A stretch of 64,000 nt of DNA from NCBI RefSeq assembly GCF_004010195.1, contig NC_057723.1, positions 22,006,474 through 22,070,473 of the forward strand, in the 5' to 3' direction. Of this stretch, positions 1-64,000 are shown one piece after another. A program made the position numbers and the translations under genes. Source of the DNA: Chiloscyllium plagiosum. Taxonomy: Eukaryota. The first letter of the stretch is position 1. Each line of letters begins with the position of its first letter. Below the pieces are notes generated by a model. That model did not search any database and was not told where the DNA came from. It saw only the letters and a list, made by a program, of their open reading frames with translations.

Positions 1-739
1 CAATCCATCATTAAACATGAAACCAACTGTAAAGTGATTTCAACATGAACTTTGTTTCATCAGTTTAGCTGGAGGTGACCAGATGACTGACTTGCCAAGC
101 GGAGTTTTAATGCTGTCTAGCCATTAATTGGCTTCAATCTGTTTTTTGTCAGCCACTAGGGAGAGACCCCATTTTGGAAAAATCAATTGGGTGAACAATA
201 CTTTATCTTTCCAGCAGTCTCACTGTGAGTGGCACTGTTCAGCAACATAGCCCCAACTGTGAGGTGATTGCAGGGGCTTGCGTGGACCAGATTGGCACAT
301 CTGGACACAGACTGTGAGGGTAGTGGTAGCTGCAGGAGTCAAGTATAGGGGGCAGTGGGAATGCAAAGAAGAGGGAGGAGATAAAACCTCAAGATGGGTA
401 CCTCCGATAAGGAAACAGGACTGCAAATGCCTGCTAGTTTTCATATAGTCAACGGAATGCTTCCTACCTCCCATATGGAAAGTCCCAGCACCAGCATGGG
501 AGGGCCTGTCTGATCAGGAATTAACCAATACTCCTCAATTGTCCAATGGGTGAGTACACTATGTAACACTGCCCCCTGCTGCTAGTAACATTACTGCAGC
601 TGTAGGGGGCAATATAAGGCGTTGGTGCCACTTTATTGCACCCACCTCCCATCGCTCCCCCTCCCACTGCCCCCCCTTCAATATCTGTCCCTTTCTCGGG
701 AAACAGCAAACTTCCAGCCCTTGATACCGGTAACAGATG

Positions 740-900
740 ATGGAACAGCTAGAAAAGAAACTTCTGAAAAACTTACTGAACCCAAAACAATAACTCTAAT
801 TTCACTACACAGATGCTGCCAGGCCTACTGAGCATTTTTACAGCAGTTTCTGCTTTTGTTTCTGATTTCCAGCATCCACAGTTCTTTCGGCGTTTCGTTT
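740..900. mobile_element. Penelope-like element terminal fragment
   Basis: acagatgctgccaggcctactgagca...tttccagcatccacag; related copies recur at ~31950, 32490, 48860 and 53750. Confidence 0.5.
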
Positions 901-2286
901 AGTAAAAAAGAAAGATTGTGTTTGATAGAGAAATGACAAAAGATTCCTTCAAATGTCAGGCATATACCCTTCAGGCATGCAACACTTTATGGAGAAATTG
1001 CCTGCATCCATTGTGGGCCTCTCCGTTCAGAGACAGTCTCTTTTCTACATTTTCTGAGGTTTCATTATCCTCCAATATCCAGTTCACAGGGGCACGCTGT
1101 GCTCACCAGTTCCTCCTCCCAAATTCAAATTCTGCCTTTTCCATCTGCCCGTACTTGAAGCATGCTCGGTTTTATAGGTTCCAGTTTCAGCCACTGCACT
1201 ATATCCAGGAAAGTCTTTCTGAGGTTTCTCAATTGCAGCACTGAACTCTCATTTTAACAACAAGCCTGAAACAGTGTAAATAAGATTGCTGCATGTTGTT
1301 GCACTCACGCCACCAGAAACAAACCACAATAGTCGTTGTGCCAACAGCCTTGCTCCTGACCAAATGACCTATGGCCCCCATTCACGTAAAGCAAAGACTG
1401 AAATTGATGAAAGCCTCATTGACTTGGAAGATCTCATATTATTTGACAGACACTTTGAAATTACAGTAATGATTTTTTTTTAAGTCTAAACAGTATCATA
1501 CAACCCAGTTATGTTACATATTCTGATCTAGAACAAATTCTTATAACTTAATGGACATAGTACTGTGCACATTGAGAATTAGCGTAATGACTTGCCTTGT
1601 CCGACTGAAGTTTCCCTGAGCAGTTCAAGGTTGATACCCTTTAATTTTCAGACCATGTTACCTACTCACATGGTTTCACTACAGAATCAGAGCTCGATTG
1701 CATTTTTCTGCTCAAAATAGATTGAAGCTTCTAGCAGGTGGTGTATGGGAGGCAATCCAAAGAAATGGCGTGGGTGAGTAAATAACCCACTGAAGTAAGT
1801 TAAAATAGACTGTGTTTATTTAAGTTTGCTCTGTGCAAAACATAATTAAATTTAAGCAACGTTGGTTGAATAAGCATTACCCCATTACACTTCAGAGGGC
1901 TCCATTCTGGTTTTCTCTCATAATTTCTATTCTGGGAATTCCACATCTTAACTGAACCATTCATGTTCAACCAGACACTCTGTACAGATGAGAAGTAATA
2001 TTCATTGACTAATCTCACATTTATTTCACTACGAGGATGCAATGCCAGGAGAATGTATATGTATGTTTGACTAATCTTACTCTTGGTTTTTGAAATAAAG
2101 TATCTGGTTCTAACTGTTTGTTCCAGCTGAGTCAGAAAGGTATAAATGTAAGTCTGGAACAAGTCAAAGTGAGAGTATTGCACAACAGTTACGGTGAACA
2201 AATGCATGATAGTGTTACCAATACTAGATTTTAAAGTGATAAAAATTGAAGTACTTTATTTTACTGCTTTTCTTATATTCATATGT

Positions 2287-2292
2287 TTTATT
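2287..2292 (-). terminator. AATAAA polyadenylation signal, LEAP2 paralogue 1
   Basis: tttatt on the plus strand, ~220 nt after the stop; same context (ttttattcaa) as 12789-12794 in paralogue 2. Confidence 0.6.
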
Positions 2293-2508
2293 CAAATTTA
2301 ATTGGTCATAAATACATATAAATATATTAATATGTGCTCGCAAATCAGCACTGTACACAATTCATTTAGTAGAGTACTTTGGTTAGAAAGTCGTTTACAC
2401 AAACATTGGGCATAAACTATTTACATAAGTGCATTGGTCAAAGTTCATTTACATGGCTATTTCTGACAACTTGTGACTGTTATCCTGTACAAAAGCTTTG
2501 TTTGAATG

Positions 2509-3936
2509 TCAATCTTCATTGGCTGCCAAGGCACAGCGCTTCTTTCTGTAAAAACAAGATAATACTTGGATTAGCATAATAGTAAAGCAATGTGACATTT
2601 TCTTAATTATGTAAAGGACTTTAAGAGAACATGTGGTTGTTATAATATCTATCATAATTATAAATGGAAAGACATCCCAATGAATTGTTTTTGCATTTAC
2701 TTTTTTATGATTTATTCACATTTATATTGTATCAACTTTGATGGTGATGTAAACCATACTTGTTCTGAATTTGGTGTCTATAAACAGTAAAATTCATAAT
2801 TTTGGAGAAGGCTTTAATTTCCTGTTTGAATAGATTACAATGTTTGCAATATGCTGACCCCAAAGATGGGTTTTCTTTGGAAAAAAAACAAAAGCACACA
2901 CAAGTTTAAAAATTTTAAATAATGTTGTGGAGCATATTGTACAGGATATTAATTAGTAATTTTTTTTGGTTAACTTCATTAGCCCTTTCTAGTTAGACCA
3001 CAACTGAAAAACTGGCCATGGTAATCTTCACATTATTTTGTCAAGGTTTTTCTTATTTACCTGCAGTATTTTGAGCTGCATTCCTCATTGCTCCTGCAAG
3101 AGGATCCAAGGGGTCTGTAAGTGATCCATCTCCAGAGAGGAGTCATTCTCCTGGCTCTCTGAAGCACAGTTTCTACTGGCCCAATAGCAGCACAGTCAGC
3201 CTGTGAGAAGAGGCACAATCAAATTATTCATAATATCACTGCAATCATCCACTAAGTAGTTTAATAGATCTTAATAATGAGTTAATAAATATATTTTTAC
3301 TCTGAAGCTGGATATAAGGCTTATGATAGCCTTTATCTATTTGTGCATGAAACTACGCAATCAGATCTGTGTGGCCCAGACAAGAAAGGTATAAAGTGTC
3401 ATTAACTCAAGTGCTTTGAATACAGAATGAGATTTGTGGTCTACTATCTCCATAGTAGCAATTTGAACCTACTCTATTTTATAAAATAAAACCTACATCT
3501 GATGACACTTAAAACTGGCATTGCTTAAATATGCTGTGTATTGCTGTCCAGAAGAAACAGGAAGAGAAGTTTTACTCAGACTTCAACTGTTAGTCCCTTC
3601 ACCAGCTGCCACAAGTTACAACAAGAGGCAGCTCTAGAATGAGCAACCCTCCACTTGTTCCATCCTTCCTATCAGAAGGACTGGCATTAGGTTTGGTGCC
3701 TCTCCCGATGTTAGTGGCAAAAGGGGTCTTACCATAATAAAGCTCACGTGTTTTGCCACTGTTGCACAGCTTTGTAACCAACTAATAAAGCATTGTAATG
3801 GAAAATAATGTATTACATTTCATAAATTCATTACATTATGGCATGCAAGAAATGATTTGAGTGTAAGTACCTGACTGACGAAAAGAGTTGAAGCCACGCA
3901 AATAATAAGAACGATGTTCAAAATCTGAGCATTCAT
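2509..3936 (-). CDS. LEAP2: Liver-expressed antimicrobial peptide 2, paralogue 1; CDS complement(join(2509..2545,3061..3200,3871..3936)), 80 aa
   Basis: Hand-spliced with GT-AG introns (phases 0 and 2): MNAQILNIVLIICVASTLFVSQ|ADCAAIGPVETVLQRARR-MTPLWRWITYRPLGSSCRSNEECSSKYCR|KKRCALAANED*. It has a signal peptide, an RARR furin site and a 40-aa mature peptide with Cys17/23/28/33 as in human LEAP2 ([40 protein letters not shown]). It lies next to UQCRQ and GDF9 as in human. Confidence 0.97.
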
Positions 3937-4005
3937 TTCTGCAGAGGATTCTGTAATAGCTGCGCACTTAGAAATATTCATAGCTAAAACGTGTGATGCC
4001 TTGCA

Positions 4006-4250
4006 TTTTATAGAGCAGCCACTTGGCATTGGCCCAAATTCTTGACGTTATTACAGGTGATTTTGCTGGCTCATGAAGCAAAGATCAACTCCTTCAGATT
4101 CATAATCTACTAGAGGCAGAAACAGCAAATAAGATAACAAGGACTAAAGTATGGTTGGGGGAAGGGAAAGAAATGCTCAGGTTCCTTGTGGATTTACAAC
4201 TGTTTAATAAAATATAAAGGTTAAATGTTGTTAGACTGCACTACAGGTAT
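4006..4250 (-). promoter_or_regulatory. LEAP2 paralogue 1 promoter: TATAAAA (4006-4012) plus a block conserved with paralogue 2
   Basis: TATA box ~70 nt above the ATG; acaggtgattttgctggctcatgaagcaaagatcaa (4053-4088) is shared almost exactly with 14831-14866. Confidence 0.75.
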
Positions 4251-5469
4251 ACTCTGAAAATGTGCAATCTCACATTGCCATCAATGCACATGCAAACCTT
4301 CCCAATCACCAGCCCATACTTTGAAAATATGGGCTAATGTAATAAATTTTTAAAAATGATTAAACTTGCTCTTTCAAACAGACCTTCTACTGTTGGACTC
4401 TTACCAAATTTAATTAACCAATAATGTGGCAGCAGATCTAATGAGTTTTGTGCCAATAGCTTTTAAAGATTTAGTTCAAGGGTGATGTTAGAGAAAAAAA
4501 ATGTTTCTCACAGTGAGTAGTTAGGCTTTGGAAGGCATGGCCTTGAAATGTGGTGAAAGCAGGTTCAATCGAGTTGTTTGAGAGGGCTTGAGATGAATAA
4601 TTGGATAGAAATGATGTGCAGGAATATGAGGAAATTGAAGGAGATTAGCACTTGGTAATAGAACTGATACAGGCATATTGAGCCAAATATATCCCTTCTG
4701 TGCCATAACAACTCTGTGATCCATATTGTTAACATTAAATTTTCTTCATATTCGTATAACAATGGTATGAGTTATACTAAAAGATTTATCAGTATAATAT
4801 TAGAATAAAATCGGCAAAATAATAATTCTGATCAACCTTAAATAGAAGTTGAGCTGAATTTAAATCTTCGACTTCTCCAATACTCCATTCTCACTTTTTG
4901 CTTTTTACATTATGACAATTTTCATTAAGTTCAAACCGTCAAAGAGAGAAGTGGTATGTACACGACTATTTTCTTGACGTCAAGTCATCCCAACTCACAT
5001 TTGGGAGAAGTCATTTTGGAGCGTTAGTTACTGTGGCAATATACAAAAAGAATGCTGGCATTTCTGTGGCTCACTGATCTAATATTGATGTGAAATCCTC
5101 ATTCCTAAAAGTATGTTCATTTACCGGATGAAATTCAATGGACGGAAGTGTGAAGTGCTTCATTTTGTAGGTAGAACATGGAGAGACAATGTAAAATGAA
5201 GGGTTTAACTCTTAAATAGGATGCAGGAGCTAAGAGACCTTGGTGTGAGCATGCAAAGATCTTTGATGGTGGCAGAGCAGCTTGAGAGAGTAGTTTATAA
5301 AGCATATTCCTAAGCTTTATTAACAGGAATTAACAGTATTATTATAGTATTAACAGCAGAAGCAGTTCCAGGAATGAGCAACTTCAATTATGTGTGTACA
5401 TTGCAGAAGTTGGAAGTGTGGTAGTGAAGAAGAAAAGATTGAGAGCAAACTTGGTAGGGGTATAGCAAA

Positions 5470-6920
5470 TAGAGATGGATAGCACTGAAACAGATCCTTT
5501 GGTCCAACTCATCCATGCAGATATCTTAAATCATCCCAGCTGCCAGCATTTGGCCCATATCCTTCTAAACCTTTCCTATTCATATACCAATCCAGATACC
5601 TTTTAAATGTTATTATTGTACCAGCCTCCACCACATCCTGTGCTCATTCCATACATGCATCACCCCCTGCATGAAAACATTGCCCCTCCAGTCCTTTTAA
5701 ATCTTTCCACTCTGAGCTTAAACCTATGCCCTCTAGTTTTGGACTTTCCGATCATAGAGAATAGACCTTAATTGTTCACCCTATCTATGACCCTCCTGAT
5801 TATATAAACTTCCATCAGGGCTACCCTTCAGCCTCCAATGCTCCAGGGAAAATAGCCCCAGCCTACTCAACCTCTGCCTAAAGCTCAAACCCACCAACAC
5901 TGGCAACATCCTTGTAAATCTTTTCTGCACCCTTTCAAATTTCACAACATCCTCCCTATAGCAGGAAGATCAAAATTGAATGCTGTATTCCAAAAGTGGC
6001 CTCATCTGTCTTGTACAGTTTAATATGACCTCCCAACTCTGATACTGAATGCACTGAACAATAAAGGCAAGTATACCATACGCATTCTTCACCATACTGT
6101 CCAACTGCAACTCCACTTTCAAGGAACAATGAACTTGCACATTCAAGGTCTCTTTGTTTAGCAACACTTCCCAGAACCTTACTGTTAAGTATGTCCTTCC
6201 CTGATTTGTCCTACCAAAATATGGCACCTCACATTTATCTAGATTAAACTCCATCAGCCACTCCTTAGCCCATTGGCCCATCTGATCAAGGTCCCATTGT
6301 ACTCTGAGGGTACCTCCTTTGCTGTCCACTACACCTCCAGTTTTGGTGTCATTTTCAAACTTACTAACCATACCTCCTATGTTCACATCCATATCATTTA
6401 CATAAATGACAATAAGCAGTGGACCCAGCACTGATCCTTGTGGCACATTGCTGGTCACAGGCTTCCAGTCCAAAAAACAACCCCCCACTGTCACGATCTG
6501 TCTCCTATGTGCAAACCAATTTTGTATCCAAATGAGTAGTTCTCTCTGTATTCCATGTGATCTAACCTTGTTTACCAGACTACCGTGCAGAACTTTGTTG
6601 AACGTCTTCTGAAGTCCATAGAAACAACGTTCACTGCTCTGCTTTCATCAATCCTCTTCATCACTTCTTCAGAAAACTCAATCAAGTTAGTGGGACATAA
6701 TTTCCACACACAAAGCTATGTTGACTATACCTAATCAGTCCTTGCCTTTCAAAATACATATGAATCCTATCCCTCAGAATCTTCTCCAACAACTTGACCC
6801 AACTGACATCAGGCTCACCAGTCTATATTTCCCTGGCTTTTCCTGACCACCTTTCTTAAATCAAGGCACCACATTAGCCAACCTCCAGTCTTCTGGCATC
6901 TTACCATGGCTATTGATGAT
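5470..6920 (-). mobile_element. CR1/HER1-type LINE, 5'-truncated (RT plus 3' end)
   Basis: ORF 5970..6494 has [11 protein letters not shown]...SKFENDTK...MEFNLDKCEV...RPLLEY RT motifs; older plus-strand CR1 debris at ~5130-5460. Confidence 0.9.
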
Positions 6921-7134
6921 ATGGTTCCAAATGGATGGGGCAATACTGTTCCTAATAGAATGTTAAGAACGAAGACATTGATTTCATGTAACTGACCAAA
7001 GAAGTAATGGAGACATAGAGAAAAGATTTCGCACACAATTCCAGAATATGCTGTCAATCAAGGTATTCTAGGTAGGTTGGATTATTATCTAATCAGAAGA
7101 ATGCAAGGTGATGGGGAGAAGCTGGAGGAAGGGC

Positions 7135-7780
7135 CATTAAGTATGCCTTCCTTTTATTTGTCAGAACATTGAGTACAGGAGTTGGGAGGTCATGTTGCAG
7201 CTGTACAGGACATTGGTTAGGCCACATTTGGAATATTGTGTGCAGTTCTGGTCTCCCTCCTATTGGAAGGATGTTATGAAATTTGAAAGGGTTCAGAAAA
7301 GATTTACAAGGATGTTGCCATGGTTGGAGGGTTTGAGCTACAAGGAGAAGCTGAATAGGCTGGGGCTGTTTTCCCCGCAGAATTGGAGGCTGAGGGCTGG
7401 CCTTATAGAGGTATATAAAATCATGAGGGGGATGGATAGAGTAAATAGACAAGGTGTTTTCCCTAGGGTGGGGGAGTCCAGAACTAGAGGGCATAGGTTT
7501 AGGATGAGAGGGTAAAGATTTAAAAGGGACTGAAGGGGCAACTTTTTCATGCAGATGGTGGCACGTGTATGGAATGAGCTGCTAGAGGAAGCTGTGGAGA
7601 TTGGTACAATGACAACATTTAAAAGACATCTGGATGGTTATATGAATAGAAAAGGTTTAGAGGGATATGGACCAAATGTTGGCAAGTGGGTCTAGATTAA
7701 TTTAGGATATCTGGTTGGCATGGATGTGTTGGACCAAAAGGTCTATTTGAGTGCTATACATCTCTATGACTCAATGACTC
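7135..7780 (+). mobile_element. CR1/HER1 LINE 3' fragment
   Basis: [19 protein letters not shown]...RTRGH peptide; (ctatgact)n tail. Confidence 0.9.
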
Positions 7781-8881
7781 TAAGTGAATTACTCACTTCG
7801 GAGATCCAGCACAGACAATCAGAATGGTCATCTCTGCTCATGTACCAACTCTTTGATTCAGATTTTCTGTGTACAGCACTTAGCAGCTTCAAATCACCAA
7901 AGTACACGATAGGTTAACTGATAGAAACCCCAGGTTGTTTGATAACATTGATATATTTTAAAAGATTGACAAGCCCCCTCCACCCCTCCCCCCTTAGGAT
8001 TATATAGGACTAAAAATAAAATTGACAAAATTAAAATGAGGGGATTTGATCGAAACATGTAAAATCTCTGAATCTATTTTAAAAACAGATATATTTCTAG
8101 ACGCTAAATACCTCAGGAGGCTGGTGCCAGAGTGAAAGTCTGGTGTTGAAATAAGCAATCAGCCATGATCATATTAAGTGGTAGAGCAGACTTGATGGAC
8201 TGAATGGCCTACTCCTGCTCCTATTTTCTATGTTTCTTTATTACTCCTGACTGTTTTAATTGATTGAAACATTTATAATTTTCATTCTTCAACCCTGATA
8301 AAGTTGTAAATCACGTTTCCTACATTATGAACACAGCTCAGTTTATAGTTGCACAAGTTCTTTCTAAATGCAATTTCTCGTTCAGTTCCTGCTCTGTGAA
8401 AATAACCTTACAATGCAGTTTTCTTCACATGCGATAGTGCCGAAAATGATAAGGTCTGTAATCATAACTTGATCATGCCGGCTCCTTGAGTTAATGACAA
8501 TGGGCATGCAGTGAGATCACGTAGTCAACATACTGTCTTTCAATTTTACTTTAATACATAAGTTCTATCCATAAAATGTTGCAGTTAAGTTTCTGCTGCA
8601 AACAAAACCAAGTAGAGACAAAGCCTAAGATTAACCGTGAATCTAAGCCCAAATCTACCCATGAACTTGAATGCAACCAATAAGTAAATTCCAGTTTCAA
8701 ATTATGCTCCTAGGCTGAATCTTCTGCTGAGCATGGAATAAATGTTCTTCCAGTATAAATGTCAGGGGCTGATTGTGCCTCCATTTGGCTGGTTCACCCC
8801 ACAGCTTTCTATCAGCTCTGGGGCATTGGTAGGCTGCCAATGAGAATCCTCTGTCTCTGAGAGAATCTGAGTAATCAAGTG

Positions 8882-9195
8882 ATGCAACACAATGGCTCAG
8901 TGGTTAACACTGATGCCTCAGAGCACCAGGAACATGGGTTCAGTTCCAGCCTCTGGTGACTATGTGGGTTTCTGCCCGGTGAGGTGGTTTCCTCCCACAG
9001 TCTGAAGATGTGCAGATTAAGTGGGTTGACTACTGTAGTGATTACCCTGTAGTGTTCAGGCTAGGTGGGTTAGGCATGTGGGGTTACGGGCAGAGGGTGG
9101 GGGAGCTGGGTATGGATGGGATGTTCTTCAGAGGGTTGGTACAGACCCAATGGGCCAAATGGCCTCCTCCCGTACTTAGAGATTCTATGATTCTA
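8882..9195 (+). mobile_element. HE1-like tRNA-derived V-SINE (diverged)
   Basis: A-box tggctcagtggtt, B-box ggttcagttcc, V-domain remnant ggtttcctcccacagtc, CR1-like tail gattctatgattcta. Confidence 0.75.
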
Positions 9196-10072
9196 CTTGA
9201 TAGCAGGTGTCTTGTGCAGGCAGCCCAGTGGGGAGTGGACTGTGCAGCAGTGGAATTCAGACTGTGAGATGAAAATAGGTGTTGGATAAGGCTGACGATA
9301 ACAAGAACTGATAAGAGACTTTACAATGGGCTGTGGAGCTAGCACTGAATCATTCACGTCTGCTAAGAGCTCATTGTAACTGCTGTAACTCTCCCAAATA
9401 AGGACGGAACATTCGGGATTGGTCACGTGCACAGATAATTTCAAATAAGGTGTACATTTGGCATAGAGGCCTGTGTATAAAGCGTCCCAGGAAAATCCTT
9501 GATTTTTGGCAGGACTTTGAAGAATAACTCTGTAGGAGGTCCCCTATGTCAGGAGGCATGGTGAAGATATCAAGATGGGTTCCCATCTGCTTGCTGCCAA
9601 CTCTCCTGGGTATTAATGTCTGGTGTTATTTACAGAACTCAGGGTAGTCAAAGACAATGAATGAAATTTAAAGCAAGTGTTATTCATCTAAGTACTTAAT
9701 AAATTAATTGAGTTTTATAGAGTTCTAAGTATCTTTGTCTATGTATATATTGTTATCTCTCAGAGAAGCGCAACATGGGTCTTGCCTGTGGGCCAGGCTG
9801 GAATATACGGGCATGGGGTCTAAAGGGTTGAGGCAGAGATTGACAAGATCTTTGGGATGCAGAGTCAAAGGGAAAGGGTTCACACCCTGAGACAGAGTGG
9901 GAGAATGTCTCTGATAGACACCAATGGTTGCAATTAAGGCAGACACCTTCCAAGCCAAAACTTCACCACATTTAACGTGGCAGACTGAATACCTGCTCCA
10001 ACTCTAGTAAAATACCACTGCCAGCATAGAAGGCCCTTTGTTGGTCATTAATTTGAGTATTAGGCCGCACAT

Positions 10073-10385
10073 GGGGTGGCACAGTGGCTCAGTGGTTAGC
10101 ACTGCTGCCTCACAGCACCAGGGTCCCAGGTTCAATTCCAGCCTCGGGCGACTGTCTGTGTGGAGTTTGCACATTCTCCCCATGTCTCTGTGGGTTTTCT
10201 CCGGGTGCTCTGGTTTCCTCCCACATTCCAAAGATGTGCAGGGCAGGTGAATTGGCCATGGTAAATGACCCATGGTGTTAGGTGCATTAGTCAGAGGGAA
10301 ATGGGTCTGGGTGGATTACTCTTCGGTGGGTTGGTGTGGACTTGTTGGGCTGAAGGGCCTCTTTCTACATTGTAGGTAATCATTA
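10073..10385 (+). mobile_element. HE1 V-SINE
   Basis: tRNA head, V-domain (gtggagtttgcacattctcccc...ggtttcctcccac), HER1-like tail. Confidence 0.9.
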
Positions 10386-11171
10386 GTTGGCCTGTAGGTT
10401 GAATGGTGTACCCAGTGACTCCACTGGCACTGGTAAAGTTGCAGCTGTATGGAAGCGAAGGATAATTAGCCATAGAAGGGTATTGCTTTTATGGCACCTA
10501 GCTGCTATCCTGCTCTTGAAGGCTGTACATTTGCACGCTCAAAGCTGGGTGGAAGGATGTGTTGCGTAGAGATGTGGCAGTGTTGTTTGGACTGAGTGAG
10601 TGGATGAATACATGCCAGATGCAATATAATGTGGATAAATGTGAGATTATCCAGTTTGGTAGCAAAAATAGGAAGGCAGATTATTATTGCTTCCGTTTCT
10701 TTTGAGTGATGTCCTCCACAATATTTATATTGTGTTCTTTGTTATATCGAGCAATGAGCCTGAAAGGGTCAACCCTGAAGCTTTTTACGGCCCATAGATA
10801 CAAGTGACTCTTTCTGGGAGAAAGCTAGTCACTTCTAAAGTTTATTGCTGTCCGTTAGTCTTACCTCTGCTGTTAACAACCATGTATCTTAGTTTAGCCT
10901 GGTAACACTTAGTCTCTTATCAATTGTATCATAGTTAACCAGTTTTAAGATAATATAATCTGTCATCTTCCTATTATTTAATAAATTTCTCCTTGTTACT
11001 CAAGTGTATGCCACTTCTGCTGACAACTTTGTAGTTAATCCTTCACAATTTGATATTAGTAAGTCCATTGATTAGAATGACAAGAAGGATTGGGGTTGGA
11101 TCATCATCCCCACATGAGAGCTTAGTGGAGCCAGGTGCCAGCTGCAGACATCTCTTCCCACAAGGTGCCAT

Positions 11172-11503
11172 GGGTGGCCCAGTGACTCAGTGGTTAGCAC
11201 TGCTGCCTCACAGCACCAGGGAGCCGGGTTCAATTCCAGCCTCAGTTTGCACATTCTCCCAGTATCTGTATGAGTTTCCTCTGGGTGCTCCGGTTTCCTC
11301 CCACAACCCAAAGACGTGCAGGTTGGGTGAATTGGCCATGCTAAAATGCCCATGGTGTTTTAGAATGTGTGGGCTAGGTGCATTAGTCAGGGTAAATATA
11401 GGATAATAAGGTAGGGGAATGGGTCTGAGTGGGTTACTCTTCAGTGGGTCAGTGTGGACTTGTTGGGCTGAAGGGCCTGTTTCCATACTGTAGGGATTCT
11501 ATG
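11172..11503 (+). mobile_element. HE1 V-SINE
   Basis: Same head, V-domain and tail as 10073-10385. Confidence 0.9.
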
Positions 11504-11967
11504 ATGCTATATCCTCTGTCATTGAGCTTACTGCTGGCTCTGCTGCAAATATCTCTGTTTCTTTTGCAGTCCATTCTTCTCATTTGGCCTGGAACGTGTC
11601 TCAGCATGATGCAAAGCTGTAACTGTTCTCTCAATTAATATGCTGTAGCTGAAGATTGACAACCTCAGAACTTCTACACGTGTTATTAGCTTTCTTGATG
11701 CTAAATTTCACTTTTCTCAGCGGGTGTAATCTCCCATCAGGAGCTCTAATGCTTAAAATAATCCAATCTCAGATGAGATCATCTTCAATTGTTCAATCTC
11801 TCAGAATATAGCTAAAACATTTCAGTACAATCATATATTAATCCCTTGAGCTTCACTGTTGAACAAATGTAACTTATATCATGTGAACCAATCTAGGGTC
11901 TTCAAAGCTTTCAAAATTTCTGAAGTCTCACTGTTCTTCCCTTTAGTGAGAATCAGGACACAATTCA

Positions 11968-12268
11968 GGGCAGCACGGTGGCACAGTGGTTAGCACTGCT
12001 GCCTCACAGCGCCAGAGACCGGGGTTCAATTCCTGCCTCAGGCGACTGACTATGTGGAGTTTGCACATTCTCCCTGTGTCTGTGTGGATTTCCTCTGGGT
12101 GGTCTAGTTTCCTCCCACAGTCCAAAAATGTGCAGGTTAGGTGAATTGGCCATGCTAAATTCCCCGTAGTGTTAGGAGTAGGGGAATGGGTCTGGGTGAG
12201 TGGCGGGTCGGTGTGGACTTGTTGGGCCGAAGGGCCTGTTTCCATACTGTAAGTAATCTAATCTAATC
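11968..12268 (+). mobile_element. HE1 V-SINE (young-looking)
   Basis: gggcagcacggtggcacagtggttagcactgctgcc head, B-box ggttcaattcc, (taatc)n tail, CpGs retained. Confidence 0.92.
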
Positions 12269-12788
12269 AAACTAGCAATAATCTTACCCGAGCACTCTGA
12301 ACAGGGGGTTCGTAATTCTTATATGGCTCCGGTTTTCTAATTCTGTACGTATTTTATAGTTTTTTTCACTGAAAGTGGAAGAAATTTCAATTAAGTCTCT
12401 CATACCTCCTTTCATTTTCACCGCAACAAGGAATGGAAAATGCCCATCAATTTTGACACACCCAGTAATTCAAAGTTACAGACTTCTTTTTAACTTCTTT
12501 CTTTCAGTAGTTGAATCTTAGAGCAATGAAATTCTACACATTTCTAGCTGCTCCAAACTGATGCCGTGCTCCATGTTGTGTGAGGATTAGCTACCACAGA
12601 TTACACACAAAGGCAGCAGAGGTTGAGGTCACATAACAATAGGAAAAAATGCCAGTAGATTAAAGATACAATTGTATTCCACGAATCATAACCCACTGGC
12701 ATAAGGAAACAGTAGACATATCTATTTCAGTTTCCATACTCCAAAATATCATGGAATTGATTAACTTTCAGACAATACATTTTTCCAT

Positions 12789-12794
12789 TTTATT
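12789..12794 (-). terminator. AATAAA polyadenylation signal, LEAP2 paralogue 2
   Basis: tttatt ~190 nt after the stop, homologous to 2287-2292. Confidence 0.6.
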
Positions 12795-12983
12795 CAAGCT
12801 TAATTTGTTGTTTGTACAAAAAATACATTAAAATTCACTTACAATCAATTGTATACAATACATTTACAGGAATACATTGGTTGGCAAATAATTTACACAG
12901 CGAGATTGGGCATAAATAATTTACATAAATACAAAATAGTTTATATTATATTTGTGATTCTTTACAAAAATCTTGTTTGAATT

Positions 12984-14706
12984 TTAGACTTCATAGACAG
13001 CCAAGCTGCAGCGCTTCTTTCTGTAAGATCAAGATAATATTTGGATTAGCATAAAGGATAGAATATAACATGTTTACATGATAATCCAATGTGGTGTTTT
13101 CTTATTTATTTAAAGCACTTTAACGATTCATTTAATTATCATAATCCCCATCACCATTAATTATAAACAGGAAGTGCTTATACAATTATTGGGTATCTGA
13201 ACTTTCATTTCTGTCTTTTGTTTTTGGTTTATTACACAGATACAGTTTATCTGAATTTTGACTGCAGTAAAAACTGCTGTTTCTTGCATGTAGTGCCTAT
13301 AAAGGGAATGATTCATGATTTTGGAGTCGACTCTAATTTCAATTCCTCTTATTTAAACAGATTGTTTGCAATATGTTGATTCCAGAAATGGATTTTCTTT
13401 GATAAATAAATAGCACACACAAGTTTAAAAATGTTAGGAATGTTCAGAAACACAATTAAGATTAATGATGATTTATATTTGATTAACTTCATTAGCCCTT
13501 TCTAGTTAGACCACAACTGAAAAACTGGCCATGGTAATCTTACATTATTTTGTCAAGGTTTTTCTTATTTACCTGCAGTATTTTGAGCTGCACTCCTCAT
13601 TGCTCCTGCAAGAGGATCCAAGGGGCCTGTAAGTGATCCATCTCCAGAGAGGAGTCATTCTCCTGGCTCTCTGAAGCACAGTTTCTACTGGCCCAATAGC
13701 AGCACAGTCAGCCTATGTGAAGAGGCACAATCATATTATTCATAATGTCACTGCAACCATCCACTAGCTTAGACAGCGCAACATCCAGTGTGCCTCATAG
13801 CAGACGTAAATCAGTTGCTGTTAACTGTTTCCAATAACTTTTTCTCTTCTGTCTTTTTGAGCACCAGCTTACATATCTTCCCGCATGCTAGTTCAAACTT
13901 CAATATTGGTAACAGCCCAGCAATATATAAGCATGTTTTGGATTGTTCGAACAATAGCTGCCACAAACACAATCTGCTGAGTAGTCATTTCATACTCAGT
14001 AGCTCAGTAGGCATTAATAATATTTTAGTAGATATTTTTCCCATAAAGTAGCTGTAAAATATTACTTGTTATCAGTCAAAAGCTACTGTATCTCTTATCT
14101 TCTCATGTATGAGTATAGACAATCAGATGTATGTGCTACAGATAAGAAAAGAATAAGTTAGGATTACTATAAATATTATAGATTTCTGAGTGAGCTTCGT
14201 TGGTCCATTATCTCCATAATAATGCAAAACAAAGCTACTGACACTCTATTTTACAAATTAAAACCTACTTCTGATTGCACTAAAATTTTGCATTGCTAAA
14301 ATGCACCATGTATTGCTTTCCTGAGTAAACATAAGAACACAACATGCAGCCAGGCTTCAGCTGTTAATAATTCCTTTACTAGCTGTGACAAGTTGCAAGA
14401 CGAGACATTCCCAGAATAACAAATCCTCTGACATTTCTGTCAGAAGGGCCTGCATCAGGTATGGTGGCTTCCGCATTGGGTACTTGTCATGTAAAATCTC
14501 TGGAAACAGAAGATATTTTGCCACTGTTGCACAGATTCTTAACTTTCTTTCAATATAATGCTGCAATAGAAAGTGTCTGTAAATATTTCACTACATAAAT
14601 TCATGATCTCCTCCAATATTGTAATTTCATACTTACATACCTGAGTGTTAAAAAGAGTTGAAGCTATGCAAATAATTGCAAAGTATTTCATAAATTGAGC
14701 ATTCAT
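12984..14706 (-). CDS. LEAP2: Liver-expressed antimicrobial peptide 2, paralogue 2; CDS complement(join(12984..13020,13573..13712,14641..14706)), 80 aa
   Basis: MNAQFMKYFAIICIASTLFNTQ|ADCAAIGPVETVLQRARR-MTPLWRWITYRPLGSSCRSNEECSSKYCR|KKRCSLAVYEV*. Exon sizes (66/140/37) are identical to paralogue 1 and the splice sites are canonical. Confidence 0.97.
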
Positions 14707-14786
14707 TTCCACAGAGTACTCTGTAATAGCTATGCACTTGGAAAAATACAACAGGGAAAACCTATCCTGCAATGCTTTGCACCCTA

Positions 14787-15030
14787 TTTTATAGGCAGCT
14801 GCTTGGCATAGACACATTCGCAATTTAGATACAGGTGATTTTACTGGCTCATGAAGCAAAGATCAAATCCATAATGCTTGTAATCTATCAGAGGCAGAAG
14901 AGCAAAAAAATTAAAAGGACTCAAGTCTGGTCAGGGCAAGAGAAAACAATATTCATGCATTTCTTGATTCTACATTGCTTAAATAACATAGAAAGGTTTA
15001 GTGTTGTTAGACTGCTCTACAAATATGTCA
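14787..15030 (-). promoter_or_regulatory. LEAP2 paralogue 2 promoter: TATAAAA (14787-14793), C/EBP-like attcgcaat (14816-14824), conserved block 14831-14870
   Basis: Position relative to the ATG and direct alignment with the paralogue 1 promoter. Confidence 0.75.
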
Positions 15031-15072
15031 GCAAAATGAACAACCCTAATCTACCATTCCTGATTATATGCA

Positions 15073-15206
15073 TGATTCGGAGATGCCGGTGTTGGACTGG
15101 GGTGTACAAAGTTAAAAATCACACAACACCAGGTTATAGTCCAACAGGTTTAATTGGAAGCACACCAGCTTTCGGAGCGATGCTCCTTCATCAGGTGATT
15201 GCGGAG
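15073..15206 (-). mobile_element. Short Penelope-like insertion with hammerhead ribozyme core, 8-bp TSD
   Basis: tatatgca at 15065-15072 and 15207-15214; minus strand reads cac-CTGATGA-a-ggagc-atc-gctcc-GAAA-gctg-gtg. Confidence 0.75.
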
Positions 15207-16749
15207 TATATGCAAAACAAAATGATCTTTCCATGTCCTGAAAATGTGGACTAAAGTACTGAGAACTTTAGAATTTCTTCATTATCCCTGATAATGACTG
15301 TTCTAATTGTTTAAAAACTCTATAATCTATAGTATTCAATCCTGATAAGTTTGCATTTTTCACTGGAGTCATTTTCATAGTCCTTCAAAGCATACCCACA
15401 CCATATGTACATTTGTTAATTTCTAGTTTCTACACAGCCGGAACCCTAGCACTTCAAGATAAATTGCAGAACTTCATAGGCAAAAAATCTTTAACATTGG
15501 GGAGAATATTTCAACACATATTTGGTTGATCACTACAGAACCATAGATGAAAAGTTATTTTATCCTTATATGTTGTTTTTTTTTCTCATGAGACTTTAAT
15601 GCTTTTGAACACAATTAATGTTATACAATAATTTCTGGTAAGCATTCGATCAATACCTTCAAATGAAACCTCTACATTACTGTTGAAATAATCATGTACA
15701 AATATGACTAGTTTCAGCCCCTTTGCATATGATCCATATATTTTGAAGCATCAAGTTAATAAGTTATGCTTCATCAGCCTGATAATCTCACAGCAAACAT
15801 CTACCCTTCATCAAATTTATTACACTAAGGAATCTATTCCAACAAAATAAAAACTTCAATAAAACAAAGCTTTCTTACCAAATAAAATTGCCCTAACCCA
15901 AAATATAATTTAAAACCTTGAGCTACCATGTCATGAATACTGAACATTAGAAGATGGTTATGCTTTGAATTATACCACTAACTCCAAATAAAGCAGGAAA
16001 TTACAGTAAAAATCTCAGTTTAAAGACATGCCAGTGTGCTACAGGGGAGTACATCAAACAGAAACCTAATAACGTGGAATGGCATTTTCACATAAAAATG
16101 GGTGGCTGCAGTTTGAGTTGTAGTGAAACCGAGGAGCTACTGCTGTGCTAAAGTAACATGTAAGTCTTTATTCTAATGACCAATGTTCTTTAGTCATTTG
16201 TCAAAAATGATCAAACCCTATTAGGATTGTAACAAGTGTTGAATTTAATTCTAATACACGATTCTAATCATAATGGTGAATGTTACCTAAATTTCAAATT
16301 TGATCCAACCCCAAACCTAAATATTGCATTAAATTAATTTTATCCAAAAGTAATCACAAACTCAAAACCTTAATGAAGAAAACTACTTGTTACATACTCA
16401 TGCAATTGCTAGCTGTGTGATTTACAGACTTCTTTGAGTTGATTCATCTCACCAACCACACTTTGGCTTCAGCTCTATGAGCCTGTTTAGGAATTGATAA
16501 TTGAATAAATATATCTGATTGCATGTGTTATGCAAACCATGATCATTTAAAAAAAGTGATATTCTCAACCCTTGTGAGTTAAATAATTTTTAAAATATGC
16601 TCAGATTTTCAGAATTGGCACAATATTTAACGAAATGCATTGAATTTCAAAACAAGTTAATGCTATCATCTAATGCGAGCATCACTGGCAAGGCCATTTG
16701 TTGTTTATCCTTAGTTGCCCTGCAGACTTGCTGATGATGGTGATCCAAT

Positions 16750-17290
16750 ACATAGAACATAGAAAAATACAGCGCAGTACAGGCCCTTTGGCCCTCGATG
16801 TTGCGCCGATCCAAGCCCACCTAACCTACACTAGCCCACTATCCTCCATATGCCTATCCAATGCCCGTTTAAATGCCCATAAAGAGGGAGAGTCCACCAC
16901 TGCTACTGGCAGGGCATTCCATGAACTCACGACTCGCTGAGTAAAGAATCTACCCCTAACATCTGTCCTATACCTACCACCCCTTAATTTAAAGCTATGT
17001 CCTCTCGTAATAGCTGACTCCATACGTGGAAAAAGGTTCTCATGGTCAACCCTATCTAAACCCTAATCATCTTGTACACCTCTATCAAGTCACTCCTAAA
17101 CCTTCTTTTCTCCAATGAAAACAGCCCCAAGTGCCTCAGCCTTTCCTCATACGATCTTCCTACCATACCAGGCAACATCCTGGTAAACCTCCTCTGCACC
17201 CGCTCCAGTGCATCCACATCCTTCCTATAGTATGGCAACCAAAACTGCACACAATACTCCAGATGCGGCCGCACCAGAGTCTTATACGTG
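16750..17290 (-). mobile_element. CR1 LINE 3' fragment
   Basis: [16 protein letters not shown] and TRGHSFKL peptides; (catagaa)n tail. Confidence 0.9.
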
Positions 17291-18529
17291 GAGCTGTTGC
17301 AGTCCATGTGTGTTGGAATGGTGGTTTCATGATTTTAACCCTGTGACAGTGAAGAAATGGGGATATCATTCCACATCAAGATGGTGTACAGTCTGTGGGG
17401 GGGGGGTGTCTCTTGCAGGTGGTGGCATTTCCATGTGTCTGTTCCCTTTGTTCCTTTAGGTGACAGATGTCAAGATTTGGAAGGTTTGGAAGGTGCTGTT
17501 AAAGGATGAATTGGTGCAATGCATCTTGCAAATAATTTACAATATTACTTCTGTGTGTTCATGGGAGACAGAGTGAAAGTTCAAATGGTGAATGGGTGCC
17601 AACTAAATGCGCAATTTCATTCTGGATGGTGCACAGAAGCATAGTAACAGGAATAAGCCATTTGACCCCTTAAGCCTGTTCTGACATTCTAGATCAGGTT
17701 GTTTATCTACCTTAATGCAATTTCCCACATTAACCCATATTCTTTGATGTCATTAGTATCTAGAAATTTATTGATCTCTGTCTTGAGCATATACAATCAC
17801 TGAACTTAAATATCCAAAGATTCATTATCCTTGCCACAGAATTTCCAACCTTAAATCCCTCTTTGTAGCTACATTATTTTGATGGCTCATCCATTTAAGT
17901 TGGCCACAGGATGTTCATTGTGCAAGATTCAGAAACCATAATGCTGTTAAACATCAAGGGGAAATGGTTAGATTCTTTCTTGTTAAAGATGTTCATGTCA
18001 GGAACTTATGAATATGAATGTAATTTGACACTTATGGTTCAAGTTTCAATTTTGTTTATGGTTTGTTGCATCATACTTGGTCTGAAAGGACCTGGTGAGT
18101 TGCAAATGGTACTGAACACTATGCAATCATTGGTGAACATTCCAATTTCTGACCAAGCTGGATGGAAGATCACACATGAAGGAACTGAGGATGATTGGGC
18201 ATATGAAATTACCACAAGAAACAAATGCTGCAATGTCCTGGGTCAGAGATAATTGGTCTCCAAAAGTCACAACTATCTTTCTTTGACCTAAGTCTGACAA
18301 AAATCTGTAAAAATCTGAATTTTCAGAAACTTCAATTTTGCTTGGGGTCTTTTATGCCACATTTGGTCAAATACTGGGTTAAAATCCTGTGGAACTGATA
18401 CACAAAATATTAAAAGTACTGCTGCTGACCATTTAGAAAGGCCTTATTAACCCCAAATCACTGGTGTTAATTTCTAGCAGCATTAAATTGAAAAGAGGGG
18501 TCATATTAAACCTAAAGTTGGTATTAGCA

Positions 18530-19215
18530 AAAACATTAGCAAATTTGCTGATGATACTAAGCTGGGTGGCAGGGTGAAATGTGATGAGGATGTTAGGAGA
18601 TTATAGGGTGACCTGGACAAGTTAGGTGAGTGGTCAGATGCAGTTTAATGTGGATAAATGTATGGTTATTCACTTTGGTGGCAAGAACAGGAAGGCAGAT
18701 TACTACCTAAATGGAATCAATTTAGGTAAATGGGCAGTACAGAGAGATCTGGGTGTTCTTGTACACCAGTCATGAAGGTAAGCATGCAGGTACAGCAGGT
18801 AGTGAAGAAGGCTAATAGCATGCTGGCCTTCATAACAAGATTGAGTATAGAAGCAAAGACGTTCTTCTGCAGCTGTACAGGGCCCTGGTGAGACCACACC
18901 TGGAGTACTGTGTGCAGTTCTGGTCTCCAAATTTGAGAAAAGACATTCTGGCTATTGAGGGAGTGCAGCGTAGGTTCACGAGGTCAATTCCTGGAATGGT
19001 GGGATTACCTTACACTGAAAGACTGGAGCAACTGGGCTTGTATACCCTTGAGTTTAGAAGACTGAGAGGGGATCTAATTGAGACATATGAGATTATGAAA
19101 GGTTTGGACACTCTGGCGGCAGGAAACATGTTTCCACTGATGGGTGAGTGCCGAACCAGAGGACACAGCTTAAAAATAAGAATGGCCTACTCCTGTATCT
19201 ATTGTCTATTGTCTA
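18530..19215 (+). mobile_element. CR1 LINE fragment
   Basis: SKFADDTKL codons at ~18540; [16 protein letters not shown] 18888..19229; (ctattgt)n tail. Confidence 0.88.
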
Positions 19216-19849
19216 AAGAGATATGGTGAGACCACCCACAGAGTGGTTATTGTTTAGAATGTGTAACTCTCTACCACATGAACGAAGTGAGATAAATAAA
19301 TGTACTTAAGAGAAAGCTATGTGATAGCAATGGCAGAGGTGAAGTTGAAAATTCTGCAGTGGATAACTCACTTCTTGACTCCACACATTCTGTTCTTCAC
19401 CTTGTGCTGGAATACCTCCCACTTGTTTCAACAATGAGTGTGATTTAACAATACTTCAGATTCTCAACACCATCAAGGACAAAGCAGCCCAGGTGATTGG
19501 CACCCATCCACCATCGTCAATAGTCACTGTGTCCACAATCAGTGCATAGTGACAGCATGTTTATATAAAACAAGATGCACTGACTCAATCTCCTTTGGCA
19601 ATATCCTCCAGCCCCATGACATCTACCATAGAGTCAGAGAGTCATACAGTATAGAAAAGACCCCCTACACCACGTCAAGCCTTTACCACCAAATATTTAC
19701 TACTACTTACGCTACTCCCATTTTCCCACTCTAGCCTATAAGCTTGAATGATATGATGCTTCAGGTGCTTACCCAAATAATTTTTTAAAGGCCATCAGAA
19801 AGTCCATCTTTCTGATTTCTGTACGAGTCCTCCTTCTCCAGAATAAAGA

Positions 19850-20650
19850 CAGACGTAAAATATTTATTTAACACTCTACCAAGGTCCTCTATCTTCATGT
19901 ATAGATCAGCCCCATGTCCCTTATTGACCCTATTCTTTCTGGGGTTATTCCCTTCCCCTTGATAGACTTGTAGGATATTTTGGGATTCTCCCTAATCTTG
20001 CCTACCAGTATTTTCTCATGCCATTTCTTTACTCTACTAATTGCTTTCTTGAGTCTGTCCTGCACTTTCTGTACTCTTCCACGGCCTCTATTGTTTTTGC
20101 TACCTTTGTACCTGTTATATCCCTCTCTTTTCATTTTTATTCAGTCCTGAATATTCCTAGAGGTCCATGGTTCTCTGGGTTTCTTGCTCCTACATTTCAC
20201 CCTAAAAGGAACATGTTGGGCCTGTGGCTCCCCCCCCGCCACCACAGTACATTTTTGAATGCCTCCAACTGTTCTGCTGTAGATTTACCCCCGAGTAGCT
20301 ATTCTCAGCCTATTTTGGCTAGCCCCTACATTATTTTAATAAAATATTCCTTACCCCAATCCAAACCCTTTTTTTGCAGACCATCTTTCTCTTTTATCAT
20401 AACAAACGTAAAACGTACAGTGTTGTGGCTGCTGTCAGTAAAATACTCCTCCACTGTCATCCCGGACATTTATCCAGCTTCATTCTTCAAAACTAAGTCC
20501 AGCCCTGTGCTGATCTTTGTAAGATTATTTACGCGTTATCATGAAAAGCTCTCCTGAACATATTTCAAGGAATTTGCCCCTCTAAAACCTTCATTCTATG
20601 ATTATCCCAATTCATATTATGGTGGTTAAAATCCCCTATCATTATTTTCC
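19850..20650 (-). mobile_element. CR1 LINE fragment (endonuclease-RT linker)
   Basis: KIRENPKISYKSIKGK resembles the CR1 IKENPKxFYxYI linker motif. Confidence 0.7.
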
Positions 20651-20659
20651 CTACCTTGC

Positions 20660-21690
20660 TGTTTGTCACCTAGATCAATGATTTGGATGAGAATGTACAA
20701 GGCATGAGGAAGGTTATCAGAAATTGCAGCAGGACCTTGATCAGCTGGGGAAGTGGGCCGAGGAATAGCAAATGGAATTTAGTATAGGTGAGTGTGAGGT
20801 CTTGCATTTTAGAAAGTCAAATCAAGGTAGGGGTTTCATAGTGAATGGTAGACCCGTGAGGAATTTAGTGGAACATAGGGATCTTGGAGTTCAGGAGCAT
20901 GGTTTTTTTGAATGGGGATTCACAGGGTGACAGGGCAGTGAAAAAGGTTTTTGACATACTTTGTCTTCATCAGTCAGGGCATTGAGTACAGAAGTTGGGA
21001 AATTATATTGAAGTTGTTCAGGACGTTGGTGAGGCCACACTTGGAGTATTGTGTTCAGTTTTGGTCACCTTGCTACTGGAGGGATGTCATTAAACTGGAA
21101 AGAGTGCCAAAGAAATTTACAAGGGTGTTGCCAAGACTCAAGGTTCTGTGTTATAGGGAGAGGTTGGACAAGCTAGGACATTTTTCTTTAGAGCGTAGGA
21201 GACTGAGGGGGGAATGTTAAAGAAGTGTACAAGATCATGAAAAGCATGCATAAGATGAATGCACTCAGTCTTTTTCGTAGGGTTGGGGAATCAAGGACTA
21301 GAAAGCCTCAATTTAAGGTTAGAGGGGAAAGAATAAAAGGGAACCTAAAGGGCAATGTTTTTACACAGAGGGTAGTACACATATGGATGGAGCTGTTAGC
21401 AGAAGTGGTTGAGGTGGGTACATTAACAATACTTAAAAGACACTTGGACAAATACATGAATAGGAAAGGTTTAGATGAATATGGTTCTGGATTAGCGGTG
21501 CTGGAAGAGCACAGCAGTTCAGGCAGCATCCAAGGAGCAGCGAAATCGACGTTTCGGGCAAAAGCCCAGCATCTGCAGTCATTGTTTTTACCTTAGATTG
21601 ATATGGGCCAAGTGCAGGGAAGTGGGGTTAGTGTGAGTGGACATTTTGGTTGGCCAAAGGACCTGTCTCCATACTGTAGTGAATTATCTG
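20660..21690 (+). mobile_element. CR1 LINE 3' fragment, interrupted at ~21486-21592 by a short Penelope-like piece
   Basis: RT C-terminal peptides in ORFs 20951..21220 and 21225..21596; insert flanked by the imperfect repeats ttagatgaatatgg / ttagattgatatgg. Confidence 0.85.
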
Positions 21691-24529
21691 TATATCTGCT
21701 TCTCGGTTGCCCACTGACAGGTTGGTTGCCTGTAGAACACTCCTGGAAGGACAATGGCAGCAAGTGCCTTGGGAGTACTACCAGCTGCAAGTTCCCCTCA
21801 AAGCCATTACACCATCCTGACTTTCTTAATTGTCATTAGGGCAAAATGCTGAAACTCCCTCTAAACAGCACAACAGCAGTTCGAGAATGCAGCTCACCAA
21901 CATTCTCTAGGGTAATTAGAGATGAGAAACAAATACCATGTTTACTAGCAAGGCTCAAGTCACATGAAAAAAAGATGAATGCATGGTGAAGAAAGAAATA
22001 GAATGTTTTACTTGTAGGTTTAGATGAAGAGTTGGGGGAGGAGGCTTATGTGAAGTGCAAACCCCTGCAGGGACCAGTTGGACCAAGTGGGCTGCTCCTT
22101 TACTGTATGTTCTATGTTTTCCCACTACAAACCTCCACAGTCACACAGAATTTTGTAAATATGTTTCTGTGGCAGCTATTAAAAGGCATGACTATTGGTC
22201 ATATTGCTTGGACGTGTCTAGCCTCCTTATCAAATTTGGCATTTACCCTGTCACCAGGATCAGATGAGAAACAGCCCTCACCGTCTTGTTGGAGCTCCAA
22301 CGTGTAGCACAATACCACACGCTCCATGTTGCCACATGCTAATAACAACATTTGTATGAGTCATGGACTTTAATATCTTCCACTACCTTTGCCCGATCAT
22401 CTATTAATTCATGTTTATCACACTAAATCTTATTCAGAGACATCACTTTAGGACTTTTGTCCTCTGATAGCCACTGGAAAGAACTTTGATTGTTAACACT
22501 ATATTGTGCTGATTGGCTTAATGTTCTATTCTTTTACTTTGTCTTTTCATTCATTAATGTATTGCAACTTTTGCTTCAGTCTTCCTGTTATTGCATCATC
22601 AGTTTCATTTTCTATTAATTCACCACTTTGTTGAATTATTTTCCTTGCATTAGATTCCCCTTCCCTATGTCAAACTCCAACCAAGATAAACACATAGACT
22701 GCTTGCTGATTTGTCATTCCCAGTGATACAGCTAGTCGGATGAGATGTGCAAACTCCATTCCCGATGTGGAAGAGCTGAGTCAGTATTTTTAACCTCTCA
22801 AAACCATTGAAACGGGTAGTTGGAAATTTTAATCCATTCAAATCCAACCAGTGGCTATTATGATCTAACTAATGTTGCCATGCTTCATCCATTCAAATTC
22901 TTGGTTTTAACAAACTCCTTATTTTTCTTCTAAACATTGCAAGATAATAATGGGCAAGTTGGCCTCTTCTGGAACTGTGGTAGGGACCCTACCTATGAGT
23001 CAGGAGGCATGGATTCAAGTTCCAATTGTTCCAGAAGTGTGTAATAACATTCTCTGAACAAGTTGATTAGAAAACATTTAAAAATCTGCAATTGCTTGTA
23101 ATCTGTCAATGAGAAAAAAAAAGGTAAGTTCTTTGTTTTATACACTCCTGGGATATGGGCATCACTGGCTGGCCAGGATTTATGCCTGTCCCTAGTTGCC
23201 ATTGAGAAAGTAGTGGTGAGCTGCCTTCTTGAACCACTACAATCCATGTTTCTGTGTGAGAAAATACTTAGCTTCTTCCTACAATGGTAGAACTGAGATT
23301 AACCCATTTGCAAATTTGGACCTCCCTAATCTGAAAGCTCAATTATGCCTCACCATTTGGTTCATTAATTCAGAGCTTCCCAAAGTAGGTTTTGGGAGCT
23401 GAAATTTCGGTTTTGCAAGTTCCATGGTAGCAATTGTCAAACACCCATCCCTTTCTCCCATAGTTCTTTGCCTCTCCCTGTGACAATTTACAAGCCTCAA
23501 TAGTATGAAAATGTTTGGAAAGCATTGATTTACCTGGCAAGTCACTTTAAAGATGTATTATGAATTACACCATTAACAAGTTCTGCTTAGAACACATGCT
23601 TATGCTTTAAAGTTCAAATGTTCTGGATTACCTCTTGAACCTAATTTGCACAAGCAACCCAACAAAAACATGTTTTGCAGAACTGATCAATAACAATACG
23701 CGTGAACTCAAATTCTTAAATTGCACATTAAAATAAAATTACAGACCAGAATTTCTAAGCGATGCAAAGCATCTCAGCTATTTAAAATGAACAACTATCT
23801 AATAGTTAGATATCACATTCTGAATCAAATTCAACTAGTTATTTCGGATATGAAACATGTGAATGGATGTGGAAAGGGTGTAGAGTATTTCAGTTCTGAA
23901 ACAGTAGCATTATACAATCCTCATACTCCAAGCCAGCAAAATTAGGATTAGATTTCCAGCAATCAAAAAGAAATAAATTTGCTTTTCTTCCCACTCACAG
24001 AAAGTCCAATTTTACCTACATTGAAGCAGATTTTTTTGTTTTAAACCTACATGTGATCCTAGTGAACTGAAGTGAGAGGACAGGCAATCTGTTAGCGTAT
24101 CAGTCACTACATGGAATTCAAAGCATAAATATGAGCAGACCAGGTGGCTAAGAGTTGAATGATAATAACACGAGTAAAACAAATATGGTGGAGAAATTAA
24201 TGGGCCTGAAGATTAATGAATCCCCAGGACCTATTGGTCTATATCTCAAGGTGTTGAAAGGAATGGTGATAGTCAATCGATTAGTGATTATCTTCAACAA
24301 TTCTACAGATTTTGGATAATCGAGAAGATTGGAAGATAGCAAATTTCACACTACTATTAAAGGTAGTGAGAGAGAAAACAGGAACTACAGACCTATTAGC
24401 CTTACATCATTGGAGGGAAAATTCTGGAATTTATTATAAAGGATTGGATTAGTAAACACCTGGTTAATAATGATCTAATGGGCAAAGTCAGAATATTTAC
24501 AAATGGGAAGTTGTGTTTGAGAAACTTAA

Positions 24530-26124
24530 GAGTCATAGAGATGTACAGCACAGAACAAACCTTTGGTCTAACTTGTCCATACCGACCAGATATGCCAACT
24601 TAATCTAGTCTCATTTGCCAGCATTTGGCCCATATCCCTCTAAACCCTTCCTATTCATATACCCATCCAGATGCCTTTTAAATGTCATAATTGTACTAGC
24701 CTCCACAAACTCGTCTGGCAGCTCATTCCATCCACAGACCACCCTCTGCATGGGAAAGGTGCACCTTAGATCCCTTGTAAATCTTTCCTCTCTCATCTTA
24801 AACCTATGCCCTCTGGTTTTGGACTACCCCCTAACCTGGGGAAAAGACCCTATCCAAGCCCGTCATGATTTTATAAACCTCTATAATTTCAACCCTCTGC
24901 CTTCGAGACCACAGGGAAAATAACACTAGCCTATTCAGCCTCTCCCTATATCTCAAATACTCCAACCCTGGCAACATCCTTGTAAATCTTTTCTGCATGC
25001 TTTCAACTTTCCCTATATTGTGGAGACCAAAATTGAATACAGTTTTTCAAAAGTGGCCTATCAATGTCCTGTACAGTCGCAACATAACCTCCTGACTCTT
25101 ATATTTGATGCACTTACCAATTTGATCCACTTGCCTTCTTTACTAACCTGTCTACTTGTGACTCCACTTTCAAATATGTATGAACTTGCACCCCAAGGTC
25201 TCTTTGATTGGCAACTCTCCCTAGGTCCTTACCATCAAGCGTATAAGTCCTGCCCTGATTTGCCTTAGCAAAATGCAGTACCTCACATTTATCTAAACTA
25301 AATTCCATCAGTCACATCTTGGCCCATTGGCTCAGCTGATTAAGGTCCCATTGTACTCTGATCTAACCCTCTTCGCTGTCCACTACACCACCAATTTTGG
25401 TGTCAATTGCAAACTTACTAACCATACGTCCTTTATTTAATCCAAATCATTTATATAAATTACAAAAAGCAGTGGACCCAGCACCATTCCTTGTGGCACA
25501 CTGCCAGTCATAGGCCTCCAGTCTGAGAAGAAACCCTCCACCACCACTACTCTGTCTCCTACCTTTCAGCTAATTTGTATCCAAATGACTAGCTGTCCCT
25601 GTATTCAAGTGATCTACCATTGCTAACCAATCTATCATGCAGGACTTTGTCAAAAGCCTTGCTGGAGTCCATATAGACAACATCCAGTGCTCTGCCTTCA
25701 TCAATCTTATTCATCACTTCTTCAAAAAACTCAGTCAAGTTAGTGAGATGTGATATCCCATGCAAAAAGCCATGTTGACTATCCCTAATCAATTCTTGCC
25801 TTTCCAAATACACATAGATCCAATCCCTGATAATCCCCTTCAACAACTTATCCACCACTGACATCAGGCTCAACGGTGTTTAGTTCTCTGTTTTTTTCTT
25901 ACCATCTTTCTTAAATAATGGTACCACATTAGCTAAGGTCCAGTCTTCCAGCACCTCATGTGTGGCTATCAATGATAGAACTATCTCAGTAAGGGGTCAG
26001 CAATAGCTTCCCACAAACTTCTGGAGTATTTGATCAGGTCCCAGAGGTTTAACCAGCTTTATGCCTGTTAAGACATCCAGCATCTCCTCCTCTCTAATAT
26101 GCTCACTTTTCAAGATATCACTAT
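24530..26124 (-). mobile_element. CR1 LINE (RT to 3' end); continues at 28770-29100
   Basis: RDSQHGFLHGISHLTNLTEFFEEV...DVVYMDSSKAFDKV and [13 protein letters not shown] peptides. Confidence 0.9.
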
Positions 26125-28210
26125 AGTCAGAGGGAAATTGAGAAATAAACTTGTAAGGAGATCTCAGCTATCTGTAAGAATAATAGGGCAGTTATGGAAG
26201 GGGATTTTTAACTTTCCAAACATCGACTGGGACTGCCATAGTGTTAAAGGTTTAGATGGAGAGGAATTTCTTAAGTGTGTACAAGACAATTTTCTGATTC
26301 AGTATGTGGATGTACCTACTAGAGAAGGTGCAAAGCTTGACCTACTCTTGGGAAATAAGGCAGGGCAGGTAACTGAGGTGTCAGTGGGGGAGCACTTTGG
26401 GACCAGCGACCATAATTCTATTTGTTTTAAAATAGTGATGGAAAAGGATAGGCCAGATCTAAAAGTTGAAGTTCTAAATTGGAGAAAGGCCAATTTTGAT
26501 GGTATTAGGCACGAACTTTTGAAAGCTGATTGGAAGCAGATGTTCGCAAGTAAAGTGACGGCTGGAAAATGGGAAGCCTTCAGAAATGAGATATCAAGAA
26601 TCTAGAGAAAGTATATTCCTGTCAGGGTGAAAGGGAAGGCTGGTAGGTATAGGGAATGCTGGATGACTAAAGAAATTGAGGGTTTAGTTAAGAAAAACAA
26701 GGAAGCATATGTCAGGTATAGACAGGATAGATCGAGTGAATCCTTAGAAAAGTATAAAGAAAGTAGGAGTATACTTAAGAGGGAAATCAGGAGGGCAAAA
26801 TGAGGACATGAGATAGCTTTGGCAAATAGAATTAAGGAGAATCCAAAGGGTTTTTACAAATACATTAAGGACAAAAGGGTAACTAGGGAGAGAATGGGGC
26901 CCCTCAAAGATCAGCAAGGCGGCCTTGGAGCCACAGAAAATGGGGGAGACACTAAGTGAGTATTTTGCGTCAGTATTTACTGTGCAAAAAGGAAATGGAA
27001 GATATAGACTGTAAGGAAATAGATGGTAACAGCTTACAAAATATACAGATTACAAAGGAGGAAGTGCTGGATGTCTTGAAACGGTTAAAAGTGGATAAAT
27101 CCCCAGGACCTGATCAGGTGTACCCAAGAACTCTGTGGGAAGCGAGAGAAGTGATTGCTGGGCCTCTTGCTGAGATATTTGTATCATTGATCGTCACAGG
27201 TGAGGTGCCGGAAGGCTGGAGGTTGGCAAACGTGGAGCCACTGTTTAAGAAGGGCGGTATAGACAAGCCAGGGAACTATAGACCAGTGAGCCTGACCTCA
27301 GTGGTGGGCAAGTTGTTGGAGAAAATACTGAGGGATAGGATGTACATGTATTTGGAAAGGCAAGGACTGATTAGGGATAGTCAACATGGCTTTGTGATTG
27401 GGAAATCATGTCTCACAAACTTGATTGAGTTTTTTGAATAAGTAACAAAGAGGATTGATGAGGGCAGAGCAGTAGATGTGATCTATATGGACTTCAGTAA
27501 GGTATTTGACAAGGTTCTCCATGGGAGACTGATAAACAAGGTTAGATCTCATGGAATACAGGGAGAACTAGCCATTTGGATACAGAACTGGCTCAAAGGT
27601 TGGAGACAGAAGGTGGTGGTGGAGGGTTGTTTTTCAGACTGGAGGCCTGTGACCAGTGGAGTGCCACAAGGATCAGTGCTGGGCCCTCTACTTTTTGTCA
27701 TTTACGTAAATGATTTGGATGCGAGTATAAGAGGTACAGTTAGTAACTCTGCAGATGACACCAAACTTGGAGGTGTAGTGGACAACAAAGAGGGTTACCT
27801 CAGGATCTGGACCAGATGGGCCAATGGGCTGAGAAGTGGCAGATGGAGTTTAATTCAGATAAATGCGAGGTGTTGCATTTTGGGAAAGCAAATCTTAGCA
27901 GGACTTATACACTTCATGGTAAGGTCCTAGGGAGTGTTGCTGAACAAAGAGACCTTGGAGTGCAGCTGTTTTCCCTGGAGCGTCGGAGGCTGAGAGGTGA
28001 CTTTATAGAGGTTTACAAAATTATGAGGGGCATGGATAGGAAAAATAGACAAAGTCTTTACCCTGGGGTTGGGGAGTCCAGAACTAGAGGGCATAAGTTT
28101 AGGGTGAGAGGGGAAAGATATAAAAGTGGCCTAAGGGGCAACCTTTTCATGCAGAGGGTGGTACGTGTATGGAATGAGCTGCTGGAGGATGTGGTGGAGG
28201 CTGGTAGAGG
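26125..28210 (+). mobile_element. Long CR1/HER1 LINE remnant (APE endonuclease C-terminus plus RT), with stops and an internal deletion near 27965
   Basis: FNFPNIDW...LDLLL...SDHNSI (APE); [34 protein letters not shown] (RT). Confidence 0.95.
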
Positions 28211-28769
28211 TAGTTAGGTTGCAATGAGACAAAACAAATTCAAATTCAGCCAATCAGTTGATATTATGCCCCAAGATACCAAAATCCCAATCGAGTTAGA
28301 ATTTAGTATTTTGATATTAAAACCAATTAAATGATCCAATGTTTTGGGGTATAAAACCGGATTTTTGAATACTTAGAGGGGGAACTGCCACAAAGACTGC
28401 TAGCTCATGTGCTCTCTGAGAGGTACCTCTCTGGGGAAGGAACATCAAAACCGACCTGGAGAGAAGCTACAGAGGAAAATCTACACAGGAAACTTGGCAA
28501 AGCTGACTGGTTTTGAAACAGGATTTTTTTTAAAAATCAGACTAGTATTGTAGAGTAGGATGTAAAAGATAGGTTTAAGAGAAAGGAAATAGATGTTAGT
28601 TTTAATATTCTCTGTTGGACATAAAGAACAAAGTTGTTAATTTTTACTTTAAATAGTGACCTCTGGGATAGCTTTGTGCCTCTTGAAATTTAATGGATTA
28701 CAGCACGTGGTGAATCTTTTCTGAGTTGCTGGTTTAAATTAGCAGATGGGTTTACCCCCTGTCATAGCA
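28210..28769 (+). mobile_element. Partial LTR (Gypsy-like), 3' portion
   Basis: ccaat, tataaaa, 3' end ...ttaccccctgtcatagCA followed by ctat, which matches ctat at 26121-26124 (possible 4-bp TSD). Confidence 0.5.
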
Positions 28770-29104
28770 CTATTAATTTCTCCAAATTGTCTAATCTCAT
28801 ATCTTTCTCCACAGTAAATACTGATTGTTTAGTATCTCATCTATCTCTGCAGTTCCCCACATAAGCAGCTTTTTTGATCATTAAGGACTCCATTCTCTCT
28901 AGTTACCCTTATATCCTCGATGTATTTGTAGAGACCCTTTAGATTCTCCTTCACCCTATTTGCCAAAGCTATCTCATGCCTCCTTTTTGCCCTCCTGATT
29001 ATCCTCTTGAACATACTCCTACTGCCCTTATACTGTTCTAGGGATTCACTCGGTCCTAGCCGTCTATACCTGAATGCTTTTTTCTTGACCAGAGCCTTAG
29101 TTTC

Positions 29105-30090
29105 TCATCATTTTGGCAGAAAGAATAAAATTATCTAAACAGTGAGAGGTTGCAGAGCTTTGTCATAGAGATGTACAGCATGGAAACAGACCCTTCAGTC
29201 CAACCTGTCTATGCCGACCAGATATCCCAACCCAATCTAGTCCCACCTGCCAGCGCCTGGCCCATACCCCTCCAAACCCTTCCAATTCATATACCCATCC
29301 CATGCCTCTTAAATGTTGCAATTGTACCAGCCTCCACCACATCCTCTGGCAGCTCATTCCATACACGTTTCACCCTCTGCGTGAAAAAGTTGCCCCTTAG
29401 GTCTCTTTTATATCTTTCCATCTGGGAGTCCGAGTGCATGAATTGCAGGAAGTTAGTGTACAGGTATTGAATATAATCAGGAAAGCTAATAGAGTGTTAT
29501 GTTTATTGTGAGGGGGACTGAATGCAAGAATAGAGGTTATATTTTAATTATCTCGAACATTGACAAGGCTGCTGCTGGAGTAGTGTACAGTATTGGTCAC
29601 CGTACTTATGGAAGGATGTTAATATGTTGGAATTTATTTAGAGTTTTACTAGACTAAACCTGGAATAAGCAAATTGCCTTATGAGGTAAGACTAGATAGG
29701 TTCGATCTGTATCCTCTGTAGTTTTGTAAAATCAGAGGTGGCTTTGAAACAATTGGAACATATAAGGTCCTGAGGGGAATTGACCAGGTGGATGTCAAAA
29801 AGGTGCTTCCTCTTGCAGGAGAATCTATCATTAGGGCTCAGTTTAAAAATCAGGTGTCACCTATTCAAGATAGAGATGAGAAAACAAACCTTTCTGTCAG
29901 AGGGTTGAGTGTCCTTGGAATTCTTTTCCTCAAGACATTGGATGCAGAATCTTTAAATTTTTTTATAGCAAAAGTAAATATTTTTAAATAATATGATGAC
30001 AAATTATCAGGGATGTATAGTTGAGGTTAAAATCAGATCCACCATGACCTTATTGAATGATGGAGCAGAGTCAAACAGTTGGATTGCTTT
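29105..30090. mobile_element. Old plus-strand CR1 with a young minus-strand CR1 3' end (~29163-29420) nested in it
   Basis: Tail sequence catagagatgtacagcatggaaacagaccc is shared with other CR1 copies. Confidence 0.75.
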
Positions 30091-30091
30091 C

Positions 30092-30378
30092 CATAGAATT
30101 CCTACAACGTGGAAGCATGCCATTTTGGCCACGAAGTCCACACCAACCCGTATTTCACCCATTACCCTGCATTTCCCATGGCTAATCCACCTAACCTACA
30201 TATCTCCTGGACACTACAGGTAACTTATCATGGCCAATCCACCTAATCTTTGAATTGTGGGAGGAAACCTATGCAGACACAGGGAAAATGTGCAAACTCC
30301 ACATAGTCACCCAAGGGTGGATTTGAACGCAACTCCCTGGCGCTGTGAAGTAACAGCGCTAAGCACTGAACTTGCCCC
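30092..30378 (-). mobile_element. HE1 V-SINE (diverged)
   Basis: Reverse complement of the V-domain (tgtgggaggaaacc, tgtgcaaactccac) and the tRNA head. Confidence 0.8.
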
Positions 30379-30399
30379 TTTTTTTGTATGTTTATATTA

Positions 30400-31515
30400 T
30401 TAGATTTCCAGAATGCTTTTGATAAGGTTCCCCATATAAGAAGTTTTTAAAAAATCAAGCTACATGGGATACGAGATAATGCTTTTTGTATAAATTAATG
30501 ATTAACGAACAGACAGGAAACAGAGGATAGGAATAAATGGGACATTCTTAGGTCGACAAGCTGTGATTAGTGGGACACATCAAGGATTGGATCTTGAGTC
30601 CAGCTGTTTATATGGTTTGAAGGTGGGTTCCAAATGTAATATTTACAAACTTGTACACGATACAAAGCGAAATTGAATTATGTTTTGAAAAATATACAAA
30701 GCAGCTTCAGGAGCATTCAACACACTTAGTAAATGGGCAGGAATATGTCAAAGCAATATGGAAAAACATGGAGTTATCCATTTTTGGTAAAAACTGACAT
30801 GGTGTATTTCTTAACTGGCAAACTTGGAAACCGTGGCTATACAAAATGACCAAGGTGACCTTGTTAAGTCACTGAAGGCCAAGATACAGATCCAGAGTGT
30901 TATTAGGAATGCTAATGGAATGTTAGCCTTAATTGCTCAAGGATTTGAGTACCCAAGCACTGAAAGTCCTGTTGCAACTGTAAAGGAACTTGGTTAGACT
31001 ACACAGAGTTCAATATATAGTTTTGGCCTCCTCATCTCAAGTAAGGTATCATTGTGAATAATGGGAGTGCAACAAAAGGTTGACCAGTTTTGATCTTGTT
31101 ACAGCAGGAATGTCCTACGAAGACAGATTGGGCAAACTGCCCTTTATTTTTTACAGTTTCTAAGAATAAAGCTGATCTTATTAAAACTTATAAAATACTC
31201 GAAGACTTAGACATGGTGGATGCAGGTAATATGACGGGGTGATTAAAACCAAGGTGCACAATGTAAGGATGATGCCACTTATGTCTGTGATAAAGAATGT
31301 TTTTGTTCTAGAGGGTTGTGAACCTTTGAAACCCTCTGTTACAGAGGACCATGGAAGTCCAATTTTTGAGCACATAGAGATCAATACATTTCTGATTGCA
31401 ATAGCATACAGGGTTAGAGGGATGGGTAAAAGGCACTGAAGTGTTTGATTATTTATTATTGTATTGAATGGCAGGTCACATCTTATGGGCTGAATGATCT
31501 ACCCTTGTACCTATG
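30400..31515 (+). mobile_element. Old degraded CR1 LINE
   Basis: DFQxAFDKVP codons at ~30403-30432 and recognisable RT/3' remnants. Confidence 0.7.
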
Positions 31516-31742
31516 AATGGTTCAATATCTTGCGCCCCCCCCCCACACCCCCACCCACCCTCAGTTTGTGTCTATTGATCAAGAACTTTACCAATCATAT
31601 TGTTTAGTGAATGGAATGCACAACAGGTTGGACACTTAATATTTTATTTCTAAACACAGACATTTATTTCAGTGAAAGTTAGCAGTTAGTTAGGAATACA
31701 CATGGTAAATCAGTAGAAACTCTCTCTTCCAAACACCACCAT

Positions 31743-34384
31743 TTATTTATCATTCACATAGTCAGCCGGATTCTTCCTCATTGACATTTCATGTTCATTT
31801 ATGGCCCAGGTATAAATAAGATATGAGATCACAAATGCTGGAAAATAAAATATGCACCAGTTTAACTTCTAAATCAGATTACTGACAAAGAATACAACAT
31901 ACCCACACTTTCAGCGGGAATTAATTCTTATTCAGATAAAAGCAAAGTATTGAGGTGCTGGAGACATGAAATAAAAACAAAGTGCTGGAGAAACCCAGCA
32001 GGTCTGACAGTATCTGTGGAGAGTCAGAAAGAGTACATGGTTTGAGTTTAATATGGAATTGAAGAGGGATGGAAAACTGATGGGTTTTATGCTATAAAAC
32101 GAAGGGAGCATGAGCAAGAGGAATAGAGGGCAACAGTGTTCCAACGTAAAAGGTGGAGGCAGTATCAATGAGAGTAGACAAGACATAGATAAATAGTAGG
32201 TATTAATTGTAGAAAGTGGATTAGTTCTACTGGGAACTGCACCTCATTTTCTGCTTAGACACTTTATAGCTTTCAGGACTCCGTGAGTTTGACAACTTCA
32301 CACCATGAACCTTGTTCTTTATATTTTCGACTATCATAAGCACTCCGTTTGGCTGTTGCTCTGGTGTACCTAAACCATCTGCTCCACTTCTCCCTTCTTC
32401 CAGCTCCCCTCCTTTTTTGCAGTAAAACACCCATCCCTTCTCCACCTCATTCAGTTCTGAAGAGTCATACTGGAATCAAAATATTAGGAGGTGCTGCCTG
32501 ACCTCATGAGTTTCTCCAGCACTTTGTGTTTTCATTACAGTTCTTCTTCTGAACCAGCATACCAAATTAAACTCTGCTCTATTTGGGATAGCACTAAAAA
32601 CAAAATACCCACTTCACCATTTTAATCCACTGCAACATTCTGTTTCTTAGATGACCATTATTGATGCCTGTGCTCTACCCTTGCCTAAACCAAACTATGA
32701 GCAATATAAATGGAGTTTGTGACCTCAATATACAGATTCGCATGGCATGTGTATTAGCATATTAAGCTTCACAGAACATAGAACATTACAGTACAGGCCC
32801 TTCAGCCCTCGACGTTACACCGACCTGTAGAACCAATCTAACCTACACTATTCCATTCTCATCCATATGCCTATCCAATGCCCATTTAATGCCCTTAAAG
32901 TTAGGGAGTCTAGTACTACTGTTGCAGGCAGTGTGTTCCATGCCCCTACTACTCTGAGTAAGAAACTACCTGACATCTGTCCTACATCTATCACCCCTCA
33001 ATTTAAAGCTATGCCCCCTCGTGCTAGCCATCGCCATCCGAAGAAAAAGACTCTCACTGTCCACCCTATCTAACCCTCTGTTTATCTTATATGGCTCAAT
33101 TAAGTCATTACTCAACTTTCTCTGTAACGAAAACAGCCTCAAGTCCCTCAGCCTTTCCTCGTAAGCCCTTCCCTCCATACCAAGCAACATCCTAATAAAT
33201 CTCCTCCAAACCCTTTCCAAAGCTTCCACATCCTTCCTATATTGCAGAGACCAGAACTGTGTGCATTACTCCAAATGTGGTCGCACCAGTGTTTTGTTCA
33301 GCTGCAGCATGATCTCATGGTTCCAAAACTCAATCCCTCTACCAATAAAAGCCAATACACCGTATACCTTCTTAACAACCTTATCAACCTGGGTGGCAAC
33401 TTTCAAGGATCTATGTACCTGGACACCAAGACCTCTCTGCTCATCTACGCTATCAAGAATCCTACCAATAGCCCAGTTCTCTGCATTCCAGTTACTCCTT
33501 CCGAAGTGAATCACCTCACACTTTTCTGCATTAAACTCTATTTGCCACCTCTCAGCCCAGCTCTGCAGCTTTTGTATGTGTCTCTGTAACCTACAACATC
33601 TTTCGGCACTATCCACAACCCTACCAACCTACCACAAATTTACTAGCCCATCCTTCTATGCCCTCATCCAGGTCATTTATAAAAATGACAAAAAACAATG
33701 GACCCAAAACAGATCCTTGCAGTACCCCACTAGTAACTAAACTCTAGGATAAATATTTCCCATCAACCACCACCCTCTGTCTTCTTTTAGCTAGCCAATT
33801 TCTGATCGACATCACCAAATCGCCCTCAATCCCATGCCTCTGTATTTTGTGCAATAGCCTACCATGGAGAACTTTATCAAACGCTTTACTGAAATCCATA
33901 TACACCACATCAACCATTTTACCCTCATCCACCTGTGTGGTCACCTTCTCAAAGAACGCAGTAAGGTTCATTGTGCTTTTGTTGATAAAGTGGACAAGAT
34001 GAATAGTAAATTGAATGTTTTTATAATAACATAAATGCTTAACTTCCTTACTTATTAAATTATCGTATTGTTACCTATGAGAATTGACCAATAATTCAAT
34101 GCATTTTTTCAAAATTAACACAGGATCCAAGTGGGCCCATACACAACCTAGACTTCATTTGTAAGGTAAAACCTAAAACTTTACGTGTCATTTCTATAGA
34201 GAAAATGTCTGAAAACATTACGATACATACGTGGAACAATCCGTAACACTTGACCCTTGAATCGCCTCCATGTATTGGGAATGCCTTTGGAGAAATAATT
34301 TGCAAATGCCCTTTGTTCAAATGGAGAGATGGTATAGGTGATAATGTGCCGCACTTTGATCAAGTTTCCAAAGTGGCGACCCAT
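31743..34384 (-). CDS. UQCRQ: Cytochrome b-c1 complex subunit 8 (complex III subunit VII); CDS complement(join(31743..31837,34231..34384)), 82 aa
   Basis: [51 protein letters not shown]|[31 protein letters not shown]. Phase-1 GT-AG intron; same length as human UQCRQ; AATAAA candidates at 31643-31648 and 31663-31668. Confidence 0.97.
31930..32540. mobile_element. Penelope-like fragments in inverted arrangement (UQCRQ intron 2)
   Basis: gtgctggagaaacccagcaggtc / gacctcatgagtttctccagcac inverted ends; decayed ctgaaga...aaa hammerhead-like motif at ~32457-32485. Confidence 0.55.
32770..33970 (-). mobile_element. CR1 LINE (RT plus 3' end) in UQCRQ intron 2
   Basis: [34 protein letters not shown] peptides; agaacatagaaca tail. 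Confidence 0.92.
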
Positions 34385-36399
34385 TTTGTGGCCACTTATT
34401 CAGAAGTTCTATGGTAAACAGAAATGCAAAAACATCATGGATAATTCAGGCATATAAACAATATCAGCAAACTGAACAACAATCTATCATTACTGAATTA
34501 AATAAATACTGTTTATCTTCACAAGTCGTAGCACATGTTAATCTCACTGTCACAAACTGGGCCAATATTGAAGGGTTCCACCCACAGAAAAGATGCAGTT
34601 GACTTAAGAAAATTTCTCGAGTGAACTTTGCTGAGGACTTGAATGTCTGAAAATATGGGGGAAATAAAATGCAGCTTTAAGAAAAAGTTGATCACATGAA
34701 AGTTGTAGTGGCATGCTACTTTTGTGCATTTCTGCAGTCCTTAGATAGCAGAGGTGATAGCAGGAAGGGAGTTCCAGCATTTTCACCTAGTAACAACAAA
34801 TGAACAGTGATATAGTTCCACAATAGTATGTGACTTGTATGGAACTTGCAGGCAACATTCCCTCCAAGCCATGCATGCACAGCTGCTCCAATGTTCAGCA
34901 CACGCAGCGTTGATTTGCACTTCCAGAAGTTACTGCCGCACATAGCCGATAAGAAAGTTAAACAGCACACTGCTTGCAGGTGATGGTGCACCCTTGCATC
35001 TCTCATTCTTATCCACCCGGGATGAGAGATACGCTTTTATAGATCCTTTTGAAAGAGAAGGCAGGATGGAATAAAGGGAATAATGACTGAAGGATCACTG
35101 CCTACAAAGAACACAGTGAGACTATGAAGTAGCTGGCCCAGTCAGAACAGTGAAAATCCTGGATTGCTACATAAAACAGAATTAGATCATTTGGATAAAA
35201 GTGAGACAAAACTCAATTAAAAGAGAGTCAGTAGATCGATGGACAATTTAGTCCAAGTTCATTCCACCATTCAATTATGCTTCACGTTCACATATGCAGC
35301 CATCACTTGCAAGTTGAGAAATTATTGCCCATTGCTAACTGCCAGTTACAAAGTGATAACATACTACCTTCTTGGTGAAAATACTTCCAAAGCACAATCC
35401 AGAATTCCAGAAATTGACCCTATAATGAAACAGGAATGTCAATCACTTTCAAACTGAAATTGGGAATGCAACTTGAAAGGGAACTTACAGGTAGTGCCTA
35501 TTGCTCATCTTCTTGGGCAGTAAAGGCTATGGATTTGGGAAGTTTTGACAAATTTCTCCAGCACACTTTGTAGATGCTCCTACAATATATGTTTAAGCAG
35601 GTCATTTGCTGCCAATCAATAAGGTAGCTTTATTCTAGAGGATGGTGAACACCTTGAGAGGTGGTGGTGTCCATCAATGAGAATAAAATGGTCACTGAAC
35701 ACTTTCATCTGGCTGCCTGTTTAATTGTTCATCAACATTCACAACTGAATGTGGCATGATTGCAGAGTTCCAACCTGAACTGTTGGTTGTGGGACTGCAC
35801 ATTTTTTTTTTCTGTTTAGTAGTTTAGCACTATGGCTTCACAACATTAGCACTATACTCCTAAAGATACCTATTTCTGCACCTACCATATTCTTCTACAA
35901 ACTTCACTGAATCAGAGTTAGCACCTGGCCTGATTAAAATCATTAATCTGAGAAATATGAAGGTTGAGATTTCAGGTTGTGATGAAACATAATTCTATAC
36001 AGGTCACAGATGCCCAGTTTTGTGCTGATAGATTCAGTGTGAATCTACAACATTTAGCACTTGGGTGGTGTCACACAGCATGATGCTAATCTGTCCCTGC
36101 CTCAAATTCATAAACGTTACAATCCATGCCCCACAAAAATCGATCAATCTCAGTTGTTAAAGTTTCACTGGACCTAGACTCAACAACTTCCCACAAAAAG
36201 GCAGTTGGGAGATTTCTGGTTCCCTGGCTGTTATGTTCTTTCCGACATCGCCTCCAAACCACTGCCTTGTCCTGAACCCTTTCACGGTGGGTCATTCCAA
36301 ATCATCCCTCCAAGGTGAAGCTAAAGTCAAACGAGGGAAATCGAAGTCACGAACTGAAATCTGAAATCTATGGAATCACATTGTAAGATGGGCCCTGAA

Positions 36400-36830
36400 A
36401 CCCCCTTGGAAGCAACACGGGGATTGCTGGCGAACGATGCACTTGCTGTGGAACAAACCTAATGTTTGCTGGCGGTGTGCAGTCTCGGCGGCGCTCGGCA
36501 CTGGGGTCCTCCAGGACAAACTGCAGCCAGGATACAGGCCTCCTCGGGACTGTGTGCGGCCCTCCACCCGGGAACCCTCACCCACCACCTCCATGCGACA
36601 TTAAACACTCACCCCTATCATTCCATGGCTCTACGGTTGGTAATGAATTACATTTACCCTCCCTCCTTGACTCTACCTTTCTCATTCCGACCCCTCACCT
36701 TCTCCTCTCCAACCTTGGCTCCGACAGTAATGGCGGCGCCTCTCTTCCCGCAAGCCCCCCCTTACGTCCCTGCGTCAGACGTTTGCCGGCCTGTCCACGT
36801 GCCTCCGGGATGTTACAAATGTCACTGCAG
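36400..36830 (-). promoter_or_regulatory. UQCRQ: CpG-rich promoter and probable non-coding exon 1 of UQCRQ (donor after 36699)
   Basis: Local CpG enrichment; minus strand ...ggagaag|gtgagg donor; YY1-like aatggcggc (36729-36737), tgcgtca, E-box cacgtg (~36796); exon-2 acceptor at 34409-34410. Confidence 0.65.
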
Positions 36831-36836
36831 GGATGA

Positions 36837-36972
36837 TGTGGAGGCGATGCTGTTGGATTGAAAATTAAAAATCATACAAAACCAGGTGGTTGTGATGAAG
36901 GAGCAGCACTCCGAAAGATAGTGCTTCTAATTAAACCTTTTGGACTATAACCTGGTGTTGTGTGATTTTTAA
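36837..36972. mobile_element. Short fold-back Penelope-like insertion, 14-bp TSD
   Basis: cactgcagggatga at 36823-36836 and 36973-36986; inverted ends (ttaaaaatcatacaaaaccagg / cctggtgttgtgtgatttttaa); decayed hammerhead core. Confidence 0.75.
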
Positions 36973-37086
36973 CACTGCAGGGATGAATGTGTGCTGGAAT
37001 AATGCTCACGGCATGCATGGTCTTCTGGTTAATGACCACATCCAGCACCACAGGAGACTGTGTGCTTTATCTCCCTTTCCAGCTCC

Positions 37087-37920
37087 TTTTTTTTAAATTT
37101 CAAAACTATATTCATAAAAAAGACTTTGTATATATACATTATGTGGAGGTGCCAATGTTGGACTGGGGTAGACAAAGTTAAAAACCACAGGACACTAGGC
37201 TATAATCCAACAGGTGTATTTGAAAGTACAAGTTTTCAGAACACTGCTCCTTCAACAAGTCCACTAGCTACCTGACAAAGGAGCAGTGCACCGACAGTTT
37301 GTACTTTCAAATAAGCCTTTTTTACTATAACCAGGTATTGTGTGATTTTTAACTATATATACATTGACGCAAAGTAATTTGGTTCTGTACAGTAGTATAC
37401 CAAGCAAACAAACAAAACGTTGAACTTTGACTATCTCAAAAAAAAACAAAGACCTCTCTTACACAAACTAGTATTTACATATATTTGAGAAATTGGGAGG
37501 GTCCCATAACTGAACAGATTCCCCATCTACCTTCAGCAGAAAGACCTCAGATGGTGGTCTTTCCCCACTGCGTCTTGGCTGCAGCTGCCTTTAGTGTGCC
37601 TTTCAGTACGTAGTCCTGGACCTTGGAATGCACCAGTTTGCAACACTCTGTTGGGGTCAACTCCTTGTTCTGGAAGACCAACAAGGCTCAAGCAAACTGA
37701 AGAGCATCTTTCACTGAGTTGATAGTCCTCCAGGTGCGGTTGATGTCTGTCTCAGTGTGTCCCAGGAACAGACCATATAGCACAAAGTTCTGCATCATGG
37801 AGCAGCTCGGGACAAACCTCAACAAAAACCACTGCATCATCCTCCAGACTTCATTTGCAAAGGTACATTCCAGAAAGAGATGTGACAATGTCTACCTTCC
37901 TGCAACCACTTTGAGGGCCT
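37087..37920 (-). mobile_element. Tx1/L1-clade LINE 3' end
   Basis: HLFLECTFANEVW...VLYGLF...TINSVKDAL (zf-RVT-type C-terminus); A-rich tail at ~37087-37120. Confidence 0.75.
37141..37353. mobile_element. Fold-back Penelope-like insertion, 12-bp TSD, nested in the Tx1-like element
   Basis: tatatatacatt at 37129-37140 and 37354-37365; the two halves are reverse complements. Confidence 0.75.
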
Positions 37921-38394
37921 TCCACCTCCATTTGGATATAGCCCATTTCCCTCATCTTTGATGGTTTGTGTTATCCTAATCGGCTTTTCTATTTTCCTAA
38001 TCAACCTCTTCAGAGCCGTATTGACACTCTTGTGAAGTAGGTGGAACTGGAACCTAGGCCTCCTAGCTCAATGGTAGGGAAACTATTATACACAAGAGCT
38101 CTTTTTATAGGCTTTGCACATAAATTATTTATTGGAAACACAGGTGATTTAATGGTGGTGATTAGATGCAAAAAAAACAAGGTGTTTTGATGATGGGGAA
38201 AAATGTTCAATTAAGACAGTTGTGTCTAAGAACACTTCAAGATACAGAAAAAACATGTAAAATGTCCACATCCAAGAATTTGAGTTCATGACAGAGTTGG
38301 TGAAGGACAAAGCAAGATCAAGAACGGTCTTCAGAATTTGGCTTCTTCATAAGTACTACAATGCATGGTATTTGAAGATTACCAGGTTTTAATT

Positions 38395-38628
38395 TTTTTT
38401 TTCTTCAGGAAGATTGGAAAACACCCGGGTGGGTATAGCACTTTATTTTTTTTTTTTTAAAACACCCGGGTGGGTATAGCACTTTATTTTTTTTTCCTTT
38501 TCCCTTTAACCCCCACACTACCACCTAACTGCGGTAGTGCTTATTTTTTTTCCCCCAGCACCCATGGTGTGTGTGTGCAGGTGTGAGACACAGTGGAAGA
38601 CACAAAGTGCACGAATCTTTATTCAATT
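38395..38628 (-). mobile_element. Young unclassified poly(A) retroposed insertion with ~14-16-bp TSD
   Basis: ttaccaggttttaatt at 38379-38394 and 38629-38644; poly-T at the left end; internal ~36-bp direct repeat. Confidence 0.75.
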
Positions 38629-38884
38629 TTACCAGGTTTTAATTGTGCTGTTAGTTTATTGAAAGATTGTTCCATGAGCTCCACCTCCTATGCTAGTTGG
38701 TCAACTCCATGTGCTTCTCTATCTGTTTCTGACATCCATATGCTTAGACTTCAGGCTGTCCTAAGCACTGTCTGTTTCTCTATCTTTCTTAACCGTTTGC
38801 ATGTGCTATTTATGCCCCTAGAAGGAGCAAATCCCTGATATCTGAAAGATTGCCTCTAGATCCTAAAATCTTCAAACAACAGAT

Positions 38885-38978
38885 TGAGCTAAAAATCACA
38901 CAACACCAGGTTATAATCCAACAGATTTATTTGGAAGTACAAGATTTTAGAGTGCTGCTCCCTCATCAGGTAGTTAAT
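38885..38978 (-). mobile_element. Short Penelope-like insertion (same family as 15073-15206)
   Basis: aaaaatcacacaacaccaggttata...ctccctcatcagg; flanking caacagat repeats. Confidence 0.7.
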
Positions 38979-40609
38979 CAACAGATAGGACAGATTTTCA
39001 TATCCATGAGAAGTTGCAGCCCAGTTTTAACTGAGGCAGTTGTCTAAGTTGAGATTTTAACCCTCCAGTTGCATCACCAAGTGATTCTAGTAACTGGAAT
39101 TAATATTTTTCCAGGACATTGAAAAAGAACAGCTTGTGTTGAGTGATCTTCAACAAATTTGCAACAAGATTCCTTGTTATTTTCTCATATGCAGGACAGT
39201 GCTGCACTTAAATTGTCATTAACTTATTTCAACCACTTATGTTGAAGTAGTGACAAAAATTTAGAATGATCATATTGGTTTTATCATTCTTCCATGTACA
39301 TCCTCCAAACTCCTGTTGTCTTCTGCAGATCTACTTCTCTCCATGACCCTGGGGCTATTCCAATTCTAGCCTCTTGTCAGATTACTGTAAGCATGATCAC
39401 CATAGGCAATTGAAAGCACAGAAGCCAATGTACTAAGCTCTGGAATTCTCCCTCTCCTCTAAGATGGTCCTCAATCTACCTATTTATCAAGTTTAAACAG
39501 CTGCCCTAATAGGTCATGGTTGGAGTATGAAATTGTTACAACAAAATTCTTGAAGAGTCTTGACATATTTTACTGTGTAAAAACTCACTAAGCCTGCACA
39601 GGACTGCTGCTATACCTTCAAATGCTCGCAGCAGATTGATTCTGTCTGAACTGACCCAATTGGACAGACTTTTAAATCAACCTTAAAATCTTCCATAGTG
39701 ATATGCACCCCAAAATTTGAGCTATCAAGGAATTTCCATCCATGTCCTTCCAGTCAACATGAAGTGGCTACCTATACAAGCTGCTACTGCAGCACATCCT
39801 TCTCTTCCTCATCCTTGTCCACTGTCCAGACACACCCTGATATTCCATCATGTAGTCGGATTGTGGTGAAGAGCTACCTACATGGAAGTCCTTGTTTTGT
39901 ACTGTAGACCAGTGGTAGAGGGTATAGTATACAAGCAAAAGGCTGAAAGAACACAGCAAAGCAAGCATCAGGAGGTGGTGAAGTCAACGTTTTAGGTGTA
40001 ACCCTTCTTCAGGGCTCAGAGGGTGTAGTGGCAGTCACATGCAACTTTAAAGTAGGTTTGTGTGATCTAGGCTGCTTGAATTTTAAAATTAAATTAGATT
40101 TGAAACCTTTAAACAGGCCTAACTTTTATTTTGTTACCATACCCTTTTAATTAATATCAAACAAAAGGCAACAAAGCCTAACTAGTTAAAAGGATAAAGG
40201 AGTCTTGTGACTGTACTAACATTCCTATCTCTGGACTAAAATGTCTGATCTGAAGCCCCACCTGCTATGGAGGTGTGTCATAGCATGTTTGAGCAGTTTG
40301 ACTTTAAACAATTGATGGCTGTAAACTGACAGTTACAAGCAACCACTAGGTTGTGACAAGAAAATGCATGCAATTACTTGAAAAATACTACATCTAATGT
40401 CAATGTGGTGTCAGCCTTGCCTCTAGGGTATTTATATTTGAAAATACATATTAGCATGAAACTTAACATTACTCATCTTTAGTTGTGTTATTGGAAGATT
40501 TGAGACACTTAATACATATATATGGCACAAGCTCTTTGAGCCCTGCTATTCTCCTCTTATTCCTCCCCTACTATGCAATGGGCTGAATATTTGCAAATGA
40601 CATTTTATC

Positions 40610-41310
40610 CTGGAAATGCTAGGTAATGCATTTTGGGAGGACTAACAAAAAAGAGACCTTGGAGTGCAGGTTCATAGCTCCTTGAAAGTGGAGTCGCAGG
40701 TCGATCGGGATAGTGAACGCAGCATTTGGCATGCTTTCCTTTATTGGTCAGAGTACTGAGTACAGGAGTTGGGAGGTCATGTTGTGGCTGTACAGGACAT
40801 TGGTTAGGCCACTGTTGGAATATGGTGTGAAATTCTGGTCTCCTTCCTATCAGAAAGATGTTGTGAAACTTGTAAATCTTTTCTCAATCCTTTCAAGGAT
40901 GTTGCCAGGGTTGAAGGATTTGAGCTATACGGAGAGGCTGAACAGGCTGGGGCTGTTTTCTTTGGAGCGTCAAAGGTTGAGGGGTGACCTTAGAGGCTTA
41001 CAAAATCATGAGGGGCATGGATAGGATAAATAGGCAAAGTCTTTTCCCTGGGGTGGGGGCATCCAGAACTAGAGGGCATAGGTTTAGGGTGAGAGGGGAA
41101 GATATAAAATAAACCTAAGGGTGATACTTGTATGGAATGAGCTGCCAGAGGAAGTGGTGGAGGCTGGTACAATTGCAAACATTTAAAAAGCATCTGGATA
41201 GGTATATGAATAAGAAGGGTTTAGAGGGACATGGGCCAGGTGCTGGCAGGTAGGACTGGTCAGCATGGACGGGTTGGACCAAAGGGTCTGTTTCCATGCT
41301 GTACATCTTT
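40610..41310 (+). mobile_element. CR1 LINE 3' fragment
   Basis: LYRTLVRPLLEYGVKFWSP peptide and CR1 3' UTR. Confidence 0.9.
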
Positions 41311-42821
41311 ATGAATAAGAGTACATGCAAGGCAAGGGCGTACACTTTTTAAATCCTCAGGTTTACCATTCAGAGGGACCTTGGTATGCATATTTATAGA
41401 TCCTCAAAAGCAGCAGGACCTCTGGTAGATCGTGATTAAGCATAAGATACTTGCCTTTATTATTTAAGGCACTGAATACAAGAGTGAGGAGATTGCTGGA
41501 GCTGTATACAATATTAGTTAGGCAACACTAGCCAATGTGTAGTTCTGGCTCCCAGTTACAGAGAAGACAATTGCATTAGAGGTGGTTAAACAACAGGGAG
41601 GTAGAGTTGGGAGCATTTTGTCTCAAAACAATTCAAATCTCTACTTGAGGTAGAGTTTGGCAAGTATGTATATAGTGAACACAAGGAGTTCCAGTTTGAA
41701 CTCAAGCATTTTAGACAGGACACCAAGTCTATTTCATATGGGGATTAAGGGGAAAATAATTTGGCCTTTTGTTTACAAAGCAAGCAACAGAATAGAGCTA
41801 CATTGTATTTTTTAAAAACACTAGCAAGTAACATTCTTGGCTAGGCTGCAATGCAGAGTTTGAAAGTCACCACATTGTTCTTTTAGAATCCCATTTCTAA
41901 TCAGTAACTTTCCACAAAAATTGGTAATTCTTGAAGTAAAACAAAAGGCACTCAAATGCAATCCAAATTTGCAATTGTTATTTATTTGTCTTCACTCTCC
42001 AAGTAGAGTTTGCATCAGTATGGTTCATAGATTTTACACTAACTATACCAGATACCACCAGGTCTCTGTGCCACAAGTCTCAATTGTGCAAAAGATTCAT
42101 TCTCACTCAAATGTATTTTTAAAAAGCCTTTAAAAAGTTACATCTTAAGTTTCAATCAGCAGCCATACATTAATTTCTCCAGTTCAGCATCTTAAAAGTC
42201 ACTGGAATTTCAGCCAAGTGGAAACATTTCTCTTTTCATTACTGGCTGTGGTGCACACACCAATGCACAGTTTGTGAAAGGTATATAATTATTTAACGTA
42301 TCTATTCTGAATAAATACTGGTAACCCACCCAAATAAAAAATGCTGCATCACCAAACGTTTGAATAAAAAAAAGTTACTTTAAGGGCAGATTTAGGGGAC
42401 AAGTGAAGGCAGTATTGGTGATTGTGATGTACCCAACTTTCCATGCCTGCATGGCCAAGAAAAACGTCACTTAGGACACTTATCGCCTCTACATCAACAC
42501 TCGCTTCATACGACTTTAAACATTAAAAACAAACTTCTTCGACAACCCAGCACACTTAGCGAAAATAATTTCAAAGTAATTGGAGCGATATATTGTATTT
42601 GAAATCCAGTCACACGCGGCCTTAACAGCTGAAGGCCATAGCACATCCTGGGCATTTAGATCTAGAATGAACACTAAGCAGAAAAAAAATAAATAAAACG
42701 AAAATATATAAATCGAAATAAAAAGTTGACTATAATACACATGGCGATTTTCTTGGCTTTTGAAGCAATGACATTTCCCATTTCCAAAGGCACCACGCGA
42801 ATTTCAGGTGCACACCACCTA

Positions 42822-44413
42822 CTAGCGGCAGGTACAGGTCGTAGCGATCATATCTTCGTACTCTTTGTAAACTATGGAGCCATCGTTTTCCAGGGTTAAC
42901 ACGCTCAGTGGATTATATTTGGCGGGGACACAGGAAGGGCGAGGGACTGAGGAGTCCACCTTTTCGTAGAGGATGTTCTGGATCAGGGTGTGCACGGGGG
43001 AGCCGTAGCGGTGGCTGAGTGCCCGGGGACAGCTGCCCTTACAGAAGCGAGGGTTGTAGTTGTGCGGGGCGATGATCCAGCGGTCCCACCGGAGCTGGCT
43101 GAAAGACAGTCGGAAATCGTGCAGCTGGCACTCGTGATCCGGATACGGGAAGGGAGGAAAGGCAGCGGCAGAGTGTGCCTGGGCATCGCCTCCGGGACCT
43201 CTGCGAAGTCGGATGGACCTCACGGCCAGCTTCCTCCTGCGCCCCCCGGGGAACGGGCTCCTCTGGGCATCTGTCTGCAGCCAGCTCCGGCGAGACTCTT
43301 CGGCGGTGTCGTTGAGGAACAGGAGCAGGGAAGGAGCGGTCAGACCCTGCCTGAGCCCGCTGCAGCCTCCCCGTCTCCGGCCGCCCTCGGTGCACTGGTA
43401 GGTGAACACTGCGTGGAGCTGCCCCCTCTCGGGGCCGATGAACGGCTGCAGGAAGGAGGCGAGCTCCACTTCCAGCCACTGGCGCCTCTTGCGGCGTTCA
43501 AATCGAAGGCGGAAGGTGTGTGAACGCGGAGAGCTGGAGCACATCTGAGCGGGAGCCCCCTCCTCTTGGATAGTCAGGCTGCAGTTACACACCGTCGGAA
43601 AACACGCCGATTTATCGACGGGGTACAGGAATACTGATCGGAGCAACTGCTCCCGAGAGGTCACAGGATCCAAACCATAAAAGACATCTTGCTCAAGTAC
43701 ATCTGCAAAGAGGAAACATCGCCAGATGAAACTCAACAAGTGTCAATATTGGACAGGAACCAACCCATGTTTTAAAATGGAGATTAAAGCCCAAAATAGT
43801 TTTAAATGGAATTGAGACCTCTGTTATAAACATGATTATTATATAACAAAAGACACCCACCAATCGGAGGAGGAATGTTTATAAATTGTCACTTTCAATC
43901 TACAGGAATCGTTTAAGATATGTCTATTCAAGTGGTTTTAACACCAGAACGTCGAAAACAATGTAACTCGAAATGTATTTTCCCCACTCACGGAAAAGCA
44001 AGGCACAGATTTCCCTGCATATGTAAAAGAAATTTCCTTTGCAGAGTTACCAATATTCTAAACTCGAGGTTACCTTCTATATCACGAGACTCGACCCGGG
44101 GTGTTAGTAACCTCACGGTGTTATATCGCTGAGCTGCTGGTCTTTTGGGTATTCCATCCTGTGTAGCGCACATAGTGTATAATCTTTTCATGTACTTTAA
44201 GTACTTTGCATCGGGTTTTGTAGGAACCCGAAAATCCCAGCCGGGTTTTTCCATTAGAACTTCTAGGAGAGGAACTGGAATATAATCCTGGGGATTCGAG
44301 GTTACCTCTGGACCGGCAGAGCTAATGGATGTGGTAGGAGAGATACAACTGCTCAATAATGCTAGCCAAATAATACAGTGAAGATGCATTCCAACACTCC
44401 TCACAAGGTGCAT
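42822..44413 (-). CDS. GDF9: Growth/differentiation factor 9; CDS complement(join(42822..43702,44074..44413)), ~406 aa (alternative ATG at 44389)
   Basis: Signal peptide; YMKRLY...GIPK...YNTVRLLTP prodomain; single 371-bp phase-1 GT-AG intron; RLRR furin site (43200-43211). The TGF-beta domain CQLHDFRLSFSQLRWDRWIIAPH...YGSPVHT...PRPSCVP...YKEYEDMIATTCTCR has Ser in place of the dimerisation Cys. Synteny with UQCRQ and LEAP2 distinguishes it from BMP15. Confidence 0.97.
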
Positions 44414-44469
44414 CGTCTTTAAAACGAAGATTAACCCACTATACTCGAAAAAGTTACTCCGCTCAATAG

Positions 44470-44720
44470 AATTGGAAACAGATGGTCTCTCACCCTTATA
44501 AAGAGGCTGTATCGGACCTGTTTTGGGAGGGGGTGGGTGGAGTGCCAGGTCAATAATCTTATTAAGGCCATTAAGAAATAATTTAATAATCGGTGAAGCG
44601 TCAACCCCTCTACATGACTCGCAAGAATGTTGAGATTGGGATGAGTGTGGTTTGTCAAGGTGGAACAAGACTCGCTACATTGCCAGTTAATGCCTTAATC
44701 AGAAACAACATGTGAAGTAA
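44470..44720 (-). promoter_or_regulatory. GDF9 proximal promoter (TATAA at ~44495-44501)
   Basis: ctttataaggg on the minus strand ~85 nt above the ATG; nearby aggtca, tcaaggt, taatc and E-box-like motifs (function not shown). Confidence 0.55.
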
Positions 44721-47239
44721 CTCGCGATAAGCTACCACTTCAATGCTTCATTTTTAAGACTTTCCAATTATTTATTATGACTTCTGTGCTTCTTATGTAC
44801 TCCCTTCTTCCCGTTGTTTTGTGATGCCTTCCTCTGCTGCTATTGTATCGTTGCGAGTCTGGTTGATGGTCTTGTGTTGGGCGCCGCCAGTATTAACCTT
44901 GATCCCGACCTCCTGCAGGCCTCATTCATATCCCTGTTTCTAATTTCTCGTCTGCTGTTAATCTTTCTTCGTTTTTGCAACCGCTGAGCAGTTGTTAATG
45001 TGTCCCATGAGTTAACTTAAGGCGTTTCTTTAGCAGCAACAGAATTGATATCAGTTCATCGGTTTGCTAATCACTTTAGTTTAAAAATACATGCTGATGG
45101 GTACACTGAACAAATTGCTTGAAACTTTAACTTTCTCTTCGCAGGTACTGGTGAGGTCGTCATTTTCCGGTTTTATTCGCCAATTCTAGCAAATACATCG
45201 GATTTTCCTGTGTGTGTTTGTTTGAAATTAATCACGGATCAGGGTTGAGACAAAGTGGGTGGTCGTGTTTTCTGGAATCCTCGAATATGCAAAAAACCAC
45301 TTTGCATTTGTTTCAGATGTTCACATTAGATGCTGTGGTTTTTAAATGGTCAGTTTTGTTAATTAGAAATGTCCATGTTACACATGACATGGCCACCACT
45401 AATTGCTGTTGAGAAGCTGCTGAGCTGCCTTCTGTCACTCTGGTGAAGATACTTCCACTGCTGTAGTAGAGAGGTTTACAAGGATTTTCATTTCTTGACT
45501 AAAAATGAGGTGCAATATTTTCAAGTCAGGATGATGGTGGGTAACTTGTAGGTAGTGGTGCCCCTGTGTGTCTGCTGCCCTTCCCCTTCCAATTGTTAGA
45601 AGTCCGATGTTTGAAAGATGCTGTGTGAAGATTCCTTGGAAAGTGGTTGTAGTTGGTAGACACTGTTTACACCATCCAATGATGGTGGAATGAGTGTATG
45701 CTGTAGCAGCTGGATGGGGTGGTACTCAAGCAGCATGCCTGATCCTGATTGTTGTTGCATTTTGGCACTGTCTTCATTCAGGCAAGTGAGGAGTATTTCA
45801 TCTCACTCCTGAACTGTGTATCTTGTTAATGTTAGAAAGGGTCTAGTGGTTTGATCAGTCACTTGCTGCAGAATAACCATCCTTTACAAGCAATTACTGC
45901 TTTTGTTTGGTTTTCCGGCCAACTGGGTCTCCTTTAATGTTGATGTTGGGTAAATCTATGTTTTGCGATGTTAAGGGGGGAGATGATTAAATCATCTTTG
46001 CTTGGAAAGGTCAAACAATGCTGCACATGGGCTGCTTCCTCCTTGAGGAGCTGTGAATGGAACAGAACACTGTAATCACTAGGGAGCGTCCTACTTCTGA
46101 CCTTCGTGATGGAAGGAAATACATTAAAATAGCTGTACATGGTTAGCTTAGGATATTGTTCTGAGGAATTGTTTGATTATATCGTCTCACTTAAAAGCAT
46201 GATTATATGCTAGAGATCTAAAAGTAAAATGTTTATTTAAATTTTAAAAAAGAAGTGGGTCTACCAGCATCTGTGGAACAAGAAGCGATTAACATTTTGA
46301 GTCAAGTTTGAATCTTCAGACTGAGGGGTGGAAATATGAAGTTTCATTTGTTGAAAATAAGTGTCAGTTGGAGAAATCTGTCCCTGATCTTGCTTCTGTT
46401 TCATCTTTCAATTTTTACGCACTTGCCTATTGCACATCTGTCTGTCATACAAATTTGACATCAGTTCTTTTTAGATGCCAACAGATTATAACTTAGTCTA
46501 TTTTCAGATGCAGATATAACACCTCTTTATTAGTTGCTTGTATTTTGCATTATGATTTTTGATTAAAAGGATTACTGGAAAGTACCTGAATAAAGTTGGA
46601 ATACAAAAGTCTGGACGTGATGGATCAATATGTTTGACCTGTAATAGAATACTGTGCTGTCATTGTTATTTGAGCATACATTTTGGAAAATATGCTTAGC
46701 ATTTGGCAGAGGTACGGTGTAGATTCATAGGAATGGGACACCTTAAAGAGTAAAATTGATAGGTTGCATTAACTTTGAGATCAATTGACTTTGGGAAGTT
46801 TTGAGCTGATAAAGGAAGCAGATACAGAGAAACTGTATACACAATTTGAGGAAATCCTGAACAAGAGGTCAAAATCTTAATTTGTTTTTCTTTTTTGAAA
46901 GTAAAATAATAAAGTGCGCTTTTAACATAAAGTGGAAATGAGAAACTCATTCCTGCAAAGGCCTCATGCAGCTAGCTCAATTGAAATTTTCGATACTGGA
47001 TTTGAAAAGTTTTGTTTAACAAGGGTATTCAGGGATTTGGAGTAAAGTGGGTAAATTAGATTAAAATGTGAATCATCCACTGAATGGCAGAAAATAAATT
47101 AATTGACTGGCAGCCTTGTGTTCCTCTATTTTTAAACACTTTCACATTTTCCTCTGCTTTAAGTTTCTAAAGCACACTGTTTTATTTTAATCATGTACAT
47201 TTATTGCATATTCTGAATTTGTGTCCTAATCAAGAATTG

Positions 47240-47690
47240 TTGAGCACATAAATCACAGCTGACACTTTAGTCCAGTAGTGAAGGAGTGCTGCATTACCTA
47301 AGGTCCCCTTTTCAATGAGATTCAAAGGTTGTTGAGAGAACTGTAGGTGGAATGTAACTTTCAGGCCACAACTACATCAGCTATGATCTTGGTAAATGGT
47401 GGAGTAAGTTAGCTTGAATGGCCTACTCCATAGTGAAGTGAAAGGTCCTCTGGCACCATTTAAAAAGAAGCAGGTTTTATTTTGGGATTGTTTTATTTCC
47501 TAATGTCCAGATAATTACTTATCTCAACTCTTAATCTAGAAAATAAATCTTATCCAGCTGAAATCACAATTCTGTTCATAAGAACTTTGTGCATAAATTG
47601 TCTTCTGTGTTGCCTATGTTGCAACAGTAATTACACTTCAAAAGTACTTATTGTAAAGCATCTCCTGGTTGTGAAAGATGAATGAATTAA
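47240..47690 (+). mobile_element. Ancient DeuSINE/SacSINE1-like remnant
   Basis: gctgacact...cagtagtgaaggagtgctgca (Deu-like) and tail cacttcaaaagtactt...gtaaagc; a related minus-strand piece lies at ~50690-50800. Confidence 0.45.
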
Positions 47691-47703
47691 TGATTTTATG
47701 AAT

Positions 47704-48595
47704 TTGTTATAAAGTGGAGGTTGACCCCCCTCCTTCTGAGAACCAAAACCTCCAAGTAAGAGCACCTTGCCCCATCATCTGTAAGAGGAGTGACAAATGG
47801 TATAATCACTAGAAGTTGTTCAAAGGCAGGTTAAGTAAAATAAACCTCTGACAGTCACTTTTTAACATACAGTAACAATTTATTTATCCAACTCTTAACA
47901 GTGAACAAATTAACTAAACTATTAACAAACCAAATAAATCCCTTTTAACTGCTAACTATTCCTGAATAAAGTAAGATTCTAATGGTATGCTGTTCCGATA
48001 GATAGAAGTCCCAGTTTTTTTTATTAGAAAAAGTAGTTTAGTCTCTCAAAATTACAGCCAGGTTATGTCTTCTGAAATGTCCTGTGCCTTCTCCATCAAT
48101 TAGTCTGTTTGGAGTGTTGACTGATTGTGCCATTGATACTGCTGTTACTGAAATGGTGCTTTCTCTAAGACATAGAGGAGACTGTGAGAGCCAACGATTC
48201 TGTAGAGAGCTGTTGGCTCTGACTGGTGGCAGCTAGCTCTCGGATCTTTGTCCAACTGCCACCTTATTTTATACCCTTGATGACCTATCAATATCTCTTA
48301 CAATGGGATTGCTCTTGTGTTGTCAAAACCATCAGACTTAAATTTAATAGGCTTTTGGTATAGAAGTACCTGGTACAAATTGACTAAATCCTGCTTTCTT
48401 AGTTTAAAAACTGCTGCTTGGCCTACTAACTATATGGTCTTTCAATACAATTGTTTCAATTCGGGTGCTCTCTGTGTATTTGCAAGCATTCAAGCTACTG
48501 CTCAAAGACATCCGTTTTAAATCTCTAAGCACTGAAAAACCATGTGATCTCTTAAAGTGACTGCACAATGCTTTCCCTCCAGCACTTTACAAACA
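47704..48595 (-). mobile_element. Probable solo LTR
   Basis: Begins tgttata, ends ...aaaca; internal minus-strand TATA (ttttata ~48267) and AATAAA; no clear TSD. Confidence 0.45.
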
Positions 48596-48849
48596 CCAAA
48601 TTCTAACTTCCTACCTCCCAGTTTCCAAGTACTCTATCCAACTTCACAACAATTGAATGATTTTATTGTCATATGAATTGGTGAGAAATACAGTAAACTA
48701 CATAGGAAAATTTCATGTATCACTACAATACTGTGCTATTTTGATAGTTTTAATAAAAAGCGATTAACTTAGAGGACCATCTATATTCCAATCCTGAGTC
48801 ACTCAGGACCATTAATAACTTGCTGTCTATACCAGACCCAAATAACATT

Positions 48850-50080
48850 GAAACAAAAACATTGTTGGAAAAGCTCAGCAGGTTTGGCAGCATCTGTGGA
48901 GAGAAATCAGAGTTAATGTTTAGATCTATTCATCCTTCCTCAGAATTGATGGTAGCTATGACAGTTTTGTTTCTGCAGAAGATAAGATGAGGGGAATGGA
49001 GTAAGGAGTAAATGATAGAGCCCAGAGAGAGAGAAGAACTGGATTAGGGTGTCAGCTTTGATTTGTGCTCAACAATTCTTGATTAGGACACACATTCTGA
49101 ATATGCAATAAATATCAGTGATTAAAATAAAGTATGCATTGGACAGACAAAGGAGTGGATAATAATTAGTTAGGAGTATGAATTGCTACTAATGAGGATT
49201 ATTAATGGCTGACAATGTGTTATGTAATAGCAGAACATATGACAACAAGGCCTGGTTTGGGGTAAGGATGTGGGAGAAGGTGCCTCAAGCCTTAAAATTA
49301 TTGAACTCTGAGTCCAGAAGGCTGTAGAGTTCCAAAGTGGAAAATGTGTTGCTGCTCTTCCTGACTGAGCTGAGCTTTGCTTTGCTGGAGCACTGCAGCA
49401 AGCCTGAGACAGATGTTGGCCATGGAGCTAGCTGTTGGAGTGGCAGGTAGCTGCAAGCTTAGGGTCTATTTTTGCGGTCAGAACCCAAGTAGAGGAGACT
49501 ATATTGTGAGCAGTGAATGCAGTAGACTAGATTGAGTGAATTGCAGGTAAAACGCTGCTTCAACTAGGTGTGTTTGGGCCCTTGGATACTGAGGAGGAAG
49601 TAAATAGGCAGGTGTTGCACTTTCTGTGGTTGCAGTGGAAGGTGCCATAGGGCTGTGAGGGATGTTGGGAGTGGAGGAGAAGTGGACCAGAGTATCCCAG
49701 AGGGAGCAATCCTTTGCACAAGACTGACGAGAGGAGGGGACTATGTCTGGTGGTGGTGATGGAAATGGTAGCTAATGATCCTCTGAATGTGGAATGGTAG
49801 GTGAACACAAAGGGGTCCCTATTGCTGTTGTGGGAGGGAAGAGAAGGGTGCGGGCTGAAATGTGGGAGATGGGTTGGACCTGGCTGAGATTCCTGTCAGT
49901 GCTGGAGAATCCTTGTTTGAGGAAGAAGGTGGACATTTCGAAGGACCCCACAGAACAGATTCAATAGAAAGGGAGGAACTTGGAGAATGGGATAGAGTCT
50001 TTATAAGAAACAGGATGTGAGGATGTACAGAAAAAGTAATTGCGGCAGTTGTTTGTTTTTTAGTATATATTGGTGAAGGG
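48850..50080 (-). mobile_element. Penelope-like (Neptune-type) element remnant
   Basis: PYGTFHCNHRKCNTC Cys motif preceding a decayed GIY-YIG region; terminal ggaaaagctcagcaggtttggcagcatctgtggagag. Confidence 0.65.
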
Positions 50081-51529
50081 AAGAGGAGGAAGGTTCTGGA
50101 GGACTGTAGGTATCTTCAAGTTGTTATAATGTCGAAGCTACGGATGCTCAGCTGCCATCTTTCACCGCTGGGCTGATTCACTTTTACCACCACCTGCGCT
50201 GTATCCACCATCATTGGAATTTCTTGCCACTGCCCACCTCATCAATGTTACTGTGATGCCCTTCCACCATGACTTCAACAGTGCTGGACCCAACTAACAA
50301 TGAATGCTGCGCAGGTACAAGTCTGCCTATACATAATATTATTTTTATATATAGTATAATATTCAGTATTGTTTGCAAATTGTCCAGTATTAGGCATTTT
50401 TAAATTGTTCTGAGATGGCTATGCCAGTTATTTGTAATACTTTGGACTAAAAGTGAAAAATCATAACTTGTGAAATCAACAAATTGCAATTTCTTAAAAG
50501 AATCTGTTGGTTCCTTACCGAAGCATAGATTTTACTTTGATGCCTTGAAGTTTACTTGAAGATCAATATGGTGCAATATCACACTCGGAAGATTTACATC
50601 ATTCTGCAGAGGCCAAATAAATACTTAAGTTCCATGCCATCATTTCCGGTCATTGCATTTGATTCTCCGATTGTACTCTTGTTTAAAGTTGCATCCAAAG
50701 GAGAGCACTTATGAAAATGCAGCTTTCCCTCAGCACTCCGTTTTAATGCTCAAAGATTCAGAGTGAGGCTTGAACCTATGGAACCCAGTCTTCACTGCAA
50801 AGTAAAACTTAATCACTTCACCTCTTGTGGTTAAAAATTGTAATTGCCAGACCAGCATTTTAGATCGGTGAGTGGCACTCCTGTAGGGGGCAGCAAATGA
50901 ACTTTTTAATAGATAAATTCATTTCTTTCTGGCTGGTGTTATTCCTTTGCAGTTTTTGTCAAGGGCCATAATTGGATGGTCACATTGCATTCATGAAAAT
51001 GAATACTCAACCGAGCTAAATCCATCCATTCAGCAAGTTCTTAAAGTTATCTCATTAGTGTTCAAATATTTCCGGAGTTTTCACCTTTAGTCTATCTGCC
51101 TAATCAGTTCATTGGTTTCTTCCTATGTCAAGGTGAACTTCCTGGTACCAGTCTCAAAATTATTTCTTGTCTCCTTGCTTGTTATTGAAATATAATTCAA
51201 AGTAATATTTGGATTTTTTTCAATCCCCAAAACATTTTAAGTACGCCATAAGCTTAATTTGTTTCAGGACTGAAAAGCACAAGTTTTTAAAATTCTTTTT
51301 GATAAACCAGACTTGATTCTGGAGATTTTTTTTTCCCTTGCATTTGAGGCTTTTTCTCTGCAGTGCTTCATGTGTACGATTGTTACTCTAGCTGACCAGA
51401 TGTGTGCACACATTACGTAGCTGTCATCTGACCAGGACACTGTATAATACAGGCACAATTTCCTCTGACATTCATTCTAATGCATTAGCTCTGCCATTCA
51501 GTATTTATTTTGTTAATTATTAATTGGAC

Positions 51530-51700
51530 ACAGGGGTCAGTTAGCTTAATTGGCTGGATGGCTGGTTTGTGCTGTAGACTGACACCAACAGCACAGGTTC
51601 AATTCTGGCACTGATTGAAGTCATCATGAACATACTGCCTTCCTTATCTCACCCATGGTCTGCGGCATGGTGACCCTCGGGAGGACTATGGTGACTTTAT
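51530..51700 (+). mobile_element. tRNA-derived SINE (non-HE1)
   Basis: A-box tagcttaattgg, B-box ggttcaattct. Confidence 0.5.
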
Positions 51701-51926
51701 TGATTGGACATATTTTGTATTGATTCTGCCATGACTTATGGCTTAAGTTCATCCTTAGATATTTCAAGACCATTCAGTATTTGCTTATGTTTCCTTCCTA
51801 AATGCAATTACTTGCACTTGTCAACAATAAACCTTACTTGTCAATATTTACTGCTTTCATGTTTTTACTAACTCAATTTGTAATGTCTTTGGTATTGGTT
51901 CCAACACTGCATTTTAGCTTTGTACT

Positions 51927-52552
51927 TGTGATGATGCTACGCCTTTTAACAAGGTTATGTTGTCCTTGGGTATTTTTTCAGAGGGTCCGTAAACGCAGAG
52001 ACTCCAGGAGATCTAGGTTTGAAGGGTTTTAGGGTCAGTTTGATTATGGCTAACAAGAAACTGCCTCTGGAAAAAGACTTTCAAATTTAAAAAAAATACA
52101 CTTGTACAATGTAAGGGGAGTAGCCAGTTCTCCCAGCTCAGCTTTTCTCTGGTTAGGTTTGGTTTTAGTAAACAGTCAGTTGTGAAGCTGCTGGACCCAA
52201 GAAGCAGGTCCATGCTGATCCTCCCTCTCTCTGACATCTCTCCCTTAAGAACCTATGTTGGATGTTTCCCACTTTTTTTTGCCAAGGGTTGGTTATGGGA
52301 ATTGTTGTAAGTATGTGGAACAGCATCATTAAGTTGGGGTAATCTGTTGGGTTTTTGGATAGGTTAAGTTATTCTGTTCTCTTTTGTTGGTGTTTCATTT
52401 GGTAATCTTGCAAATAAATTCTTTTTTTTTTAAATCTAAGTGGTTTTACCAGCTGCATCACTCCTGGAATATCCTCTCTACACTTCTTAAAACAAATAGC
52501 AAAGTTAGAGTCGGGGCTACTTTCTTGAAATATTTTCAGTTGGTCCATAACA
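51927..52552 (+). mobile_element. Probable solo LTR
   Basis: TGTGATG...CATAACA termini, flanked by gtac(t)/gtac; internal AATAAA at ~52413. Confidence 0.55.
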
Positions 52553-54559
52553 GTACACTTCAGCTCTCAAGTAACAGAAATCTGCATATCCCAGTGGTCA
52601 CAAGTGCTACAGAGCAAGTGAGGGGATTTTACAGTATTTAAATGATGAACAATAAATGAAAGACTCATAGGCATCTGAACATTTCTGTGGCTCAAAGTTT
52701 TGAGAAGTGCTTTGAAACAAGTTTTGAATTGTTTGAGAAAGCAGCATTGTCAACCTCATACTCCTCACACTAAAAATGGCCTTACACCTTACAATGGGTT
52801 TTGCTGCAAAGAACAGACACTGCTGCTTCAATTGGTGAAGATCTGATGACTTCTTATTAACAGCCTCAGACTGTTCAGCTAACTAAAAACTAATTGCATC
52901 ATTTTTTGGCAGGCAGAAGGCCTTTGTTATTGATAACTGGTCACTAGTCCATAGACCAATCAGCTCTTTGTTGCCAGCTGAATCTCCATTTATGCACACT
53001 CTTGGCTCCAGCTCATCTGCCCCTTCTCCCAGTACAGCTTGAACCATTAGTTGTGTAAACAATGTTTACTGAGTATCATTACTTGCCTTCAAAACTTGCA
53101 GCAAAATTGTTGATTTTTAAAACCGGATTCTTTTCCCATTTCAGTCCACAATCAAAAATAAGAAAAATACAAATGATAGTGTCTTTACATAATAGAACTA
53201 ATGATTAACAGTAGACTTGAGCATTATTTATTCAATAATCTAGGAAAAAGCAGGCAGAAGAGACATCCTGTCTGACAAACCATAACCAACTTCTTTGAGG
53301 ATGTGACTTCAATAGTGAGGAATCCGACAACATAAGATACTTGGACTTTTTTTTTATAAAGTTACACCCAAAAGTCTATGAACAGACTATTACTTATACT
53401 CTAAGTGGTAAAGCTTTACTATTAACTGAGGAAAGACTAAGAAAGTTCTTGAAGGTTAGAAGTGATAACTACTCATTAGGAGGGATGATTTTCTTCAGAC
53501 TAGTGACCACAGCAACAATGAGAGTATCTCACTGCTGAAACTATATGCATCTTCTTGTGGACAGAAGCAATTGCAGTCGGTGGCCCAGGTGAAAGCCCAA
53601 AGTCCACAACTGTTTCTTTTTTTAAAAAAAAGCCTGCATGTGCTGACAAGGCCAAAGACTTCAAAGAATGTAGAATAATGCTATGCTGTTCATAGCACTA
53701 CTGGTGTAACTGATTAAGTGAGGAAATCGTGTCAACTTGGCAAAAGTGAGGACTGTGGATGCTGGAGATTAGGGTAGAGAGTGTAGTGCTGGAAAAGCAC
53801 AGCAGGTCAGGCTGCATCCGAGGAATAGTAGAATCACCAGTTCAGGCAAAAGCCCTTCATCAGGTTCAATCTGTCAGTTCTTTGAAACTGCATTGAGACT
53901 GCTGACAGCTGATTAATATCCGGGTCTGCAATTTGGTCAGCCCTTCCCAATTAGTAATTATCAGTCACTGGGATCCCGTTTTGTTTTTGTACAATATGAC
54001 TCTTTTTGCATTACCCTCATTTTGAGGAGCAAATCTTTCCTTCCAGCAGGGATACATAAGTTCATGGAGATACAGTAGCCATGCTGGTTCAACTCCTGTT
54101 CTGGTGGGCTTACTACCTAGCTGCTCCTTGAGGGAAAAGTCTGGAATGGCACGGAGAGCTACTTCAGTGGCAATGCTTTCCAGTGTTCAGATTTGAGATA
54201 CTGTTCTACCTGCTGCTAGATTTTTGGTTTCTTGATCCTTTGATACGTCTCTTTCAAATGCCTGATTCAGCAGCATGTTGTGCTGGTGCAGAGTTTCAGC
54301 CAGTATTGATTGGGTAGGGCCAAGCAGTATGCTAAGCCTTAATTCTGGCAGTGAAGAATGATGTCTGACAGCAACTGTGGGGATAGAAACAGAGTTAACG
54401 TCTTGAGTCTAATATGATTCTTCTCTGGATCCAAAGACCATGAAAGATCCAAGGAAATGTGATTGGTTTATGCCATTGAAAAAAGGCATCAGGGACAAGT
54501 GGAGCCAAAGGGACTGTCAGGGAAAGATTGCAAGGCAGTGGAGTTTAAGGTCCTAAAGT

Positions 54560-55170
54560 GTCATAGTGAAGTGCAGCATAGAAATAGACACTTCGGTGAA
54601 CTTGTCCAGCCGAATTGATATCCTAACCTCATCTAGGCACACTTGGCCTATGTCCCTGTAAACCCTTCCTATTCACGTACATATCCAAATACTGTTAATG
54701 TTGTAAATGTACCAACCTCCACCACTTTGTCTGGCAGCTTATTCCACACATGCAACACCCTCTGCATGAAAACGTTGCCCCTTAGGTCCCTTTCAAATCT
54801 TTCCCCTCTCACTATGGCCTCTATTTTTGGACTCCCCTACCCTGGGAAAAAGACCTTAGCCAATGACCTTATCCATGCCCCTTATGATTTTATACACCTC
54901 TATTAGGGCACCCTTCAGCCTCTGAAGCTCCAGGGAAAATATTCAATTGAAGCTCCTATTCAACCTCTCGCGATAGCTCAAACTCTCCAACCCTGGCACC
55001 ATCCTTGTAAATCTTTTCTACACCCTTTCAAGTTTAACAACATTTTTCCTATAGCAGGAAGACCAGAATTGAACTCCATTTTCCAAATGACGTCAAACGA
55101 ATGTCCTGGATAGCCACAACATGACATGTCAACTCTTTTATGCAATGCACTGATCAACCATGGAACAAAA
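54560..55170 (-). mobile_element. CR1 LINE 3' fragment nested in Penelope-like debris (~54330-55980)
   Basis: Reverse complement of the CR1 3' region seen at 7135-7780. Confidence 0.85.
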
Positions 55171-57862
55171 AGCAAAGGGATTGGTAACGGTTGTTAGGAA
55201 GGAGCAAAGCATTATTCCAGAGCAAGTGTTAATAGCAGAATAAAGGTCAGCCCTGATTGAAACAAAAAATGTGAAAAGGAAATACTCAGACTCTTTTGCT
55301 GGGAGAGTGGGGGAATAAGATAGTCTGACATTGTAGCGCATTCTATTGAGTGCCTCAATAAAACACTAAATGTTGTTTCTCCAGCTTATGCTGGATTTCA
55401 CTGGAACACTGCAGGAGGCCTCAGGCAGAAATGTGAGCAGGAGTGCCAGATGGTGTATTGGAAAAGTGAGTCATGCTTATGGAGTGAATGAAAGTGTCCT
55501 GTAAAGCAGTCATTCCGTCCTTGTTTGATCTCCCCACTTTGTGGAGTCCTCGTTCTGAGCAGTAAATGTAATAGGTCAAATTGACAGAAGCATTTGGACT
55601 TTAAGCAAGTTTTTAATGAAGTCCTACACAAGAGGCTATAATACAAAATCAAAGCAGGTGGGATTGGGGATGACTTGATTGAGAATTCTTTAATTGAAAA
55701 TATATCGCTGAGTGACAATCTGGAGATTCCTTTTATAACGGCTTTGTGGGTCAACCCACAGCATATGGATTGCAGGGTTTCAAGAATGCAGCTCACTACC
55801 ACCTCCTTGAGGGCATCTAAGGATGGAAAATAAATACTGGCTCAGCTAGTGACACCCACGTGCCATGAATGAATATTCCAAACATTTGTGGAAGACAACA
55901 TTATCAGAATAGATGTAAGGGAGATGAAAAAACTGGGGAATCAAATAGAGTCTTTCCAGGAAGCAGCTTGTGAAGAAGTATAGTCAGTTATAGTGAATGT
56001 GGTTAAACAACTGTGGCCCAAAGTTGGATATGGTAAATTGACCTACAGCTGGAGAAATTGGATCTGAAAGATTATATGCCAAAGTATGTTAAATCGCAAC
56101 CAGCAGCTTTCGTCCAAAGAACAGTGGAAACCAAGGTTAAGGAGGTCACAAAGCTTCTGGGGAAACCAGTTACCACCAGCCCATGGGTTGTGTTTTGGAG
56201 AAGTATCAATCAGATTTTCTGACATCTTGACTTCCAGCCAGTGCCTGAGGATCTGCACTTCACACCTCCCCCAGCATGGCAACAGCGAAGGGCCTTGGCA
56301 TGATCCTATTGGATGCTTTGAAACTCCATTCAACACCCCATTGACCATAAGACTACAGAATATTCTGGAAGGTTTGGGATGAGAGGATTAAAATAGATGC
56401 TTGAAAGCTATCCCCACAGTGAAGATTTACAGCAAGATCGGTGGCAGAAGACTGTGTGGTAACCCAAGAGGAGATCTGTTTTGACCTGGAAAATCCTCCT
56501 TTGTTGAAGAGAGCTAGCCCGACATGAGAGAGGAAGGAGATTCCAACTGACCAGCTCAAACACGTGGATCACTGCAAATAAATATCCTTTTGTCAAAGGG
56601 ATAGAACTAAATTGAGAGTAAATATCGTAGTTTTTTAAATAAGGAATGTTTTGTTAATAAAATTGAATTGAACCACTAACCGAATTCTACATCTCCTTGT
56701 CTGCCTCACCGACAAAAGCTCTTGGGGAAAGTATTTTTAACGCATAAACTGGCTAAAGTATCCAAAGATGCCAACATGAATAATTGTAGTCCAGATCTCC
56801 ATCATCTGCAGAGTTGTATTGGTGGTGTTTTAGTGAAGAGGGAAACTTGATAAACAACAAATTATATTTATAGAGCATTTTTCATGTAATGAAACATCCC
56901 AAGATGCTTCTGAGGAACATTATTTAAAAAAAAAACATGACGCTGAGCTCTGAAGAGATATCCAATCCACCAAGAAGTGTCTTAAAGGATAAAAATGAGG
57001 TCAGGAGCTACAATGAGGGTATTGTGGAGCAATTGAAACCAATCGACGTGCAATAAAGGTGGAATTTCCTGCATGCAGTGAGATAGGGGTCAGTAGCAGA
57101 TCAGAAACCTGCTTATAATTTAATCAGGCTTTGCTTTAAATCAACCAGTGCATTCATATCCTACTTCCAGATTTTACAACCATAGAGGGTAGGTGAATTG
57201 ATTCAATGAATTTGTCAAAGGAAGGATATTGAAGGGACTGACCTCTACATTGACTCCTGAGGCTTCAGTAACCTTAGAAATAGAAAGGAAGGCTGGAAAG
57301 AGCTAATTATTTGCCTGTAGACTCTGTGCTGGGTATCTCTCATCCTTCCAGTCAGCTTTTTATATCCATCACCTTGGGCCTTTGGAGGGGCATGTGACTG
57401 AGGAAAAGGTGACTGATGCTGCTGCTGCTTGTCTTGCTGCTAGTGCTGTTGGAGTTTATGCTGCTGATGCTCTTGGTTTTTCATCAGAAGTCCAAGAGAC
57501 AGCAGCAGAAAGTGCTAGCAGTGAAGGCTGACAGCAGGGAATTGCAGATCGAGGTGAGTCAAGTTCAAGACCGGTGCAGTGATTTCCATGAAACAGGAAA
57601 GAACCGGTTGAGCAGTGCAAGCACATTGTCTCTCTGTAAATGTGGTTTTGAAGCCCCAGCCTCTCTTCTCGGCAGCTCTTCTTCTGTTTCACTGTCTGAA
57701 GGCTTGCCAGTCTCTGTCAGTCTTCAAGAACAATGGCTCCCTCCTGTGCTCTCACCTGGTTAAACCTGGTAAATTCCAAATAGCCTTGCTTTAACTGCTA
57801 AAGCCAGAAGTCTGCATTAAAAGTAGAATCAATTGCCTAATTACATACATCAATGATTTATC

Positions 57863-58253
57863 CAGCAGATGTACAGGAGATTTCAGCTTACCTGGCTGTA
57901 ACATGACTTTTCTGAAATCCAGAGTTAGGGGGAATGATGACATGTCACCTTTTCAAGGTTTTAACCTCTCCTTCATGCTCTCTATGATTTTGTTTGTAGC
58001 ATCCTAACAATACCATCACTCAATTATGTCCAATGGGTAAATTCTTAATTTTGGGAAACAGCAGATGTACAGGAGATTCCAGCTTACCTGGCTGTAACAT
58101 GACTTTTCTGAAATCCAGAGTTAGGGGGAATGATGACATGTCACTTTTCAAGGTTTTAACCTCTCCTTCATGCTCTCTATGATTTTGTTTGTAGCATCCT
58201 AACAATACCATCACTCAATTATGTCCAATGGGTAAATTCTTAATTTTGGGAAA
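57863..58253 (+). repeat. Tandem duplication, 196 + 195 bp units
   Basis: 57863-58058 vs 58059-58253; one substitution and one 1-bp indel seen. Confidence 0.95.
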
Positions 58254-59780
58254 AGACAGGGCAGAACTTATACACTTAATGGTAAGGTCCTGGGAAGAAT
58301 GTAAGTTAGCTCACTAAGCTTGAAGGTTTGTTTTTAGATGTTTCGTCACCATTCTAGGTAACATCAGGGAGCATCTCCAGTGAAGTGCTGGTGATATGTT
58401 CCGCCTCTCTATTTAGAGATCTTTGGTTCTTAAGGTGGGTGATGTCATTTCTGGTTCTCCCTTTCAAGGGAAGTTAGATAGAATTAATTCTGTGTTTATT
58501 GATGGAGTTCTGGTTAGAATGCAATGTCTCTAAGAATCCTTGTGTGTCTTTGTTTTGCCTGTCTTAAAATGAGTGTGTTGTCCCAATCAAAGTGTGTCCT
58601 TCTTTGTCTGTATGTATAGAAACTAATGATAGTGGGTTGTGTCTTTTGGTGCTAGTTGGTGTTCAAGTATCTTGGTGTCAAGTTTCCTGCTAGTTTGTCC
58701 GATGTTTTTTTTTACAGTTCTTGCATGGTATCTTATAAGTGACATTAGTTTTGCTGGTATATCTAAGGGATCCTTTAGGTTCATTAGTCGCTGTTTAAAT
58801 GTGTTGGTAGGTTTGTGGGCTACCATGACGCCAAGGGATCCGAGTAGTCTGGAAGTCATTTCTGATATGTCTTTGTAAGGTAATGTGGCTTTTGCTTTTG
58901 GTTGCTTTGTGACTGCTTGTTTGGGTTTGTTTCTGAGGAATTAGTGGATTGTGTTTATTGGGTACTCGTTTTTCTTGAAAACAGTGTATTGATATTTTTT
59001 CTTCTGCTTTTTGTAGTTCTTGGATGCTGCAGTGTGATTGTAGCTTATTGAAATGATGTCTTGATGCAGTGTTACTGAACATTGAACCTGTACTCCCAGG
59101 TCTCTTAGTTGCTTGAAAGTGGAGTCCCAGGTAGACAGGATAGTGAAGAAGGTGTTTGGTATGCTTTCCTTTATTGGTCAGAGTATTGAGTATAGGAGTT
59201 GGGAAGTCATTTTGTGGCTGTACAGGGCATTGGTTAGGCCCATTTTGGAGAATTGTGTGCAATTCTGGTCTCTCTCCCATCAGAAGGATGTTGTGAAACT
59301 TAAAAGGGTTCAGAAAAGGTTTATGAAAATGCTGCCAGGGTTGGAGGTTTTGAGCTATAGGGAGAGGCTGAAAAGGCTGGGGTTATTTTCCCTGGAGCGT
59401 CGGAGGCTGAGGAGTGACCTTAAAGATTTATAAAAATCATGAGGGGCGTGAATAAGGTAAATAGGCAAGTTCATTTCCCCAGGATAGGGGAATCCAAATC
59501 TAGAGAGCATCAGGTTAGGGTGAGAGGGGAAAGATTATAAACAGAATCTAAGGGCAACTTCTTCATGCAGAGTGTGGTGTTTTATATGGAATGAGCTGCC
59601 AGAAGAAGTGGTGGATGATGGTATAATTATAATATTTAAAAGGCATGTGGATGGGTACATGAATAGGAAAGGTTTACAGGGATATGGTTCAAATGCTGAC
59701 AAATGGAACTAGATTTATTCAGGATGCCTGGTCAGTATGGATGAATTGGATCAAAGAGTGCTGTATATTTCTATGGTTAC
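58243..59780 (+). mobile_element. CR1 LINE 3' fragment split by the Penelope insertion
   Basis: FGK...RTYTLNGKVL codons at 58243-58295 resume at ~59065 and ~59113 (KVESQVDRIVKK...RPILENCVQFW). Confidence 0.85.
58298..59050 (-). mobile_element. Penelope-like element 3' region (GIY-YIG endonuclease remnant) inserted in a CR1
   Basis: IGQTSRKLDTKILEHQLA (GIY-YIG YIGQT.R.L..R..EH motif); decayed hammerhead ctgatg...gtgacGAAAcatc at ~58337-58368. Confidence 0.75.
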
Positions 59781-60774
59781 GAATGGTCTCTTAGATAACC
59801 TGCTCTAGGCTTGTAGGTCCCGTTGTTATTTGTTGAATTATGTTCCATAGCCTAATCATAGTTTAAGGCATTTGTCTGGATCACTGTGCAGTGAATGAGG
59901 CAGCAGGGGAGCTGACAAGGATTTGTGTTAGGATTTGGCCAGCAAGAGAATGGAGTAGAAGGAGAGCTAGTGGAAGGTGAGTGAAGAGGCAGGTGAAGTG
60001 GCGAGGGTCTGAGTGGAGGCAGTGACTGATAGGCATTTAAAAAAGTTACCTGTGGCATTATTGGGAGCAATGTCAAAGGCAATGCAACTGCATACATGCA
60101 TGCTAAAGATATGTCCTGAAGTTGCAGTGACAGAAAATGCAGCCATTTACATACCCTTCCCTGCCTTTTTTTAATGGTTCTTTGTACCACAAATAATCCT
60201 TAGTTATGGAAACCTTCTCTCTTTTGTTGTTGGTTGTCAATTGGTTGTGTTACATAAAGATCAACGTGCGACCTTTGTTGAACAACTCCAAAGCTGTTTT
60301 TTTTTAAATGCATTTTAATTAGCAGAGATCTCCTGTGTCCAAACGAACAGGTATTCCTTTGTAAAGGGCTTATTTAAACTCATCCAATTAAACCTGTTTG
60401 GCTGCAAGCATGTGTGTTGTAATTGCATCAAGGTTTGTATAATTCGCCCTGCTATGTGAATTCCGCCAGATCCATGTGTTTCAAGAAATGCTCATATGTT
60501 GTGCAAGTTCTGTATCTTTGGCAGTCAGTACCAGAGCCAGTATGCAGTTAAGAGGCTGAGGTGGCAGAGAAAAACAGATGGAGGAGAAATGGATATGTTC
60601 CAAGGCATGCTGAAGCTCTATGTGGAAAAGTGGGTGGAGGAGGTTTGAGTCCTGTCTGGATTCTCAGGGAACTCTGGTTTATGGGTTTACAGCTGTGGGG
60701 AAAGGCTGGGGGAGAGGAGAGGATGGGGAAACTTCCAGCCAAGGCTTAATGAATGGGTTATGGGTAAGCTAGAA

Positions 60775-61215
60775 GGGGTGGCATGTTGGCTCAGTGGTTA
60801 GCACTGCTGCCTCACAGCGCCAGCAACCTAGATTAGATTCCTGCCTCAGGTGGCTGTCTGTCTGTGTGCAGTTTGTATATTCTCCCCGTGTCTGCGTGGG
60901 TTTCCTCTGGGTGCTCTGGTTTCCTCCACAATCCAAAGATGTGCAGGTCAGGTGAATTGGCCGTGCTAAGTTGCCCATAGTGTTAGGTGCATTAGTCGGG
61001 GAGAAATATGGCGAATGGGTCTGGGTGGGTTACTTTGTGAAGGGTCAGTATGGACTTGTTAGCCTAAGGGCCTGAGTTGAAAAATGTGGTGCTGGAAAAA
61101 CACAGCAGGCCAGGCAGCATCCAAGGAGCAGGAGAATCGATGTTTCGGGCATAAGCCCTTCTTCAGGCCTAAGGGCCTGTTTCCATACTGTAGGGAATCT
61201 AATCTAACCTAATCT
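60775..61215 (+). mobile_element. HE1 V-SINE containing a 92-bp insertion
   Basis: tRNA head, V-domain, (aatct)n tail. Confidence 0.9.
61075..61166 (-). mobile_element. 92-bp Penelope-derived insertion with hammerhead ribozyme core, 13-bp TSD
   Basis: gcctaagggcctg at 61062-61074 and 61167-61179; minus strand CTGAAGA-a-gggc-ttat-gccc-GAAA-ca-tc (61139-61166). Confidence 0.8.
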
Positions 61216-61579
61216 TACAGATGAGGCAAGATCTACAGTCCTGTACAGGCTTTTTTATTTGTAGCAGGCCACTGGGAGAAAAGGTTTTTTGAAAAAATTA
61301 AATACTTTTGCAGATTCAGATCTCCACCGAAGATGTGATCTCTCCTCCTTGTCCTCTTCATTCCACTTGTAGCTGAGTGGATGAACAGTAATGCATGCAC
61401 AGAGTGCACTGTGAATCTGTGTATGGCACAAGCACAGCATCGAGAGGACTGTCCGGCAGTTTCTCAGTCACTATCTGAGAAATAAATGGTGTCAAAGAAT
61501 GAGATTCAGGACAGGCTGCTAAATTATCAGATAACCTTGTAAAATACCAAATGGTTGGCGATTTGTGCATTGTGATTAA

Positions 61580-62280
61580 AAGTTAAGCGTGTGGAATTGA
61601 TGGAATATAAAGTGGTTTGTCAAGAAACGTAGAGGAGCTGAATATTCTTTAAATAGAGGAAAAACTGCAGAAAGCTTCAGAACGGAGGGACTTTGGGGTC
61701 CTTGTCCACGAATCTCAAAAAAACTAGCATCCAGGAAGTCTAGCAGACGGAAGGCAAATTGAATATTGGCCTTTATTTCAAAGAGAATAGACATTTAGCT
61801 TTGCTAAATCTATAGAAGGCACTAATTGGACCATAGCTGGAATACTGTTAACTGTTTTAGGCTGCTTATCTGAAGAAAGATACACTGGGGTTGGAGGCAG
61901 TCCAGAGAAGGTTCACTAGACTGGTATAGATATGGAGGGACTGTCTTCTGAAGAGCAGTTGTATTTATTGAAATTTGGAAAAATGAAAGGTAACGTTATT
62001 GATATATGCAAGATTCTTGGGGGACTTGGTGGGATAGATGTAGAAAAGGACTCTCCCCTTGTGGGAGAGTCTAGAATCTGAGAATAAGGGGTCACACAGT
62101 TAAAGCACAGGTGAGGAGGAACATATTCACTGAGTTAGTACATTTGTGGAATTCTTTATTATAGAGGGTTATTGAAGCTGGACCATTAAATATATTCCAG
62201 ACTGGGATGCAGATTTTTAATCAGTAAGGAAATCAAGATAAAAGACAAAAGTGGAGTGGAGGATTCAGATCAGCCATAAC
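61580..62280 (+). mobile_element. Old CR1 LINE 3' fragment
   Basis: Degraded RT C-terminus (ctggaatactg, ttggaggcagtccagagaaggttcac) and 3' UTR cagatcagccat. Confidence 0.7.
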
Positions 62281-64000
62281 TTTTCTCCCTTGTCTTTGAC
62301 ATCTATGTGCACCAGGACAATTCTTCCCCTCCCACTAAGACTCATCTCCGGCCCAGAAGAGATGTCCTGAACTTTGGAACCAGGTAGGCAACACAGCCTT
62401 TGGAATACTCTTTTCTGCTGAAAACCATGTCTATTCCTTCTGTTAACCCCTATGACTACTACGTATCCCTTTTCTTCCCACTTGAATGGTATGCTATAAC
62501 ATGGTGCTTTGGTCAGTTTGCTTAACCGCCCCTAATACCAGTTGGAGAAGAGCACAGGCTGATGCTCCAAAGCTAAATTCTGAATCCCAATACCTGCCAG
62601 TATTGCAGTAGTACTCTTCTGTCCCTGGCCATGGATCAAATGTGATGTAACTCATCAAATGGGTCTGACTGCCTCCTGAAACCGTTTCCAGGTACTCCTT
62701 CCCTTTGCCTGATGCATTGCAATGTCTGCGACCAGCTTTCCTGTAGTTGTCTTACCGGCTGCATTTGGTTTCCATGGCCTCTGTGTGGCAGCAACTTCCA
62801 GAGCCAGACATCAGTGCTGTAACTGGTGATCGCCATGCATGCAACATTGGAGTGGCTGCTTGCACACACAGTCGGGAGGCTTAGAGGGAGTATTCCCTGC
62901 ATCTCTGCCATTAATTCCAAGCTGAGATTCCTCGAGCTCGCCGTGACCACTATTGATTATTAAGCTGCAACCTATCCAGCCATCTCTATTCTATTTAATT
63001 AATTAATTTGGATGTTAAGTATTTTAAAAATGAATTCTTTGACTGTATTTGTCTGCTGTAATAATATCTTTTCAAATTTACCACTTGGCCAATAAAAAGA
63101 GGTGTGGGAAAAATACCCACCAATTATGTACCTATTTTCCTGAGATATTGTATTTCTGCTCTGATAGGTAAAATAGGTTAAGTGGCTCTCTGCTGCCAGT
63201 TTTTTTTTCTCCTGTTGCCTTTCTCACTGCTATCTCAGTCCACTTCACTGTGATGCTGATGTACTGCGCACACACTGGCAATCTGGATATTTCTGTCTCT
63301 GTCTCTCTGTATCATTGGACATCCAGCCCATTTTCTCTAACTTAAAAAAAAATTGGACTAGTAACTCAAACACTCATTCAAATTGCATGTATAAACAGGC
63401 CTGAGACCTCCAAGCACCAAAACATAGAAACTCAAAAAATAAAAATAAAACGATGTCTTCCCTCATCTGAACACAAAAAATATAGAAATACAAATCAAAC
63501 TTAAAGCAATGAGTCATTGCTCTGCTTACGAACACAAGATCTCAAACAATAACAATGCATTATGAACCTTTGCATTCCTTGTCATTCAGTTTTAATTCTA
63601 GGTTGAGATAATACTAGGTTTGCTTCACTGAAGCATTCTCATGCCACCAGCTGCCATTATTACAGATTCATGTTGAGATATTTCATTTGAGTGTTGATTT
63701 ACCTGTCTGACCTACTTCGTGCATTTAACTTGGTTTTTATTCCAAGTTTCAGAATTTTTTGTTTATTAATTCTTAATATAATGGTAAGATATCTAAACTT
63801 ATTCAGGTTCAATTCACCTTGTGCAAACTTTCATGTGACCTGTTGCATCCCACGCCTGTTTTCATATATAAGATTGTAAGCAACTATACCAATTTGAGTA
63901 AGGTACAAATGTTTGCACCTCATCATCTGGACTGGTGCCAAAGGAAAACTTGGAAACATCTTCCAATCTAAAGCCAATTTTCACACATTACCTTATTTGC

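What the first reader, a model, noticed from the sequence alone, without database searches (positions are those of the whole stretch)
2970..13766. Gene-conversion tract homogenising exon 2 of the two LEAP2 paralogues
Seen: 2970-3254 and 13483-13766 (~285 bp) differ at only about 8 positions (~97% identity). Exon 2 differs at 2 of 140 nt, both synonymous, and ~90 bp of intron 2 is identical apart from one indel. By contrast exon 1 differs at 16/66 nt (9 of 22 aa), exon 3 at 9/37 nt, and the remaining introns are clearly diverged with indels. Purifying selection would not conserve intron and silent sites this way. Inference: recent interlocus gene conversion keeps the propeptide, furin site and mature residues 1-29 identical, while the promoter, signal peptide and C-tail diverge. 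Established: the LEAP2 N-terminus carries GHSR1a antagonism in mammals. The result would be one ligand core under two regulatory front ends.
Basis: partly seen in the sequence, partly recalled or inferred. Interest (0 to 1): 0.8.

Follow-up and report, generated by a model that had tools for sequence, protein, structure and literature searches.

The report
Shark LEAP2 twins share converted exon
Two old neighbouring copies of a shark hormone and antimicrobial peptide gene have recently had their middle exon copied from one onto the other, a well-known kind of DNA exchange that I did not find reported for this gene.

Summary
Confirmed. Two intact tandem LEAP2 genes (minus strand, downstream of GDF9 and UQCRQ) differ at 31% of 1533 aligned sites, except one 285-bp tract (2970-3254 / 13483-13766) with 7 substitutions and 1 indel; its 90 intron-2 bases have none. 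Whale shark has both copy types, so the duplication is old. All 8 informative residues of exons 1 and 3 group by paralogue; both informative residues of exon 2 group by lineage (Fisher p=0.022). The tree test for exon 2 is marginal (AU 0.039, KH 0.12). Best reading: interlocus gene conversion in the last few percent of the duplicates' history (0.85). The whale-shark copies differ at 4 of 47 exon-2 residues, including mature residue 4; the promoters share a 35/36-bp block; no expression or receptor data were found. The anatomy matches the known bovine oxytocin/vasopressin exon-2 conversion. I found no report of it for LEAP2. Shark DNA orthologues and reads could not be checked. A real, clean, but ordinary kind of event.

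The parts
2970..3254 (-). Homogenised tract in LEAP2 copy A: last 54 nt of intron 1, exon 2, first 91 nt of intron 2
   Evidence: 7 substitutions + 1 indel vs copy B in 284 aligned sites
13483..13766 (-). Homogenised tract in LEAP2 copy B
   Evidence: family D7
3871..3936 (-). LEAP2-A exon 1 coding part (most of the signal peptide, 22 aa)
   Evidence: ATG to GT donor; 3 of 22 aa differ from Hemiscyllium P0001 and from Rhincodon P0002
3061..3200 (-). LEAP2-A exon 2 (end of signal/propeptide, R-x-R-R site, mature residues 1-29)
   Evidence: Pfam PF07359 49 bits vs cut-off 27; PDB 2l1q residues 1-29
2509..2545 (-). LEAP2-A exon 3 coding part with stop codon
   Evidence: AG acceptor, open frame
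14641..14706 (-). LEAP2-B exon 1 coding part
   Evidence: 1 of 22 aa differs from Rhincodon P0004
13573..13712 (-). LEAP2-B exon 2
   Evidence: PF07359 49 bits; 2 synonymous differences from A
12984..13020 (-). LEAP2-B exon 3 coding part with stop codon
13767..14096 (.). Non-alignable intron-1 stretch of B (330 bp; 80 bp at 3255-3334 in A) at which the tract ends abruptly
   Evidence: alignment; no other copy in the window
4052..4087 (-). Upstream block shared by both promoters (A copy); TATAAA at 4007-4012
   Evidence: 35 of 36 identical to 14830-14865, permutation p=0.015
14830..14865 (-). Shared upstream block (B copy); TATAAA at 14788-14793
2287..2292 (-). AATAAA poly(A) signal candidate of A (B: 12789-12794)

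Best explanation
An old tandem duplication of LEAP2, older than the split of whale shark from bamboo/epaulette sharks, left two intact genes 10.5 kb apart in the same orientation. Purifying selection kept exon 2 the most similar stretch (inferred). That let it serve as a template for non-allelic homologous repair, which copied about 230-285 bp, with flanking intron, from one gene onto the other (inferred). The tract stops at a large indel in intron 1 and at a T-rich, diverged stretch in intron 2 (shown). The latest event took place in roughly the last 4-8% of the duplicates' history (upper 95% bound about 19%). It most likely came after the whale-shark split, because both copies carry the lineage-specific Ala38 in the same codon. 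The more diverged intron-1 edge may be an older, longer event. Result: identical pro-region, processing site and mature residues 1-33, with separate signal peptides and C-tails. The direction of transfer cannot be read. Whether selection favours the homogenisation is not shown; neutral conversion seeded by a conserved exon is enough.
For: Tract vs background: LLR 69.7 vs at most 12.5 in 300 permutations. Intron 2 beyond the 6-nt donor: 0 of 84 differences where 33% is expected, p=2e-15. Like-for-like control, the first 90 nt after the exon-1 donor: 37 of 87 differ. Fourfold sites in exon 2: 0 of 20, p=3e-4. Rhincodon has an A-type and a B-type protein, both listed with the same longest-contig length. 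Quartet sites: exons 1+3 give 8 by paralogue, 0 by lineage; exon 2 gives 0 by paralogue, 2 by lineage; Fisher p=0.022. Ala38 is in both window copies and Hemiscyllium A; 11 of the other 12 chondrichthyan proteins have Val and 1 has Ile. Exon 2 is not frozen: 15 of 47 columns vary among 9 shark sequences, orthologues differ at 4 of 47, the paralogues at 0 of 47, p=0.015. Exons 1+3 reject the by-species tree (AU 2.7e-5); exon 2 prefers it by 8.2 lnL. No Rfam family at gathering score and no unusual fold (z -0.67 to +0.35) in the intron part.
Against: The exon-2 tree test is marginal: AU 0.039 but KH and SH 0.12. Only two informative residues, and residue 31 is labile (Met also in 2 of 3 rays). 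Synonymous differences in exon 2 vs exons 1+3 are not significant (p=0.075). GC3 of exon 2 is not raised (0.44 and 0.49 vs 0.20-0.73 elsewhere); Gwee et al. used that criterion to argue against conversion in oxytocin-family genes. The intron-1 part (5 of 54) is only modestly better than the unconverted exon-3 acceptor zone (10 of 54, though that zone has 24 gap columns). No orthologous shark DNA, no second-species B copy from Hemiscylliidae and no reads could be examined.
Confidence: 0.85

Rival explanations
1. Purifying selection at nucleotide level: exon 2 and the adjoining intron hold a functional element (splicing or intron-retention control, enhancer, RNA element) that kept both copies nearly unchanged without exchange.
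For: This was argued for the near-identical second exons of coelacanth and elephant-shark vasotocin/oxytocin genes (PMC2315648, PMC2656470, passages). Human LEAP2 has intron-retaining transcripts (PMC11722547, passage). GC3 is not raised. Acceptor zones are partly constrained anyway.
Against: It needs Val38Ala to arise twice in the same codon, and Met31 twice in whale shark. Exon 2 varies at 15 of 47 columns among sharks. 90 of 90 intron identity against a 33% background would be ultraconserved-grade. No Rfam match or structure signal. In the cited fishes identity did not run, or ran only 6-14 bp, into the introns.
Confidence: 0.07
2. Assembly or polishing artefact: one gene's exon-2 region was filled with sequence (or the other allele) of the other gene.
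For: The window holds two near-exact tandem duplications that look like join artefacts (38418-38495, 41 bp x1.9; 57863-58253, 195 bp x2 at 98%). The core's 3 differences in 231 could be allelic. No B-type protein from a second Hemiscylliidae assembly was visible, and the cluster look-up could not be made.
Against: Reads or k-mers do not cross-map at 31% divergence, so the copies would have to be near-identical already (inference). The tract is short, has unique flanks, no Ns and 8 scattered differences. 5 of 54 in intron 1 is too many for alleles yet fewer than background (p=4e-5). The independent whale-shark pair also shares a residue by species.
Confidence: 0.05
3. The duplication is recent and everything outside the tract diverged fast, so the tract shows the true age.
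For: Exon 1 of the A type is derived relative to other sharks.
Against: Introns, UTRs and promoter are all 28-34% diverged with many indels. A and B types are shared with whale shark (97-99% bootstrap for each clade; by-species tree rejected, AU 2.7e-5).
Confidence: 0.01

Closest known systems
[quoted passage not shown] 1984, known to me only through PMC2315648 and PMC2656470, passages)
   Same: Neighbouring three-exon peptide-precursor paralogues; second exon nearly identical (197 bp) with identity running 135 bp into an intron; exons 1 and 3 diverged.
   Different: There the converted exon encodes the carrier neurophysin and the hormones in exon 1 stay distinct (recalled). Here the converted exon encodes the receptor-binding part itself, so the two ligands become identical at the N-terminus. 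Here the tract enters both introns.
LEAP2 family (Pfam PF07359); teleost LEAP-2A/2B/2C paralogues (PMC11767564, passage)
   Same: Three exons, signal-pro-mature layout, R-x-R-R site, 40-residue mature peptide with four Cys, GDF9-UQCRQ neighbourhood (human synteny recalled).
   Different: This is a tandem pair seen only in carpet sharks among the 13 chondrichthyan proteins found. Its relation to the teleost paralogues was not tested. Teleost paralogues are not described as homogenised in the passages I read.
Interlocus gene conversion / concerted evolution of tandem duplicates (general; PMC3924837, search listing only)
   Same: Short tract with sharp edges; paralogues closer than orthologues inside it.
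   Different: Nothing mechanistically different was found.

Membership tests
LEAP2 (PF07359) | Profile match above the curated cut-off | tested here: met
   49 bits vs 27 for exon 2 of both copies; 96% identity to Hemiscyllium LEAP2-like P0001
LEAP2 (PF07359) | Three exons, two introns, intact frame and GT-AG sites | tested here: met
   both copies, 80 aa each
LEAP2 (PF07359) | Basic processing site before a 40-residue mature peptide with four Cys | tested here: met
   R-x-R-R at residues 37-40; Cys at mature 17, 23, 28, 33; aligns to 2l1q 1-29
LEAP2 (PF07359) | GHSR antagonism or antimicrobial activity | not testable with these tools
   Leu4-bearing teleost LEAP2s are reported active on GHSR (bioRxiv 2022.09.21.508860, passages); no shark assay found
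Interlocus gene conversion tract | Local identity far above the rest of the duplicates, with sharp edges | tested here: met
Interlocus gene conversion tract | Identity extends to non-coding and silent sites | tested here: met
   0 of 90 intron-2 sites and 0 of 20 fourfold sites; donor-zone control 37 of 87
Interlocus gene conversion tract | Tree conflict: tract groups by species, flanks by paralogue | tested here: inconclusive
   Protein level only: 8:0 vs 0:2 sites, p=0.022; AU 0.039 but KH and SH 0.12
Interlocus gene conversion tract | Non-coding tract sequence diverged between orthologues of other species | not testable with these tools
   No shark DNA collection was available
Interlocus gene conversion tract | Raised GC from biased conversion (used by some authors; not required for rare events) | tested here: not met
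   GC3 of exon 2 is 0.44/0.49; intron-2 tract GC 0.33 vs 0.27-0.28 for the rest of intron 2
Interlocus gene conversion tract | Both sequences real (read support) | not testable with these tools
   No reads

The most novel reading that the evidence does not exclude
Conversion of exon 2 has recurred independently in the whale-shark and bamboo-shark lines and is favoured by selection: it locks the ghrelin-receptor-binding core of two differently expressed LEAP2 genes together while signal peptide and C-tail (net charge +4 vs +5) specialise, for example one endocrine and one mucosal antimicrobial copy. That would be a natural experiment separating the two roles of LEAP2 in the oldest jawed lineage.
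Probability: 0.15. Interest if true: 0.55.

Novelty: new member of a known kind. Interest (0 to 1): 0.33.

Why it matters
It is a clean, small example of exon-limited concerted evolution in a hormone/antimicrobial gene. It points to a carpet-shark LEAP2 duplication that I did not find described in 8 searches of an open-access library. Practical points: mature-peptide trees will misdate this duplication, and exon-2 primers or short reads cannot tell the two genes apart. It would matter more only if the two copies prove to be expressed differently and the conversion proves recurrent.

Tried and rejected
Structured RNA in the tract: Rfam gave only two sub-threshold hits to a Salmonella sRNA model (24 and 21 bits vs 50), taken as chance; the four intron segments folded no better than shuffles. 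Third LEAP2 copy in the window: none by tblastn (that call's exon coordinates were off by one and were corrected) or blastn. Further conversion tracts: the best other segments were 2534-2579 (p=0.065), 2893-2912 (p=0.11), 3741-3769 (p=0.48) and the promoter block 4052-4087 (p=0.015, more likely a cis-element). GC signature: absent. More shark copies: searches over 29-93, 44-153 and 94-2000 aa gave 13 chondrichthyan cluster representatives. Members inside the clusters (4, 2 and 3 for P0001, P0002, P0004) stay unseen because that look-up could not be made. The 50%-cluster search (101 hits, no names) added no new hit with a score in the shark range and was not used. Carcharodon P0011 has a non-homologous N-terminus; it fell spuriously into the A clade and its first 22 columns were set to gaps. 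Literature: 'LEAP2'+'gene conversion' gave 1 paper, with no link between the terms.
Full report
What is there. The window holds two intact three-exon genes on the minus strand, 10.5 kb apart. Copy A has coding exons at 3871-3936, 3061-3200 and 2509-2545; copy B at 14641-14706, 13573-13712 and 12984-13020. Each encodes 80 aa with GT-AG introns, a TATAAA upstream and an AATAAA downstream. Exon 2 of each matches Pfam LEAP-2 (49 bits, cut-off 27) and residues 1-29 of PDB 2l1q. Upstream on the same strand lie a UQCRQ exon (34232-34384) and a GDF9-like gene (42822-44674); these are the neighbours of LEAP2 in mammals (recalled). The nearest named protein is from Hemiscyllium ocellatum (5 of 80 differences from A), so the source is probably a bamboo shark or close kin (inference). 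No third copy was found.

2970-3254 and 13483-13766 differ by 7 substitutions in 284 aligned sites and one indel, against 475 of 1533 outside. Exon 1 differs at 16 of 66 nt, exon 2 at 2 of 140 (both silent), exon 3 at 9 of 37. A scan of all segments picked this tract with LLR 69.7; 300 permutations reached at most 12.5. The tract is uneven: 0 of 90 in intron 2, 2 of 140 in exon 2, 5 of 54 in intron 1 (change-point p=0.028). It ends at one side on a large indel (80 bp in A against 330 bp in B).

Selection on the protein does not explain it. Intron 2 beyond the donor has 0 of 84 differences where 33% is expected (p=2e-15). The matching zone after the exon-1 donor differs at 37 of 87. Fourfold sites are 0 of 20 (p=3e-4). 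There is no Rfam family or stable fold. Against this: silent differences in exon 2 are not significantly fewer than in exons 1+3 (2 of 43 vs 4 of 20 codons, p=0.075). The intron-1 part is only moderately better than the unconverted exon-3 acceptor zone (5 of 54 vs 10 of 54). GC3 is not raised.

Other species. Three protein searches gave 13 named chondrichthyan representatives (7 of 7, 110 of 263 and 2 of 3 candidates passed). Whale shark has an A type (P0002) and a B type (P0004); epaulette shark shows an A type (P0001); each other species gave one representative. Members hidden inside the 90% clusters could not be listed, so a Hemiscyllium B copy, or second copies elsewhere, stay unchecked. 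In the quartet of window A, window B, whale-shark A and whale-shark B, 10 sites are informative: 8 group by paralogue (6 in exon 1, 2 in exon 3), 2 by lineage (both in exon 2), none crosswise (Fisher p=0.022). Residue 38 is Ala in both window copies (same codon) and in Hemiscyllium A, but Val in 11 and Ile in 1 of the other 12. Residue 31 is Met in both whale-shark copies and Val in the other 9 shark sequences; it is also Met in 2 of 3 rays, so it is a weak site. With 15 sequences (Carcharodon's non-homologous N-terminus set to gaps), exons 1+3 reject the by-species tree (delta lnL 38, AU 2.7e-5). Exon 2 prefers it (delta lnL 8.2; AU 0.039, KH and SH 0.12). Exon 2 does evolve: 15 of 47 columns vary among 9 shark sequences and orthologues differ at 4 of 47, yet the older paralogues differ at 0 of 47 (p=0.015).

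Mechanism. Shown: old duplication, local homogenisation including intron, sharp edges, one shared derived residue. Inferred: the conserved exon 2 kept enough identity to seed non-allelic repair; one or more conversion events copied 230-285 bp; a heterology stopped the tract. Jukes-Cantor distance is 0.44 for background introns, 0.036 for the non-coding part of the tract and 0.015 for the core (intron 2 plus degenerate codons), so the event falls in about the last 4-8% of the duplicates' history (upper bound about 19%). The donor cannot be identified. An artefact cannot be excluded without reads. The window has two near-exact tandem duplications that may be joins, but cross-mapping needs copies that are already near-identical.

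The functional gloss. The mature peptides are identical through residue 33 and differ at 34, 37, 38 and 40. Residues 1-14 carry GHSR interaction in mammals and the C-terminus is less critical (PMC11722547, passages; PMC11767564, passages), so the two products probably bind a receptor alike (inference). But the whale-shark pair differs at 4 of 47 exon-2 residues, including Phe4/Leu4, a binding position in human LEAP2 (bioRxiv 10.1101/2022.09.21.508860, passages). A single shared core is therefore not a rule of the order. The promoters are diverged like other flanks (87 of 305) and share a 35/36-bp block. Different regulation is untested.

Comparison with what is known. [quoted passage not shown] Those two papers read the exon-limited cases in coelacanth and elephant shark as selection, which is the main rival here. 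Eight searches of an open-access library showed no paper on a shark LEAP2 duplication or on LEAP2 conversion. For most hits I saw only listings and abstract openings; I read passages of PMC10975883 and bioRxiv 10.1101/2023.06.03.543543 without finding it. Subscription journals are largely missing, and bioRxiv supplements, which may hold shark LEAP2 alignments, were closed.

Verdict. Real, most likely gene conversion (0.85), a new instance of a well-known process. Interest 0.33.

Noticed in passing
window 34232-34384 (-) and 42822-44674 (-): UQCRQ first coding exon (Pfam UcrQ, 76.6 bits) and a two-exon GDF9-like gene. Both lie on the same strand as LEAP2; I recall GDF9 being head-to-head with UQCRQ in human, so the orientation may differ.
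   Followed up: partly
window 4052-4087 and 14830-14865: A 36-bp block about 40 bp upstream of each TATA box is 35/36 identical (p=0.015). It contains a CAAAG-type nuclear-receptor half-site and an E-box (motif names recalled, not tested). A shared cis-element or a small conversion.
   Followed up: partly
window 57863-58253 and 38418-38495: Two-copy tandem duplications (195 bp at 98%; 41 bp at 100%) that look like assembly joins of overlapping contig ends.
   Followed up: partly
P0002 vs P0004 (Rhincodon typus): The whale-shark A copy has Phe at mature residue 4, as in human, while its B copy and the other sharks seen have Leu; Callorhinchus also has Phe.
   Followed up: partly
window 3060 and 13572 (exon 2/intron 2 junction): If intron 2 were retained, both genes would stop right after mature residue 29 and give the same three-Cys peptide. 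Intron-retaining LEAP2 transcripts are reported in human (PMC11722547).
   Followed up: no
window 13767-14096: 330-bp intron-1 stretch of B with no counterpart in A (80 bp there) and no other copy in the window.
   Followed up: partly
window 5469-7770, 8881-12260, 16751-17283 and many others: Fragments of LINE-like elements (reverse-transcriptase-like ORFs) and a SINE-like family, 70-85% identical to each other, fill the space between and around the genes. Class names recalled, not tested.
   Followed up: no
P0011 (Carcharodon), P0008 (Heptranchias): Public LEAP2-like models with a non-homologous or extended N-terminus, probably annotation errors.
   Followed up: no
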